A DNA stretch of 64,000 bases, taken from positions 3,720,001 to 3,784,000 of the forward strand of contig NW_025766225.1 of assembly GCF_003918875.1 (NCBI RefSeq), in the 5' to 3' direction. Numbering within the stretch: the first letter of the stretch is position 1; each line of letters begins with the position of its first letter. Of the stretch, positions 1 to 64,000 are shown piece by piece. The notes under the pieces were generated by a model. The model was not told the origin of the DNA, ran no database searches, and worked only from the letters and a program-made list of their open reading frames with translations. The position numbers and the translations under genes are program-made. The stretch is from Haliotis rubra. Taxonomy: Eukaryota.

Positions 1-1477
1 GCAGGAAAGGGAAGATAATATTGTTCATATTCAGGGTTCATTAATCTCTGATTCTGATGCTAATCACCGGACACAGGTTACACTATCCTTACAAAATGGC
101 CTCCATTTCCAAGCAGATTCAAACAACAGACTTCACAACCTGTCTTGACATTTGTTATCTCCTGTTCTCTTGTGCCATCTAGCTGGTAATCAAGATATGT
201 TGACCCTGTATACTTAATGTCATCATGATATACTTGACACTGGAGCGTATCTTTCAGCTGTTCTTTGTAACGTAATCACTCAATCCTGTATTAAGATCTG
301 AGTAACTTGACTGACACTGTCACAACAAACAGGGGAGTTGTTAGGAAATAACCCGAAGCACATATTTTTCTTGCCACATTTGCACAGGAGAACATGGACC
401 CTACTGAGGTATCACTTGGGCAGTCTCATCAACATTAAATACAAAGTTACCAGAAACCAAAGTGATGACAATAACTGTCCAGGTTGCTATGGAACATGAT
501 ACCAAGTTGCACTTCTGGAAGAAAGCAGCAACTGTCACACTGGCGGTTGCATATCCACAATACATGCATGTAGTACAGCAATAAAGATGAACAATCAACT
601 CTAGGTGTCACATAATTAGATATGCAAACAAAACCAGCCGTACATGAATTTGTTTATGTGAGGAATGAACCTCCTATATATAAAACATAGTTCAATTTAC
701 TTGTTTGCTATCAAATGCCAGTGAAACATATTTGGATAAAAAGCAGTCTACAAACAATACAATCTGGAACAGACATACCAGTTAATTCATGTGTGAGTAC
801 CTTTCTGCTGAGGATCTATGTGCAATCAAGTCCATGATCCTGTAAGTTCTCTCTGACCACAAGCAGTTTACTGGGGACATGAGTAAGATAGCGATACATT
901 TTGGAGCCATACCATGAGCATATCTGGGGGGAACATGGCCAGACAATCCAGTGACTATTGCAATGAGCATTGATCCACACAAACACGCAGTAAGAAAAGT
1001 ATTTGTTAGGAAGGGTCTGATTTTTGTGTGAGGAAAGCCCAACTGACGTAGTGGACATCTACCCCTTGCACTAGCAGGCAGAACATGCCAGCCGTGACAG
1101 TCTGAATTACCATTCATAGAGCAATGTCACCTATACATCGGAGAGAACAGGAATGCAGATATAATTTGTTTCCAAAATATTTGCTCCAGGTCAGTTTATG
1201 TTATGAATTTCTAGCATCAACTAAGTCAATGTTGCAGAAGAATGGGTTGAGGAGGGACATTGTGGAAAATAAACATGTGTTGACATGAACAGGTCACTAG
1301 TCGATGCAACACTAACTGGTGACAAATCAAACAAAATAATATGCAGAAATTCCTGAGCTTCAAACCCACAGTACATGGAATATATTCACAAACATGGACA
1401 ATGGGTAGAACATAGCATGTACAAAGGTTACTTATTAAAGCTGTGTATTCACTACCTGATTACCATGCGACGCAAGG

Positions 1478-1680
1478 GAGGGAAGTAATTCTACCACAAG
1501 TGACAAGGGTATTAACTCTTACACAAGTGAGAAAAGAATTAACTCTTGCCACTAGTGGGAAGGGAATTAACTCTTGCCACTAGTGGGGAGGGAATTAACT
1601 CTCAACAATAGTGAAAAGGGATTTAACTCTTGCCACACAATGGTGACAAGGCAGTTAATTCTTGCCACGCGATATTGACA
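1478..1680. repeat. Minisatellite, about 28-bp unit, about 7 copies
   Basis: Repeated GGGAATTAACTCTTGCCACTAGTG variants. Confidence 0.8.
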
Positions 1681-4143
1681 CAGGAATGATGCCTGACAAT
1701 AGTGAAAGCATGATTTGAAACACATACCGTACCACACTACACATACTAATGACCACTTTTAAAAATTCAATGAAAAACAATTGTGACCTACTACCATCTG
1801 GTTATTTTGGTGTTGACATATTTGCCATGGTCTCATTCCAGAAGTGAGGTAACAGCACATTTTGTTACAAGGCTCACAGAATAAAGATGTAGGTCTATCA
1901 AAACATATTGCAATCTAATCAATATATCGGACTTAAACTGAATTAAAAAAGACAGGCCTCAAATCCACATGCAATTTTAGAGCGACAAGTGTTTAAGTCC
2001 GGACATTGTCTTTGCACTAAAATAGCTTTGTGACATGGGGCACGTGTGTTAAAGTTCAAGGTCAATCTAACAAGCATGCCTGCAGTGTGTAACATAACCA
2101 GTGAAATCAACATATGCATCAAAACGTTTAAATCAACAAACAGTAGTCTTGAAAGGATGTGGGATTTCTGTCAGTGAAGATAATGAACAATGCATTCCTC
2201 ATTACCAAGGATATATAAACAATGCATCACATACAAAAGTATATCTGACAAATGTACATATCTTTACAAATCATATTTGGTGTGAGGACAGTTGGAAGGT
2301 CAATATGGGGAGACTTGATTAAAGACATGGAATTTAATCTGTGTTAATCACTTTAATATTATCTGTTTTAGATCTCAACCTGCAAAACAATTATCCATGT
2401 AGTTAAAGAACTTGTTATAATTTCAACATAGAGTATCTACATGAGGGAAGAACATATCAAAACTTAAATACAACCACAATGTAAATGTGTCTCACTTGAT
2501 GTAAATATCCTGTTCTCTTTTGGTTCAGTATGTGTCAATACAGTTAAGCCTTTTAGAAATTGACATTAACATTAGAGACAGTCTTAATTCAAACTGAAAC
2601 GGTATTTCTACCATGCTTATTATTTCTGAAGCTTACACTCAAATGTTGGAATATTTGTTTTAGACATCAACCCTCTAGAGTCAGTCATTGCTGAAATGCA
2701 GACATTTGGTGCTGCATCAGTGCAGACAGGTGCTTGATATTTCATCTACAGCTAAACCAATACACACTGTGTCGTCTAACAAGACTTTCTAACATGGTTA
2801 ACCCAATTACTAGGTAATACATTACTGTCACATAAATCGTAAAATTATGACACTAAAATAACTTGCATAGTCTCTCACTGGGTGAACCAACCTTGCCATT
2901 CTGCCTACACATTCAAAAGCTGTTGCTGTTGGTTCTGCTGGTACTGTTGATGATGGTGTCCTGGGACAGTTGTCCTGTTCTGCCAGTTCCTGCCATCGTC
3001 TTGAAATGTCCTGATCGGTTGATGCAATTACACTGTAATGTCTTACTGACCGACAAAACAAGGGTTCTAAAACATTGCAGACTTAGACTGATGTAATCAG
3101 ACAATGTGGGAACAATGCTTTACAAACAACTGCAATGTCATAATCAGATCAGGACAAAGGAATTGATCATGTGACTTGATATTAGAAGTAATTTGATTGT
3201 GATGTCGACACAAACAACCTAATGGAAAAAGAAATTCATTATAATAGGTCATGAGGAAATATTTGAAAACAATGTGAAGAGGAGGTGATTTTATGGTCAT
3301 TAAAAAAACAACTTACATAATTGTCACTATCATTCGGTACATTCAGACTCAGGTCACAATACATTAGGTGAGACATGAGAGTTGTCGGACAACCGTGTCA
3401 TCATCAACACCATCGTCATAACTTACTGTCCATCAATGCATATGTTTCTTCTAGATGTTAAACAGTGAAATGTCATGAGCAGCACTGCTGCTGCCAAGCC
3501 TAGAAACGAATCAGGGTGGACTGGGATTTTAACCCACAGTGATTTCTGGTACGTCTAAGGGACGCAAATCACTTGTGACCTCCGTAATACTTGAAAACCT
3601 ATCATTTTTGAGGGAATAATTAAGACAGAAAAAATTCCAATTCATTCTAAGCATCATGCAGACTATGCAATGATGCTGAAACGAAATAATTATCACATTG
3701 TTTTAGGTTAATATTACATAAAACATAGCATAGCATGAAGTAAAAAACATCAACAAACATCATTGTGACATCACAATGACCATGTAAATATCAAAATATA
3801 CTTATTTTCTTAAACCATCTCAACTATCTCCAAAACCGTACACGGAATACAGCACAACTGTCTGCTGAAGACAGTATCCACCAACATCAAACCAATCGGA
3901 AACAAAACCTATTGCAAGCTGTGCTGACCTGTGTGCAATACGGAACTTATATTGTTCAGACAAACATCACAGCAAGCACAACATCATCACATGACGTGTC
4001 ACATGGTTATGGATACTGCTGTTGCTGTCAAATATAGCGGACATAACGGCCCACCCTCAACAGGGCATCATGGACCGATGGTGGAGATGAAACGCAAATG
4101 GCGATTGGTTGATTTGGTGATGACATCACAAGGCGAGAGTAGG

Positions 4144-4211
4144 TTAGCAAGAGCAACCGCCTTCTGCTTCTGCATGGTCTATTGGGGGCTTGAGAGGCTC
4201 CAGTTCAATAT
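4144..4211 (-). CDS. Rab6: Rab6 alternative terminal coding exon B (xIELEPLKPPIDHAEAEGGCSC*)
   Basis: Phase-1 exon, 68 nt to TAA, ending EGGCSC like the vertebrate Rab6A C-terminus; acceptor TTCCTTGACttgtacaAG. Confidence 0.85.
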
Positions 4212-4220
4212 CTTGTACAA

Positions 4221-4229
4221 GTCAAGGAA
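4221..4229 (-). promoter_or_regulatory. U12-type branch site (TTCCTTGAC) upstream of Rab6 terminal exon B
   Basis: Matches TTCCTTRAC, ending 9 nt before the exon start; no polypyrimidine tract between branch site and AG. Confidence 0.75.
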
Positions 4230-7200
4230 TTAAAGAAGGCAGATATGATTCATTTACCCCACAAAGATAAGGCTATCGCTGAAAACAATGTCAATGCATG
4301 CCAGTCCTGGAAATTCTACTGGCCTGTAAATAAGCCAAACAGACATTATTTTGGATCTATGCTCAAATGGTTTGTGTCTCACCTCGTACCATCTTAATTT
4401 CTGACCAACATGGCTATACTGAATAGTTTACCTACTATTTCAATAATATTACAAGTAGAAATTACCTTTCATTCTGAGACTCACTCAGTCATTTTAACCA
4501 GTCACATGAACTATGAAGGTGTCTATATTGTTTGTTCATGCAGGAGTGACTTGTACTATGTTCACAAGTTGAATTTGATCTAAATTCATCAGCATGAGTT
4601 GACTTATTGTTGACCTTACCAGTAATGACATCAAATCTGACCAGAAATCCCAAAACCAAATTAAAACTAATATAACTGGTTGTAACCGACTCATCTGGCT
4701 GGATACGGCATGGTCTTTCATGTGGACAACACTGACTAAAATCTGTTGAGTTAACATCCGACGCCAAACAACAGCATTGTGAAACGATAGACTCATCATT
4801 GCCAAATTTATCTTTCTACCATATTTCTCTTGTTTAAGTCACTATCTGGTTGTCAAACATGATCACAATCAACTTAAAACCAGTACTTAGCCAACAGCAC
4901 ACATCATGTGTCCTTTGATGCATTTTGATCTATGTAATTTGATTTCTAACCCAACAAGCTTGGGGCTTACCATAAAACCAGATTTGACAAAATCAATTGA
5001 TATCTGTTAAAGTAAGGCAGGATGATGGACAACATGCCATGTGACCTGTTGAGCTAATGAACACATTAATGATAGCTCACTGATGAGATCAGACCTAGGT
5101 CAGTTCCTAAAACTCTGTGCTTGGTTCACCTGTTTTATGACACCCATACTAGGACCTTCATATGGAATTCTCACACAGTCTGGAAGTGATGCATGCTACA
5201 GGCAGAACAAGACTTGCTACCCTTTCTACAAACACCTTGTATCGTCATTCATAATAAGATAAACTCACACAAATCTGTATTTTTACAACCTCCAGAATAA
5301 AAAATGACAGATATTTGAGAGTGATGATTAACGGCTTTTGAAGTTTAGCATTTGCTTAATTCAGCCAGCAGGAAGGATTTCCTACTTCAATGACCAGTGC
5401 TAAACCTCACTTAAAAAATATTAACATGGATACAGAGTGAGATCCTCCACAGAAATGACAACAAAAACACTGGTCAGTTTTCCATTTTATTTGATATAAA
5501 AGCATGGCAACATACAACGCTACATGCCATTGGACTGCATGCCAGTGCAATATTACCATCATACCACAGTTACACCCCCACATTAATAAGTGTCTGTCGC
5601 ACAATCTTCCTCCTTTCAAATATTGAGCCAACAGGTTGATACAGATCATACGGAACATATTTCAGATAATCTCAACATGTTGCATCCCTAGCAACTGGGA
5701 TGATATAACAGTTATAACCAAGGGTTGATAGAAGACTTAATATAGAAAAAATAAAACTTGACATAAAGGACTTCTTTCACATTTCCAGATCACATCTTAA
5801 ATTAACACCTTTTCCCCCTTGATATAATAATTCACTGCTTTCTGATGCTGCATATTTGTTTGAACATATTTGTTTGAATCAAATCAATTTATAATTTGCA
5901 CTGGATAACCAACAGAAAAATGTGTTACTTTAAAAAATAATAAAATCTATCGTCCATTAGCCGAGTAAGAAAAGTTTTTGAATGATTTTTCTGAAACCTT
6001 CAATCAAATTCCCTTGAAACAAGCATCTTCATGCAATTTGCTTAGAGGTTGTCAGTGCTGCAGACCCTTGCTTAAGTCCGACTTACTTCCATCCTGGGTA
6101 TATAAACATCAGTAACACCCTACATGCAGAAGAGTTAGTGAAATGATTCAAGACACCAGAACTGTTGTAATGCATGGTTTCATGTCAGCACTATATCTGT
6201 ATGTATGTGGACTGTAAACAAAGTGGGCAGTGCAGTTTACACTTAGAAACACCCGGGAAAATCTGCCTGAAAGTCACTGAATAAAATCTTCTGGCAGTAG
6301 AGAAAACTGACACTTATAATGAATAAGTTAAACCTCATAGCACTAACCACCCATATTGTCTTAGCACAGGCCTCTGTGATAGTGATGAACAGCTATGCGT
6401 GCACACCCTATTGGCTCTCACCAGCTGTGACACAGGAATCGGTCAGTGACTTACAACTACGTGTGCACAACCATTAAGAAGCTAGATAGTCGTACCAAAT
6501 GAGGAACAATAACCTAAGAATGATGAGGCACATTCCAAGACGTCTAGTCTGTTATTGTTTTGCTTTCTGGTATTTACAAACTGTACTCATATTGATGGTA
6601 TATTGCAGAGTGTGACATGAACAACAAACAAAACAATGTTAGGAATACAAAATAAGCAAAGACAACCTAGGAATCATCAAGCATATCCCAAATCGGTCAG
6701 ACCCTCGTGTACACAATTTATGCCATGAAATGATTTTAAGTTATTTTGCATGTAAAGATGTGACACACTGTACTGAGACTATACATTTCCCATGTGATAA
6801 TTAAGATATATATTACTCTGGAATAATTCACAAATTACTACAGCATTATTACCACAAAGCTAGAAATTTACCTCAAATGGTAGAAGTCCAAGAAACTAAA
6901 AAGAAGCACAGGTCCTTTACACATATCCATAAACCAAACAGAAGTTGTATTTAGAAGTCATTTGTCTTCTTTTTTAGCCAAGCAAGCAATCAATTTAAAC
7001 ATGCACTAACTACAAGAGCATTTGCTGTTGTAAGCCGTTTGTTGTCTTCTGTAGTTGATGGAGCCATAAATTTAAAAATGTGTTAATAAGTCATGTTTTC
7101 TTTGGCTGGACATGCTATTAATTTTGAACATGTACTAAGTATTCCTTCGCATATAACAGACTTTATAAGTCATTTGCTGTCTTCTTTTGCTGAGCATAAA

Positions 7201-7700
7201 AATAATTTGAGCATGAGCAAGTATTTCTTCGTGAACATTTGTTTCAGTTTCCAATCTAATTCATTTCAATTGACAACGTTCCTATTGGTGCAGTCCAAGG
7301 TAGGTAAAAATGACTCATATAAGTTTTTAAAGATAGAGCCTGAATTTAAATTAAAAGTAAGAACACAAATGAAAACAAAACAAACTAGTTTATACGATGT
7401 GAGTTTGGCCAATATTTTGTGATATAACAAATCATTGACTTTGTTCGCTCTGCTTTCATTGGGGATAAGAATGCTAATATGCACTGAAAGTAAATCTAAA
7501 GACATTTTAGTTGCCATACGGATCAGTGTTGATCACATTTTTCAGTATTAATTGAAAAAGTATCAAGGTGGGAGAATGTCAAACGACATACCGGTAATAT
7601 GTGATGCAAAATGTGGAAATGTAATAAACAAAAAGGAGCCTTCAACCACCCATCCTCAAATTACTCAGTTACAGCATCTCATCCCAAGTATTATAAGGGG

Positions 7701-7826
7701 AATGCTATTTTTGAGGGCATTATCATTTGCAGAAGCCCTAGGTCTTCCATTAACTGCCCGACGAAGGAGCGCAGTTGAAAAAGATCGAGGGCTTCTGCAA
7801 ATGATAATGCCCTTAAAAATAGCATT
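7701..7826. repeat. Long inverted repeat (39-bp arms, one mismatch)
   Basis: 7701-7739 pairs with 7788-7826; the spacer pairs further. Confidence 0.9.
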
Positions 7827-8956
7827 ACCGTTATTATTGCTAAAATACATGGAATTTGTGTTGAAAAGAAAAAGGAAACAATGAAGGAATTTGACTGTAA
7901 GTTTACCCAAATCAACTTCTGATGGGGTTGACTGCCCGAATGCAATTACGTCAATTCAATTGACGTCACAACAGAAAGTGACGATATTCGACCTTGGCCT
8001 TTGACAAGACCATAGCCTGCAACATGTCAAACTACGTCAGTGTTCGGTTTTGGTCCATCAACAGCCTTAACAGTGCAATTGTTAAGGTTAGCACCAACAA
8101 GAAAGCCAATACTACTGCTATTTAAAGCGGGGAATTCTGGTTGCTTTGACTTGTTTGACCCAGAATATCTGCCAGTCGAAAGCCAATTAATGTCGAATGA
8201 ACCGTTAGCCCACGCACCCACTATGACGTCACTTGACAACAGAACTGATAGTAGCCCGTCGTTAAGGTTGAGCGGTCCAATACCATTTGCAGCGGCCCGC
8301 AAATTTCTGATAATGGGAGGGCCGTTTCATGATAATTCCATGTATTTTAGCTATAATGCTTTATAATTTGTTGTTCCAAGTAACAGATGTCTGCATATTA
8401 TCATCCAAACCTGTAACTTCTGACACACCCTCTTATGAATCACATATATAGCCAACAAACAATAAACACCAGTTGATATAGTTGAGTAAGAGTTATCTGC
8501 CCTTCCTATCCTACGTAGCCCCTTGAACCTTTCTGTAACCTGAGATCTTCCAAATTTGATTGATATGTGCAAACACTTGACAAACCATTCTGCACGTATA
8601 TGTGAATAAGAATTTTATCAAAGAATCCCTTGAATTTTTTAAGGTCTGGTGAAAGCCTTCACTGTTTTCAGTTTTCGTGAAAGCCACACAGTGCTGACAA
8701 AGGAATCGTCGCAGCCACTGTATATTCTGTAACATGCTGACTTTATTGACGTGGTCAGACTCAGCTTTTAGTAACAGTCTAGCAATAACATTGCAAGGTA
8801 CACTGGAAATTGGCGCCAAAATCTGTACCTCATTGGATTCAAAGCGCTTGGCTTTCCACACACCCAAAATAATGTTAACCGTTAACCTCAATGAAAATTA
8901 TTCATGTGACCAAAACATACCACTGGGTGAATTACCATTATCTGGTGTGCTGACAC

Positions 8957-11455
8957 CACTGCCAAACATTTTAGTATCCTTATTGCAATTACAAAATATA
9001 CTGCTTTCCTTCATAACTGTTCCTTGATTTTCACCCCAAATACATCAAAAGCTCCATATTATTATAAAAACCTTTAAGTGTTCCACTAATATTAATTTCT
9101 GTGAGCTTACTTAGGACAAAATTACAAATACTCAATGACTGATTGGCCCCAAATACTAAAATACAAATCATCTTGTCACTTGTTTCCCGACAAATCCTTC
9201 ACTAAGTAGTACATAATCATGTATGTTGAACGACAGATTTGTTTGTGGTTATAGGACATCCAGTCTGACTTGCTATATACAGTGATAACATAACCCATAT
9301 CTACACCCTTACACAAATAATAAGAGGAAAATAAATTAATACATATGAATGAATGCATCACTACCAATACAAACTACATGCAGAGTTAAAGCTTCTCCTG
9401 TATCATAAGAGCCACTGTAAATGACTGGAAAAGCAAGACTTTTGCATGTGCCCCCAAACAACATTACACATTCAATGTGTTCCCTCGTCTTGTTCCACTT
9501 GGTCCCCTCAGGTTGGAGGTATTATCAGTCCTCTATACAAATGAGGCAAGTATAAACCAGGGCACCATTTCACAAAGTGACTGCAACACTTTGACTGTTT
9601 TAAGTCTGTGTCTAGGCATAGGACCATGGTCACTGTGTAACTTTGCTGGTTATCATAAAACTACGACTGTTGTAGAGCAATTGAAAGCTTTGTGGCTCTG
9701 AGCCATGGATGACTCAAGGCTTCTAGTCTGTGTACAAGTATCACAGTGATTCTTGATTGGGTTTTTTATCTTGAAGACATCTTATACTATGAAGAACCAT
9801 TCATCAAAAATGTCATGGCTGTTATCATGGCCAGCCTTGAAAAATGGAATCAAACCCAGTCATGTTAGCTGGAAGAGTGACAAAGTACCAACCGAGCTAC
9901 TTCTCTGCCTCTATAAGCAAACAAAGTGAACTGTCTACTAACAGACCGAAGAACATCTGTTTTGCTAGTTATCAGGGACCCTCTAACACCCACTTTGATT
10001 ATTTATCTACTCACGATCCAATGACGTAACAAAATTTACCATAAAAGTCATCATCATGTCCATTTCGCCATTCCTCTAAGTTATAATCATAACCCTCAGA
10101 ACAGGCTTTCCATTGAATACACAATGGCCTTCCATTGGCTGAAAATGAACAAGAGGCAAATGCTCAACAAAATCAGGCTTTGCACAAGGCATTAATTGCA
10201 GTAACATCACTGCCAAACATTTTAGTATCCTTATTGCAATTACAAAATATACTGCTTTCCTTCATAACTGTTCCTTGATTTTCACCCCAAATACATCAAA
10301 AGCTCCATATTATTATAAAAACCTTTAAGTGTTCCACTAATATTAATTTCTGTGAGCTTACTTAGGACAAAATTACAAATACTCAATGACTGATTGGCCC
10401 CAAATACTAAAATACAAATCATCTTGTCACTTGTTTCCCGACAAATCCTTCACTAAGTAGTACATAATCATGTATGTTGAACGACAGATTTGTTTGTGGT
10501 TATAGGACATCCAGTCTGACTTGCTATATACAGTGATAACATAACCCATATCTACACCCTTACACAAATAATAAGAGGAAAATAAATTAATACATATGAA
10601 TGAATGCATCACTACCAATACAAACTACATGCAGAGTTAAAGCTTCTCCTGTATCATAAGAGCCACTGTAAATGACTGGAAAAGCAAGACTTTTGCATGT
10701 GCCCCCAAACAACATTACACATTCAATGTGTTCCCTCGTCTTGTTCCACTTGGTCCCCTCAGGTTGGAGGTATTATCAGTCCTCTATACAAATGAGGCAA
10801 GTATAAACCAGGGCACCATTTCACAAAGTGACTGCAACACTTTGACTGTTTTAAGTCTGTGTCTAGGCATAGGACCATGGTCACTGTGTAACTTTGCTGG
10901 TTATCATAAAACTACGACTGTTGTAGAGCAATTGAAAGCTTTGTGGCTCTGAGCCATGGATGACTCAAGGCTTCTAGTCTGTGTACAAGTATCACAGTGA
11001 TTCTTGATTGGGTTTTTTATCTTGAAGACATCTTATACTATGAAGAACCATTCATCAAAAATGTCATGGCTGTTATCATGGCCAGCCTTGAAAAATGGAA
11101 TCAAACCCAGTCATGTTAGCTGGAAGAGTGACAAAGTACCAACCGAGCTACTTCTCTGCCTCTATAAGCAAACAAAGTGAACTGTCTACTAACAGACCGA
11201 AGAACATCTGTTTTGCTAGTTATCAGGGACCCTCTAACACCCACTTTGATTATTTATCTACTCACGATCCAATGACGTAACAAAATTTACCATAAAAGTC
11301 ATCATCATGTCCATTTCGCCATTCCTCTAAGTTATAATCATAACCCTCAGAACAGGCTTTCCATTGAATACACAATGGCCTTCCATTGGCTGAAAATGAA
11401 CAAGAGGCAAATGCTCAACAAATCAGGCGCTTTGCACAAGGCATTAATTGCAGTA
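8957..11455. repeat. Near-identical tandem duplication, period 1251 bp
   Basis: 8957-10203 matches 10208-11455; identical ORF pairs are offset by 1251; differences seen only near the unit end. Confidence 0.95.
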
Positions 11456-12386
11456 GGATCTGGAAAGGACTTGAGGCTATCCTCATCTGAGAATGTCCAT
11501 GCCTTATCAGTACTCAGCCATGAACCATAGAGAGATCTTAGTGCTAAGATGATGGAAAGTCTATGTTGAGCGTCACAAAGTATGGACATGTTCATTGGTC
11601 TCTTCAAAGCATACAACTGTACAACAGATAGTGGCAAATTTTGATGTTAAAAATACACACATTCAAAACACATCACTGGCAAACCTGTTAGACAGTGAAG
11701 GAGAGCAAGAAATGTGTCATTCAGGTTTAGTTCCAAGAAACAACTGCAAAGTAAGTGAGTGATTGGGCACAAACCCAGGTCTGTGTGCCTGCAAGGTGAA
11801 CACCCTACCCACTTCCTACCTACAGTGTGGTACATGGCTTTAGTATTATCATGTTGAAGTTATCATTAGGAAAGATAAATAATCACTTAAACATTAAATC
11901 TTTCAGTGAAATGAAAATTTGACATGCCTTTTTTAAATTCAATAAAAAGACAAATGATCGTATCTTCAACAAGAAGTTTGGAGAAGTTCAGTTCAAAGAT
12001 ATTGTTTTATGAGGGGCACAAGAGAGTATACAGTTTCAATTTAGACTTGATTTTGTTTAATGATATTATTCCTAAAATATGAGGATTTCATATTTTCTTC
12101 AACATTAAAATACAAATTGTACACTACACTACTAACGAATAATGATGACTCTTGCCATACACTTATAATACTCTACAATCAATATTGTTTAACAGTCTTT
12201 ATGTTTGGAAATGAATGCTGCTATTTCTTGCTTTCCTCCAGTTTGAGCTATGTACAAAAATACAACCAATGATAACAGTTTATACAAAACTGAGTGGCCA
12301 ATGAAATCAGTGATTCTATGTACAAAAATACAACCAATGGTTACAGCTCATACAAATAGAGTAGCCAATGAGAAACAGCGACACAT

Positions 12387-12454
12387 CTAGCATGCACAGC
12401 CTCCTTCTTGTGTCTGAGGCTCGGCCGGCGTCTCCTTCAGTTTCACCTCAGTCA
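12387..12454 (-). CDS. Rab6: Rab6 terminal coding exon A (xTEVKLKETPAEPQTQEGGCAC*)
   Basis: Phase-1 exon, 68 nt to TAG, ending in a Rab6-type GGCxC prenylation motif; acceptor CCTTAACcctccccAG. Confidence 0.92.
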
Positions 12455-12463
12455 CTGGGGAGG

Positions 12464-12470
12464 GTTAAGG
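12464..12470 (-). promoter_or_regulatory. U12-type branch site (CCTTAAC) upstream of Rab6 terminal exon A
   Basis: Matches the U12 branch consensus TCCTTAAC core, ending 9 nt before the exon start. Confidence 0.8.
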
Positions 12471-14316
12471 TGTCAAACTCAATCAAATCACAGCAATTAA
12501 TCAAATAAATTAAATAAAGAAAAGAGTTTCATTAAGTTAATCAAGCACCTAAAAGCCTCTCTATTTCCAGTCTCAGATAAGAAACTTAAACAAACTATCA
12601 AAAAGACGTTTTTAGTAATTGTCTACATTGCAGTTATTAACTCGGTATTCCTTCAGACAGGTATCAATAAAAATAACCTCTGATGATGGCCTAGTTTGGA
12701 CCTTGGTGACACAAAAGCAATGCAAGGTAAAAATTTGAAATGAAGACTGAAAACCCAAGCACCAGGTGACCAGCACAATCTAGGTTGTCGATTACTTGTT
12801 TACAGTTCACCGTCCAAGCACAATTGGAAAACCTTGGGTTTTTAGGTACTCTGACCATGTCAGATATAATAAATACTATTTTTTTTATAATTTATCATTA
12901 CATCAGGTAGAATAGTTGAGTGATAATTTCTTTAAAGATCAATTAATATCTAAAACTACTTTTTTCCAGAATTATTTGAATTCAATAAAAAAAAAGTCAA
13001 ACACCATATTGCTATATTATGACAAGCAGATAAAGTTCCCTCAGAAATGTACAGAGGTGTACTTTCCAACTGTAACCATGCTTATTATAGCAGCTAGCAG
13101 TTAATCAGTACACTACAACCAGCACCTCAGACACAGAGAGGACAGCACAAGAACATTCAAGCAGTGATGTTAGCATGCAGGACGATTGGTGCACAGAGGA
13201 TCGATGAGGATGATCAAGGTCATGTACTGGTTGGATCACAATCACACTGACAATTACACCAGACATATTAGAAAATAATGGGTCACTGTAAAAAAAGAGG
13301 AATTACACGGCCCCTTAATCACCTGGGAAATGTTCTGTGAATTAGGAGTTAGTGAGTTACTGTGTTAGTTGTGAAAGGACTTGTTTTCAGGTACAACGTT
13401 ACTTATTACACACATTTTGTAACAAAATGAGCAGTAAACTGTGTGGATTGGTTTCCTGAAAGAATGAAGAAACAAGCAACTGGTTTTCAGTTAACAACTT
13501 TCAAAGACTTGTGTTGTGTAGTGTCTCTTTCATGGTGTCTAAAGGTAAGGTTTGTCCATCATGCAGGCTTGTTAAGCTGAAGTGAACAGGTTACCATGGC
13601 AACAGTCTACAATTTAGGAAGACCCTGTATTAATATACCATGACTATCAGACCTAGACATCCATGAAACCATTATCTGCAAGCATTATATAAAATGAATT
13701 CCTTCCCAAATGACACCCCAGAATTACCTCCCTTTGACAATGAATTATCACCTGACACCATAATATGGAATAATAAAGACCATTTGATGCATTGTTCTTT
13801 TCTTGCTAAAAGGGCAAGCTGGAAATGTACTCTTGTCAAGTTTGTGAAGTTGCACTGGTTGCTGTTTGTATTTGCCCTGACTAAAGCCTGACAGATAATG
13901 CTGTCCATTATCAACCTGAAGAAAGGGGCATGAACTAGCCCAGAAACATCGTGAGAAACAAATAAAGAAGTTGTTACTCATATATTTGTCTTGTATAAGG
14001 TAATGCTGTATTCTACCACTGTTACCCCACCATACAGATACAAGGTGACAAGTCCTTGCTTTCTCCCTTTAATGCTGCACGCTAGGCAGGTTACCGACAA
14101 GAATGTCTTTCAATGTCTTTTGATATAACAAGACATGAGGGATTAAGTCAGAATCTTCAGTTTACTTGGCATACAGTCTATCCACTACACCACAGATCGC
14201 CATGGCCTAGAGGTAACCTTGACAACTATCTAAACATCTGTGGACAGGAGATTTACAAGTTGGTAGCTCAAACACTATAGACATGAATGTTCTGACTGTT
14301 AGCACATGAAATTCAG

Positions 14317-14422
14317 GGCCTAGATTTTCGAGCTCTCTTAGCACTAAGATAGGCGCAAGTTAATGTTAATGTATGGCACTTACGACTATCTTAGCGCTAA
14401 GAGAGCTTCGAAAATATAGGCC
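14317..14422. mobile_element. Palindromic MITE, Harbinger-like
   Basis: GGCCTAGATTTTCG...CGAAAATATAGGCC inverted arms; CAG TSD. Confidence 0.75.
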
Positions 14423-14930
14423 CAGGACTATGTAGCTCCTTACTGTTTGGGCAACATATTTACAAGTTTGTAGCTCAAGGTTAAGGCATGAGATTCTTTT
14501 AGCAGCTCAATGTACTGTCTGTTAAACAAAGCAGCGTTCTCCCTGAGGAAACTGTTTAGGAAATAAAGTTTGCTCTACCCCAATGTGTTTTGTAATAAAG
14601 TATAGTTTTGCCCTGAACTATTATAATTAAAGCACGAGGACGGTAGTCTGAGTGCTTTGATGTTATAATAGTTCAGGGTGCCGTTCCACTAACCGATCTT
14701 ATCTAAGATCAATCTTAGCAAGTTATGCCAATTTTACAATCGTCTTAGCTAAAAGTTACACCCGTTCCACTAACCGATCTTAGGCCGATCGATTCGTAGC
14801 CGGTCCCGATCTTACGATCCGATCCAAGCTTAGATCGAGACTCTTTCGTGCGAGAGATAGAGGAATGCGAGGCACGAGTTATCTCCCTTTGCGTAGTCTA
14901 GCAAATGATGGAAGTAGTTTACGAACCAAC

Positions 14931-15256
14931 TGAGTGAGTGAGTGAGTTTAGATTTACGCTGCCCTCAGCAATAGTCCATCTATATGGCGCGGTCTGTAAT
15001 AATCTAGCTAAGATGCATAGCGTTCACTAACATGAGCGTTCATTTTAGTGAACGCTATGTATCTTAGCTATAAATAATCGAAGTCTGGACCAGACAATCC
15101 AGTGATCAACAGCATGAGGATCGATCTGCGCGCAGTTGGGAACCGATGACATGTGTCAACCAAGTCAGCGAGCCTGACCACCCGATCCCGTTAGTGGCCT
15201 CTTCACGACAGGCATGGGTTATTGAAGTTCAATATTCTAACCTGGGCCTTCACGGG
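14931..15256 (-). mobile_element. SINE-like family C copy, nested in the Harbinger-like element
   Basis: Colinear with the 43708 copy apart from the 66-bp insertion. Confidence 0.82.
15005..15070. mobile_element. 66-bp palindromic mini-element with TAG...CTA ends and about 9-bp TSD, inserted in a SINE
   Basis: 26-bp arms with one mismatch; flanked by ta(a)ataatc / taaataatc; absent from the sister SINE at 43708. Confidence 0.75.
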
Positions 15257-18035
15257 TATTTTTCCAACCAAGTGTAAACGTGGAGAAAAAAAACTAGAGC
15301 AAAATATTAGGGTAGTGAGCACCTTGGTTTCAGGTGCAAGTGCGTGAAGCGCTGGGTATCAAGCATAATATAATAATAATAAATGCATATTTATAGTGCC
15401 TATTCCACATCCTTGGGCATGCTCAAAGCTGTGTACAGATAATTTACGAGAATATTTACAGCCGAGATTATAATTAAGTAATATACTGAGAACAGGTTTT
15501 AAGTCTGGACTTTAAAAATGTCAATTGTGTCAGAGCTTTTAATATGTGCCTGAACCTTGTCAATCAGAATAAACGAGGCGTGACGAGGCTATATATAACG
15601 TATGTAGAATCTGTCAGTGGTCTTGAATAACACGCGGCCTGTCTTTAGAATCCCACACCAAATATGCGCAGTGAAATCAAACATATTTGTATCTTTTTGC
15701 TTCAGAACATTGTTCACTTCACGGCTGTCCCATGACGTTGCAATATTGTTGTACAAATGTGTTACACCGACTCGCTCGGTTGTGTTCCAATGACGACAGT
15801 GGTCAGACTGGCCTGACATTTGTAAGGCTTCAGTGCAGTATTTGTTTACATCACAGAAATATACAAATTCATTTCATGGGGGACTTTAGGGGACGCTCAC
15901 GGTGAAATGCTCGCTCTTATTTTTCACAAAGAATAGGAAAGTCACCATTTTGGTTTCTCTACGATTGATTTTAGCTATCCTAAGTTGGTCATGAGCAACT
16001 TAGACTTTGAATCTTAACTTTACGATTGACTTAGGTAAGATTGGTTAGTGGAACGGTATGCCGATCGTAACGTCACGCTAAGATTGGGATTTTAGGGGTT
16101 TACGATTAGCATTGGCCTAAGATCGGTTAGTGGAACTGCACCCAGGGCAAAACTATACTTTATTACAAAACACATTGGGGTAGAGCAAACTTTACATCTT
16201 TTCTAAGATGCTAAATTTAATACTTTCTAAGGATAATTACGATTAATTTAAGGCAGAAAACAAACGACTGTGTCGCTGACCTAAATTAAGAATCCTCGCA
16301 CAGGGTTAACTGGCGCGCTGTTCTATTGATGTGTCTGCCCCCCTACGATAACACGAACGTTACCAGAAAAAAACAAATGATAACAGTTTGATGACGGTTT
16401 ACGTTCGGATTAAATATCTTCTCTGAATTATCTTAATTACATCTGTCATTAACGTGAAACCATATGGGGCAATATGAACGCCGTGATTTCTACTACCAAC
16501 GTAAGTTTAGATCAGTACATCCAGATGAAGCTGAGTAGTCAAGTGACATTCCATGATTGCATTGTGGGAATGTAAACATTGCGGACGTTACCGTGTCGCT
16601 GAAAACTTGTGAGTCGAATTGAGACATTTTAACCGTCGTAAAACATAAACGTAATGTTTCCACCAGTGATGTTAGCTGCGTGAAGCAACTGCAAACCAAG
16701 AAACGGGATGCAACGGAGTAGTTTACTGTAGGAGGCCGTACGAGGCGATGACAACTGACATGTATCGTGACGTCGCTTACATTGTGACGTAATGTAAAAT
16801 GGTTCGATTACGAGGGGGCACACTAAAATGGCGTAGTGACGGGATAACATCATTCAATTGTTACGTCATCAAAAAACTATACCTTTATTGTCTGATAATG
16901 TATTTTTTTTTCGATTGTTCTAACCGCTAGGCATCTTAGAAAATACCACAAGATCACCACCTCACTTCAGTTTTTAACAAAGTGCCCTTCAAAACTTAAG
17001 CACTGAACCATAAGATGTGTTGTGGAATGAGACACCATTACAAGACACTTGTACACACATGTATATACACAGGACACCACCACACCCTCAACGATAAGCC
17101 TGGGACTGGAAATAGGAGCTCCATGAAGTTACTGCCATTCAATATGGCAAAATAAAAACAGCTTAAACAGTCAACCACAAATACTTCACATGAACTACCA
17201 TATGTGACATATTGTGAGGCAAGCTGATGCTGCAGTTGTATTGTGTCTGAAGATACAAAGTATTTACTTCCAGACATTGCTCTTTGAAAGGCAAAAATCA
17301 CTTGAGGACACAATGACAACTTCCACAACAGATTCTCTATCGGACTGACCATTTTAATATTCTAGGGGCCTGAGACTGTGTGGAGGCTAGGTATGTTTTT
17401 TCAGTTACAAATGCAAAATCCCATATTTTCATATTTAAACAAGCCTAAACATTGTTTTGTTGAAAAGTTGTAGCAACAATGTAAATTTCTGTGACAATTT
17501 CATTTTTCCCCATCAGTATTAAGTAATACAAATAAATTTCAAGCATTTACAAGCAGACCCTTCCCTACCCTTGAAGATCAAATGGTCAGTCCTATGACAC
17601 TGTCTGTTCTTTGACATGTCACACATGATATGTAAATCAAGCTGTATAATTCTTACCTCAATGTGACCAGGCCCTTGTTGAACTTGTTCTTTCAAAACGT
17701 TACGTACAAAGTTCTAAAATGGCTTACTCGCTGCTTTTCAAAATACAGATTGAGAATGGAAATGGGTTTGTGATTGTGAATTATTCAACACATTGCAAGT
17801 GATTTCATATCATTTGATTGGCTCGTCAAGCAATTATTTTGGCGAATACACATCAATGAATATATTTCCATAAACATGTCAAACAGACATAAATTAGGCC
17901 ACTCCCAACAGAGTAAAACCAAGTCCACCACGCTAGAGTCAAATACACAGTACCCCACAGGGCCACCAGGCCTGTCACACTTGGAGGAAATCCAGCATGG
18001 GTTTCCAAACATCCCAACAAAAACCAGATCATTAA

Positions 18036-19430
18036 CCCTTTCAACACCGCAGGTCGCTTTGCCGCCACAACGCTATGAGTCCCCAGACACCGGAGGCCGC
18101 ATTTGCCGCCAGGCAGTAGTCACGCCAAAATGAGACATAATTTTAGGAACCTACCTGACTTATGATTCATATATTAAATCTATCACATTTCACAATGTCT
18201 GAAAACACTTATTAAATTTCAATTTATCATATATTATCAGCAGAATTAAAATTATAAACTATTTTTCGCAATGTTATTGAAAACAACGATTCTCGACACA
18301 TGCTTCGCAGCTGGTCTACAATAACATTGTGAAAGAGCAAAGTAACGATGTTTCGAGGAATTCATTAAATAAATTGAATAAACTAATGAATAAAATCAAC
18401 AACAACATTCATAAAAGTTGTCAAACGCATATATAAAATTACTATTTCCATCTTTTGTGCGATCATGTAATGCAAGTCAAGTCACTGACGAAGTGACATC
18501 TCGCTCACTTCAATCTTCACCGACACGCATGTTTAATGCTAAAAATATATACATGAAGCATTTTGTCACAGGTCATAACCTAGCACGATACGTCCAATAA
18601 GTTCCATAATTTACGACAGGTAGCGCATTTCTTGCTTAATATGTTCAGAATAGCATTATTTTACCCAAAACTTTGTCTAAATCTGAAGGTTTTCGCATTT
18701 AGGACGGTATCCATTGCCGTAATATGATTGGCTGCCTTAGGTCACGGTCTGATTTTGACCAATCACTTAACCCTTATAGCAGACTGTATAAAAGCCGCCA
18801 TTAGAAACCAATCTTTATCCAATAAAATCGCTTCTTACAACTGTGAAAATACTCTTGGCAAGGGTACAGTGATATTGTTGATGTTCAGAGCTTTAACGAT
18901 GCCCGACATCAAACGATTCACCGCATGTTATGCATAATTAAGCTTTCAAAACGGAGGTATTTTCCGTTGTTATGTCATGTTACCGAGCGGAAAGCCACAG
19001 ATATCGGGAAATAGGCTTACCATACATATTATTTAAGAAATCTTTTATAATAATTTTCTGATGACGAAAAATGAAAATATAAAAGAAAAAGGCACGGGCA
19101 TGTTATCACATGTCACAAATGGAAAAAAATCGCCATAGTTTTTGCTTCTTTCGTGGTTTATCTGGACGTTATAAATGTAAGCTTGCATTTTCATTCAAAA
19201 ATACATTTATTTAAGTTGTAGTTGTATTATTTGAATAATATTATAAAAATAAACTTCATATTTATCAACAGTAGGATTAGATCTTTAAATGGTGTATGGG
19301 ATGTAGTAGCAATAACGCTTTTACAAGCTTATAATTTCCTTCATAATCATAGGCTTCATCTATGACCTCAGGGTCTCTGGGAACTCGTGTCATGGCAGTA
19401 AATGCCTCTGGTTGACTGGTGTTGAAAGAG
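18036..19430 (+). mobile_element. Non-autonomous piggyBac-like DNA transposon (about 1.4 kb), copy 1
   Basis: TTAA on both sides; TIRs CCCTTTCAACACC / GGTGTTGAAAGAG; no transposase ORF; highly similar to 37822-39223. Confidence 0.88.
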
Positions 19431-19648
19431 TTAATGAAAACAAGTGTTCCAGAATTGTTTGTGTTCGATTATGAGAAATTATGATCGATTGCTTAGTCGT
19501 TTAGTCACTACGATCAATCTTCGATTATTTCAATTAATCGGAACACCACTAGGCTCAACATACTGTACCCCTTGTAGGGATTGAATCCTTGGCCTTCAGG
19601 ATGATGAGCAAACACTTTAATCACAAGGCCACCACACCAACCCATCTA

Positions 19649-19798
<150 letters not shown>

Positions 19799-19819
19799 TC
19801 AACAAGGGAAGTAACTCTA

Positions 19820-19879
19820 GTGAGTGAGTGAGTTAAAATTTACCGTCACCTTGGCAATATTTCAGCCATATAGTGACGA
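19820..19879 (-). mobile_element. 60-bp 5'-truncated retroposon tail
   Basis: 13-bp TSD GGAAGTAACTCTA; (CACT)n tail. Confidence 0.7.
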
Positions 19880-20067
19880 GGAAGTAACTCTAAGCATAAC
19901 ATGTCACATGTTGAGTATGTAGGAAAATCAAGAGATGAATACTCCTAATCAATGTTCTTGATATGCAGCAAATTTCCGTAAAAAGTGGAATGTTAAATTT
20001 CCGAATTCATGTTCCAAGAACAGATTTGTAGAGATTGCTGAGGTAGCATTTGTGACAATCCAAAAGG

Positions 20068-20420
20068 TGAGGTGAGGTGAAATTGGGTTTTACGTCGTAC
20101 TTGAGAATATTTCGCTCATATGATGACGTGCATGCGTGTGTATGTGTATGTGCGGCTGCTTGACTAGCCCAGACTTAAGCTGGTTTCATAGTGCTAGCTC
20201 ACTGAGATACCATGCCGTAGTGAAGCATGAATACCCCACTCAGACACATTATACTGACTCCGAGCCGACCAGTCCTTGTTGTACCCATTAATGCCGAGGG
20301 CCAGGCAGAGATCAACAAGTACCATATTTTAACGTCTTTTGGTATGACGCGACCGGGATCGAACCCGCGACCTTCCACTCTCCGGGCGGATGCTCTAACC
20401 ACTACACCACGGAGGCGGTC
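20068..20420 (-). mobile_element. tRNA-headed SINE family B (Meta-SINE-like, about 350 bp)
   Basis: A/B boxes on the minus strand, (CACCT)n tail, 12-bp TSD CAATCCAAAAGG; partial copy at about 21390-21625. Confidence 0.85.
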
Positions 20421-20652
20421 CAATCCAAAAGGGTTTTCTTCAACACCACAACTGTTTAGGAACATCCTACATCAGTAATGCAGCTGTACAACCTCTTCCT
20501 GACTGTCACAAGAGGTTCAATCACAAGATACAAGTTATGGTAACCTATACCAATCAAATCAACATTTGTACCACATACAACATTTGGCTTGCTCTGTTGA
20601 CATTAAATGTCCTGCCATTGTGCCCTAAACTCAAGTTATAAATTGACTCTCA

Positions 20653-20793
<141 letters not shown>

Positions 20794-20957
20794 TTAGCTG
20801 AAACATTAAGGATAAGTTAGCTTGTGACCCTTTGCTGTTACTTTAAAAAACATTCTTGTGACGACTCTGATAAACATCTGAGGCTGGTAAATGATCGATA
20901 TTTTGCATGTCAAAAACCACTGGAATACCATTGGAAAGTCTTAGTCTTACACTATCA

Positions 20958-21149
<192 letters not shown>

Positions 21150-22692
21150 TTAGTATGTCATTCATCAATGCAATCAGCAGTATTACCGCTTCATGATGGC
21201 AGTCTGCAAATAAAAATGGTCTGGAACAGACAATCCAGTGATTGACATCATGAGCAATTGTGTTACATTGCAGTGCTGAATATTGTTACTGATACCATAC
21301 TGTTGGTGTATATTAAGTTATTATTGTTCATGTATATATTTACAAGAAATGACTTCATTAATTTATTCCACTCATCAAGGTATAAATGATGGTGGTGGTG
21401 GAATTGGGTTTAACGTCATGCTTGAGAATATTTCCTCATATGACGACGTACATGCGTGTGTATGTGTATGTGCAGCTGCTTGTACTAGCCCAGACTGAAG
21501 CTGGTTTTATAGTGCTAGCCCACTGTGATACCATGCCGCAGTGAAGCATGAATACCCCACTCAGACACATCATACTGACTCTGAGTCGACCAGTCCTGGT
21601 TGTACCCATTAATGCCGAACGCGGTCAGGTATAAATGAAAACCTAGGTGTGCATACCATGCAAATAACAGTAGGTGAATTCTTAAACATATGGATAAGAG
21701 CTATAAACTCCAATGTTTGTGTCAAAAGACAACAAGAGATTATCTTTCAAGTTTTTGTCATCCAAAAATCATTCCAACCAGTTTTTCTCCTCACAAACTG
21801 TAATACCCAGTGTCTTCAACATAAATAATAATCTAACAAGCTACAGTGGCAGACATCTTAGTGATGTTATTTGACTGGCAAAGAATGAAATCACAATGGT
21901 CTGCAAAGTAATCCAACTTCATTGTAGCGACATCATCTAGAAATATTGCCCCATCTCATCTCATCCAAGCGTATCTCCCCTGGAAGCCAGTTTTGATAAA
22001 TTACCTTCCTCCATCACCCTGGTACAAATTGAGCTGATATTAACTGAAGTAGCGATCTGTCTAGTTTACTAAGATAGTGAAATGAGAAAGTGTATACCGG
22101 TAAGTCAAATAAGCATTACTCTGTGGATGACCTTTGTGTGAACTCGGCCATTGCTGGACATTGATTTTTTGGTTAAAAACATGAACTACACTGCCAAATG
22201 TCCTTAAGTCTACGCTGGTGATAGAGGAACATAAAGCATATAAACCTGTGAAGGAATGACGACAACAATCACATTGTCATGCTACATTCAAAACACCATC
22301 GCAATACACTACCAGAATCTGGAACCTCTGTTACCATTCTAATCCCTGGTTCTTTCAACATTGCAATGTTTCCTTGAACATGACAACCCTGTCTTGATGT
22401 CATATTACATGAAATATACATGTTACAATGGTTACTTTCTTGAACATTTTTTGCATCATGTATAGTTTCTTGATGTAATTCAGTGGGAGAGTGGGAGGGT
22501 CGGTGAGTGAGTGAGTTAGAATGGCTCAAGGAATCTATGACATGTTCTTTACTGTTGCAGCTCTATCAATGCTGTCCCTAAACAGGTCCACTCAAACCAG
22601 TGGTTGATAGTATAACCACCATCAGTCAATCATACAATACACATAACATATTAGCCATCATTTATGAGATGACTGACGCACTGGATATTTAT

Positions 22693-23098
22693 CAGGGGGT
22701 TCATATTTTTTTTGTAAACAGCCACTTGCCACAGGGCAAGTGACTATAAGAAAGTAACTTGTCCTGACTAATTTTCCACTTGCCCTGATTTTATGACATA
22801 ATTATGATGATGTAATTATGAAAGAAGAAATCAACATGGTATTTGATGTTAATGTTTACTGGACTATTTATTGAAAAGTGATAAATAGCAAAGAAAGGTA
22901 ACTCCACTTTATTATCATTGCAAAATGAAATAGCTACATTTGAGCAGATATGAAATTAAATCCAACTTTATTTGCGGTTTGAAACCATAAGTGGAAATTA
23001 TCTAGTAGCCCACGGACAAGTAAGATACCATTATTTGATTGCCCAAAATGAAAACTGACTTGTCCCGGGCATCGGGCGATTGGATTTTTGAACCCCTG
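22693..23098. mobile_element. MITE with CAGGGG...CCCCTG TIRs (hAT-like)
   Basis: CAGGGGGTTCA / TGAACCCCTG termini; repeated internal CTTGCCC/GGGCAAG motifs; TTTAT on both flanks. Confidence 0.6.
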
Positions 23099-23351
23099 TT
23101 TATATGTCCTTATCTGAGAGTATACAAACTTCCAGGCACATCACAGCAGCCTGTTCAAGTCTGGGACAGACAAACCAGTCTCAGGGTCTGTACACCCGCT
23201 CTAATTAGTTGACAAACATTGAGGCCTGACACTGAAGTTCCAACAGGGCTGCTGTATGGAGAAAGCAGCTGTCCCCCTAAGTTTGACCAGCACTACATAT
23301 CAGTGACAAAAACACCCTCTCATCTACATGACTGTAGGCAAGCATACTCAC

Positions 23352-23405
23352 CGTTCTGTCTTCCAAGTACATTGTCTTTGACAGGAAGTCTATACCTATG
23401 GTCGC
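23352..23405 (-). CDS. Rab6: Rab6 coding exon 3 ([18 protein letters not shown])
   Basis: tttccgcag acceptor, 54 nt, GTGAGT donor; switch I motif TIGIDF. Confidence 0.97.
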
Positions 23406-24744
23406 CTGCGGAAACAGAGAGAGACAGAAATCAATACTTCATGCATAAAACAATCAGTGATGCACACAAACTGATAGCCAGGAATACTGGCTGGCTACTT
23501 ATAAATCAGGTGCATTTGTTGCAGGAGAACTCTCTCTAACACTGAAAATAACATAACACTTGAGCTACAGGGTTTCAGGTCTTTTAGGACGTGGATATTC
23601 ACTGTGCTTAAAATCTCTTGAAGATGAATATTAATTTTCTAGGATACAGACTCAAACTGTCCTCAAGATTTCTTTAAATGTGTTGGTGTAGAGCATTTCC
23701 TGGAGAAATCTAAACCATTTGAATCCAACAACTGTGCAAATGACATATCATCTGTGTAAAGGGAAACAAAAACACACCAAAACATTAGATTTCTCTGTTG
23801 TCAGTCAGTTACTATGTGAATTACAGCGGGTAGTCAGTCAATCAGCAAATGTACAAATGTTGTGCTGGCATGAAAGGAAATCTCCTGAAACTGTAGTTTG
23901 TAAAGTAACAGCAATATCATTCAAGCTAAGGCACTTCGCCTCCTAGTCTGTCATACAGACCCTCAAACAAATTTATCCAAGAAAACCCATGTTAGTCCAG
24001 AATATGTGGCAAGTCTCGATTACCACAATTAGGAAAATGAAGAAGGTCTGCGAGCTCCTTTATCATATTTTATGATTATAAGTTAGGAACTATTTTTTTC
24101 AAGGTGTACCATGTACTTGACACATGTATGTGTACTTCGGACAAACCTTTACTACGCTTAATGAGTAATTACACATTTCAAACCTTTTTGACATGCAAGT
24201 CTTTTAATCCATGGAATAGCTGACATCTTAGAATGAATTTCTTGTTTACAATCAACCTGATGACAGACAACTGACTTTCTGATTTGTAAAACATGAATTT
24301 ATGAATACTGACTGACATTTCCTGATGACTTTCAAATAAACTAAAGAAAAATTTGTATGTTGCCTTGTACACGCGTTTGACATGAAGTATTTTAAGTTTC
24401 GTGACATAAGAATTGTAAGTCTAGTATACATTTCTCATTCAACTAAACCCTTCAATGATACTTGACACTATTACAATACTGAGAAAGAATCTAATTTCAT
24501 CATTAATTTCTTCAAAAATTACAGAAGAAAAATGATAATGTCAAGGACATTTCTTATGCTATTCCTGTACAGCACAAATGTCGCAAGTTCATTTACTACA
24601 CCAGTAAAATGTTCTGCTACATGTTTCGCTGACTTCAATATCAGTGATGGAATTCAGGGCCAGCAAGCCAGCCTCCACCAGTTTTGTTAATGTTAAAAGT
24701 ATGCCCCGTAGAATTTCCAACATTTGTGGGTACTGCAATATGTT

Positions 24745-24904
24745 AAGTAAGTAAGCGAGTATGGCTCTATGCTGCTTTTAGCAATATCCCAGCAATATCA
24801 AGTGGGGGACACTAGAAATGGACTTCACACATTGTATTGTGTAATTGAACCCGGGTCTTCGATGTGATGAGCAAATGCTTTAACCACAAGGCTACCCCAC
24901 CGCC
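24745..24904 (-). mobile_element. Diverged SINE family A copy
   Basis: Similarity to other family A copies; boundaries approximate. Confidence 0.75.
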
Positions 24905-24909
24905 ACTAG

Positions 24910-25182
24910 GTAGTCTACCTTATTATTAGCAATACAATATTGGTTGTCATGGTTTCTGAAACAGATATAGCAATAGAGATTTCACTAGCAATACAACCGT
25001 GGTTGTCATGGTTTCTGAAATATATATGTCTGTAAAAGACTAGGTACAGTCTACCCTATCATTAGCACCACAACTACGGTTGTCATGGATTCAGAAAAAG
25101 ATATAGCAAGAGATTTTTAAGTCTACCCTATCACTAGCCATACAACCGTGGTTGTCATGGTTTCAGAAACAGATCTAGCAAG
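24910..25182. repeat. Tandem repeat, about 60-75-bp unit, 4 copies
   Basis: Repeated TAGCAATACAACCGTGGTTGTCATGGTTTC(A/T)GAAA. Confidence 0.75.
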
Positions 25183-25399
25183 GTAATCATTTGAATCCTC
25201 ACAATGATGTAAGTAAACAAAACTGACGAGTCAACTATATTTTCAAACCTCACTTAAGCAACAAGATCAATAATTTATTGACTTGAACCTTGAGAAGCAA
25301 CAAAACAGCTTCATGCCCAAACTCTTGAATTATTCAATATGGGCAAAAATCCATCTCTACAAGAGACAATGTCTGAATCATTATTCATAAGAATACAGA

Positions 25400-26050
25400 A
25401 TATATTGAATCATACATTCACAGCAAGAGTAACAGATAGCAAATGTATAAATACCAGCCAATACAACATTTTCTGACTGCAATTGACCTCGCCAGTTGTA
25501 CTTTAAAGATCATTTCTTTCTCTCTGAAACTGCCCAATAGTATTAGTAAAGCATCATCATCACCAATACGCCTTGCCATGTCTACTGAATATGTTCTCGT
25601 AAGGACTAGTTGACTAAAAATATTGCTGAGCAATAAACATGGTATTGGGCTGTTGTGTTCTGCATAAATTTACACATCTCCATACATGTTCCTTGCTACT
25701 AATGACTCCATAAATACGATTAAGTTTGTCATTAACAAGAATTATATCCACTTGAATGATATTGCTGAAAACCCTGAGGCTAAATATGATATAAAATTAA
25801 CATGTCTTTCAGCTAATATTGGAAATTTGTTAGAATCTAATCAGTGGTCGTTGGTAACAAACAGCTTTTTCTGGCCGATCAATAATGGCTAATACTTGTC
25901 CATGTAATGTTCTGTTTCCAAAAACAAAATGTCAAGGTATGTGTCTTTTTCATGACTTCACAAAATAATTAAACTTTCGCATTATCACAGCAAGTTATAA
26001 CCCATTATCTTACCTTCAGGTAAAATACTTGAACTTCATTGGTCAATGAC
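25400..26050 (-). mobile_element. Highly decayed non-LTR retrotransposon RT C-terminal fragment
   Basis: Stop-interrupted motifs resembling KYLG (TYLDILF) and LLYG (MYGD) in the expected order. Confidence 0.3.
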
Positions 26051-26749
26051 CCTTTAACAAGTTTCCGTGTCACCCCTCCCAGGAGGGTGACAACGGCAAA
26101 AAATATTACCCGCTGCCAAGGTAACCGCAAAATTCTCCGCCCAGAAGCTGTATCGTGAATAATCGTATGACGTCATAATATGATGCATGCAGTGCACGGA
26201 GTTGGAAAACCATTCAATTAGCTGTTTTTGAGTTCACTATATACACATTTATTTTACTGACTTTCACTGATTTATTAAAACAATTTTATACATTGAATCG
26301 TTTGCACTCAACTTAAATATAATTCACTGTTTTTATTGCAGTTTTAAGCTTGTCAGAATATGTTTAACTGATTTTAAAAATCCAGCCGAGAGGCAGATGC
26401 CATTTTGTTTACATGTCATATTGTCGGTAGCGATCTTAAAAAAAAAATTAAAAACAATATATATAAAAGGATATTTTGTATATTTAACATGGCGGTAAGA
26501 TAAATACGTTGGAATACTTATATTATGGCAACTCTCAATCCTGATAGTGACTTTTATTGCATTAGGGATACACATATTCGATCATTGAAACTTAATATCC
26601 TCAACTGAATTTACTATCCTTAATGGAAATTTACTGTCCTTAATGGAAACTTACAATCTGTCAAGGAAACTTACGACTGATCAAGGAAACTGACAAGCTT
26701 AAAAATTTATTATGTCCAGAGAAACCACGAATGGAGCAAAAAATGCGGC

Positions 26750-27832
26750 AAGTTTTTCCATTTGTAACATGTCATAATATCCCCATAGCTTTTTCTTCTA
26801 TATTTTCATTTTTACGTAATCGGAAAATTATTTTAAAACAGATTTCTCAAATAATATGTATGGTCGTCTATTTCCCGATATCAGTGCCTTTCCGCTCGGT
26901 AACGTGATACAACAGCAGGAAATACCTCGGTTTTCGAAGCTTCGTATGAATAACATGCGAGGTGATTCGTTTGATGGCGGGTATCGTTCGAAAGCTCTGA
27001 GCATCAAGAATATCACTGTACCCTTACCAAGAGTATTTTCACAGTTGTAAGAAGTGATTTTATTGGATAAAAATTGGTTTCTAATGACGCTTTTTCGCCA
27101 CAGTCTGATATAAGGAGCGTGATTGGTCACGTGACCTAAGGCAGCCAATCATACTACAGCAATGGACACCGTCCCCGTAAACGAAAACTAATGTTTCAGA
27201 CGAAAGTTTTGGGTAAAATCACGCTATTCTGAATGTGTTACGCAATAAATCACCACCTATACGTAAATTATGGAACTTAGTGGACGCATTGTGCTAGGTT
27301 ATGACCTGTGACAAAAATGCTTCATGCATATATTTTAGCATTAAACATCTTTTCTGAGCGTGAAGTTCGAGGCGACGAAAGTCCAGATGTCACTTGAATT
27401 ACATTTCACGATAGCTCAAAAAGATGGAAATAGTAAGTTATAATGTACATTTGACAACATTTATGAGTACTGTTGTGGATTTTATTCATCAGTTTATTCA
27501 GTTTGTTTAATTATTTTCTTGAAACATCGTTACTTTGCTCTTTGAAAACTTTGTTGTGGACCCGTTGCCGAAGCATGTGTCCGAGAATTGCTTTTTTCAA
27601 TAACATTGCGAAAAATAGTTTATAATTATAATCCTGTCAATAATATATGGTCATTTGAAATTTAATAAGTGTTTTCAGACATTGTGAAAAGTGACATATT
27701 TGATAAAAGAATCATATGTTAGTTAGGTTCCTAAAATTAAAGATCATTTTGATGCGACTACTGCCTGGCCGGTTTACCGGCCTACGGTATCTGGGGACTC
27801 GTGACGTCTACCGGCCTACGGTGTTGAATGGG
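26750..27832 (-). mobile_element. Related piggyBac-like element, inverted, one end truncated or diverged
   Basis: Reverse-complement similarity to copy 1; ends GGTGTTGAATGGG-TTAA. Left boundary approximate. Confidence 0.78.
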
Positions 27833-27862
27833 TTAATAAAAACTTTCAGGTTTCAGGTAATA

Positions 27863-28018
27863 GTCAGTGAGTATGGTTTTACGCCGCTTTTAGCAATATT
27901 CCAGCAATATCACAGCGGGGGACACCAGAAATGGGCTTCACACATTGTACCCATGTGGGGAATCGAGCCAGGGTCTTCAGCATCACGAGCTGACGCTTTA
28001 ACCACCAGGCTACCGCCC
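27863..28018 (-). mobile_element. SINE family A copy
   Basis: TSD TTCAGGTAATA. Confidence 0.82.
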
Positions 28019-28489
28019 TTCAGGTAATAACAGGTTACTTTCTACAGCTGATAACACAGCCATGTTTCGGATGCTCTCCACACAAACAGGGCGGTGCCTG
28101 TAGTCAGATCGCTGGACAGTGTATCTGTTGTGTTGCTAATTACCCTGGCCCATGCTTGCCACATAAGCAGTTTGTGCTCTCTGAGCAGGCCTAACCTGTT
28201 GGCATCATTGATTCGTGCTACTCAGTGTCTAGACAACCAGGTCTTTGCCACACAAGCAGAAAACATCAAACTTTCATGAACTGACCTTGCCATATTGTAT
28301 AAGCTGGACAAATCAGAATGGTTCAGGAAGAGTGTGACCTGTCCATTCCAGAATGACCTGTCATTATCCAGAGATTAGTGGAGACAGCAGGGTAATGCTT
28401 CAGCCAGTACATCAGGTGGCAGAGGGGCAGATTACGTCCAACGAAGTGCATTCGGTTTATGAGACTGCTATGGACAAGGTGACCGTGTC

Positions 28490-28830
28490 CTGACAACGCT
28501 TTCAGTATTCCAAGCCATCTCAAGACGTCAGGAAAAACTGGTTCCTCCAGGCATTACAACTTTTGGTCCTTTTATTTGTCCTTTCCAAACATGGTTTCAA
28601 TTTGGTAATACACTACTACAAGACACTGAAGAAGCACTATTTTCACATATGATTATTGTGAATGTTTCTGAGACAATGCTCTCAGTGTTCCAAGCCATCT
28701 CAAGACAACAGGAATCACTCGTGCCAAGGAAATACAGCTGTGTGTCCTTTTAATACATTTTGTTAATTCTATTATTCACTACCAAAAATAACTCAAAGAA
28801 GAAGTGATTTTTTCAAACATTATTTGTCAA
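28490..28830. repeat. Diverged tandem duplication, about 180-bp unit
   Basis: Two copies of TTCCAAGCCATCTCAAGAC with similar flanks. Confidence 0.6.
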
Positions 28831-31479
28831 TTTTTTCCACAACAGTCTCCGTGATCCCAGCAATCTTGAGTCTCGAATAATCTCTAGTTCACCAACACCA
28901 CATAGGTATGGTCACATAAAATACAATCATACATTCTCTAGCTTCCTTTCAGAAACACAGTTCAGTTCACTGACTGGTTGGTCGATAATGTACAGCTGTG
29001 GGTATGTTTTCACTACTAGGCTTGAAATCAGTAATAGCGTTGTAGGAATCAATTTGACGAACTTGAAAGGACTTGCACCATGTGCATGTTAGCACCGAAC
29101 CAAACCAGACTGCATCCCAGTCCCATACATTTATCAAAGGTAAAACTTAAGCTGGTCTGCTGCCAATCACACAATAATTAATGAATCATTGCAGTAAAAC
29201 GTTACTGGAACATGAGCACATAATCTTGACTTACCCACAAGTGGTTGATGTCAAGCCTAAGAACATTATAAGTAACACAGGGACTAGCGATGCAGTATGG
29301 CAAATGAGCTTTGGACGTATTGAGTGCATTCAATGATCGATTTCGTGAGTTCACAAGTACAGGTTAGTCAGACACAAATTTGAAAGATTTTGACATTCAC
29401 TTGGTGCGAGTAGACATAATTATTAGGTTATTGTCTTCCATGTTTTATCTAGCTAAATCGATCCGTTTAGGTCACTGTGAAAAAATGTCCTTCAGCAAGT
29501 GAACCTGGGTTGGAAACTGGCATAATAAGCCTGCTTGCCAGAATCAGTTACCAAATGTTAATGGTATCAAGTGCTCGTTGAGCATCACGATTATTCGGGG
29601 GCGTCTCTATCTCTATGGGCAAGATGCATTGTATATGAATTCTACTGCTGGTGTCTACAGTACAAGCAGCACCCTCACAGCAATATCCATCTGCTACTAG
29701 ATTTTACAGTCTGCAAAAACACAACAATAACCTGGCGAGTTTAACTCTGACTTTCTGCTACTTAATTCTAATGTCAGCAACAACATAGCAATATCCTGGT
29801 GTACTGTGGGCAATGTAAGCTGATACACTGGTACTCAATGAGTGGTTGACAGAGTCAGAAACAATCCACATTGCTGGCATATGAGGACAGACTGTTAAAT
29901 ATAGGGTTTGTGGTTCTTGGTAGGAATTCATCTAAGAACAATTCAACAAACCCATCAATAACATTTCCTGCAAATTGGTCTCGATTAGACAATCAGATTT
30001 CCACCAATTCCCACCTCGATGTCAGCAGACAGACACCGAATGTTGATATAAAGGTGATCAACTCTCACACCCTTCAAGATCTACAACCAACATCGGCTGA
30101 ACCTATTTCACAGTCAAACACACTCTACAACATTACCGTTACTTAATGTTGCCAACATCCATCAGATAACAATCAATGGCATCCTAGCAGTTCAATTTCT
30201 GTTGACACTACAGCTTTACGACCACTCAAACAAACAGTCCATACCGACAGGGAACACAAGGACTACACTGCATGTTCTGGAGGAAATGAGTTGTTCCAGG
30301 TCTCTGGTGGTACCAGTTCACAGAGGGACAGGATTATTTATTTCATATTTGTCTTTGAGGATAGAACTCAATGCCAAACACAACCTTGATTACTGCCATT
30401 TCTTATCATTAAAAAATAGAACAAGACAGTCAGATCATGCCTTGTCTTTTTAGAAATCTGCAGGTAAAAAACTAACTGATATTGCTATTAGAAATCATCC
30501 ACAAAACTTTGTCCTTGACACTGCTTACAAACTGCACTAACCACGGCTCTTGTGATATCACAGAATGAATGAATCTACCAGAGCTGAAATTGAATGATTC
30601 ATTCACCAATTTCTTCAACAAGGAAATTCCATACTTTATTGGATCAAGATGCACTGCGCGCAAGAACAACACGCAATAGTTCACAGAGTGAATATTTCAT
30701 AAAAGCACAAGCAACTATAATGCTGGTCCAACAAGACGATCACTATTGACATAACAAATACTGAACAAATGCAGTACAAACACAGAGTGGAACTTGCCCT
30801 AATAGCGCGCCAATGGTGAGACACCATCTTCAGGTTGCTATGACTCATAAGGAAACAGCCAGACAGGGCTTGGAAACATTGTGAGAACACGCAGAATAGG
30901 GTCTTGTTTAACAAGAACAGCAATCAGCATTAACTGACTTACAATAGCCAGGTTCAGGAGACCCAAAGAATGAATTTCAAGAGTACTGTACAGGGTGTTT
31001 AGATAATTATTTCTATTTATATGTTGTTTATATTTCTTGAAGAATTTATTGTCACTTATGCCAATCTTAATATTATTGAAAAATGTATGATCCCCACAAT
31101 CTATCTCATCTTCTCATGTGTTAACTTGATAATGTATCCTATGTATGTGCTTCCAGTGTCTAGACTAATCTGCCGCTGCCGCTGCTGCTGCTCACTTGGT
31201 GAGGCAGAGTCTGGGATGGATCATTGATCGTGTGGACAGTGGTCATGATTGATGGATGACAGACACCCATGACAGCTCTTAAAGAAAAAACCCTCAACAA
31301 ATAAAATTGTTTTTCTGCTTACATAACAGTGATTTTGAAGCCTATAAAAATCAGTAGGACAAATGTCCTGAGTGGGTGTCTGGCTATAGGCCATTGACCT
31401 AAAGCTCTTCTTAACATTTTTTTAAATCCCAATGCCATCATATAACTAAATTGTTAATGACATTTAATGTTGCAACTTG

Positions 31480-32428
31480 GATTCTAGATATACAGCAAAC
31501 TTAAAAGATCTAATCCCACTGTTGATAAATATGAAATTTATTTTTCTAATATTTTTCAAATAATACAACTACAACTTAAATAAATTGATTTTCTAATGAA
31601 AATGCAAGCATTTATAATGTCCGGGAGATATCACAAAAGAAGCAAAAACTATGGCGATTGTTTTCCATTTGTGACATGTCATAACATCCCCGTGCCTTTT
31701 TTTAAATATTTTTATTTTTACGTAATCAGAAAATGATTATATAAAGATTTCTTAAATAATGTGTATGGTCGCCTATTTCCCGATATCAGTGGCTTTCCGC
31801 TTTCAAAGTTTTCAAAGCTTCGTATGAATAACATGCAAGGCGAATCATTTGATGGCGGGTATCGTTCGACAGCTCTGAACATCAACAATATCACTATACC
31901 CTTGCTGAGAGTATTTTCACAGTTGTAAGAAGCGATTTTATTGGATAAAGATTGGTTTCTATTGACGCTTTTTTGCCACAGTCTGCTATAAGGGTCGTGA
32001 TTGGTTAAAATCAGACACGTGACATGAGGCAGCCAATCATATTATGGCAATGAAAAACGTCCTCGTAAATGAAGACTTTTATATTTAGACGAAAGTTTTG
32101 GGTAAAATAATGCTATTCTGAACATATTAAGCAAGAAATCGCTATCTATACGTAAATTATGGGATTTATTAGACGTATGGTGCTAGGTTATGACCTGTGA
32201 CAAAAATGCTTCATGCATATATTTTCGCATTAAACATCGTGTCCAAGCGTGAAGATTGAGGCGGTGAAAGCCGAGATGTCACTTGTCAGTGACTTGACTT
32301 ACATTACATGATTGCACAAAAAGATGGAAATAGTAATTTTATATGTACGTTTGACAACTTTTATGAATGCTATTGTCGATTTTATTCACTAGTTTATTCA
32401 ATGTATATAATGATTTCCTTGAAACATT
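31480..32428 (-). mobile_element. Internal fragment of the same piggyBac-like family, inverted
   Basis: Reverse-complement similarity to about 18340-19290; no TIRs seen; boundaries approximate. Confidence 0.72.
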
Positions 32429-33129
32429 TTTACATTGGGGTGGGGTCGGGAAAACCCGTTTCTGATTGTCCAATGCTTAAAATAGCAGCCAATCGCGCAA
32501 TCCATTACATGTACATTTGGCAGCTTATTGTGATAAAAATGGATGCGTAAATACATACACGCCGCGGAAACATGATCAAGATTTCGTGGTTTTTGATGAA
32601 TTTGTAAATGATAAGGTTCGTAATTTATTAGGTCCAATATGTGAAAATAACATTAACATTAAATTAGTAAGAAAGTAGTCTGTCATTTGAAAATGTTATC
32701 GGACTATGACCGAAGGCCGATGACAATCTGAAACCATGCATAATATTTGTTCCAATCTTCAGAAGCTGAATGCCTTTTATTTACCCAAAAGTTGCAAACA
32801 GTGCACTGACACTAAGTGACTCAAGCAGGAAATTCTGTAACTGATCGCTCTGCAACTTGTGAATGTCTTTATCTAAAAGAATTATCACTGTATTAGTCAG
32901 TTCTATATCAATTGGTTATTTATATTTTTCTTTTGGTGTTTAGAGCACCTTACTCAGCAATATACCAGCTACATGACAGGTGTGTAAAAAAATCTAGTCT
33001 GGATCACACAATCAAGCGACCAGCATCATGAGCATCAATCGACGCAATTGGCGTCATACAATGAAGTCAATCAACCTCACCAATGCTGATCACATAAGCT
33101 TGTTACAACTAACATTGTTGCATCTTAGA

Positions 33130-33486
33130 GGTGAGGTGAGGTGAAATTGGGTTTAACGTCGTGCTTGAGAATATTTCGCTCATATGACGACGTGCATGTG
33201 TGTGTATGTGTATGTGCGGTTGCTTGTACTAGCCCAGACTTAAGCTGGTTTTATAGTGCTAGCTCACTGAGATACCATGTCGCAGTGAAGCATGAATACC
33301 CCACTCAGACACCTTTTACTGACTCCGGGCTGACCAGTCCTTGTTGTACCCATTAATGCCGGGCGCCAGGCAGGGACCAACAAGTACCATATTTTAACGT
33401 CTTTTGGTATGACGCGGTCGGGGATCAAACCCGCAACCTTCCGCTCTCCGGGCGGACGCTCTAACCACTACACCACGGAGGCGGTC
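33130..33486 (-). mobile_element. SINE family B copy
   Basis: 14-bp TSD TGTTGCATCTTAGA; near-identical to the 20068 copy. Confidence 0.88.
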
Positions 33487-33952
33487 TGTTGCATCTTAGA
33501 AGAAATGGTGGTTGCTTCACAGGTCATCCATCCAACTGTCAGTTACACCAGCTATCACCAGTCACACATTAGCCATTTGCTAAACCTGAGAAATCTCAAG
33601 TGATTATATTTTCGGTGCAGCTGATCCAATCTTACTATGAAAGTTGTGTGGGTTTTGCCAGATACATTTGATTTGTCATCCTTGAGTTATGGCTACAAGT
33701 GCATCAACAAAGATTTTCTTAGATCTTAACCTTTCTTGTTCTATTCATTACGAGATAACACATTAGCTGGCACTGACAACAGTCCATGGGCGTGCATTAC
33801 GATTACCCTATTGGCATAATTGATGGCACAAGACTAATGGTGTTTGCTTAATGCAGTTCAGGCTATTTATAGCTACTGGAAAACCAAACAGGTTCAATAA
33901 CAAGCTGTGTATAACAGGTAGAATTTATCTGACTTTTGTGTCCCAGTCAGGA

Positions 33953-34294
33953 CGATTGCCTCCGTGTTGTGGTTAGAACGTCCGCCCGGAGAGTTGAAGG
34001 TCGCGGGTTTGATCCCCGGTCGCAGCATACCAAAAGACGTTGAAATATGGTACTTGTTGGTCCCTGCCTGGCGATTGATGGGTACATCAAGGACTGGTCG
34101 GCTCAGAGTCAGTATAATGTGTCTGAGTGGGGTATTCATGCTTCACTGCGGCATGATATCTCAGTGGGCTAGCACTATAAAACCAGCTTAAGTCTGGGCT
34201 AGTACAAGCAGTCGCACATACACATACACACGAATGAACGTTGTCATATGAGTGAAATATTCTCAAGCACGATGTTAAACCCAAATTCACCTCA
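33953..34294 (+). mobile_element. SINE family B copy, opposite orientation
   Basis: 11-bp TSD CCCAGTCAGGA. Confidence 0.85.
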
Positions 34295-34921
34295 CCCAGT
34301 CAGGAAACAATATTTCCTTCTTTTCTGCTACAATTCTCCACATTGATGTGTACTGGATGCCTGTTTAATCACTGTACCAAACCCTGAGCAATACAGACCC
34401 ATCTAAAGATGAACCTATTTCAAACTGCTGATGTGAAACATGCACAGAGAAGAGCAACATCAAAGATTTCATCACACAAAGCTTTGACTACTGACCAGAG
34501 GAGAATTATCAAGAATCAGAGCTGATTAAGACATGTTCCAGTTTCTTGTGCTCTCTAAGTATGGTTGTGTCAAAATCAAACTTTTCATCTGCAATATTTC
34601 TGGTATCTTTCAGTCAGTTTAACAAGGGACATAATGAGCTTTGCTTATGCTTATGAGACAGGAAACAGGCTTAGAGGTCAATACCTTTTTCACAAGTCGG
34701 TAAATCCATCTATAGATCTGCTACAGATTTGCCATCTGCCTGAAGGCAAAGTGGCAGTGCACCAATTTTTCCACATATTAACTTGTTACAAAACATAAAA
34801 AGATAAGAACACTTCATCTAACATGCCATGATAATATCTCATCATGATCTCATCAATGAATGAGTGATTGCATATTGCTCATCTCTCTATCAACTATTCC
34901 CACTAGCTCAAGGCAGTATGA

Positions 34922-35268
34922 GGTGGAATTGGGTTTAACGTCGTGCTTGAGAAAAGTTCGCTCATATGACAACACGCACGCGTGTGTATGTGTATATGCG
35001 GCTGCTTGTACTAGCCCAGACTGAAGCTGGTTTTATAGTGCTAGCCCACTGAGATACCATGCCGCAGTGAAGCATGAATACCCCACTCAGACACATTATA
35101 CTGACTCTGAGCCGACCAGTCCTTGTTGTACCCATTAATGCCGAGCGCCAGGCTAGGACCAACAAGTAGCATATTTTAACGTCTTTTGGTATGACGCAGT
35201 CGGGGATCGAACCCGTGACCTACCGCACTCCGGGCGGACGCTCTAACCACTACACCACGGAGGCGGTC
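34922..35268 (-). mobile_element. SINE family B copy
   Basis: TSD AAGGCA(G/A)TATGA. Confidence 0.85.
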
Positions 35269-35439
35269 TAAGGCAATATGAACAACCATCTGCAAGTAGC
35301 ATGACACAGACAAGTTATCTTATAGTTTGAGCAGCTCATAGATAAGCATGGTCTGCCAGGGATATAATCTGCACTGCAAGTAACCTAATCTGCAAAATAC
35401 TTATGCCATCAAAGAACTAATTCATCACATTTAAACCAT

Positions 35440-35810
35440 CAGGGAACCTAATCCACTAGCAACCTAATCTGTCTGGGACCTAAACAGGGACCTAAACCAC
35501 CAGTCACCCTATCCATTAGGGACCGTAATCCAGTAATTGTCAGGAACCTAATCCACCATGGACCTTAGCAGTCAGGAACCTAATCCACCAGGGACCTTAG
35601 CAGTCAGGAACCTAATCCACCAGGAACCTAATCCTCTCATTCTCAAGTCCTAATCTGTAAAGAACTCAGCCATCCGGGACCTTAGCAGTCAGGAACCTAA
35701 TCCACCATGGACCTTAGCAGTCAGGAACCTAATCCACCAGGGACCTACGCCTCTCAAGTCCTAATCTGTCAAGGAACTCAGCCATGAGGAACCTTATCTG
35801 TCAGGGACAA
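35440..35810. repeat. Minisatellite, 32-bp unit built from two 16-bp subunits
   Basis: Repeated AGGAACCTAATCCACCAGGGACCTTAGCAGTC. Confidence 0.85.
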
Positions 35811-35910
35811 AGCCTTATCAGACCTATGATGTCAAGTACCTGATCTGCCACAGAACTCAGTTTCAAGGGAACTGATCATCCTGGGAAATCAGCTTTAATT
35901 AAGGGACCTG

Positions 35911-36021
35911 GGTCTCCTTTCATGAAGCAACATTTACTAAGGTTAATCTCCCATTCTTTAACATTGCACTAAGGTTACCCTAGTGACTTATAATCACCTT
36001 AGTGCTTTGTGAACGGAGGCC
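35911..36021. mobile_element. Diverged palindromic MITE, Harbinger-like
   Basis: GGTCTCCTTTCATGAAGCA / TGCTTTGTGAACGGAGGCC ends; CTG TSD. Similar decayed copies cluster at about 55790-56110. Confidence 0.55.
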
Positions 36022-36215
36022 CTGAACCATAAGTAGCATAAGCTATTGAGGACCTTAAGCTCTAACAGAACTTATCCATGAGCTACCTAATCATCCGCAT
36101 TAGGAACCTATGAGGACAGTGATTCTTCCATCATCGTGTAAATATGCTTGTTTGCAAGAATGCAACAGCATGTCCTGACCAAAACATGTTCATGACTTTC
36201 AAACTTTACATGTGT

Positions 36216-36379
36216 GAGTGAGTGAGTTTGATTTTACGCCACTTTTAGCAATATTCCAACAATATCACGGCGGGGGACACCAGAAATGGGCTTCACACAT
36301 TGTACCCCTGTGGGGAATAGAACTCGGGCCTTTGGCGTGACGAGCGAACGCTGTACCCACTAGGCTACCCCACCGCTCC
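36216..36379 (-). mobile_element. Short tRNA-derived SINE family A (about 165 bp)
   Basis: tRNA-like A box and diverged B box on the minus strand, (CACT)n tail, 16-bp TSD CAAACTTTACATGTGT. Confidence 0.85.
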
Positions 36380-37821
36380 CAAACTTTACATGTGTAACTA
36401 CAAAATCTGTAAAAGGGAACATCTTCCCACTTAAATAGACCCTAGTTGACAACTGTGCATTACTTAGAGTATTTGAATAGCATCTAGAAGTGTATCACAT
36501 CTCGTGTTACTTGTGCTGATAAAAACACGAACATGATACACTGACATTGACAAATGTATTTTCTATTCACATGTGCCACAGGGCACTTCCAAAGGTGTTT
36601 GAGTATGCTGTTATTTGCACCATGAAGAAAAAATATTTATGATCCATTGTGATACTTGCTCAATGACTTCACCATTAGAGGTACAAAAAGGGGTTGCACT
36701 TTTAAACTTCCTCCTATTCTTTGAACTCAAACATTTAGTTTCATAATCTCCAGGTGTATTTTTCATACATTATATTGCACATTACTTTTGTGGAAGAATA
36801 TGTTTGTCTGTTTGACTCAGCAACAGTCCAGTTGCATTATGCCAATCTGTAAAAAATCGAGTCTTTACCAGACAATTTAGCGGTTTACATCATGAACATC
36901 AATCTAAGCCATTGGTAGAAACTGACATACATCAACCATGCCAGTGTCAGTCTCAGCACAATCACAGTATAACTTCCTGAAGGCCAATTCTAACTGATGT
37001 TCATGGGTCTGAAAGAACTTTACAACTGGCATGGTTTAAAAAACATCATCATAACATACACCAATATTTCTACAACATAATGGCTTGTACTTGTGCCCAT
37101 CAGGTATCATATTTCAACTGTGCCATTGTAATTCAACTGCTCCAGTGGCATCAGGAATATCAGAGCCTGATTGTGTCTGACCACGTTTCCCAGAGACAGT
37201 GTATCATGATACAACATAGCCCTACGATTTTAAACAAACAAGACCAACTCCAGATCTAATCTATATTGCACCATGTTCCTCAGCCAAAGAGTTCATTAAT
37301 CAGTACCAGACCCGGTGGTGTCCTGCTATCTTCTCCAACAGCTAACGGTGAAAATGACCACTTTGATCAGACAAATTATAACATCAATACACAGTGGCCA
37401 ACTAGAGCTATATTCAGCTAAGTATCCATGGTAATCATGGCATTAAGAACACAAAGAGTCCTAATAATGGATAACTAATGTTCTTACAAGGGATTCAAAT
37501 CAACCTGACAATAAGACTTTTATATAAGAGGGCTTAGTGAGCTACCTGTGCCAGCCCCATTTTCAACTCTATCAAAGTTTGGCCAAGGCCATAAGATGAG
37601 GTTGATAACGAAAAGCAAAAATATAACGAGCGCAACACATCTCATCAAGCAACATTAAGACAACACTGAGCAGATGCTTTCAAAGGAATTAAAAAGTACA
37701 ATTTCAGATAACATGACTTAACAAAAATGACTTTGTACAAAACTCACAAAAGTGTCAAGACAAAAAGTAGTCCCTGGAGGTAAATATTTTTCAAGAAAAC
37801 CACTCCACAGTTTCCCCTTAA

Positions 37822-39223
37822 CCCTTTCAACACCGCAGGCCGCTTAAGCGTTATGAGTCCCCAGACACCGGAGGCCGCTTAAGCGGCCAGGCAGTAGTCA
37901 CGTCAAAATGAGACATAATTTTAGGAACTTACCTGACTTCTGATTCATATATTAAATCCATCACATTTCACAATGTCTGGAAACACTTATTAAATTTCAA
38001 ATGATCATATATTATCGGCAGAATTAAAATTATTAACTATTTTTCGCAATGTAATTGAAAACAACGATTCTCGGACACATGCTTCGGGAGCGGGTCCACA
38101 ATAACATTGTCAAAGAGCAAAGTAACGATGTTTCGAGGAAATGATTAAATAAATAGAATAAACTAATGAATAAAATCAACAACAGCATTCATAAAAGTTG
38201 TCAAACGTACATATAAAATTACTTTTTCCATCTTTTTGTGCGATCATGTAATGCAAGTCAAGTCACTGACAAGTGACATCTCGCTCGCCGCCTCAATCTT
38301 CACATTTCGGACCACGATGTTTAATGCGAAAATATATGCATGAAGCATTTTTGTCACAGGTCATAACCTAGCACGATACGTCCAATAAGTCCCATAATTT
38401 ACGTATATGTAGCGATTTCTTGCTTAATATGTTCAGAATAGCATTATTTTACCCAAAACTTTCGTCTAAATCTAAAAGTTTTCGTTTACGAGGACGGTAT
38501 CCATTGCCGTAATATGATTGGCTGCCTTAGGTCACATGTCTAATTTTGACCAATCACGACCCTTATAGCAGACTGTAGCGAAAAAGCGTCATTAGAAACC
38601 AATTTTTATCCAATAAAATCGCTTCTTACAACTGTGAAAATACTCTCGGCAAGGATTCAGTGATGTTGTTGATGTTCAGAGCTTTCGAGCGATACCGGCA
38701 TCAAGCGATTAAGCCTCCCACGTTATTCATAATGAAGCTTCGAAAACGGAGGTATTTTCCGTTGTTATGTCATGTTACCGGCGAAAGCGACAGATATCGG
38801 GAAATAGGCTGACCATACATATTATTTAAGAAATCTTTTTATAATAATTTTCTGATTACGTAAAGTGAAAATATAAAAGAAAAAGGCACGGGCATGTTAT
38901 GACATGTCACAAATGGAAAAAAATCGCCTTAGTTTTTGCTTCTTTCGTGGTTTATCTGGACGTTATAAATGTAAGCTTGCATTTTCATTCAAAATAATTT
39001 TATTTAAGTTGTAGTTGTATTATTTGAATAATATTATAAAAATAAACTTCATATTTATCAACAGTAGGATTAGATCTTTTAAATGGTGTATGAGATGTAG
39101 TAGCGATAACGTTTTACAAGCTTATAATTTCCTTCATAAACATAGGCTTCATCATGACCTTAGAGTCTCTGGGAACTCGGTGTCATGGCAGTAAATGCCT
39201 CTGGTTGACTGGTGTTGAAAGAG
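37822..39223 (+). mobile_element. Non-autonomous piggyBac-like DNA transposon, copy 2
   Basis: TTAA TSD and same TIRs; colinear with copy 1. Confidence 0.88.
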
Positions 39224-39837
39224 TTAAGGTTATATGAGCTGTTCTTAATGGGGAGAGATCTGTAGAATGTGGCTGAGTGATCAAGCTGAGGCCATACTGC
39301 TTCTGTTGAAGCAATTTGGTGAAAAATAAGCATGCACATGCAAGGAAATCACAATTATGACACGGCTAGCTTTTACTACTCCATGCGAAAATAAACATAT
39401 ACAGAGTGCTAACAACACGGCAACTTGAGCATAACGGACTACAACACAGCTCATGAGTAATGTACACTAACCGCCTGCAAATCCAACAATTGTAGCATGG
39501 TTGAAAATGAAGGCAAAAATATTAGAATTATGGGTGAAAATATAAAAAGCACAAGAAACATTGCATTTTGAAAAAAAATCCATAAGCTGTAAGATGTGTA
39601 GCGCACTCAAGAGGTCTTTTGCTTGACAATTTGTGAAAGTTTTCACTTGGTGACACTATCTTGACTCATCTGCATTGTCAGATCTTGACAAATGACATTG
39701 TTTTTGCTGAATCCAAAAGGACCCTTGCAATAGGAAAAACTATTTGGACATGACTGAAAATGTTTTTGGAAAACTAAAATATGAGTCTGCTATCTGGTAT
39801 TTGTGGAACAGAAACTATCCAGACATCACCAATGGAG

Positions 39838-40112
39838 GACTGACTGACTTTGGTTTTACGCTGCTTTTAGCAATATTCCAGCAACATCACGGCTGGGGAC
39901 ACCAGAAATGGGCTTCACACATTGCACCCATGTGGGGACCAAAGGAGGAGTGAGTGATTATGGTTTTATGCAGCTTTCAGCATTATTCCAGCAATAATAT
40001 GGCAGGGGACACCAGAAATTGGCTTTAAAGATTCTATCCATGTGGCTTATCTATTCTTGTTCTTCAGCATGACGAGCGGATGCCTTAACCATTAGGCTAC
40101 CTCACTGCCCCC
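39838..40112 (-). mobile_element. Two adjacent SINE family A copies, one truncated
   Basis: Two GGGGACACCAGAAAT cores in tandem. Confidence 0.7.
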
Positions 40113-40890
40113 ACCAAAGGAAGAAGTTGTGAGTAAAAAAATGACTTCACACCACTTTCATTTGGCAAGATTAAGACTGGGAGACACCAGAAAAGGTTTT
40201 TTAAACAATGTGCCTGGACCACATCAAACCTGGACCTTCGCGGTTACAAGTGAAACCATATCACCAGGCTATCCCTACACCCTGGACAAAGGAACAAAAT
40301 ATATACAGAAGGTGACCCAATTCAAAATATCCTTTTAGCACAATATACAAATATAATCAGCTTGAATGCTTGTCGGGTTTTTTGAAAACACTATTCTAAT
40401 GCGTTCTGTGTTTGGCCTAAACTAGACAGTAGAAAGTGTGATGGTACTAGGTTTGAAATTACTCTAATTTGTGGCTCTGTTGTCAGACCCAGTCAGGCCA
40501 TTCCATTCCTCCATTCACAGATCAATATTAGAGTGTCAGTAGATGTCCCTGATAGTCTTATTATACAAGGTTATAGATGTGAGATATTCCTGACATCCTT
40601 CCCTTTCCTGAAATACAACACTGACGCAGCCACCGACCCTCCCATGTACATATTTCTGTGATGAGCATATGTCAGTGACCACTCCACGTCTAATGAGATC
40701 AGGTGTCACACACATGTCAGTGTCATTAGCCATGATGTGGTACATAAAACCCAGTGGCATGATACAAATATGTTACCATGGTATATTATAGTTATACAAC
40801 AGCAGACAGAGAAATATATATAGATCAGACAGAAGAATGTTAAATCCAAGTATCTTCTGGAACAAATGAGAATCCTGCAACTTACAATAG

Positions 40891-41157
40891 CAGTGTAGGA
40901 AAGATAGCCCGTCCCAACGTCCGAGACAGGTGAATTTTGTGGAGGACGGGTTAAAAAAATATCTAGTCCGTCCTCATGTCGGGTCAATTTTAGCAAACCA
41001 ATGACATATATATAATGATTATAACCTTTTTGAATATTTACTGCCGAAGGTGTTTTATTTATATTTGGAGGACAGGCTAGATTTTGGCACGACTGTTAAA
41101 ACATTTGACCTGCCAGTCCTGTGGACAGGCTAGATTTTCTACATCTTTCCTACACTG
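40891..41157. mobile_element. MITE with 15-bp TIR CAGTGTAGGAAAGAT
   Basis: Perfect TIR; ACAATA on both flanks. Confidence 0.7.
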
Positions 41158-42896
41158 ACAATACACTACAAAACTGTCACAAGCATTCAGAAAATGGTTT
41201 TAGTACAAGAAAATCAGCCTACAGCAATAACGGGGGCACGAACAACTGACCAGGATTTGAAACTATATTAATGTCATAAGGCCCCTCAATTTCTTATGCG
41301 AATTCTCGTAAAATACTACAGTCATAATTTTATGAATCTTGACAGGACTTTATCATTACCCAAATAAATAAAAATCATCAGGACACTTTGGGTGACCATC
41401 GGAGAGTGTCCTAGAAGGTAGGGCTGGCTAAAAAGATCGACAAATATTGTCAATTGGAAAAATTATTAAAGATAATTGAAATGAAAACAGTGTCATCAAT
41501 AATATCACACATAAACTTTTGTGATAGAATAAAGTTTTATTACTCACACAATACACAAAGTTAGGTCTTTATCATGGGCTGCTTCTAAATTATGCTCAGG
41601 ACGATGTTTTTGTTAGTAGCCCATGTATAAACATGTCACCCTTACCAGTGAGATGAAACATATTCATTGCTATCAGATATTTTTTGCCATTTGTGCTTAA
41701 AATCACTTCTCCCATATTTATTGATGATCGATATTTCCGATTGTAGATCATAGAGATCGGTAATCGTTAACTCTACATGTATATCGATAGTCATCCCTAC
41801 GAGAAAGCGAACTTATCTGAAACCCTGTACACCTAATTTTAAACTCTGCAAATTCAGTGTGTGTGTGTTTGTTAATTAAGATGAGATGGCAGTTAACTTT
41901 CTCCCTCCTCCCCAAAAAAAACCCCACACACAACAACATTGTTTTGGACTATTCCTCCTTGAAAGTGCATCTGTTGTAATACTCAGGAATAACTGTCATA
42001 GCCAGAAGGTTGAAATATAATGCCAAAGAGTTTCCAAGAGATTGGCAGAGTGCTTAAGTCAAGTTTAAGTGTATTGATCCAAATGTTTACTATGAATGCT
42101 TTGGACAGCCCATTGTTGATTACCTGATCAAACTGACTTCCATCCAAGCAAAATATCTCAAGGTATGTTAAGTTCTACTAAAACTTTCAGTTCCAAAATT
42201 TCTCACTGATGCTTCGAAAAACACTCATCAATACCTTTCAGCAGGTCTGATAAAACAAACCCATAAATTCTGACCATGCTGAAGTGCGCAGGATGCTCAA
42301 AGCAAAACACATTTTTCAGCCTGACAGAAAAGGAAAAACAACCAAGTTGCTCTTTTCACATGTAAAAGAAACGTCTCTAAACCATCACATTAAACAAAAG
42401 CTTTATCCAATGCAAGTCCAAAATAGTTCTTCCAGAGGGCACTTCACACTTGTCTATTTCCAACAACCTTGGCCCTGACATAAGAGATACTTTTACAGAC
42501 ATAGTTTGTCGACCAATTGCTCAATAGCAGTGGCAGTGCAGTTTCAGAACGGCACCTTCAGTCGTTGCAGATCCGCCAACCCAGTGTGCACTGCAGCGAT
42601 CCAACACAAGAAAATCAATCGATGGGAAGATGAGTGGCGATGAAGCCAAGTCATTTTCAAGCATTGCCTGAGGTTTTTTGAAGACAAGTTCCGAATCAAT
42701 GATTATCCTCTAACAGACTGCCACATTTACTGTACAAATACGTTCCCTTGTTTCCTTCTAACTGGGAGTGGGCTGGGATGCTATTTTTCCATGGTCAGCA
42801 TGCTGTGAACCACATTTATGTAACAACACAGCAGTTTTAGGAAAAACCTGAACCAAACCCACTTAATATGTAACCCCAATATGTTAAAACTGACAG

Positions 42897-43061
42897 TGAG
42901 CGGGTGAGTTTAATTTTACACCTTTTTTAGCAATATTCCAGCAATATCATGACGGGGGACACCAGAAATGGGCTTCACACATTTTGCCCATGTGGGGAAT
43001 CGAACCCGCGTCTTCGGTGTGACGAGCGAACGCCTTAACCACTACGTTACCCCACTGCCTC
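42897..43061 (-). mobile_element. SINE family A copy
   Basis: TSD TAAAACTGACAG. Confidence 0.85.
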
Positions 43062-43707
43062 TAAAACTGACAGAACAGGCATCATGACAGGGTGAAGTGA
43101 ACCTAAGCTCAGTAGATCCTGTCACATATAGGGGATATAAATTTGTATGCTCATAAGGAATATTGTTGTCTTGTAGACAATTTGTTCACATCAGTTATGA
43201 GAAGTGAGAAGTAGAATGCTTAAACTTATACAAGAGCGACAATGATAAGCATGAGAAAGTACGAGAGTTAGTTCTACATGACTTTGAACAGTGTTTCAGA
43301 TATATAACAGGGTGTCACCTAAATACTGGAGGAAAGCTGAAAGTGATGCTGATCTCAGATACACACAACTTTGGTGTACCTCACAAGCACAGGTAAGAAG
43401 ATGACAAAGCTAGGAATTTACACTGAGATTCAACCCACAATCACAGGTTCTGTATGTGAGGACAAATGACGCAACAGAAACATCTTTACTTTCCACTTTT
43501 TCAAAGTTCAGCAAGATCATGATTGTGCAAAAGCCAGGAAGGAAATCAAATCCTTGCCAGTGATTGGCCAATTTTTTGTGCTGAAATGACTCACACCATC
43601 GAGAGCAATGCCCCCAACACTTTCGCATATATCTTCTGAGAATGGTTAGGTACAAACTGCATGGATGATATGGTAAGCATACACAGACACTTGATATAAG
43701 TGGACAG

Positions 43708-43940
43708 TGAGTGAGTGAGGGAGTTTAGTTTTACCCCGCACTCAGCAATATTCCAGCTATATGGCGGCAGTCTGTAAATACTCGAGTCTGGACCAGACAA
43801 TCCAGTGATCACAGCATGAGCATCAACCTGTGCTGGGAACTGATGACATGTGTCAACCAAGCCAGCGAGCCTGACCACCTGATCCCGTCTTACAACAAGC
43901 ATGGGTTACTGAAGGTTCATTATAACCCGGACCTCACGGG
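43708..43940 (-). mobile_element. SINE-like family C (about 235 bp)
   Basis: 13-bp TSD TATAAGTGGACAG; (CACT)n tail and 3' end resembling family A. Confidence 0.85.
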
Positions 43941-44653
43941 TATAAGTGGACAGGGAAGACAGACTTGACACCAAGTTCACATCATTCCACTTTCAGCCAA
44001 TAAATATCTGTACAAAACTGCACTCAAATTCTATTATGGGCTTGGAAATTACTCTATTCTGATAGGTCAATTAGAGGTATCAAATTACAATAACTACCAG
44101 TGATTATCACTATCAAACTATTATGACTGGGATTGAAAAGTTCATTTGTAGTGTTTCATGACAATACTTCAGCGACAAGACAATGTTTCTGCTTCATGTA
44201 AGATGAAGACACTGAAGTGATGCTGCTCAGTGATGTTAGCCACTCCATGAACATCACCAGCATGCAGCTGACCAAGCATTGAAACTGGGCTGAACCAATG
44301 ATAAATGGCATCACTGCTAAACAAGACAATTAAAACTGCACTGACTTTTGCCAACAGACCATAAATGTACTTGATATGCTTTAGCTGTAGAACTATATAG
44401 GGTGTCTAATATATGAGACTTTGGTTGGGACTTGTTACATAAATTTCAAAACATACAATAACTTCCACTAAGAGTTCAGAAGAGAACAACAAATATCCTG
44501 TTGTCGCTGCATCCCGATATTATTGTTCTTACACCAGACTTGCTTTAGGTTATGTCATTAGCTCCACTTTGAACATCATGATTCAATATCTATTTTCACA
44601 TATTTACAGAGAGTGGGAGATATTTCGTCGTAATCACCAATCAAGACTCTTAC

Positions 44654-44712
44654 CTGATATGTGTTGTCAAAACTGTCATACATGAACCTTGTGATAAGTG
44701 ACGTCTTTCCCA
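44654..44712 (-). CDS. Rab6: Rab6 coding exon 2 ([20 protein letters not shown])
   Basis: tgtttcag acceptor, 59 nt, GTAAG donor; completes the GKT P-loop; phase matches exon 1. Confidence 0.97.
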
Positions 44713-47115
44713 CTGAAACATAGTAAAGGTAAAGCTAAAGATATTTTTATAACATTCTTTATGTCAAAAAACACCTCACTCCATGCTTATCACATACACC
44801 ATTCCTTAGGGAGGGTATCCGATTCACTGGCCAAACTGGTCTAGGTGGGCAAACAGCTACCACAGCACCAGCTCCCTATGAGAGTTAGTCACAGAGTTAT
44901 CTAATAACTGCCCATTGATAACTTACCAGTAGCTAGAATGTAGATATTGTATCAGTAGAAAACAACATTCTCATCTTAGAGCCTTCATGATCCCCTGTCA
45001 ACATGGCTAAATTTGGCAGCTAACACTCTTTTTAGTACCTTGTCCTACTAATGCAAGGGTCCAGTGGACCCCAAAATAATTACATTTAAAACAAAAACTT
45101 GGAATTTCAAGTGAAAAAATTGGTACAGTTAATAAATTGTGTGTCCCTCAGCATGCAAAGTATATATTCTCTGTGTGTGTATGTTTGTGAGAAGTGGACT
45201 CAAATTTCTGGATGGAATAGGCTGCTTCTAACATTAAACTGCAAATAATGTCAATGTAAATAACAAAATGACTTCACCAATATGATAAAAAATGATAAGT
45301 TGATTTGTTGATGATAATAAACATATTTTTCAGCTTCATCAGGCCAAAAAACGAGAGTAGAGCAAGTATTTATTACCCTCTCTACCTAATTTTGGCATTC
45401 TGCATCGCTACAACCATAGAAATGCCAAATAATCATGTTTATGATTTAGTTTGCTATCTACTACAACTTAGTACAAGGCAAATCTTGTATCATGATAACT
45501 GGATGGTGTTATCATGTAGTACATTGTATTCTAATATTCTGAATGACTATTGTTTATCTTTTCCACAGCTGTCTGCAATATTCCAGCAATATCATTGCAG
45601 CCTACAAATAATCTTGCCTGTGTACTGTGTGTAGGCCAAACCAGTGGCTGATGTAATGCACACTGTCTCATGCCATCAAGGTAGGGTAACCATGGTAACA
45701 TGGAACTGTGATGTGACCAAAATTACACTTGTCTCTAAGCATGCCTACAACTGATCCCTTGAGGGTTCATATATTTCAGTAATTCTTACGAACATGCATT
45801 TCCTCTTTCTTGAAAAGGCTCATTTCCACAATAGATGACATGTCACCCTCTACATCAGTGAGTGATGTAAGTCCATGATATACAGTGAATACATGTTAAT
45901 TGGCTGCCAGTCTGGTACCAAATACATTGTACAGACTAATGTTGCTTCCTGGAAATGTCATCAATAATGGTCCCCTTTTCTCACTTCCCCTGGGACATGG
46001 ATGTGAAGCAGCTGACGTCCCCCATGGCCACATAGCCCCATCTTAACAACTTCTCTATTCAAATTTTAGCTTCCGCATTTCTCCATCACGTTCATGGTCA
46101 ATGAATCAAAAATGGTTTCAGTTTAAATTCCAGACATTATATATAGCCAGTCATTAAGCCCTACAGTGAGAGTATTACAGACATAATTCTTCACTTATGG
46201 ACTCAGTACTGCAACAAAGATTTAGCTGAATATTAGGCTAGGGATATTACCAGGTAGTCTGTCATACAGACCCTGAAACAAATTTATCCAAGAAAGCCCA
46301 TGGAAGTCTGGCAAGTCTAGATTTCCACAGTTTCTGAAAATGAAGAAAGTCTCTAGGCTCCTTTTCATTATATTTTATGATTATAATTTAGGAACTGCTT
46401 TTTTTCTGCAAAATATGTTCATTACAGAGATTAGATGTTAGTCTAATTTATACCAGGGTATTGTGATATCAATAAATTTGTATATTGATACAGTATTGAG
46501 ACAAATTTATGAACATTGATTCTCTTTTAATAATTCATTAAAGACAATCGACATTTATTAAAATCACAAATTCAAAGGATCAGCTGAATTAAAATATTTA
46601 GGATTAAATAGAATAATTGCTTGTGTACATACATAGACAAATTGTATCTATGCACATACAAAATAACCATATGCCACTTTCAGCAATATTCCTGTTATCA
46701 TGTGTTTAACATTGGTAAATGTTGTCTCATCATTCAAGTTACTGTAACTATGGTGACTGCACTTTGCATTCAGGGCAATGAACCACAGCATTTCAGTTCT
46801 TAATATATAAGTAACCATATTGTCAGTAGAATAACAAAAAAAATTAAATTTAAAATTAGGAATGAAACAAATAAACGCAATAAGTCTTGCTCAAGGTATC
46901 CGCCACTGGGTGATTGTGAAGTAAAAGTAAAAGTCATGTCAACTGAGATTAGCCCAGTAAGCTAATGAAAGAGAATGGGATTACAGTAAAATGTATACAT
47001 ACAATGCTGAGAGCTAATTTCAGATTCGCAAACTTTTTTGGCACAGACAACAGACTCATCCGACCCCTCTGTTAGCATGGTTAAAGTGATCTCAACTATT
47101 ATATTCCTGAGTCAA

Positions 47116-47476
47116 AGCTAACGTATGTTATATTTGGGATTACACTTTCTTAGTAAATATGTCGTTGTGTATTTCATAGCTTTCGGTCGTGGGAGCCGTG
47201 CCAAATAACACTTATCAGAGGGGTACACAAAGTCCGCAGACTAGACTACCAGTTGTCTGACTTCCTTTTTTGTGGAAGCCACGGTGGCTGAGCGGTCTAG
47301 GCGTCTGACTTTGTGTGCTGGGGATTAGGTGCCTAACTCTGAGGGCGTGGGTTCGAATCCTGGATGGGACTCAACCCCCCAAAAGTACTAGAATCTGTAC
47401 TTTACTAAGAAAGTATAATCCCAAATATAACATACGTTACATTTGACCACTTTCTAAAATATGGTGTTGTGTATTT
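47116..47476 (+). mobile_element. Composite element with internal tRNA-like Pol III head, inverted and direct repeats
   Basis: CTGAGTCAA on both flanks; A box GTGGCTGAGCGG and B box GGTTCGAATCC; about 47-bp inverted repeat. Confidence 0.6.
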
Positions 47477-48286
47477 CTGAGTCAAGGCATCCTACATTGT
47501 ACATGCATGTACTGGGACTGTAACGATTCACTCGCATATTCATGAATCAAACTGTATCCCTTCAAGAATTCAATTCATTATTCGTACTCACTACAATTGA
47601 ATATGCATTCATAAAATGTCATAAAAATGAGTGTTTATCAAAATGAGATATGAAAAATGAAATATGTCCAAGCCATGATGGAAAACTGTCAACACCCTCA
47701 TATATCATGTACATTGAATTGACTATAATGTGATCACAGGTCATTGTTGTGAGAAATTATCACCGTCGATATGATCAAAACAAGTCAAGAATTCTATTTT
47801 GATATTGTTTCATAATGAATTAGAATACTACATCTACTGTGTCTACTTGCTATTGTACTGTAACCAGATATTCATGATATGTATCACATTTGCCTCACAG
47901 TGGATTCGCTGCAGACTGAGTATATACACCAACAAAATCCATTGTGATAAAACACAAGGCATCAAACAGATAAACCAATAGCGGTATTAACAGGTAATGT
48001 TCTACCAAGCTAGATATTATCTGTTGCTGATTAGTACTCAGTAGTTTGTAAACAGATAAAAATAGAAGAGAATAACCAAAACACTGACAACTAGAACATG
48101 TACATGTAAGATCATTCTCCCATAATACTAATGAAAATCAAACAAACTCTAGATAACAGGAACCCATTGAATCAACTTAATTTTACATCTGCATTTTTCA
48201 ACGGGTCAACACAGTTGTCAAGACCTAATCTGACAATGACAGTACTCAGTCCTGCAATGTTCTGAAATCAAAGTGTTCAAAGATAT

Positions 48287-48500
48287 TATTATTATCATTA
48301 TTATTATTATAGGATAATTATATAGCGCACATATCCACGCACTAGAGCATGCGCAAGGCTCTGGTATTTTTTCCCTCGATCATTGGATGTCAATCTCAAC
48401 GGCACATCACATTATCAATCTCAACTCCCTGGGGAGTATACAACTCTTGCAGCCACTAGGCGCACCGAGTTATTGTGGCTTTCTCATCCTATTGCTACAG
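48287..48500 (-). mobile_element. 3' half of a SINE/LINE with (AAT)n tail
   Basis: GCGCTATATAA...(AAT)n, an L2/CR1-type tail, on the minus strand. Confidence 0.45.
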
Positions 48501-48708
48501 GCCCATGTTCCCAACACATTATGGAGATTCAATGCCATGGGCATTATTGACCCTAACATTGGTCATGTCATCATACTGATAACACATGCTGATGCTCAGT
48601 CAAAAGGTTAGAGGTAACTGAGATAATAAATATGTCAAAGGAAAGTTTCATTTTTTTACTTAGAGAACAAATCAAATTGCACTTAATTTTCCTCAATAAT
48701 CAGAAAGT

Positions 48709-48874
48709 CTGACTGACTGAGTTTGGTTTTACGCCGCTTTTAGCAATATTCCACCAACATCACGACGGGGAACACCAGAAATGGGCTTCACACAATGTAC
48801 CCATGTGGGGAGTCGAACCCGGATCTTCGGCGTGACGAGCCAACGCTTTAACCACTGGGCTACCCCACTGCCCC
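48709..48874 (-). mobile_element. SINE family A copy
   Basis: TSD TAATCAG(A/G)AAGT. Confidence 0.85.
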
Positions 48875-51800
48875 TAATCAGGAAGTATCTTTTTTATCAA
48901 CACAAAATCTTTTTCATAAACATTCTATTTTCCTAGATATTACAGTTTGTTTTCTGTGAGTGATTTTGATATGATAAACAATTTGAAAGAAAAATTATAA
49001 TTCTGAACTGTTTCTATGCAACATATTACTGATTAGTGCATTTCTGAAGACATGGCAAAGAATTAAATGCTTGAACATTTTAAATACACTTTCACTTAGG
49101 CAACAGAATATTTTAATCTTCATGAGAGATTTGAAAACACGCTTGCATCTTTGTCATAAATTGGAAGTAATTTTTGAGAGGGTAGTGTGATGCTCTCCAC
49201 TGATGTAGCTGGGCAACCGAGATAAAAAGCAATGGTCGAACAATCACATCCAAAAGTGGAAAACACATCGTAATCAGTTTGTGGACAAGAGGTGCAGACA
49301 ACTGACACGAAAATTGGGAGAATATTTAAGAAATAGCAAACTCCAGTCTTCTTGAAATGAACAGCATTGCTGAGATTAGATTGTATTCATGATGCATCAG
49401 GTTGTTTAAATACGAGTGAATGTTGGAAGCCTGTATATTTTGTACTTTGTATTATGTAAATAGTGCTGATCTCTCACAAGAAATAAACGTCTCATTATCA
49501 CTGTTTATCGTACAATAAAACACTGCAGGAAGAACCAACCACTTGGGGCTCTGCCCCTTATAGTTTATTCTTCCTGCAGTGTTTTATAGTATGATTAACC
49601 AGACCCCCAGGTCCTCTGTTTCATAAATACTGCGCACATTGGTTTGGGGCAACAGACTGATCTTTGTTATTGCTATCACTTGACCACAGTTAGTAATTAT
49701 AATGTATTTTAAGTTCAAATCCTTATTAGGGTGGTGGGGTAGACTGGTGGTTAAAACATTGTACATGGGTTCAAGGTTTGAAGCTAATTTCTGGTCTGAA
49801 ATTGTGATATTGCTGGAATATTGCTAAGAGTGATGTAAAACCCTACTCACTCACTGAAAACAATTTATTTCAAGAGCAAAAGGTGTCCTACAACATGTAG
49901 AAAGCTTACATTACACATATAAAGTTTGTTTGCTTTATATGCCAGTAAAATATAAATCAGGCTGAAAATTAATGTTCTATTTACAGTCTTTGTACCTCCA
50001 TGTACCATGTAATAAAGTTAAAGCACAAGGATGCTTGAAATCCAGTGCTTTAACCATGTTAACAGTATTATAGTTCAAGGCAATCATAACTGTACTTTAT
50101 GACACCAAACTATTTTTTCCTTTCTAAGATGCCAAATTTTATACTTACTGTCACTCTATGGCAAAAAAATACAAGCAGAAAAACGATATTGTCGTGATCA
50201 AACAACAATAATTGTTCAGGGCTAACTGACGTGTTGTTCTACTGAGATGTCTGCACACCAAGTTAAGAAACATCTTACCAGTAGAACAAATGAAAAAAAA
50301 GTGAAAAGACGGTTTTCATTCAGCTTAAACATTTTCACTTTGTTATTTTAATTAAATTGGTAATTATTGTAAACCATATTGGCCAATATGCATATCATAT
50401 TTTCACTTTCAGTACAAGTTTAGATCATTACATCATGCTTAAGTAGACTCGTCACTAGACATTCCATGGATGCATTGTGGAACTGTGGACATAGGCCTAG
50501 TTAGTGAACGTTGCTGTGTTGCTGTTTAAATTAAAATGAAAGCAAATATGAGGGTTTTTTCTTGAAAAAAGTTAAACGTGATGTTTCCACCTGTGATGTT
50601 AGCCGACTGAAGCAAGTGCAAGGCATGAAATGTAGTGCAAAGCAGTTAGTTGCATTGTAGGAGACTGTACTGGGCAATGATGACTGACCTGAATAGTACT
50701 GCCTTTGATCTTTAGCATAGCATCTTTACATCACGGTTACACTTTCTCATGGACAGCCACAGCATGACATGTCTTTATCCACTCATGTGCATATTTTTGT
50801 AATAAATACAGTCATGCCTTCTATATATTTATGTAAGTACCATATACCAGAGGTGCTGAAACATGAAACTTTTCCACTTTGCCTGTGCAAAAAGATTACT
50901 GGTATCAAAATCTTCTGACTCTGGTTGAATATCCTGAAGGCAACTAATGTCCCCTCTTATGCCAGTTGCCTTTCCAGTTAGAGGCACAAGTCTGTTTTGA
51001 ACCATTACCATTGATTACAACTTAAACACATGAGTATCAATTACAATATTTACAAATTGTGCAATAACCTGTCCTATTTCCTGCTACAGTTAGAATTACC
51101 TTACAGCTGATCCATGTGTGTGTTGTGTGTGTGTTGTTTGTGTTGTTTGTGTGTGTTGTGAGAGTATAATATTAGCTACCGGTATATCTGTCATACATTA
51201 ATAGGTTAAATTAATATGTCATCAGAGATAAACATAACTGTCTGTAGCAATTTCTTGTTAGCCAGGCAACAATGAACATAAATAATAAAATAGTTTATAA
51301 TAAAATCAGTACAAAGTAAACTCTGTAAGACTTATACGACTGCATTGATATACAATATTGGCATGTTCTGACACCCCTTGTGTCAATATTGACATTCAAT
51401 GAAAACATTTTAAGCATCTCACAAAATGCATTCTCTTGCTCATGTCCATCTCTAAGAGCATGAAATGAGAATTGAGCTTGTACAACAACACTGATGTATT
51501 TGATTATCTCATGGCATTTAATTTTTGTTTCCTGTTTCCTGACATCACTAAACTATGAATATGTGTTTTCAAAGTGTGTCGGTATATTTAATTTCATCAT
51601 GATCATATCAATGCAATATCATTTAAAATGAATAAATATGCTTAATAATATAGTTTTAGAATAAATATTTAACATGTTTACTGAAGAAAAATTGTTGAGT
51701 CTGGATAAACATTTTACATGTTTACTGAAGAAAGTTAGTCTGACATAGCAGGCTATCGAGACCGCTAAATGCATAAAATTCCTGGACACTTAAGTACTGG

Positions 51801-52352
51801 TTGACCTAATTTAGTAGTCATGGTGAACTTTCATTGATCATGAATATTCAGTAACATTAAAACGTCTGAGTTAAGATTGGCATTGGAAATTGCACGTGAT
51901 AGTTTCACAAAACTAAATCGTATGAGGTGTGTGGCTAAATTTTGACAATGATTCATGCTAAGTGTAGGACACTGTGTGACATGGCAATACCAAGCTGTCA
52001 AAATATGTAATGACGCTTCTTAATACATTCCACCTCGTTTCACAAATTTTACAAGAGGAATAATCAACAGAATCAACTGTGTATGGAAAAAAGATACAAA
52101 ACATAGTCATAAAATGCATCGACATGAAATAAACGAAAAAGGGAGGGGCTATTTATTGGCGATTCAAAGAAGGATCAAACACGATAAATATTGAACGAAA
52201 TAAGCCATTTTACACAACAATGTCTACTGATTCACCGCCATTCTCCAACGTTATTTGATGTCCATATATAATCAGTTATTGAGATGTTACTAAAACAATA
52301 ATATTATATGAATGTGTGGTGGAAATAAATTATCAAGATCATGATTTTTTTA

Positions 52353-53110
<758 letters not shown>

Positions 53111-56100
53111 GTATTGCTTGTGGTGTCTATACGGCGTTGTCGGTTAATTTATTTATTCACGGTTGTATCCAAGGCGTCACAACGCATCTAGTTGAAATGT
53201 TAATGACTGTTGTGGAAAATCCGAAAAATGTCAATGTTGGAAGCGTTTAACAAGATGGAAAATGTTCACATGACTTAGGCTAGCCTTGACCAATGTTTGT
53301 GAGATGATGTTCGACTGTGCTCTTGGTTGAAGAATAGTTTATGTTCAAGTGGGACTTGCTCCTTATATTTGTTTTGAAAATCAAGTGTGTTTGATGAGTT
53401 GATGAAAAACATAATTAAACTGGGGAGGTCACCATCAACTCAAGTTAAAGGGTGTTTTTTTGTTGTTGTTTTTCTTTGTGTTGTTTATTAATTAAGTAAC
53501 TTTACTTGGTGGAACCGGGAACCGACAGTTAGACAGACTACAGAATAGGTAGACAATTGTACAACTCTGTCATGAGTTGTCTTTTTCTGTTGCAGGGTTG
53601 TTTAGGATTCGTTTTACTTAATGAAACAAAGGGACATACATTTGGAGAAGGTCTACTTAGTATGGACATTATTTTGAGACGGTCATAAAATTGTGCGCAG
53701 TTTATAACAGTCTCTGACCAAAACAAACGTTTATAAATGAAGCTATTCAGCTAATCACATACGAAGATGTGTTCCTGTGCAAATGAGTTGTTCTTATAAA
53801 CATACAATGAGAACACATCAATAGAAAGTACACTGAAGGACACCAAATCACTTTCATATTCAGTTATTCATTGGGGCTATTCATATGTGTTCACAATGAA
53901 TGTTTAGCTTTGCCATGGTAACTGTATAATATGTTGACTGTACAACAATAGATGATGACTGTCCATACAACCCAGGTATGAGGTCTCACCTTGTACCAGC
54001 CTATCACTTCATTACTGTACCTTAGGGATTTATTGAGACCATCAGCTCACATGCATATATTTGGCCCAAAGTCTGGAGCATATATCAGTTCAAATTCTTA
54101 ATTTAAATTTAACGTTTGGTAATTTCAATAAATTTTACCTACAAAAGAACAAAATAATTTTCTTTCCAATATCCATGTTTTGTTTGGAATCCTGGATAAA
54201 TTCCTGCTGTTGTACTCAAACCATATAACTGATTATAATATTTTATTGGTAACTGAAAACTTTTGATGATGCAGAATACATGGTTTCCTAGAAAGATTAA
54301 ATGCCTGAATGCTCAACAACCACCTGATAGAGTGTAAATGAGAGGCCTACTAGTCCTTCACATTTTCTTACCCGTCAAGGGTGTTGGGGTAATCTAGTGG
54401 TAAAAGCGTCCACTTGTCACCCTGAAGACCTGGGCCCACTTGCCAAAACAATCGTAAGAAAACAATTCTAGGTTTTGTCTACAATAGCCATTGACTTGCA
54501 CAAAGCGATTGTAGGCCAAGATGGAAACTTACAATATTGATCCAGACCAATCTTAAATAGCCAAGATTGTCACACAAATAATCTACTTTACATTAAAGGG
54601 TTACTTTATTTTGCAAAATCTTTATAGTTGAGTTGAGTTGGATTTTACGTTACATCGGCATTACTCCAGCCATATAGTGACGAGATCAAGTCTGAATTAA
54701 TACACATTTTAAGTAGAAAGTCCAAATGAGTTTTATTCTACTTTATAATTAACATGGAAATTTCAATAACACAGATTAATGTCAGAAAAATAATTGTTTG
54801 CAGTAGTGAACCACATAACTATTGATTGCTAAAAGTACCATTCCCACCCAAGTCCATGTTGAATGAAAGTGTGAAACAACGTTCCTTTTTGATAATCAAG
54901 GGAAGGCTGATAACTGGGGTGTGTACAAATGACTAATAATGGCCATGACCTTGTTAATAGTGCAAAGGCAGTTTGCTGATACACGTATATATGGTAATGC
55001 CTGTAGAGTCTGCAATGAAATACAAGTTAGCAGGCACAAATATACAAGTATCTTTCTCCTTCTTAAATCTGATTATGAGAGATGAAAGATTAGCATTTTG
55101 ATTTATGCATTTTAGATAAATGCACTTATTCATCAAACATACACAAACATATGAAATATTTGTAGAATTTTTTAGAAATAGCAAAAGAAGTTCACATTTT
55201 GGAAATAATTTTTTCAACATAATAGTGTTATATAATTATTACACAGTAAATATATATAAAACAACTGCTCTTTTGAAATATTATTTCTTATTCTTTTTTC
55301 ACTGCCATGCATTCTTCACAACGTTCCCATAGCCATAACATTTCATATAGCAATAAAACAAACATGTGGGATATACATATGTTATATTTCACTAAATTTT
55401 GCACCTGACTGATGCAAATTATACTGACCCAGATCGTACATCTATGTGCTGTGTCATAACGAAACAATACTATTGTGTATTTTTTATATGAAATTTTGGA
55501 AATGATGACTCAGGCACCATTGAGGTTGTAAGAGGCAATCGGATCAGGTAGTCAGGCTTTGTGAATTGATGTGTCATTGTACCCTGACAACCTGGATCCT
55601 TGCTCTTCACTTGATTGTCTGGTCCAGTCTGTATCATTTACTGGCCTCTGTCAAGTTAGTTATTGCTGAGTGTGACATTAAACAACAAAGATTTCTGTTT
55701 TCTATTCTTTTGCAATACTCAGAGTAAAATTTGTCTTGTTTTGAAAACTTGGTTTGCAATAATATTTACCATATTTACAGAAAGTACACCAGGGGTTCCA
55801 CGAAACAGGTTGATCTGTGCGCTAAGATGACCATAACTCCAGTACTTCAATGAATACTTACAATTACTTTAGCACTAAGACTGATTTGTGGAATTGGCCC
55901 ACAGGTTTCCACAGAGGGAACCTATCGCTAAGGTGATCCTAACTCCCATACTTGAACATAGACACAAGGCAGTTATACTATAGCTCTAAAATTACCTTGT
56001 GAAATGGGTCCCTGCGGTTCAACAAAGCAGTCATAGCACTAAGATGATCGTGACTCCCATATTCTAAGACTTTGCGCTAAATCACTTTGTAGAACTGTAG

Positions 56101-56195
56101 AACAGGACCCTAATCAGTAATAATACTTCAGAATGTGTGTTTTACTTTACAGACAACAAATCAGCATGATCTTTGGTCTCTGAAAATCTGTCACG

Positions 56196-56759
56196 ATGAT
56201 GTTTGAAGCGCGCCTGATTCTCGACTCTACTACGTAGTAGAAGAAAACGACCTGGTGAAACTTCAGGGACTCATTGACGAAGGCAGAAATTTAGATGAGT
56301 TTTATTTTGATGATCAAAACATCAGCACAAAGTCACTTCTACACGTAGCCTGCGAAAAGGGAAGATATGATTGTGTGAAACTCTTGATTGACAACAAAGC
56401 TTCCCCGTTTGTGCGAGACAAATGGGGACAGTCACCACTTATGTACTCAGTTGCATCCAGACATGCTGATGTAGCAGAACTGTTGTTGCAGAAGAATTGT
56501 GACATTATCGATGATTCAGACAGTCATGGGAAGTCAGCCTTGCACTCGGCAGCTGAGATCGGGTATGTTGAAGGCATCAGGGTGTTGCTGAAGTATGGAG
56601 CCAATGTTAATCGTCAGATGATGGACGGGGAACACAGCCTTGAGCCGAGCCATCTGTGAGAGAGATTTGGAAAACTGCATAGAAACTGTTCATATGTTGA
56701 TCGAAGGTGGAGCTGACTTGAACATACGAGACAGGAGATGTAAAAGGACTGCTTTGCAG
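56196..56759 (+). CDS. Ankyrin repeat/SOCS box protein, first coding exon (ankyrin repeats; two apparent 1-nt frameshifts near 56210 and 56630)
   Basis: Acceptor tttactttacAG at 56152; ankyrin motifs LLHVACEKG, GQSPLMYS, GKSALHSAA, GANVN, then after the frameshift GNTALSRA...GADLN; donor CAG/GTGTGT at 56759. Confidence 0.85.
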
Positions 56760-56987
56760 GTGTGTAAAGTTCTGTTGATGATGGCTGATTGGCTGAATTA
56801 ATAGTATTTATACACAGCAGGTTTTAGATATAAGAGAAATAAATGAAATTTGAGCAATGAATATTAATCCTTCCTAATTAAGCTAATACATGGTATGGTA
56901 TGTGGCAGTTTGACTGTGTTTTGTCTGAGAAGGTTTTAATTTTATACCTATGCAAACACTTGCATTTTCTCAAATATTGTCCAAATA

Positions 56988-57152
56988 CTGACTGACTGAG
57001 TTTGGTTTTACGCTGCTTTTAGTGGTATTCCAGCAACATCATGGCGGGGGACACCAGAAATGGGCTTACACATTGTACCCATGTGGGGATTTGAACCCGG
57101 GTCTTCGTCGTGACGAGCCAATGCTTTAACCACTAGGCTACCCCACTGTCCC
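56988..57152 (-). mobile_element. SINE family A copy in an ASB-like intron
   Basis: TSD ATTGTCCAAATA. Confidence 0.85.
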
Positions 57153-57346
57153 ATTGTCCAAATAAATGAATTTCCAGATATCCGTGTCAATTTATGGAGG
57201 CGCATAAAACAACAACCCACTATTGTGTAATACAGAAGATTATGTGTGCTTTATGCTCTGTCAAAAACTACACAGGATTCATTCAGTGATTTCATATGAA
57301 GGAACTTGGTCAATATGAATGTGAAATTTGAGACAAAACTAAGCGT

Positions 57347-57685
57347 GAAATAGCATCATCTGGACATATTTCCTTCCTATGTACCAGTGAAAGCAACAAT
57401 AATATAACACAAGGAAGTTTGACACAATGTCCAGAATAAATTGTATCAGAATTTATTATGATATTTCGCTATTTATAACCTGCACCAGTGCATGTTCAAA
57501 ATATGAATAAAATATAATAGCATCATATGGACATGTTTCCTTCCAATGTACCAGTTAAAACAACAATAATATAACACAAGGAAGTTTGACACAATGTCCA
57601 GAATAAATTGTATCAGAATTTATTATGATATTACAGGGTGCAATTTCACTATTTACAACCTGAACCAGTGCATGTTAAAAATGGC
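57347..57685. repeat. Tandem duplication, about 168-bp unit
   Basis: Two copies of ATAGCATCAT...CCAGTGCATGTT. Confidence 0.8.
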
Positions 57686-60211
57686 TGGTAGGTTGTCTTT
57701 AGTAAGAGGTTGCACTCGGTGCAGGTAGGAATAAATCTTCTAACATCTCACAGCTGTCATCATGTGTTTTAATTGTGAAGTAAGGGTCTGGAAGTAAAAA
57801 GAGTTGTTACAAGCACAAACATGTGTGTACTCATTAATCAGTTACATAGCAGTAATCATATAATTGAGATTTATAGATAAAGGTAATACAAAATTAAAAC
57901 AGAATCATTCATCATTATCATCATGGGATCTGGTTCTGTTGAATGTATCTGATACTGAGTACTTGTTATGAAAATTGCTAAACAAGTATTATGTTATATT
58001 TTAGAACCAGTGACATTATTTTATGTTGCAACCAAATTTTTTATGGTGAAGCCAGACCTATAAGCCAGGTTGCACTTGGTTCAGGTACTGAAAAACCCCC
58101 ATGAAGTTGCACCCTGTATTAGAAATAATATAATCCAATACTGTGTTATTTTAGTTGCAATGTTTACTATTTTCATAACTACAAGTGTACCACTTTTGTA
58201 CAACTGATTACTATTGCCCGATATGTTTTGACATATAACACAGCTTGATCGGTCATCATTGAGATTTCCCTTGGCCCTGGTATTTCATTATATTGATTAG
58301 ATCTGTATTATAAAAGCATCACATTTATGATATATATTTCCATCTTTAACTAGCATTCATTTCAACATCATCATCCCATACTATATTAATTTCAGATATA
58401 ATCAGATTTAACATGACATTAAGTCACTCTACTGCCTATTAAGACTTTCTGAGAGTTTTTGTTTCATAGGTAACGTTAATCTTGATATTAAACATGTGGC
58501 CCAGTCTTTTGAATGCTGCCATTTGCTGTGCAGATTTACCTCCCTTGAGCATGCTAGAATGGTGCTGGGATCAAATCCCACATTGCCATGATTGTGTTTC
58601 TGGTTTGTCAGCACCATCATCATGCTTGTTGGTTTTGATGATAACACAGCTCTCTTGTGTTTTTTAATGACCCTGCCGTCCCTGGAGACTTCTCTCCTCC
58701 CTGCTGGGGGTTGCTGTTGTCTTACAAGAAACTCAAATTTAGATTTTGTTTGTTTGTTCTTTGCTCTCTACATTTTAGAAAGAAAATGTAAAAGATATTA
58801 GCTTTTGGTAACAATGGGAACTGTCGCTACATGGAGCATCAGGGGAGTCGTTATATCTCCTTCCATCAAAATCACAGGTCCAGTGGTATTTTTAATAGAG
58901 GCAAGAATTTAGGGATGTCAAATTTTATATTTTGAGAAACACAACATTTCTGGGTGGATTTTTACTCTTCCATCAGGTGAATATGCAAGTACTTTCATTC
59001 ACCTGATAAAGAAGTAAGATAATATACCCGTACTCCGAAATATATGTCCTCAAAATAAAGATGCTGAATCCATATATTCTTGCTTTTATGTGTATCACTT
59101 CCAATGCCATTCAAAGGTAATGTTTATTTGAACTATACAGGATGTAAATCAGTCCCAGTTTGACATTTTACATATTTTTATTATTATTATGCTGTTACGT
59201 CCCTTTGATAGTGAATTTGATTAACACAATATTTTACTGTGAACAAGTGTAGGCAGGCCACATTGGCACAGTCTCCCCTCCCATCATTGTGGTAGACTTT
59301 GTAACAGATGTCACACATTACAGGGTATAAAAAGAACTAAATTGGAACGACTAACAAATTAATCATTTTGGTATGAATTATGCCATAGACAATTGTGTAA
59401 ACAAATAGACATGCATCTACTTCCTATTCAGTTACCTAAACATAAAAAAAACATATATTGAGAAAACTATTACACATAGACCACGGCAGCATGTCTGCAT
59501 ATAAAAAAATGACAAGAATTAATTTGAGCATGTTTGATAACTTGTTGCATGTTTTGTTTTTCAGATATCTAAAACTCCATTGCCATACGTACTGTCAGTC
59601 ATCTTCATCATCACCCAGCTAGTAGCCTGTATGTAGTCATGGTAACATACACAGCATTGCTTTCAACTGCAGTGGTGCATGCTTGATGCATGGTTGAACT
59701 CCAGGGAGGTGTCACAAGAGTGTAACATAACACGATTTTCTTGAGGTTTGTAAACGTTCATCATGTTTATTACATGTTTCTCTGCTGATTTTATATAAGT
59801 TTATGAGAGATTATAAGTAAAGTATCTTGCGATTAAATCTATGAATGTCCCCGAAACCTTAACCCTGTTTTGAAAACGTTTCATGCACACATGCAAGAAT
59901 AAGTCGGTGCATGAACCCTCCTGTCTCAGCCCCTTTTGAAGACATCTCGTGCATGCATGCAACCATGATCGATCCCGTCAGTTCCAACCCTGATGTTTTA
60001 TTCCTGCATCAATCTTTGATATAGAACAGTAGACAATTTTGCTCTATAGTACATTAACCTATGCAGCCTGTCATGGAAAATACTATGTAATCTTTATGTC
60101 TATGTGTACTTAGTGCATTTAAAATAGGGATCCACAAAACAATTGATGTTTGAACACAATGAGTACCACTAACATCTATTTACCATTCTATACTACTAAT
60201 CCATGTGTTTT

Positions 60212-60452
60212 CAGGGGTGGAAATAACCCATTGCCCGACGTCTGAGTCCAGTGTTTTTTTCTGTAGGGCAAGCAGATTTGTATATCACACTGTACCGGTG
60301 TCCAGTTGACTTTCCATTGTTATTTATGTTGTTTATTTTTAAAAATCAACAAGAAAACGGCCGGTATAGTGGAAAAATTATCAGGGCAAGTGATTTTACA
60401 TGTGCCACTGTTCCGGAGTACACTAGCAATTTTAAAGTTATTTCCACCCCTG
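60212..60452. mobile_element. MITE with 16-bp TIR CAGGGGTGGAAATAAC (hAT-like)
   Basis: Perfect terminal inverted repeat; internal GGGCAAG motifs as in 22693-23098. Confidence 0.7.
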
Positions 60453-61262
60453 TATTTTGTGTAATATGCTGTGTTCTTGGGCTTGATGTCATCATACTGT
60501 TTACTCTGGAATTGTTTCATGTTTCTGTTTTGTTTTAGATCAGTATGTCACATTATAACACAGTGAATATGATATGTATCACAGACACTGGGCAATGAAT
60601 ATGAATGTTGGTTAATAAATACAATAACAAGTCAGCAGCAGCTGTATAATATTTATTATATCCATTAAAACAAAAGCAAAATATATTTTTGGGCAATGTT
60701 TTGACCATGTTGACAGTGTTAATTTATCACAACAACTACCAGTAATCACATTACTGTCAGTTTAAAAATACCTTCATAAGAGTGTTGTCAAGAGATACAG
60801 TTTGATTCACCTAGGAGTCCACAGCATTACTGGTACACCGCAATACATTTTCCAAGTAATATATATTTTTTCTGTGTACCGGAATGTTGGGTAAAAACAT
60901 GTGACAAGTTTACTTATCATGTCTATGGTTTAATTCTGGGACAATGGACACAAATGAATACTGAGAGAAACGGTTCACACTGGGGATAGTCAAAAGTGAA
61001 CTAAAAATCAAAGATTTTATAAATATAATAAACGTCTTTATATTTTGAAATCTGGTAAATATTGTGACCAAGTGGAGAGGCTCTAACAACATAACACACA
61101 AGAGTGTATCCAGTTCATTCTGTATTCAGAAACCTTCTGTGTGATGAAGCACATGGAGAAGCCTCCCAGTTTAGCTCCTCTCTCTCTTGTCTTACACTCT
61201 GACACTGGCTCCCTCTCTCTTATCAGTAGGTCTTTAACTCTGGACCAATGCTGGGTCAGTCC

Positions 61263-61452
61263 TAGTCTGTCGTACAGACACTGAAGCAAATATATCCAAG
61301 AAAGTCCACGCAAGTCTAGAAAATGTGGCAAGTCTAGATTTCCTCAGCTTCATGAAGAAAGTCTCAGGGCTCCTTTTCATTATATTATATTTTTTTTACT
61401 ATGAACTTTTTTCAGTAAAATATGTTCATTTCAGAGACTAGTTGTTAGTCTA
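61263..61452. mobile_element. 190-bp non-autonomous element with TAG...CTA ends and 9-bp TSD (relatives at about 46255-46445 and 23944-24100)
   Basis: GGTCAGTCC duplicated on both flanks; three similar copies in the window. TAG ends with a 9-bp TSD resemble AcademH-type elements (inference). Confidence 0.65.
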
Positions 61453-61657
61453 GGTCAGTCCTTGTCCTGAGAGCCTTATGCTAATCCCAGATGACAAGTA
61501 TTTATAGCTTTAACCCCTAACATGTGTCTTTAAGGAATCTCCCCATCACCTTAAGTACTTAGGGAAAGATAAACCTTAAACACCCTGTCACAATAATGAA
61601 GAATATATAAATATAAGAAACATCATTGATATTTTGTGTCACCTGTTCTGTTCCCAG

Positions 61658-62022
61658 AATGCTGCAATAAGGCGGAACATCAAGGTGGTGGAGATGTTGC
61701 TTGAGGGGGAAACATCATTGATATTTTGTGTCACCTGCTGACTTGAATGCTGCAATCTTGGTGGTGGAGATGTTGCTTGAGGGAGCGACATGCGGTCGCA
61801 CAGCTCTCACCAACATGATGACCGAGTGGGTTAAAAACGTGCAGGGAGTGCCCTTCATTCCGGATGACGTCATGACGATCATTGTAATGATGGTACAAGC
61901 TGGAGTCGACCTGAACCTCAACATATGCGAGTACTGCAATCCCATGTTGACTGCTGCAAATCTGAAAGCCGAGCCACTGCTCAGACTGTTCCAAGCCAAT
62001 GGTGCTGATGCCAATCTTACAT
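61658..62022 (+). CDS. Ankyrin repeat/SOCS box protein, second coding exon (internally scrambled at about 61710-61785)
   Basis: ttcccAG acceptor, phase 0 matching the previous donor; NAAIRRNIKVVEMLLEG...GRTALTNMM...GVDLN...GADANLT; GTGAGT donor (phase 1). Confidence 0.8.
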
Positions 62023-62844
62023 GTGAGTTGCTCCTGTTAATTAAGAAATACAGGTCTCTCTACTCCCATGTATAGTGTAATAAAGTACAGTTTTGCCCTG
62101 AACTGTTACAGTTAAAGCATCCTCATGCTTTGGATTGTACACTGATCCATTGACTGGTAAATAACATCGCACCTTGAGCATACTAAAGGATGTGGATATG
62201 ACTTTATGTCAGTGAAATATTTAGTGAAATATTTGTGTGTGACCTGTATTTCTGACTTAAATTGTGGCAGCCTAAAGTAAAACCAGACAAGTAAGTGACA
62301 ATACATCAAGCATCAGAGGTACAGATAAGCTGCGTAAATTATGCAAATGTTTATGTGAAAACTCAATTCCTTTTAGTCTATTGCGTACAAGTACCCTTGA
62401 ATTTTTGTAAATACCCAATAAATGTGTTCTTACATGCGTACACACGAAAATGTCAAATCTTAGCTTGCGTACATGTGGATAGATAAATAACTTAGGAATA
62501 TTGAGAGGTTCTATTTCAGGATATGAACTTTGCAACTTGCAGTTTTTCTGATTGTTTCTCATGTTACAGATCAAATATAAATAACAAACACTAACATTTA
62601 AACTTTATTATATTTTTACAATTAATGGAAAATGGCAAAATACCCAATTGAGTTTGAGTGAGGTGAGTACAATGTTATTGGTTACTCAAAGGAAAATTAG
62701 GATACCCAATTGAGATGAACACAAGAGAGTACATAACTCAGTTACCCAAAACGTTATCTGTAGCTCAGAAGCATGATCACATCACGGCTGTACAGTTTAC
62801 CTGTATGGGGATTTACAAATATCAGGTTGTGTTCTCGAACAGGA

Positions 62845-63100
62845 GACCCGTGAAGATCCGGGTTAGAATTGATATTCAGTGACCCATGTTTGTTGTAAGA
62901 GGCTACTAACGGGATCAGGTGGTCAGACTCGCTGGTTGACACATATCATCGTATCCCAATTGCGCAGATTGATGTTCATGCTGTTGATCACTGGATTGTC
63001 TGGTCTAGATTCGATTATTAACAGACTGCCACAATATCGCTGGAATATTGCAGAGTGCGGCATAAGACTAAACTCCCTCTCTCACTCCCTTTCTCACTCT
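62845..63100 (+). mobile_element. SINE-like family C copy
   Basis: Reverse complement of the 43708 copy; AACAGGA on both flanks. Confidence 0.8.
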
Positions 63101-63406
63101 AACAGGACTGTAACAAGACTGTGAGTGACACACATTGGCAATACTTTCAAGACGTACCTATGTCAGCTGCAACAACACATGCATCTATAGTTAGAAAACA
63201 CTGACTGACACTGGATTTACTGTTCATCTTGCCAACACCCAATATAGCATGCACGTTTCTGATGCAGCAAAGGTTGATGTTATCCACTTGCAATAACTTC
63301 ATGGCACAAAACGCTCCAGACTTACTGTAGTAATATTCACACAGATAGTTTGCAATGTGCTGGTTTTTAGTGGAAGGGTAAGGTGAAGTTGGTGTCTGTT
63401 TTTCAG

Positions 63407-63896
63407 CTGTGATGGGAGTATCCAGCCTACTGATATCCACCAGCAAGAACGACATCCTGTCTTTGAAGACACTACTGGAGTGGAATGTCCACACAGATAT
63501 CCCCGGTCTGATCTACAAGCGGCGTGAGGATAAGGAGTACACAGTCGATCCATTTGAGCTGGCAATAATGGAAGGACATTTTGATATTGCCAAGATTCTT
63601 ATTTCTGCTGGATACAAGAAATACCACAAACCATATCTGTTTGAGCAGGCTCGACTGCCGAAGATGCTTCAGCAGAATCCAGAAATGTTTCACTGGCTTC
63701 TATCAAAGGCTTCTTGTCCAGATACACTATTTAATTTGGTGATATTTTCTTGTCGGACGTTGTTGGGTAGAAATGTTAAATCAGCTGTGAAGAAACTGCC
63801 CATCCCTGCCAGAATTAGAGGAAGCATCCCTGCCAGAACTGTTGGATATTAGGAAGGATTGCCCTGGCAGAACTGTTGGATATTAACGACGCCTAA
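63407..63896 (+). CDS. Ankyrin repeat/SOCS box protein, last coding exon with C-terminal SOCS box
   Basis: gtttttcAG acceptor, phase 1; PFELAIMEGHFDIAKILISAG ankyrin-like repeat, then PDTLFNLVIFSCRTLLG...VKKLPIPARIR SOCS-box-like motif. Stop is at 63852 as assembled, or 63896 if the local duplication is an artefact. Confidence 0.82.
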
Positions 63897-64000
63897 TGGT
63901 TAAAGCTCTTCATAGATCACAACTGACTGAGGTGGATTTAAATTTATTTATCGGTAGAGATGCAGTAACAAAGGTCATATACTAAACCAAGTATCTTGAC

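Follow-up and report, generated by a model that had tools for sequence, protein, structure and literature searches.

The vertebrate isoforms Rab6A and Rab6A' are produced from a duplicated, mutually exclusive internal exon that lies in the G domain. The Rab6 gene of Haliotis rubra analysed here belongs to the same gene family and also appears to form isoforms by exon duplication, but its switch is a different one, with the equivalent G-domain exon present only once in the window (the whole stretch of 64,000 nucleotides that was analysed). In CDC42, alternative last exons exchange the lipidated hypervariable tail between the ubiquitous and the brain isoforms. Likewise, alternative last exons of KRAS exchange the hypervariable, lipidated tail of this small GTPase, yielding KRAS4A and KRAS4B (PMC9882654). 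Both genes resemble the window Rab6 in that the G domain is constant and the terminal exons alter only the membrane-targeting tail. They differ from it in that their lipidation chemistry changes and their introns are U2-type, whereas both Rab6 tails carry a CXC di-geranylgeranylation motif and the intron is assigned to the U12 type. Terminal-exon choice under minor-intron control has been described for SRSF10 (PMC7244321) and U11/U12-65K (PMC5473595). Here too the minor spliceosome would be involved in choosing alternative mRNA 3' ends. In those two genes, however, the competition is between a minor and a major splice site and forms part of an autoregulatory loop, while in Rab6 two minor acceptors would compete for one minor donor, with both products being productive.

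RAB6A (ACA/GTATCCTTT, with the slash marking the splice site, and branch site CTCCTTAAC), RAB6B and RAB41 are minor-intron genes in mammals (supplement of PMC6717393, Minor Intron Database). This mammalian intron occupies the same position as the intron in question (after ...ED plus A), with the donor A/GTATCCTTT and a branch site of the TCCTTRAC type, and the match in position, donor and branch site indicates that the two are orthologous. The mammalian entries (PMC6717393) give one branch site per gene, with no second tail exon apparent in them, whereas the donor in Littorina, Colias and Asterias faces two U12 acceptors. Both tail classes are present in public invertebrate models, all of them automatic annotations, of Littorina saxatilis, Babylonia areolata (X2), Lingula anatina (X2/X3), Asterias amurensis and, twice, Colias eurytheme. 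Their A-type tails read M-[IT]EVKLK[DE]TP...GGCAC and their B-type tails N-IELKP...C.C, with exon order and phase as in the window. The two-tail layout of Rab6 is real, old and conserved, and it is already contained in public gene models, so that it is less novel than supposed in the original prediction, as regards both the intron, which is catalogued in mammals, and the isoforms. Literature searches returned no published account of the two-tail switch, or of its U12 nature, in invertebrates.

Rab6 exons and the two terminal exons

We interpret the locus as the 3' half of a mollusc Rab6 gene that has a choice of two terminal exons, both with U12-type acceptors, and assign this reading a probability of roughly 0.8. 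The following exons precede the terminal ones:

52397-52466, minus strand: Rab6 exon 1, coding part, ending in phase 1, donor GTAAGT
44654-44712, minus strand: Rab6 exon 2, donor GTAAGA
23352-23405, minus strand: Rab6 exon 3, donor GTGAGT
21017-21122, minus strand: Rab6 exon 4 (...YDIT), donor GTGAGT, single copy
20663-20774, minus strand: Rab6 exon 5 (...GNKTDLSDK), donor GTTTGT
19673-19766, minus strand: Rab6 exon 6 (E6), ending in phase 0, U2-type donor GTAAGT

The G-boxes GKTS, WDTAGQE, GNKTD and ETSAK are those of the Rab6 subfamily. Exons 4 to 6 share 77-97% identity with Rab6 proteins (tblastn), and the exons are near-identical to those of Littorina Rab6. A duplicate of internal exon 4 in the manner of Rab6A/A' is absent, as tblastn gave one match in the window (21122-21015). 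Scanning the window against Rfam gave no hits. The two terminal exons and their associated elements are as follows:

12464-12470, minus strand: U12-type branch-site motif CCTTAAC, 9 nt before exon A
12387-12454, minus strand: alternative last exon A, coding part, 68 nt, phase 1, tail (M)TEVKLKETPAEPQTQEGGCAC and stop
5479-12386, minus strand: 3'UTR of isoform A, with RNA-like contigs over 5479-8399 and extending beyond
5487-5492, minus strand: poly(A) signal AATAAA of isoform A, with RNA-like contigs ending at 5479-5489
4221-4229, minus strand: U12-type branch-site motif TTCCTTGAC (fits TTCCTTRAY), 9 nt before exon B
4144-4211, minus strand: alternative last exon B, coding part, 68 nt, phase 1, tail (N)IELEPLKPPIDHAEAEGGCSC and stop
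2403-4143, minus strand: 3'UTR of isoform B, covered by RNA-like contigs that run on for about 2 kb below 2403

Both of the predicted 68-nt, phase-1 coding exons are therefore present on the minus strand, and in each the predicted U12 branch motif ends exactly 9 nt before the exon. Exon A reads ccttaac-cctccccag/TGACTGAGG... and encodes xTEVKLKETPAEPQTQEGGCAC followed by a stop; its tail is 90% identical to the A tail of Littorina. Exon B reads ttccttgac-ttgtacaag/ATATTGAAC... and encodes xIELEPLKPPIDHAEAEGGCSC followed by a stop. As is typical of Rabs, a hypervariable linker leads in both to a CXC prenylation motif, GGCAC in A and GGCSC in B. Each terminal exon also has its own stop codon, 3'UTR and expressed 3' end, as alternative last exons do.

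Exon B and its 3'UTR (2403-4211) are covered by contigs from three public runs (X1, X4 and X21), whose classification as RNA-like is a guess supported by sharp exon boundaries and intron-free cover. In all three runs the match to the genome stops at exactly 4211, and each contig carries 30 further letters. An overhang of this length, k-1, is expected where the assembly graph branches inside a shared upstream exon, which argues that exon B is spliced, that it is expressed and that its acceptor is at 4211 and not at 4217. The suggestion that exon B may once have begun 6 nt further upstream, at 4217, thus fails: the contigs end at 4211, a TG precedes 4217 where there is no AG or AC, and the B-type tails of mollusc- and annelid-like orthologues begin with N-IEL, corresponding to a join at 4211. 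Transcripts with exon B, on which the original prediction depended, are accordingly seen with a defined boundary, and the view that a single Rab6 gene supplies distinct hypervariable CXC tails along with distinct 3'UTRs is borne out by these contigs together with spliced transcripts and gene models of other species.

RNA depth is zero across 4212-5478, a stretch that the DNA-like run X19 covers evenly, and RNA cover returns at 5479-5489, directly after the AATAAA. The contigs of isoform A share identical ends, and its 3'UTR has a length of roughly 5-7 kb, with the poly(A) site near 5479. Within the window this 3'UTR is enlarged by an insertion of 665 nt and by a perfect tandem duplication of 1251 bp, both of which are missing from all four public runs. 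Homology and contig-length arithmetic suggest that exon A is used in this species. An exact look-up of ten ATG open reading frames from both 3'UTRs among the transcript contigs gave no match.

The penultimate exon

The penultimate exon E7 (LFRRVAAALPGM...), which would carry the shared donor, was not found anywhere in the window by motif regexes, enumeration of candidate exons or tblastn with E7 peptides from eight species, nor, at the DNA level, by a degenerate pattern with 3 mismatches or blastn with the Littorina exon. The Rab6 coding sequence at the locus is therefore incomplete, missing the LFRRVAAALPGM... exon. A donor of the form RTATCCTT is likewise absent from the minus strand between 12.5 and 19.7 kb, and the only minus-strand sites of this kind in the window, at 2214 and 26474, do not lie behind coding sequence. 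Since E7 is missing from the window, the donor sequence and the E7-A and E7-B junctions of this species are derived from orthologues. The proposal of one U12 donor serving two U12 acceptors consequently stands in part: three orthologous loci have this arrangement, while in Haliotis rubra the donor is deduced.

The absence of E7 most likely reflects a drop-out of the assembly or of the haplotype. A less probable, though still conceivable, explanation is that the assembled copy is a truly broken allele from which a real deletion took E7, the transcripts in the public runs stemming from intact alleles; the architecture described here would then be true for the species and false for the assembled copy. 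Besides the missing exon itself, this explanation draws on the distance from E6 to exon A, which is 7.2 kb in the window compared with 15.2 kb for E6-E7-A in Littorina, and on the reading frame, as E6 joined straight to exon A runs at once into a TGA, and a join to exon B shifts the frame. The insertion and the duplication, in which the window departs from all four runs, would also fit an aberrant allele. However, Rab6 is highly conserved and single-copy here, and all the other exons are undamaged and bordered by good splice sites. A perfect tandem duplication of 1.25 kb is moreover more like an assembly artefact, so that a drop-out of E7 is at least as likely as a deletion.

U12-type signals and orthologous loci

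At both terminal exons, a branch site of the TCCTTRAY type lies 9 nt from the AG, as expected of U12-type introns. An extended polypyrimidine tract is absent, with only the 9 nt between branch site and acceptor (ttgtacaag at B and cctccccag at A). At exon A the motif is aCCTTAAC, the TCCTTAAC consensus minus one base. CCTTRAC is rare, with 20 occurrences per 128,000 strand positions of the window, so that the probability of its lying by chance 7-13 nt upstream of a given acceptor is about 1e-3, and that of its doing so at both acceptors about 1e-6. At the remaining Rab6 acceptors in the window, CCTTRAC is absent from that distance.

In Littorina, Colias and Asterias, a single A/GTATCCTT donor is followed by two tail exons with U12-type branch sites, and the distal exon sits 3-7 kb past exon A, inside the gene range. 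In Littorina saxatilis (L001), E7 ends in GAGA/GTATCCTTTT, and TTCCTTAAC plus 10 nt precedes exon A and TTCCTTAAC plus 11 nt exon B; the latter encodes N-IELKPKEP...SCSC and a stop, at which the NCBI gene range finishes. The donor of Colias eurytheme (L003) is GACA/GTATCCTTTT and its tail-exon branch sites are TTTCCTTAAT and TCTCCCTAAC, that of exon B being a one-mismatch variant. In Asterias amurensis (L004), the donor GACA/GTATCCTTAC is accompanied by the branch sites TTTCCTTGAC and TTTCCTTAAC. In insects and vertebrates, models that continue past the splice site into the intron yield ...ED-SIL-[Y/S/C/L/F], corresponding to A/GTATCCTTT. An insect-style donor inside exon A (G/GTGG) that feeds exon B, as in P0043, was considered for the window and rejected, as the window has GGA GGC, with no GT, at this place.

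Spliced transcripts and models of other species display both the E7-A and the E7-B junction. B-type tails occur in three intronless transcript contigs (P0323/L002, P0368 and P0369), the first of which has the junction GACA/ATATTGAG, with its first 7 nt identical to window exon B. They are also found in RefSeq isoforms of Babylonia (P0393) and Lingula (P0370; its A-type counterpart is P0285). With the layout common to a mollusc, a butterfly and a sea star, and a B-type tail in a brachiopod, the two-tail arrangement probably dates to early bilaterians.

These data also bear on whether acceptors A and B could be ordinary U2-type or hybrid sites, with branch-like motifs that do not set the spliceosome in this species. 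We consider this very improbable. Conversion of U12 introns to the U2 type is known, the donor is unseen in the window, and the short C-rich run before the AG of exon A makes U2-type use of that acceptor conceivable. Yet the correctly spaced motif at both acceptors would have to be a coincidence of the order calculated above, the motif and a perfect GTATCCTT donor accompany 6 of 6 acceptors of Littorina, Colias and Asterias (counting the Colias B variant), and in mammals the homologous introns are listed among the minor ones. Exon B might also be suspected of being foreign to Rab6, as it starts 1.27 kb past the isoform A poly(A) site; it would then be what is left of a second gene copy or of a haplotig, or would mark the beginning of an unrelated transcript further downstream that happens to have a GGCSC reading frame. 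This is less credible still, and in practice refuted, given that tblastn detects no further Rab6-like exon nearby, that the RNA-like contigs end at an AG acceptor with an overhang and are hence spliced to an upstream exon, that an equivalent distal exon lies within the gene ranges of Littorina, Colias and Asterias, and that full-length spliced Rab6 transcripts bear B-type tails.

Proposed switch between two tails

Under the preferred reading of two alternative, U12-type terminal exons, a single U12 donor A/GTATCCTT at the end of the penultimate exon would serve both acceptors, which are assigned to the GT-AG subtype. Joining of the donor to acceptor A, with cleavage at the A poly(A) site, would yield isoform A with the tail M-TEVKLKETPAEPQTQEGGCAC. 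If transcription instead reads through and the donor joins acceptor B, isoform B would result; its tail is N-IELEPLKPPIDHAEAEGGCSC, and its separate 3'UTR is several kb long. The two proteins are predicted to share the entire GTPase domain and a CXC end bearing two geranylgeranyl groups, and would differ only in the hypervariable linker of roughly 18 residues, their messages differing in the 3'UTR. The switch would depend on U11/U12, and the two tails may differ in function.

An animal Rab6 can thus exchange its hypervariable tail and 3'UTR while the G domain is left unchanged, and the choice of tail would lie wholly between splice sites of the minor spliceosome. For research on minor splicing, the gene offers a natural, conserved example in which one U12 donor is combined with two U12 acceptors, and for Rab biology two candidate Rab6 isoforms in invertebrate model species. 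Genome annotators are alerted to an assembly without an essential Rab6 exon and with other local structural oddities.

A more far-reaching idea, which we regard as speculative and rather doubtful, is that the terminal Rab6 intron was kept U12-type for more than 500 million years because it acts as a switch, whose slow, regulatable kinetics set the ratio of tail isoforms and 3'UTRs in most bilaterians. If true, this would link the activity of the minor spliceosome directly to Golgi and secretory-pathway trafficking, and vertebrates would have retained the intron and replaced the switch by the duplicates RAB6A, RAB6B and RAB41.

Gene layout and the two tail exons

Six upstream Rab6 exons (E1-E6) were located by motif scans, tblastn and direct reading of the window, and two alternative last exons, A and B, lie downstream of them on the same strand. 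Both small exons were found on direct reading exactly as they had been proposed, in coordinates as well as peptides.

Rab6 exons and branch motifs in the window
52466-52397, minus strand, E1 (23 protein letters not shown)
44712-44654, minus strand, E2
23405-23352, minus strand, E3
21122-21017, minus strand, E4
20774-20663, minus strand, E5
19766-19673, minus strand, E6, ending in ...NVKQ in phase 0
12470-12464, minus strand, branch motif CCTTAAC of exon A, then 9 nt closing with AG
12454-12387, minus strand, exon A, reading TEVKLKETPAEPQTQEGGCAC and stop with one base of the preceding exon
4229-4221, minus strand, branch motif TTCCTTGAC of exon B, then 9 nt closing with AG
4211-4144, minus strand, exon B, reading IELEPLKPPIDHAEAEGGCSC and stop

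The donors of E1-E6 are ordinary in all six cases (GTAAGT, GTGAGT or GTTTGT), and the remaining Rab6 acceptors have no such branch motif in position. The U12 branch consensus expected 9 nt ahead of each tail exon is present at both acceptors. Since CCTTRAC occurs only 20 times on both strands of the window, correctly spaced matches at two acceptors that were defined independently are far beyond chance (~1e-6). The suggestion that exon B formerly started 6 nt upstream had to be abandoned, as no AG or AC is found there and the mollusc- and annelid-like sequences read N-IEL; a penultimate exon with a final A, joined at position 4211, yields AAT, that is N, in agreement with these sequences. An ankyrin-repeat open frame (…LHVACEKGRYDCVKLLIDNKA…) lies at ~56309-56614 on the plus strand, divergent from Rab6, and an ankyrin-repeat gene occupies the same relative position in Littorina, so that local synteny is kept.

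Transcripts over the tail exons

Runs of one organism share about one third of the sampled words of positions 2600-12599. The small, transcriptome-sized runs X1, X4 and X21, whose RNA nature is a guess, and the large run X19 were aligned to positions 2400-8399. Coverage in X19 is even at ~14x across the whole stretch and DNA-like, whereas X1, X4 and X21 cover 2403-4211, leave 4212-5478 empty and resume from 5479 onward. In the exon B contigs of these three runs (records of 844, 849 and 499 nt), the match ends exactly at 4211 and is followed by exactly 30 further letters. An overhang of k-1 letters marks a de Bruijn contig that meets sequence common to another path. As 30 is k-1 for k=31 contigs, we read 4211 as a splice junction onto an exon that has another partner as well.

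The second covered block starts at 5479, 5481 or 5489, a few bases beyond the minus-strand AATAAA at 5492-5487, and marks where a long 3'UTR descending from exon A is polyadenylated. Transcripts with exon B are thus present in X1, X4 and X21: the exon is expressed, uses an AG acceptor at 4211 and is found 1.27 kb past the isoform A poly(A) site. Farther into the 3'UTR of isoform B, positions 1467-1633 hold a short tandem array with a 28-nt unit (…CACTAGTGGGAAGGGAATTAACTCTTGC…).

Two structural oddities were seen in the isoform A 3'UTR. Contigs from each of the four runs, the DNA-like X19 among them, pass over a 665-nt insertion (7692-8356). This insertion is part of a repeat of very high copy number, with a summed depth of ~50,000 in X19; it holds a 57-nt inverted repeat (7690-7746 and 7781-7837) and probably represents a polymorphic element resembling a MITE or SINE. 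An essentially perfect tandem duplication with a period of 1251 bp occupies 8953-10203 and 10204 to ~11410. In the public runs, the lengths of the contigs point to one copy of this unit and, since k=31 contigs could not cross such a duplication, it would be absent from those samples; it is either private or an assembly artefact. The three A-side contigs each extend exactly 2863 nt beyond 8357, which, with a single copy of the repeat, places their common end at ~12470, the first base of exon A plus a short overhang. This arithmetic, which is not an alignment, is suggestive of contigs that reach the start of exon A.

The penultimate exon

In every animal Rab6, a penultimate exon (E7; LFRRVAAALPGM... 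plus ~10 residues) lies between E6 and the tail exon, and would be expected to carry the donor serving both tails. E7 was not found in the window by regex scans, by listing candidate exons that run from phase 0 to phase 1, by tblastn with peptides of E7 from eight species, by a degenerate DNA pattern allowing 3 mismatches or by blastn with the Littorina exon. From E6 to exon A the minus strand has no copy of the donor motif RTATCCTT; its two minus-strand matches elsewhere, at 2214 and 26474, were rejected as U12 donors, neither being preceded by coding sequence. As assembled, E6 joined to exon A gives KQ and then TGA, and E6 joined to exon B a frameshift, so that neither isoform, and hence no prenylated Rab6, can be encoded.

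E6 and exon A are 7.2 kb apart in the window, about 8 kb less than the 15.2 kb of E6-E7-A in Littorina. The absence of E7 from 12455-19672 could reflect a drop-out in the assembly or a deletion allele. The insertion and the tandem duplication, both at odds with the public runs, mark this stretch of the assembly as structurally atypical, and we favour an assembly or haplotype drop-out; a real deletion allele is the less probable reading, at perhaps one chance in four. Two 52-nt arms, 100% complementary and 1527 nt apart (14564-14615 and 16143-16194), lie between E6 and exon A. They could bound a DNA transposon as its terminal inverted repeats, or result from a foldback artefact close to the place of the missing exon.

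Orthologous loci and related systems

The comparative set came from one representative-library search with E5 and two tail-focused searches. Many gene models, from insects, fishes, birds and lizards, run into the intron past the penultimate exon and read ...ED-S-I-L and then Y, S, C, L or F, which corresponds to A/GT ATC CTT T (slash, exon boundary), the U12 GT-AG donor consensus.

B-type tails, the C-termini of the exon B class
P0323, N-IELKPPEPHPEPREEGGCSC, 207 aa, encoded by an intronless JGI contig of 1.8 kb (L002)
P0368, N-IELKPPEPSVDPSDPDAGCSC, Logan transcript contigs
P0369, N-IELKSPEPQTQYTEKDTGCAC
Babylonia areolata isoform X2, N-IELKPKEPMMDSLEQDASCSC
Lingula anatina isoform X3, T-PIELKSPEPTELDQEGGCSC, beside an A-type isoform X2

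Orthologous loci with both tail exons
Littorina saxatilis (L001): E7 donor GAGA/GTATCCTTTT; A branch TTCCTTAAC + 10 nt; B branch TTCCTTAAC + 11 nt; A to B 7.2 kb
Colias eurytheme (L003): E7 donor GACA/GTATCCTTTT; A branch TTTCCTTAAT + 14 nt; B branch TCTCCCTAAC + 11 nt; A to B 2.6 kb
Asterias amurensis (L004): E7 donor GACA/GTATCCTTAC; A branch TTTCCTTGAC + 20 nt; B branch TTTCCTTAAC + 20 nt; A to B 4.7 kb

The L002 junction reads GATGACA/ATATTGAG, its seven leading exon bases being identical to those of exon B in the window. Tails A and B read, respectively, MHEVILRQ...GGCAC and TVDLQTQSP...SGCVC in Colias, and MIEVKLEKTP...GGCAC and IPVTLTPREPDNDMQQEEGGCYC in Asterias. Judged by sequence, one predicted U12 donor, two predicted U12 acceptors and two CXC tails are common to a gastropod, a lepidopteran and an echinoderm, and the window agrees with this layout in every part present. 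The core of the original prediction, a single Rab6 U12 donor choosing between two U12 acceptors, is therefore supported by the exons, motifs, transcripts and orthologues, while the exon that should carry the donor is missing from the window. The conserved donor and the branch motif statistics make it unlikely that the tail acceptors are used as U2-type sites. In practice, the splice boundary of exon B, the orthologous loci and the lack of further Rab6 exons in its vicinity rule out that this exon is a relic of another gene copy or a transcript of its own.

The exons, the motifs, the expression of both 3' ends, the boundary at 4211 and the conservation are shown by these data; the donor in H. 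rubra, dependence on U11/U12 and any functional difference between the tails are inferred. Once transcribed, the penultimate-exon U12 donor could pair with acceptor A, and cleavage at the A poly(A) site would fix isoform A; were the donor still unspliced and cleavage yet to occur when the polymerase arrives at exon B, it could pair with acceptor B instead. That slow minor splicing lets the distal exon compete is speculation. Both isoforms would retain the full G domain and the CXC end, which in Rab proteins is doubly geranylgeranylated and carboxymethylated, and would differ in several kb of 3'UTR and in a linker that helps to target them to membranes.

CDC42 isoforms swap their tails by alternative last exons, and Rab6 does likewise. 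The same holds for KRAS4A/4B (PMC9882654), and the nearest relatives in minor splicing are SRSF10 (PMC7244321) and U11/U12-65K (PMC5473595), in which minor sites influence 3'-end choice. The vertebrate Rab6A/A' switch is different, its internal exon being present singly in the window. The Minor Intron Database supplement (PMC6717393) lists RAB6A (ACA/GTATCCTTT, branch CTCCTTAAC), RAB6B and RAB41 (both GGA/GTATCCTTT) among minor-intron genes of human and/or mouse, so that the U12 nature of this intron is already known and the mollusc intron is the expected orthologue. Automatic annotation of several invertebrates has already produced both tail isoforms; the gene ranges on deposit for Littorina and Asterias stop at the exon B stop codon, which indicates that annotation pipelines include isoform B. 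A literature search outside subscription journals found no published description of the Rab6 tail switch or of its two U12 acceptors, and the bilaterian-wide conservation of this two-acceptor switch is the part worth pursuing.

In some insects, the Gly-Gly codons of exon A (G/GTGGxTG; protein P0043, and Colias exon A at ~29950 of L003) seem to serve as an internal donor onto exon B, yielding a third product that fuses both linkers (…KDPE-AVDLQTQ…GGCMC), which may be real or a prediction artefact. Exon A of the window has GGA GGC at this site, which makes use of an internal donor impossible there.
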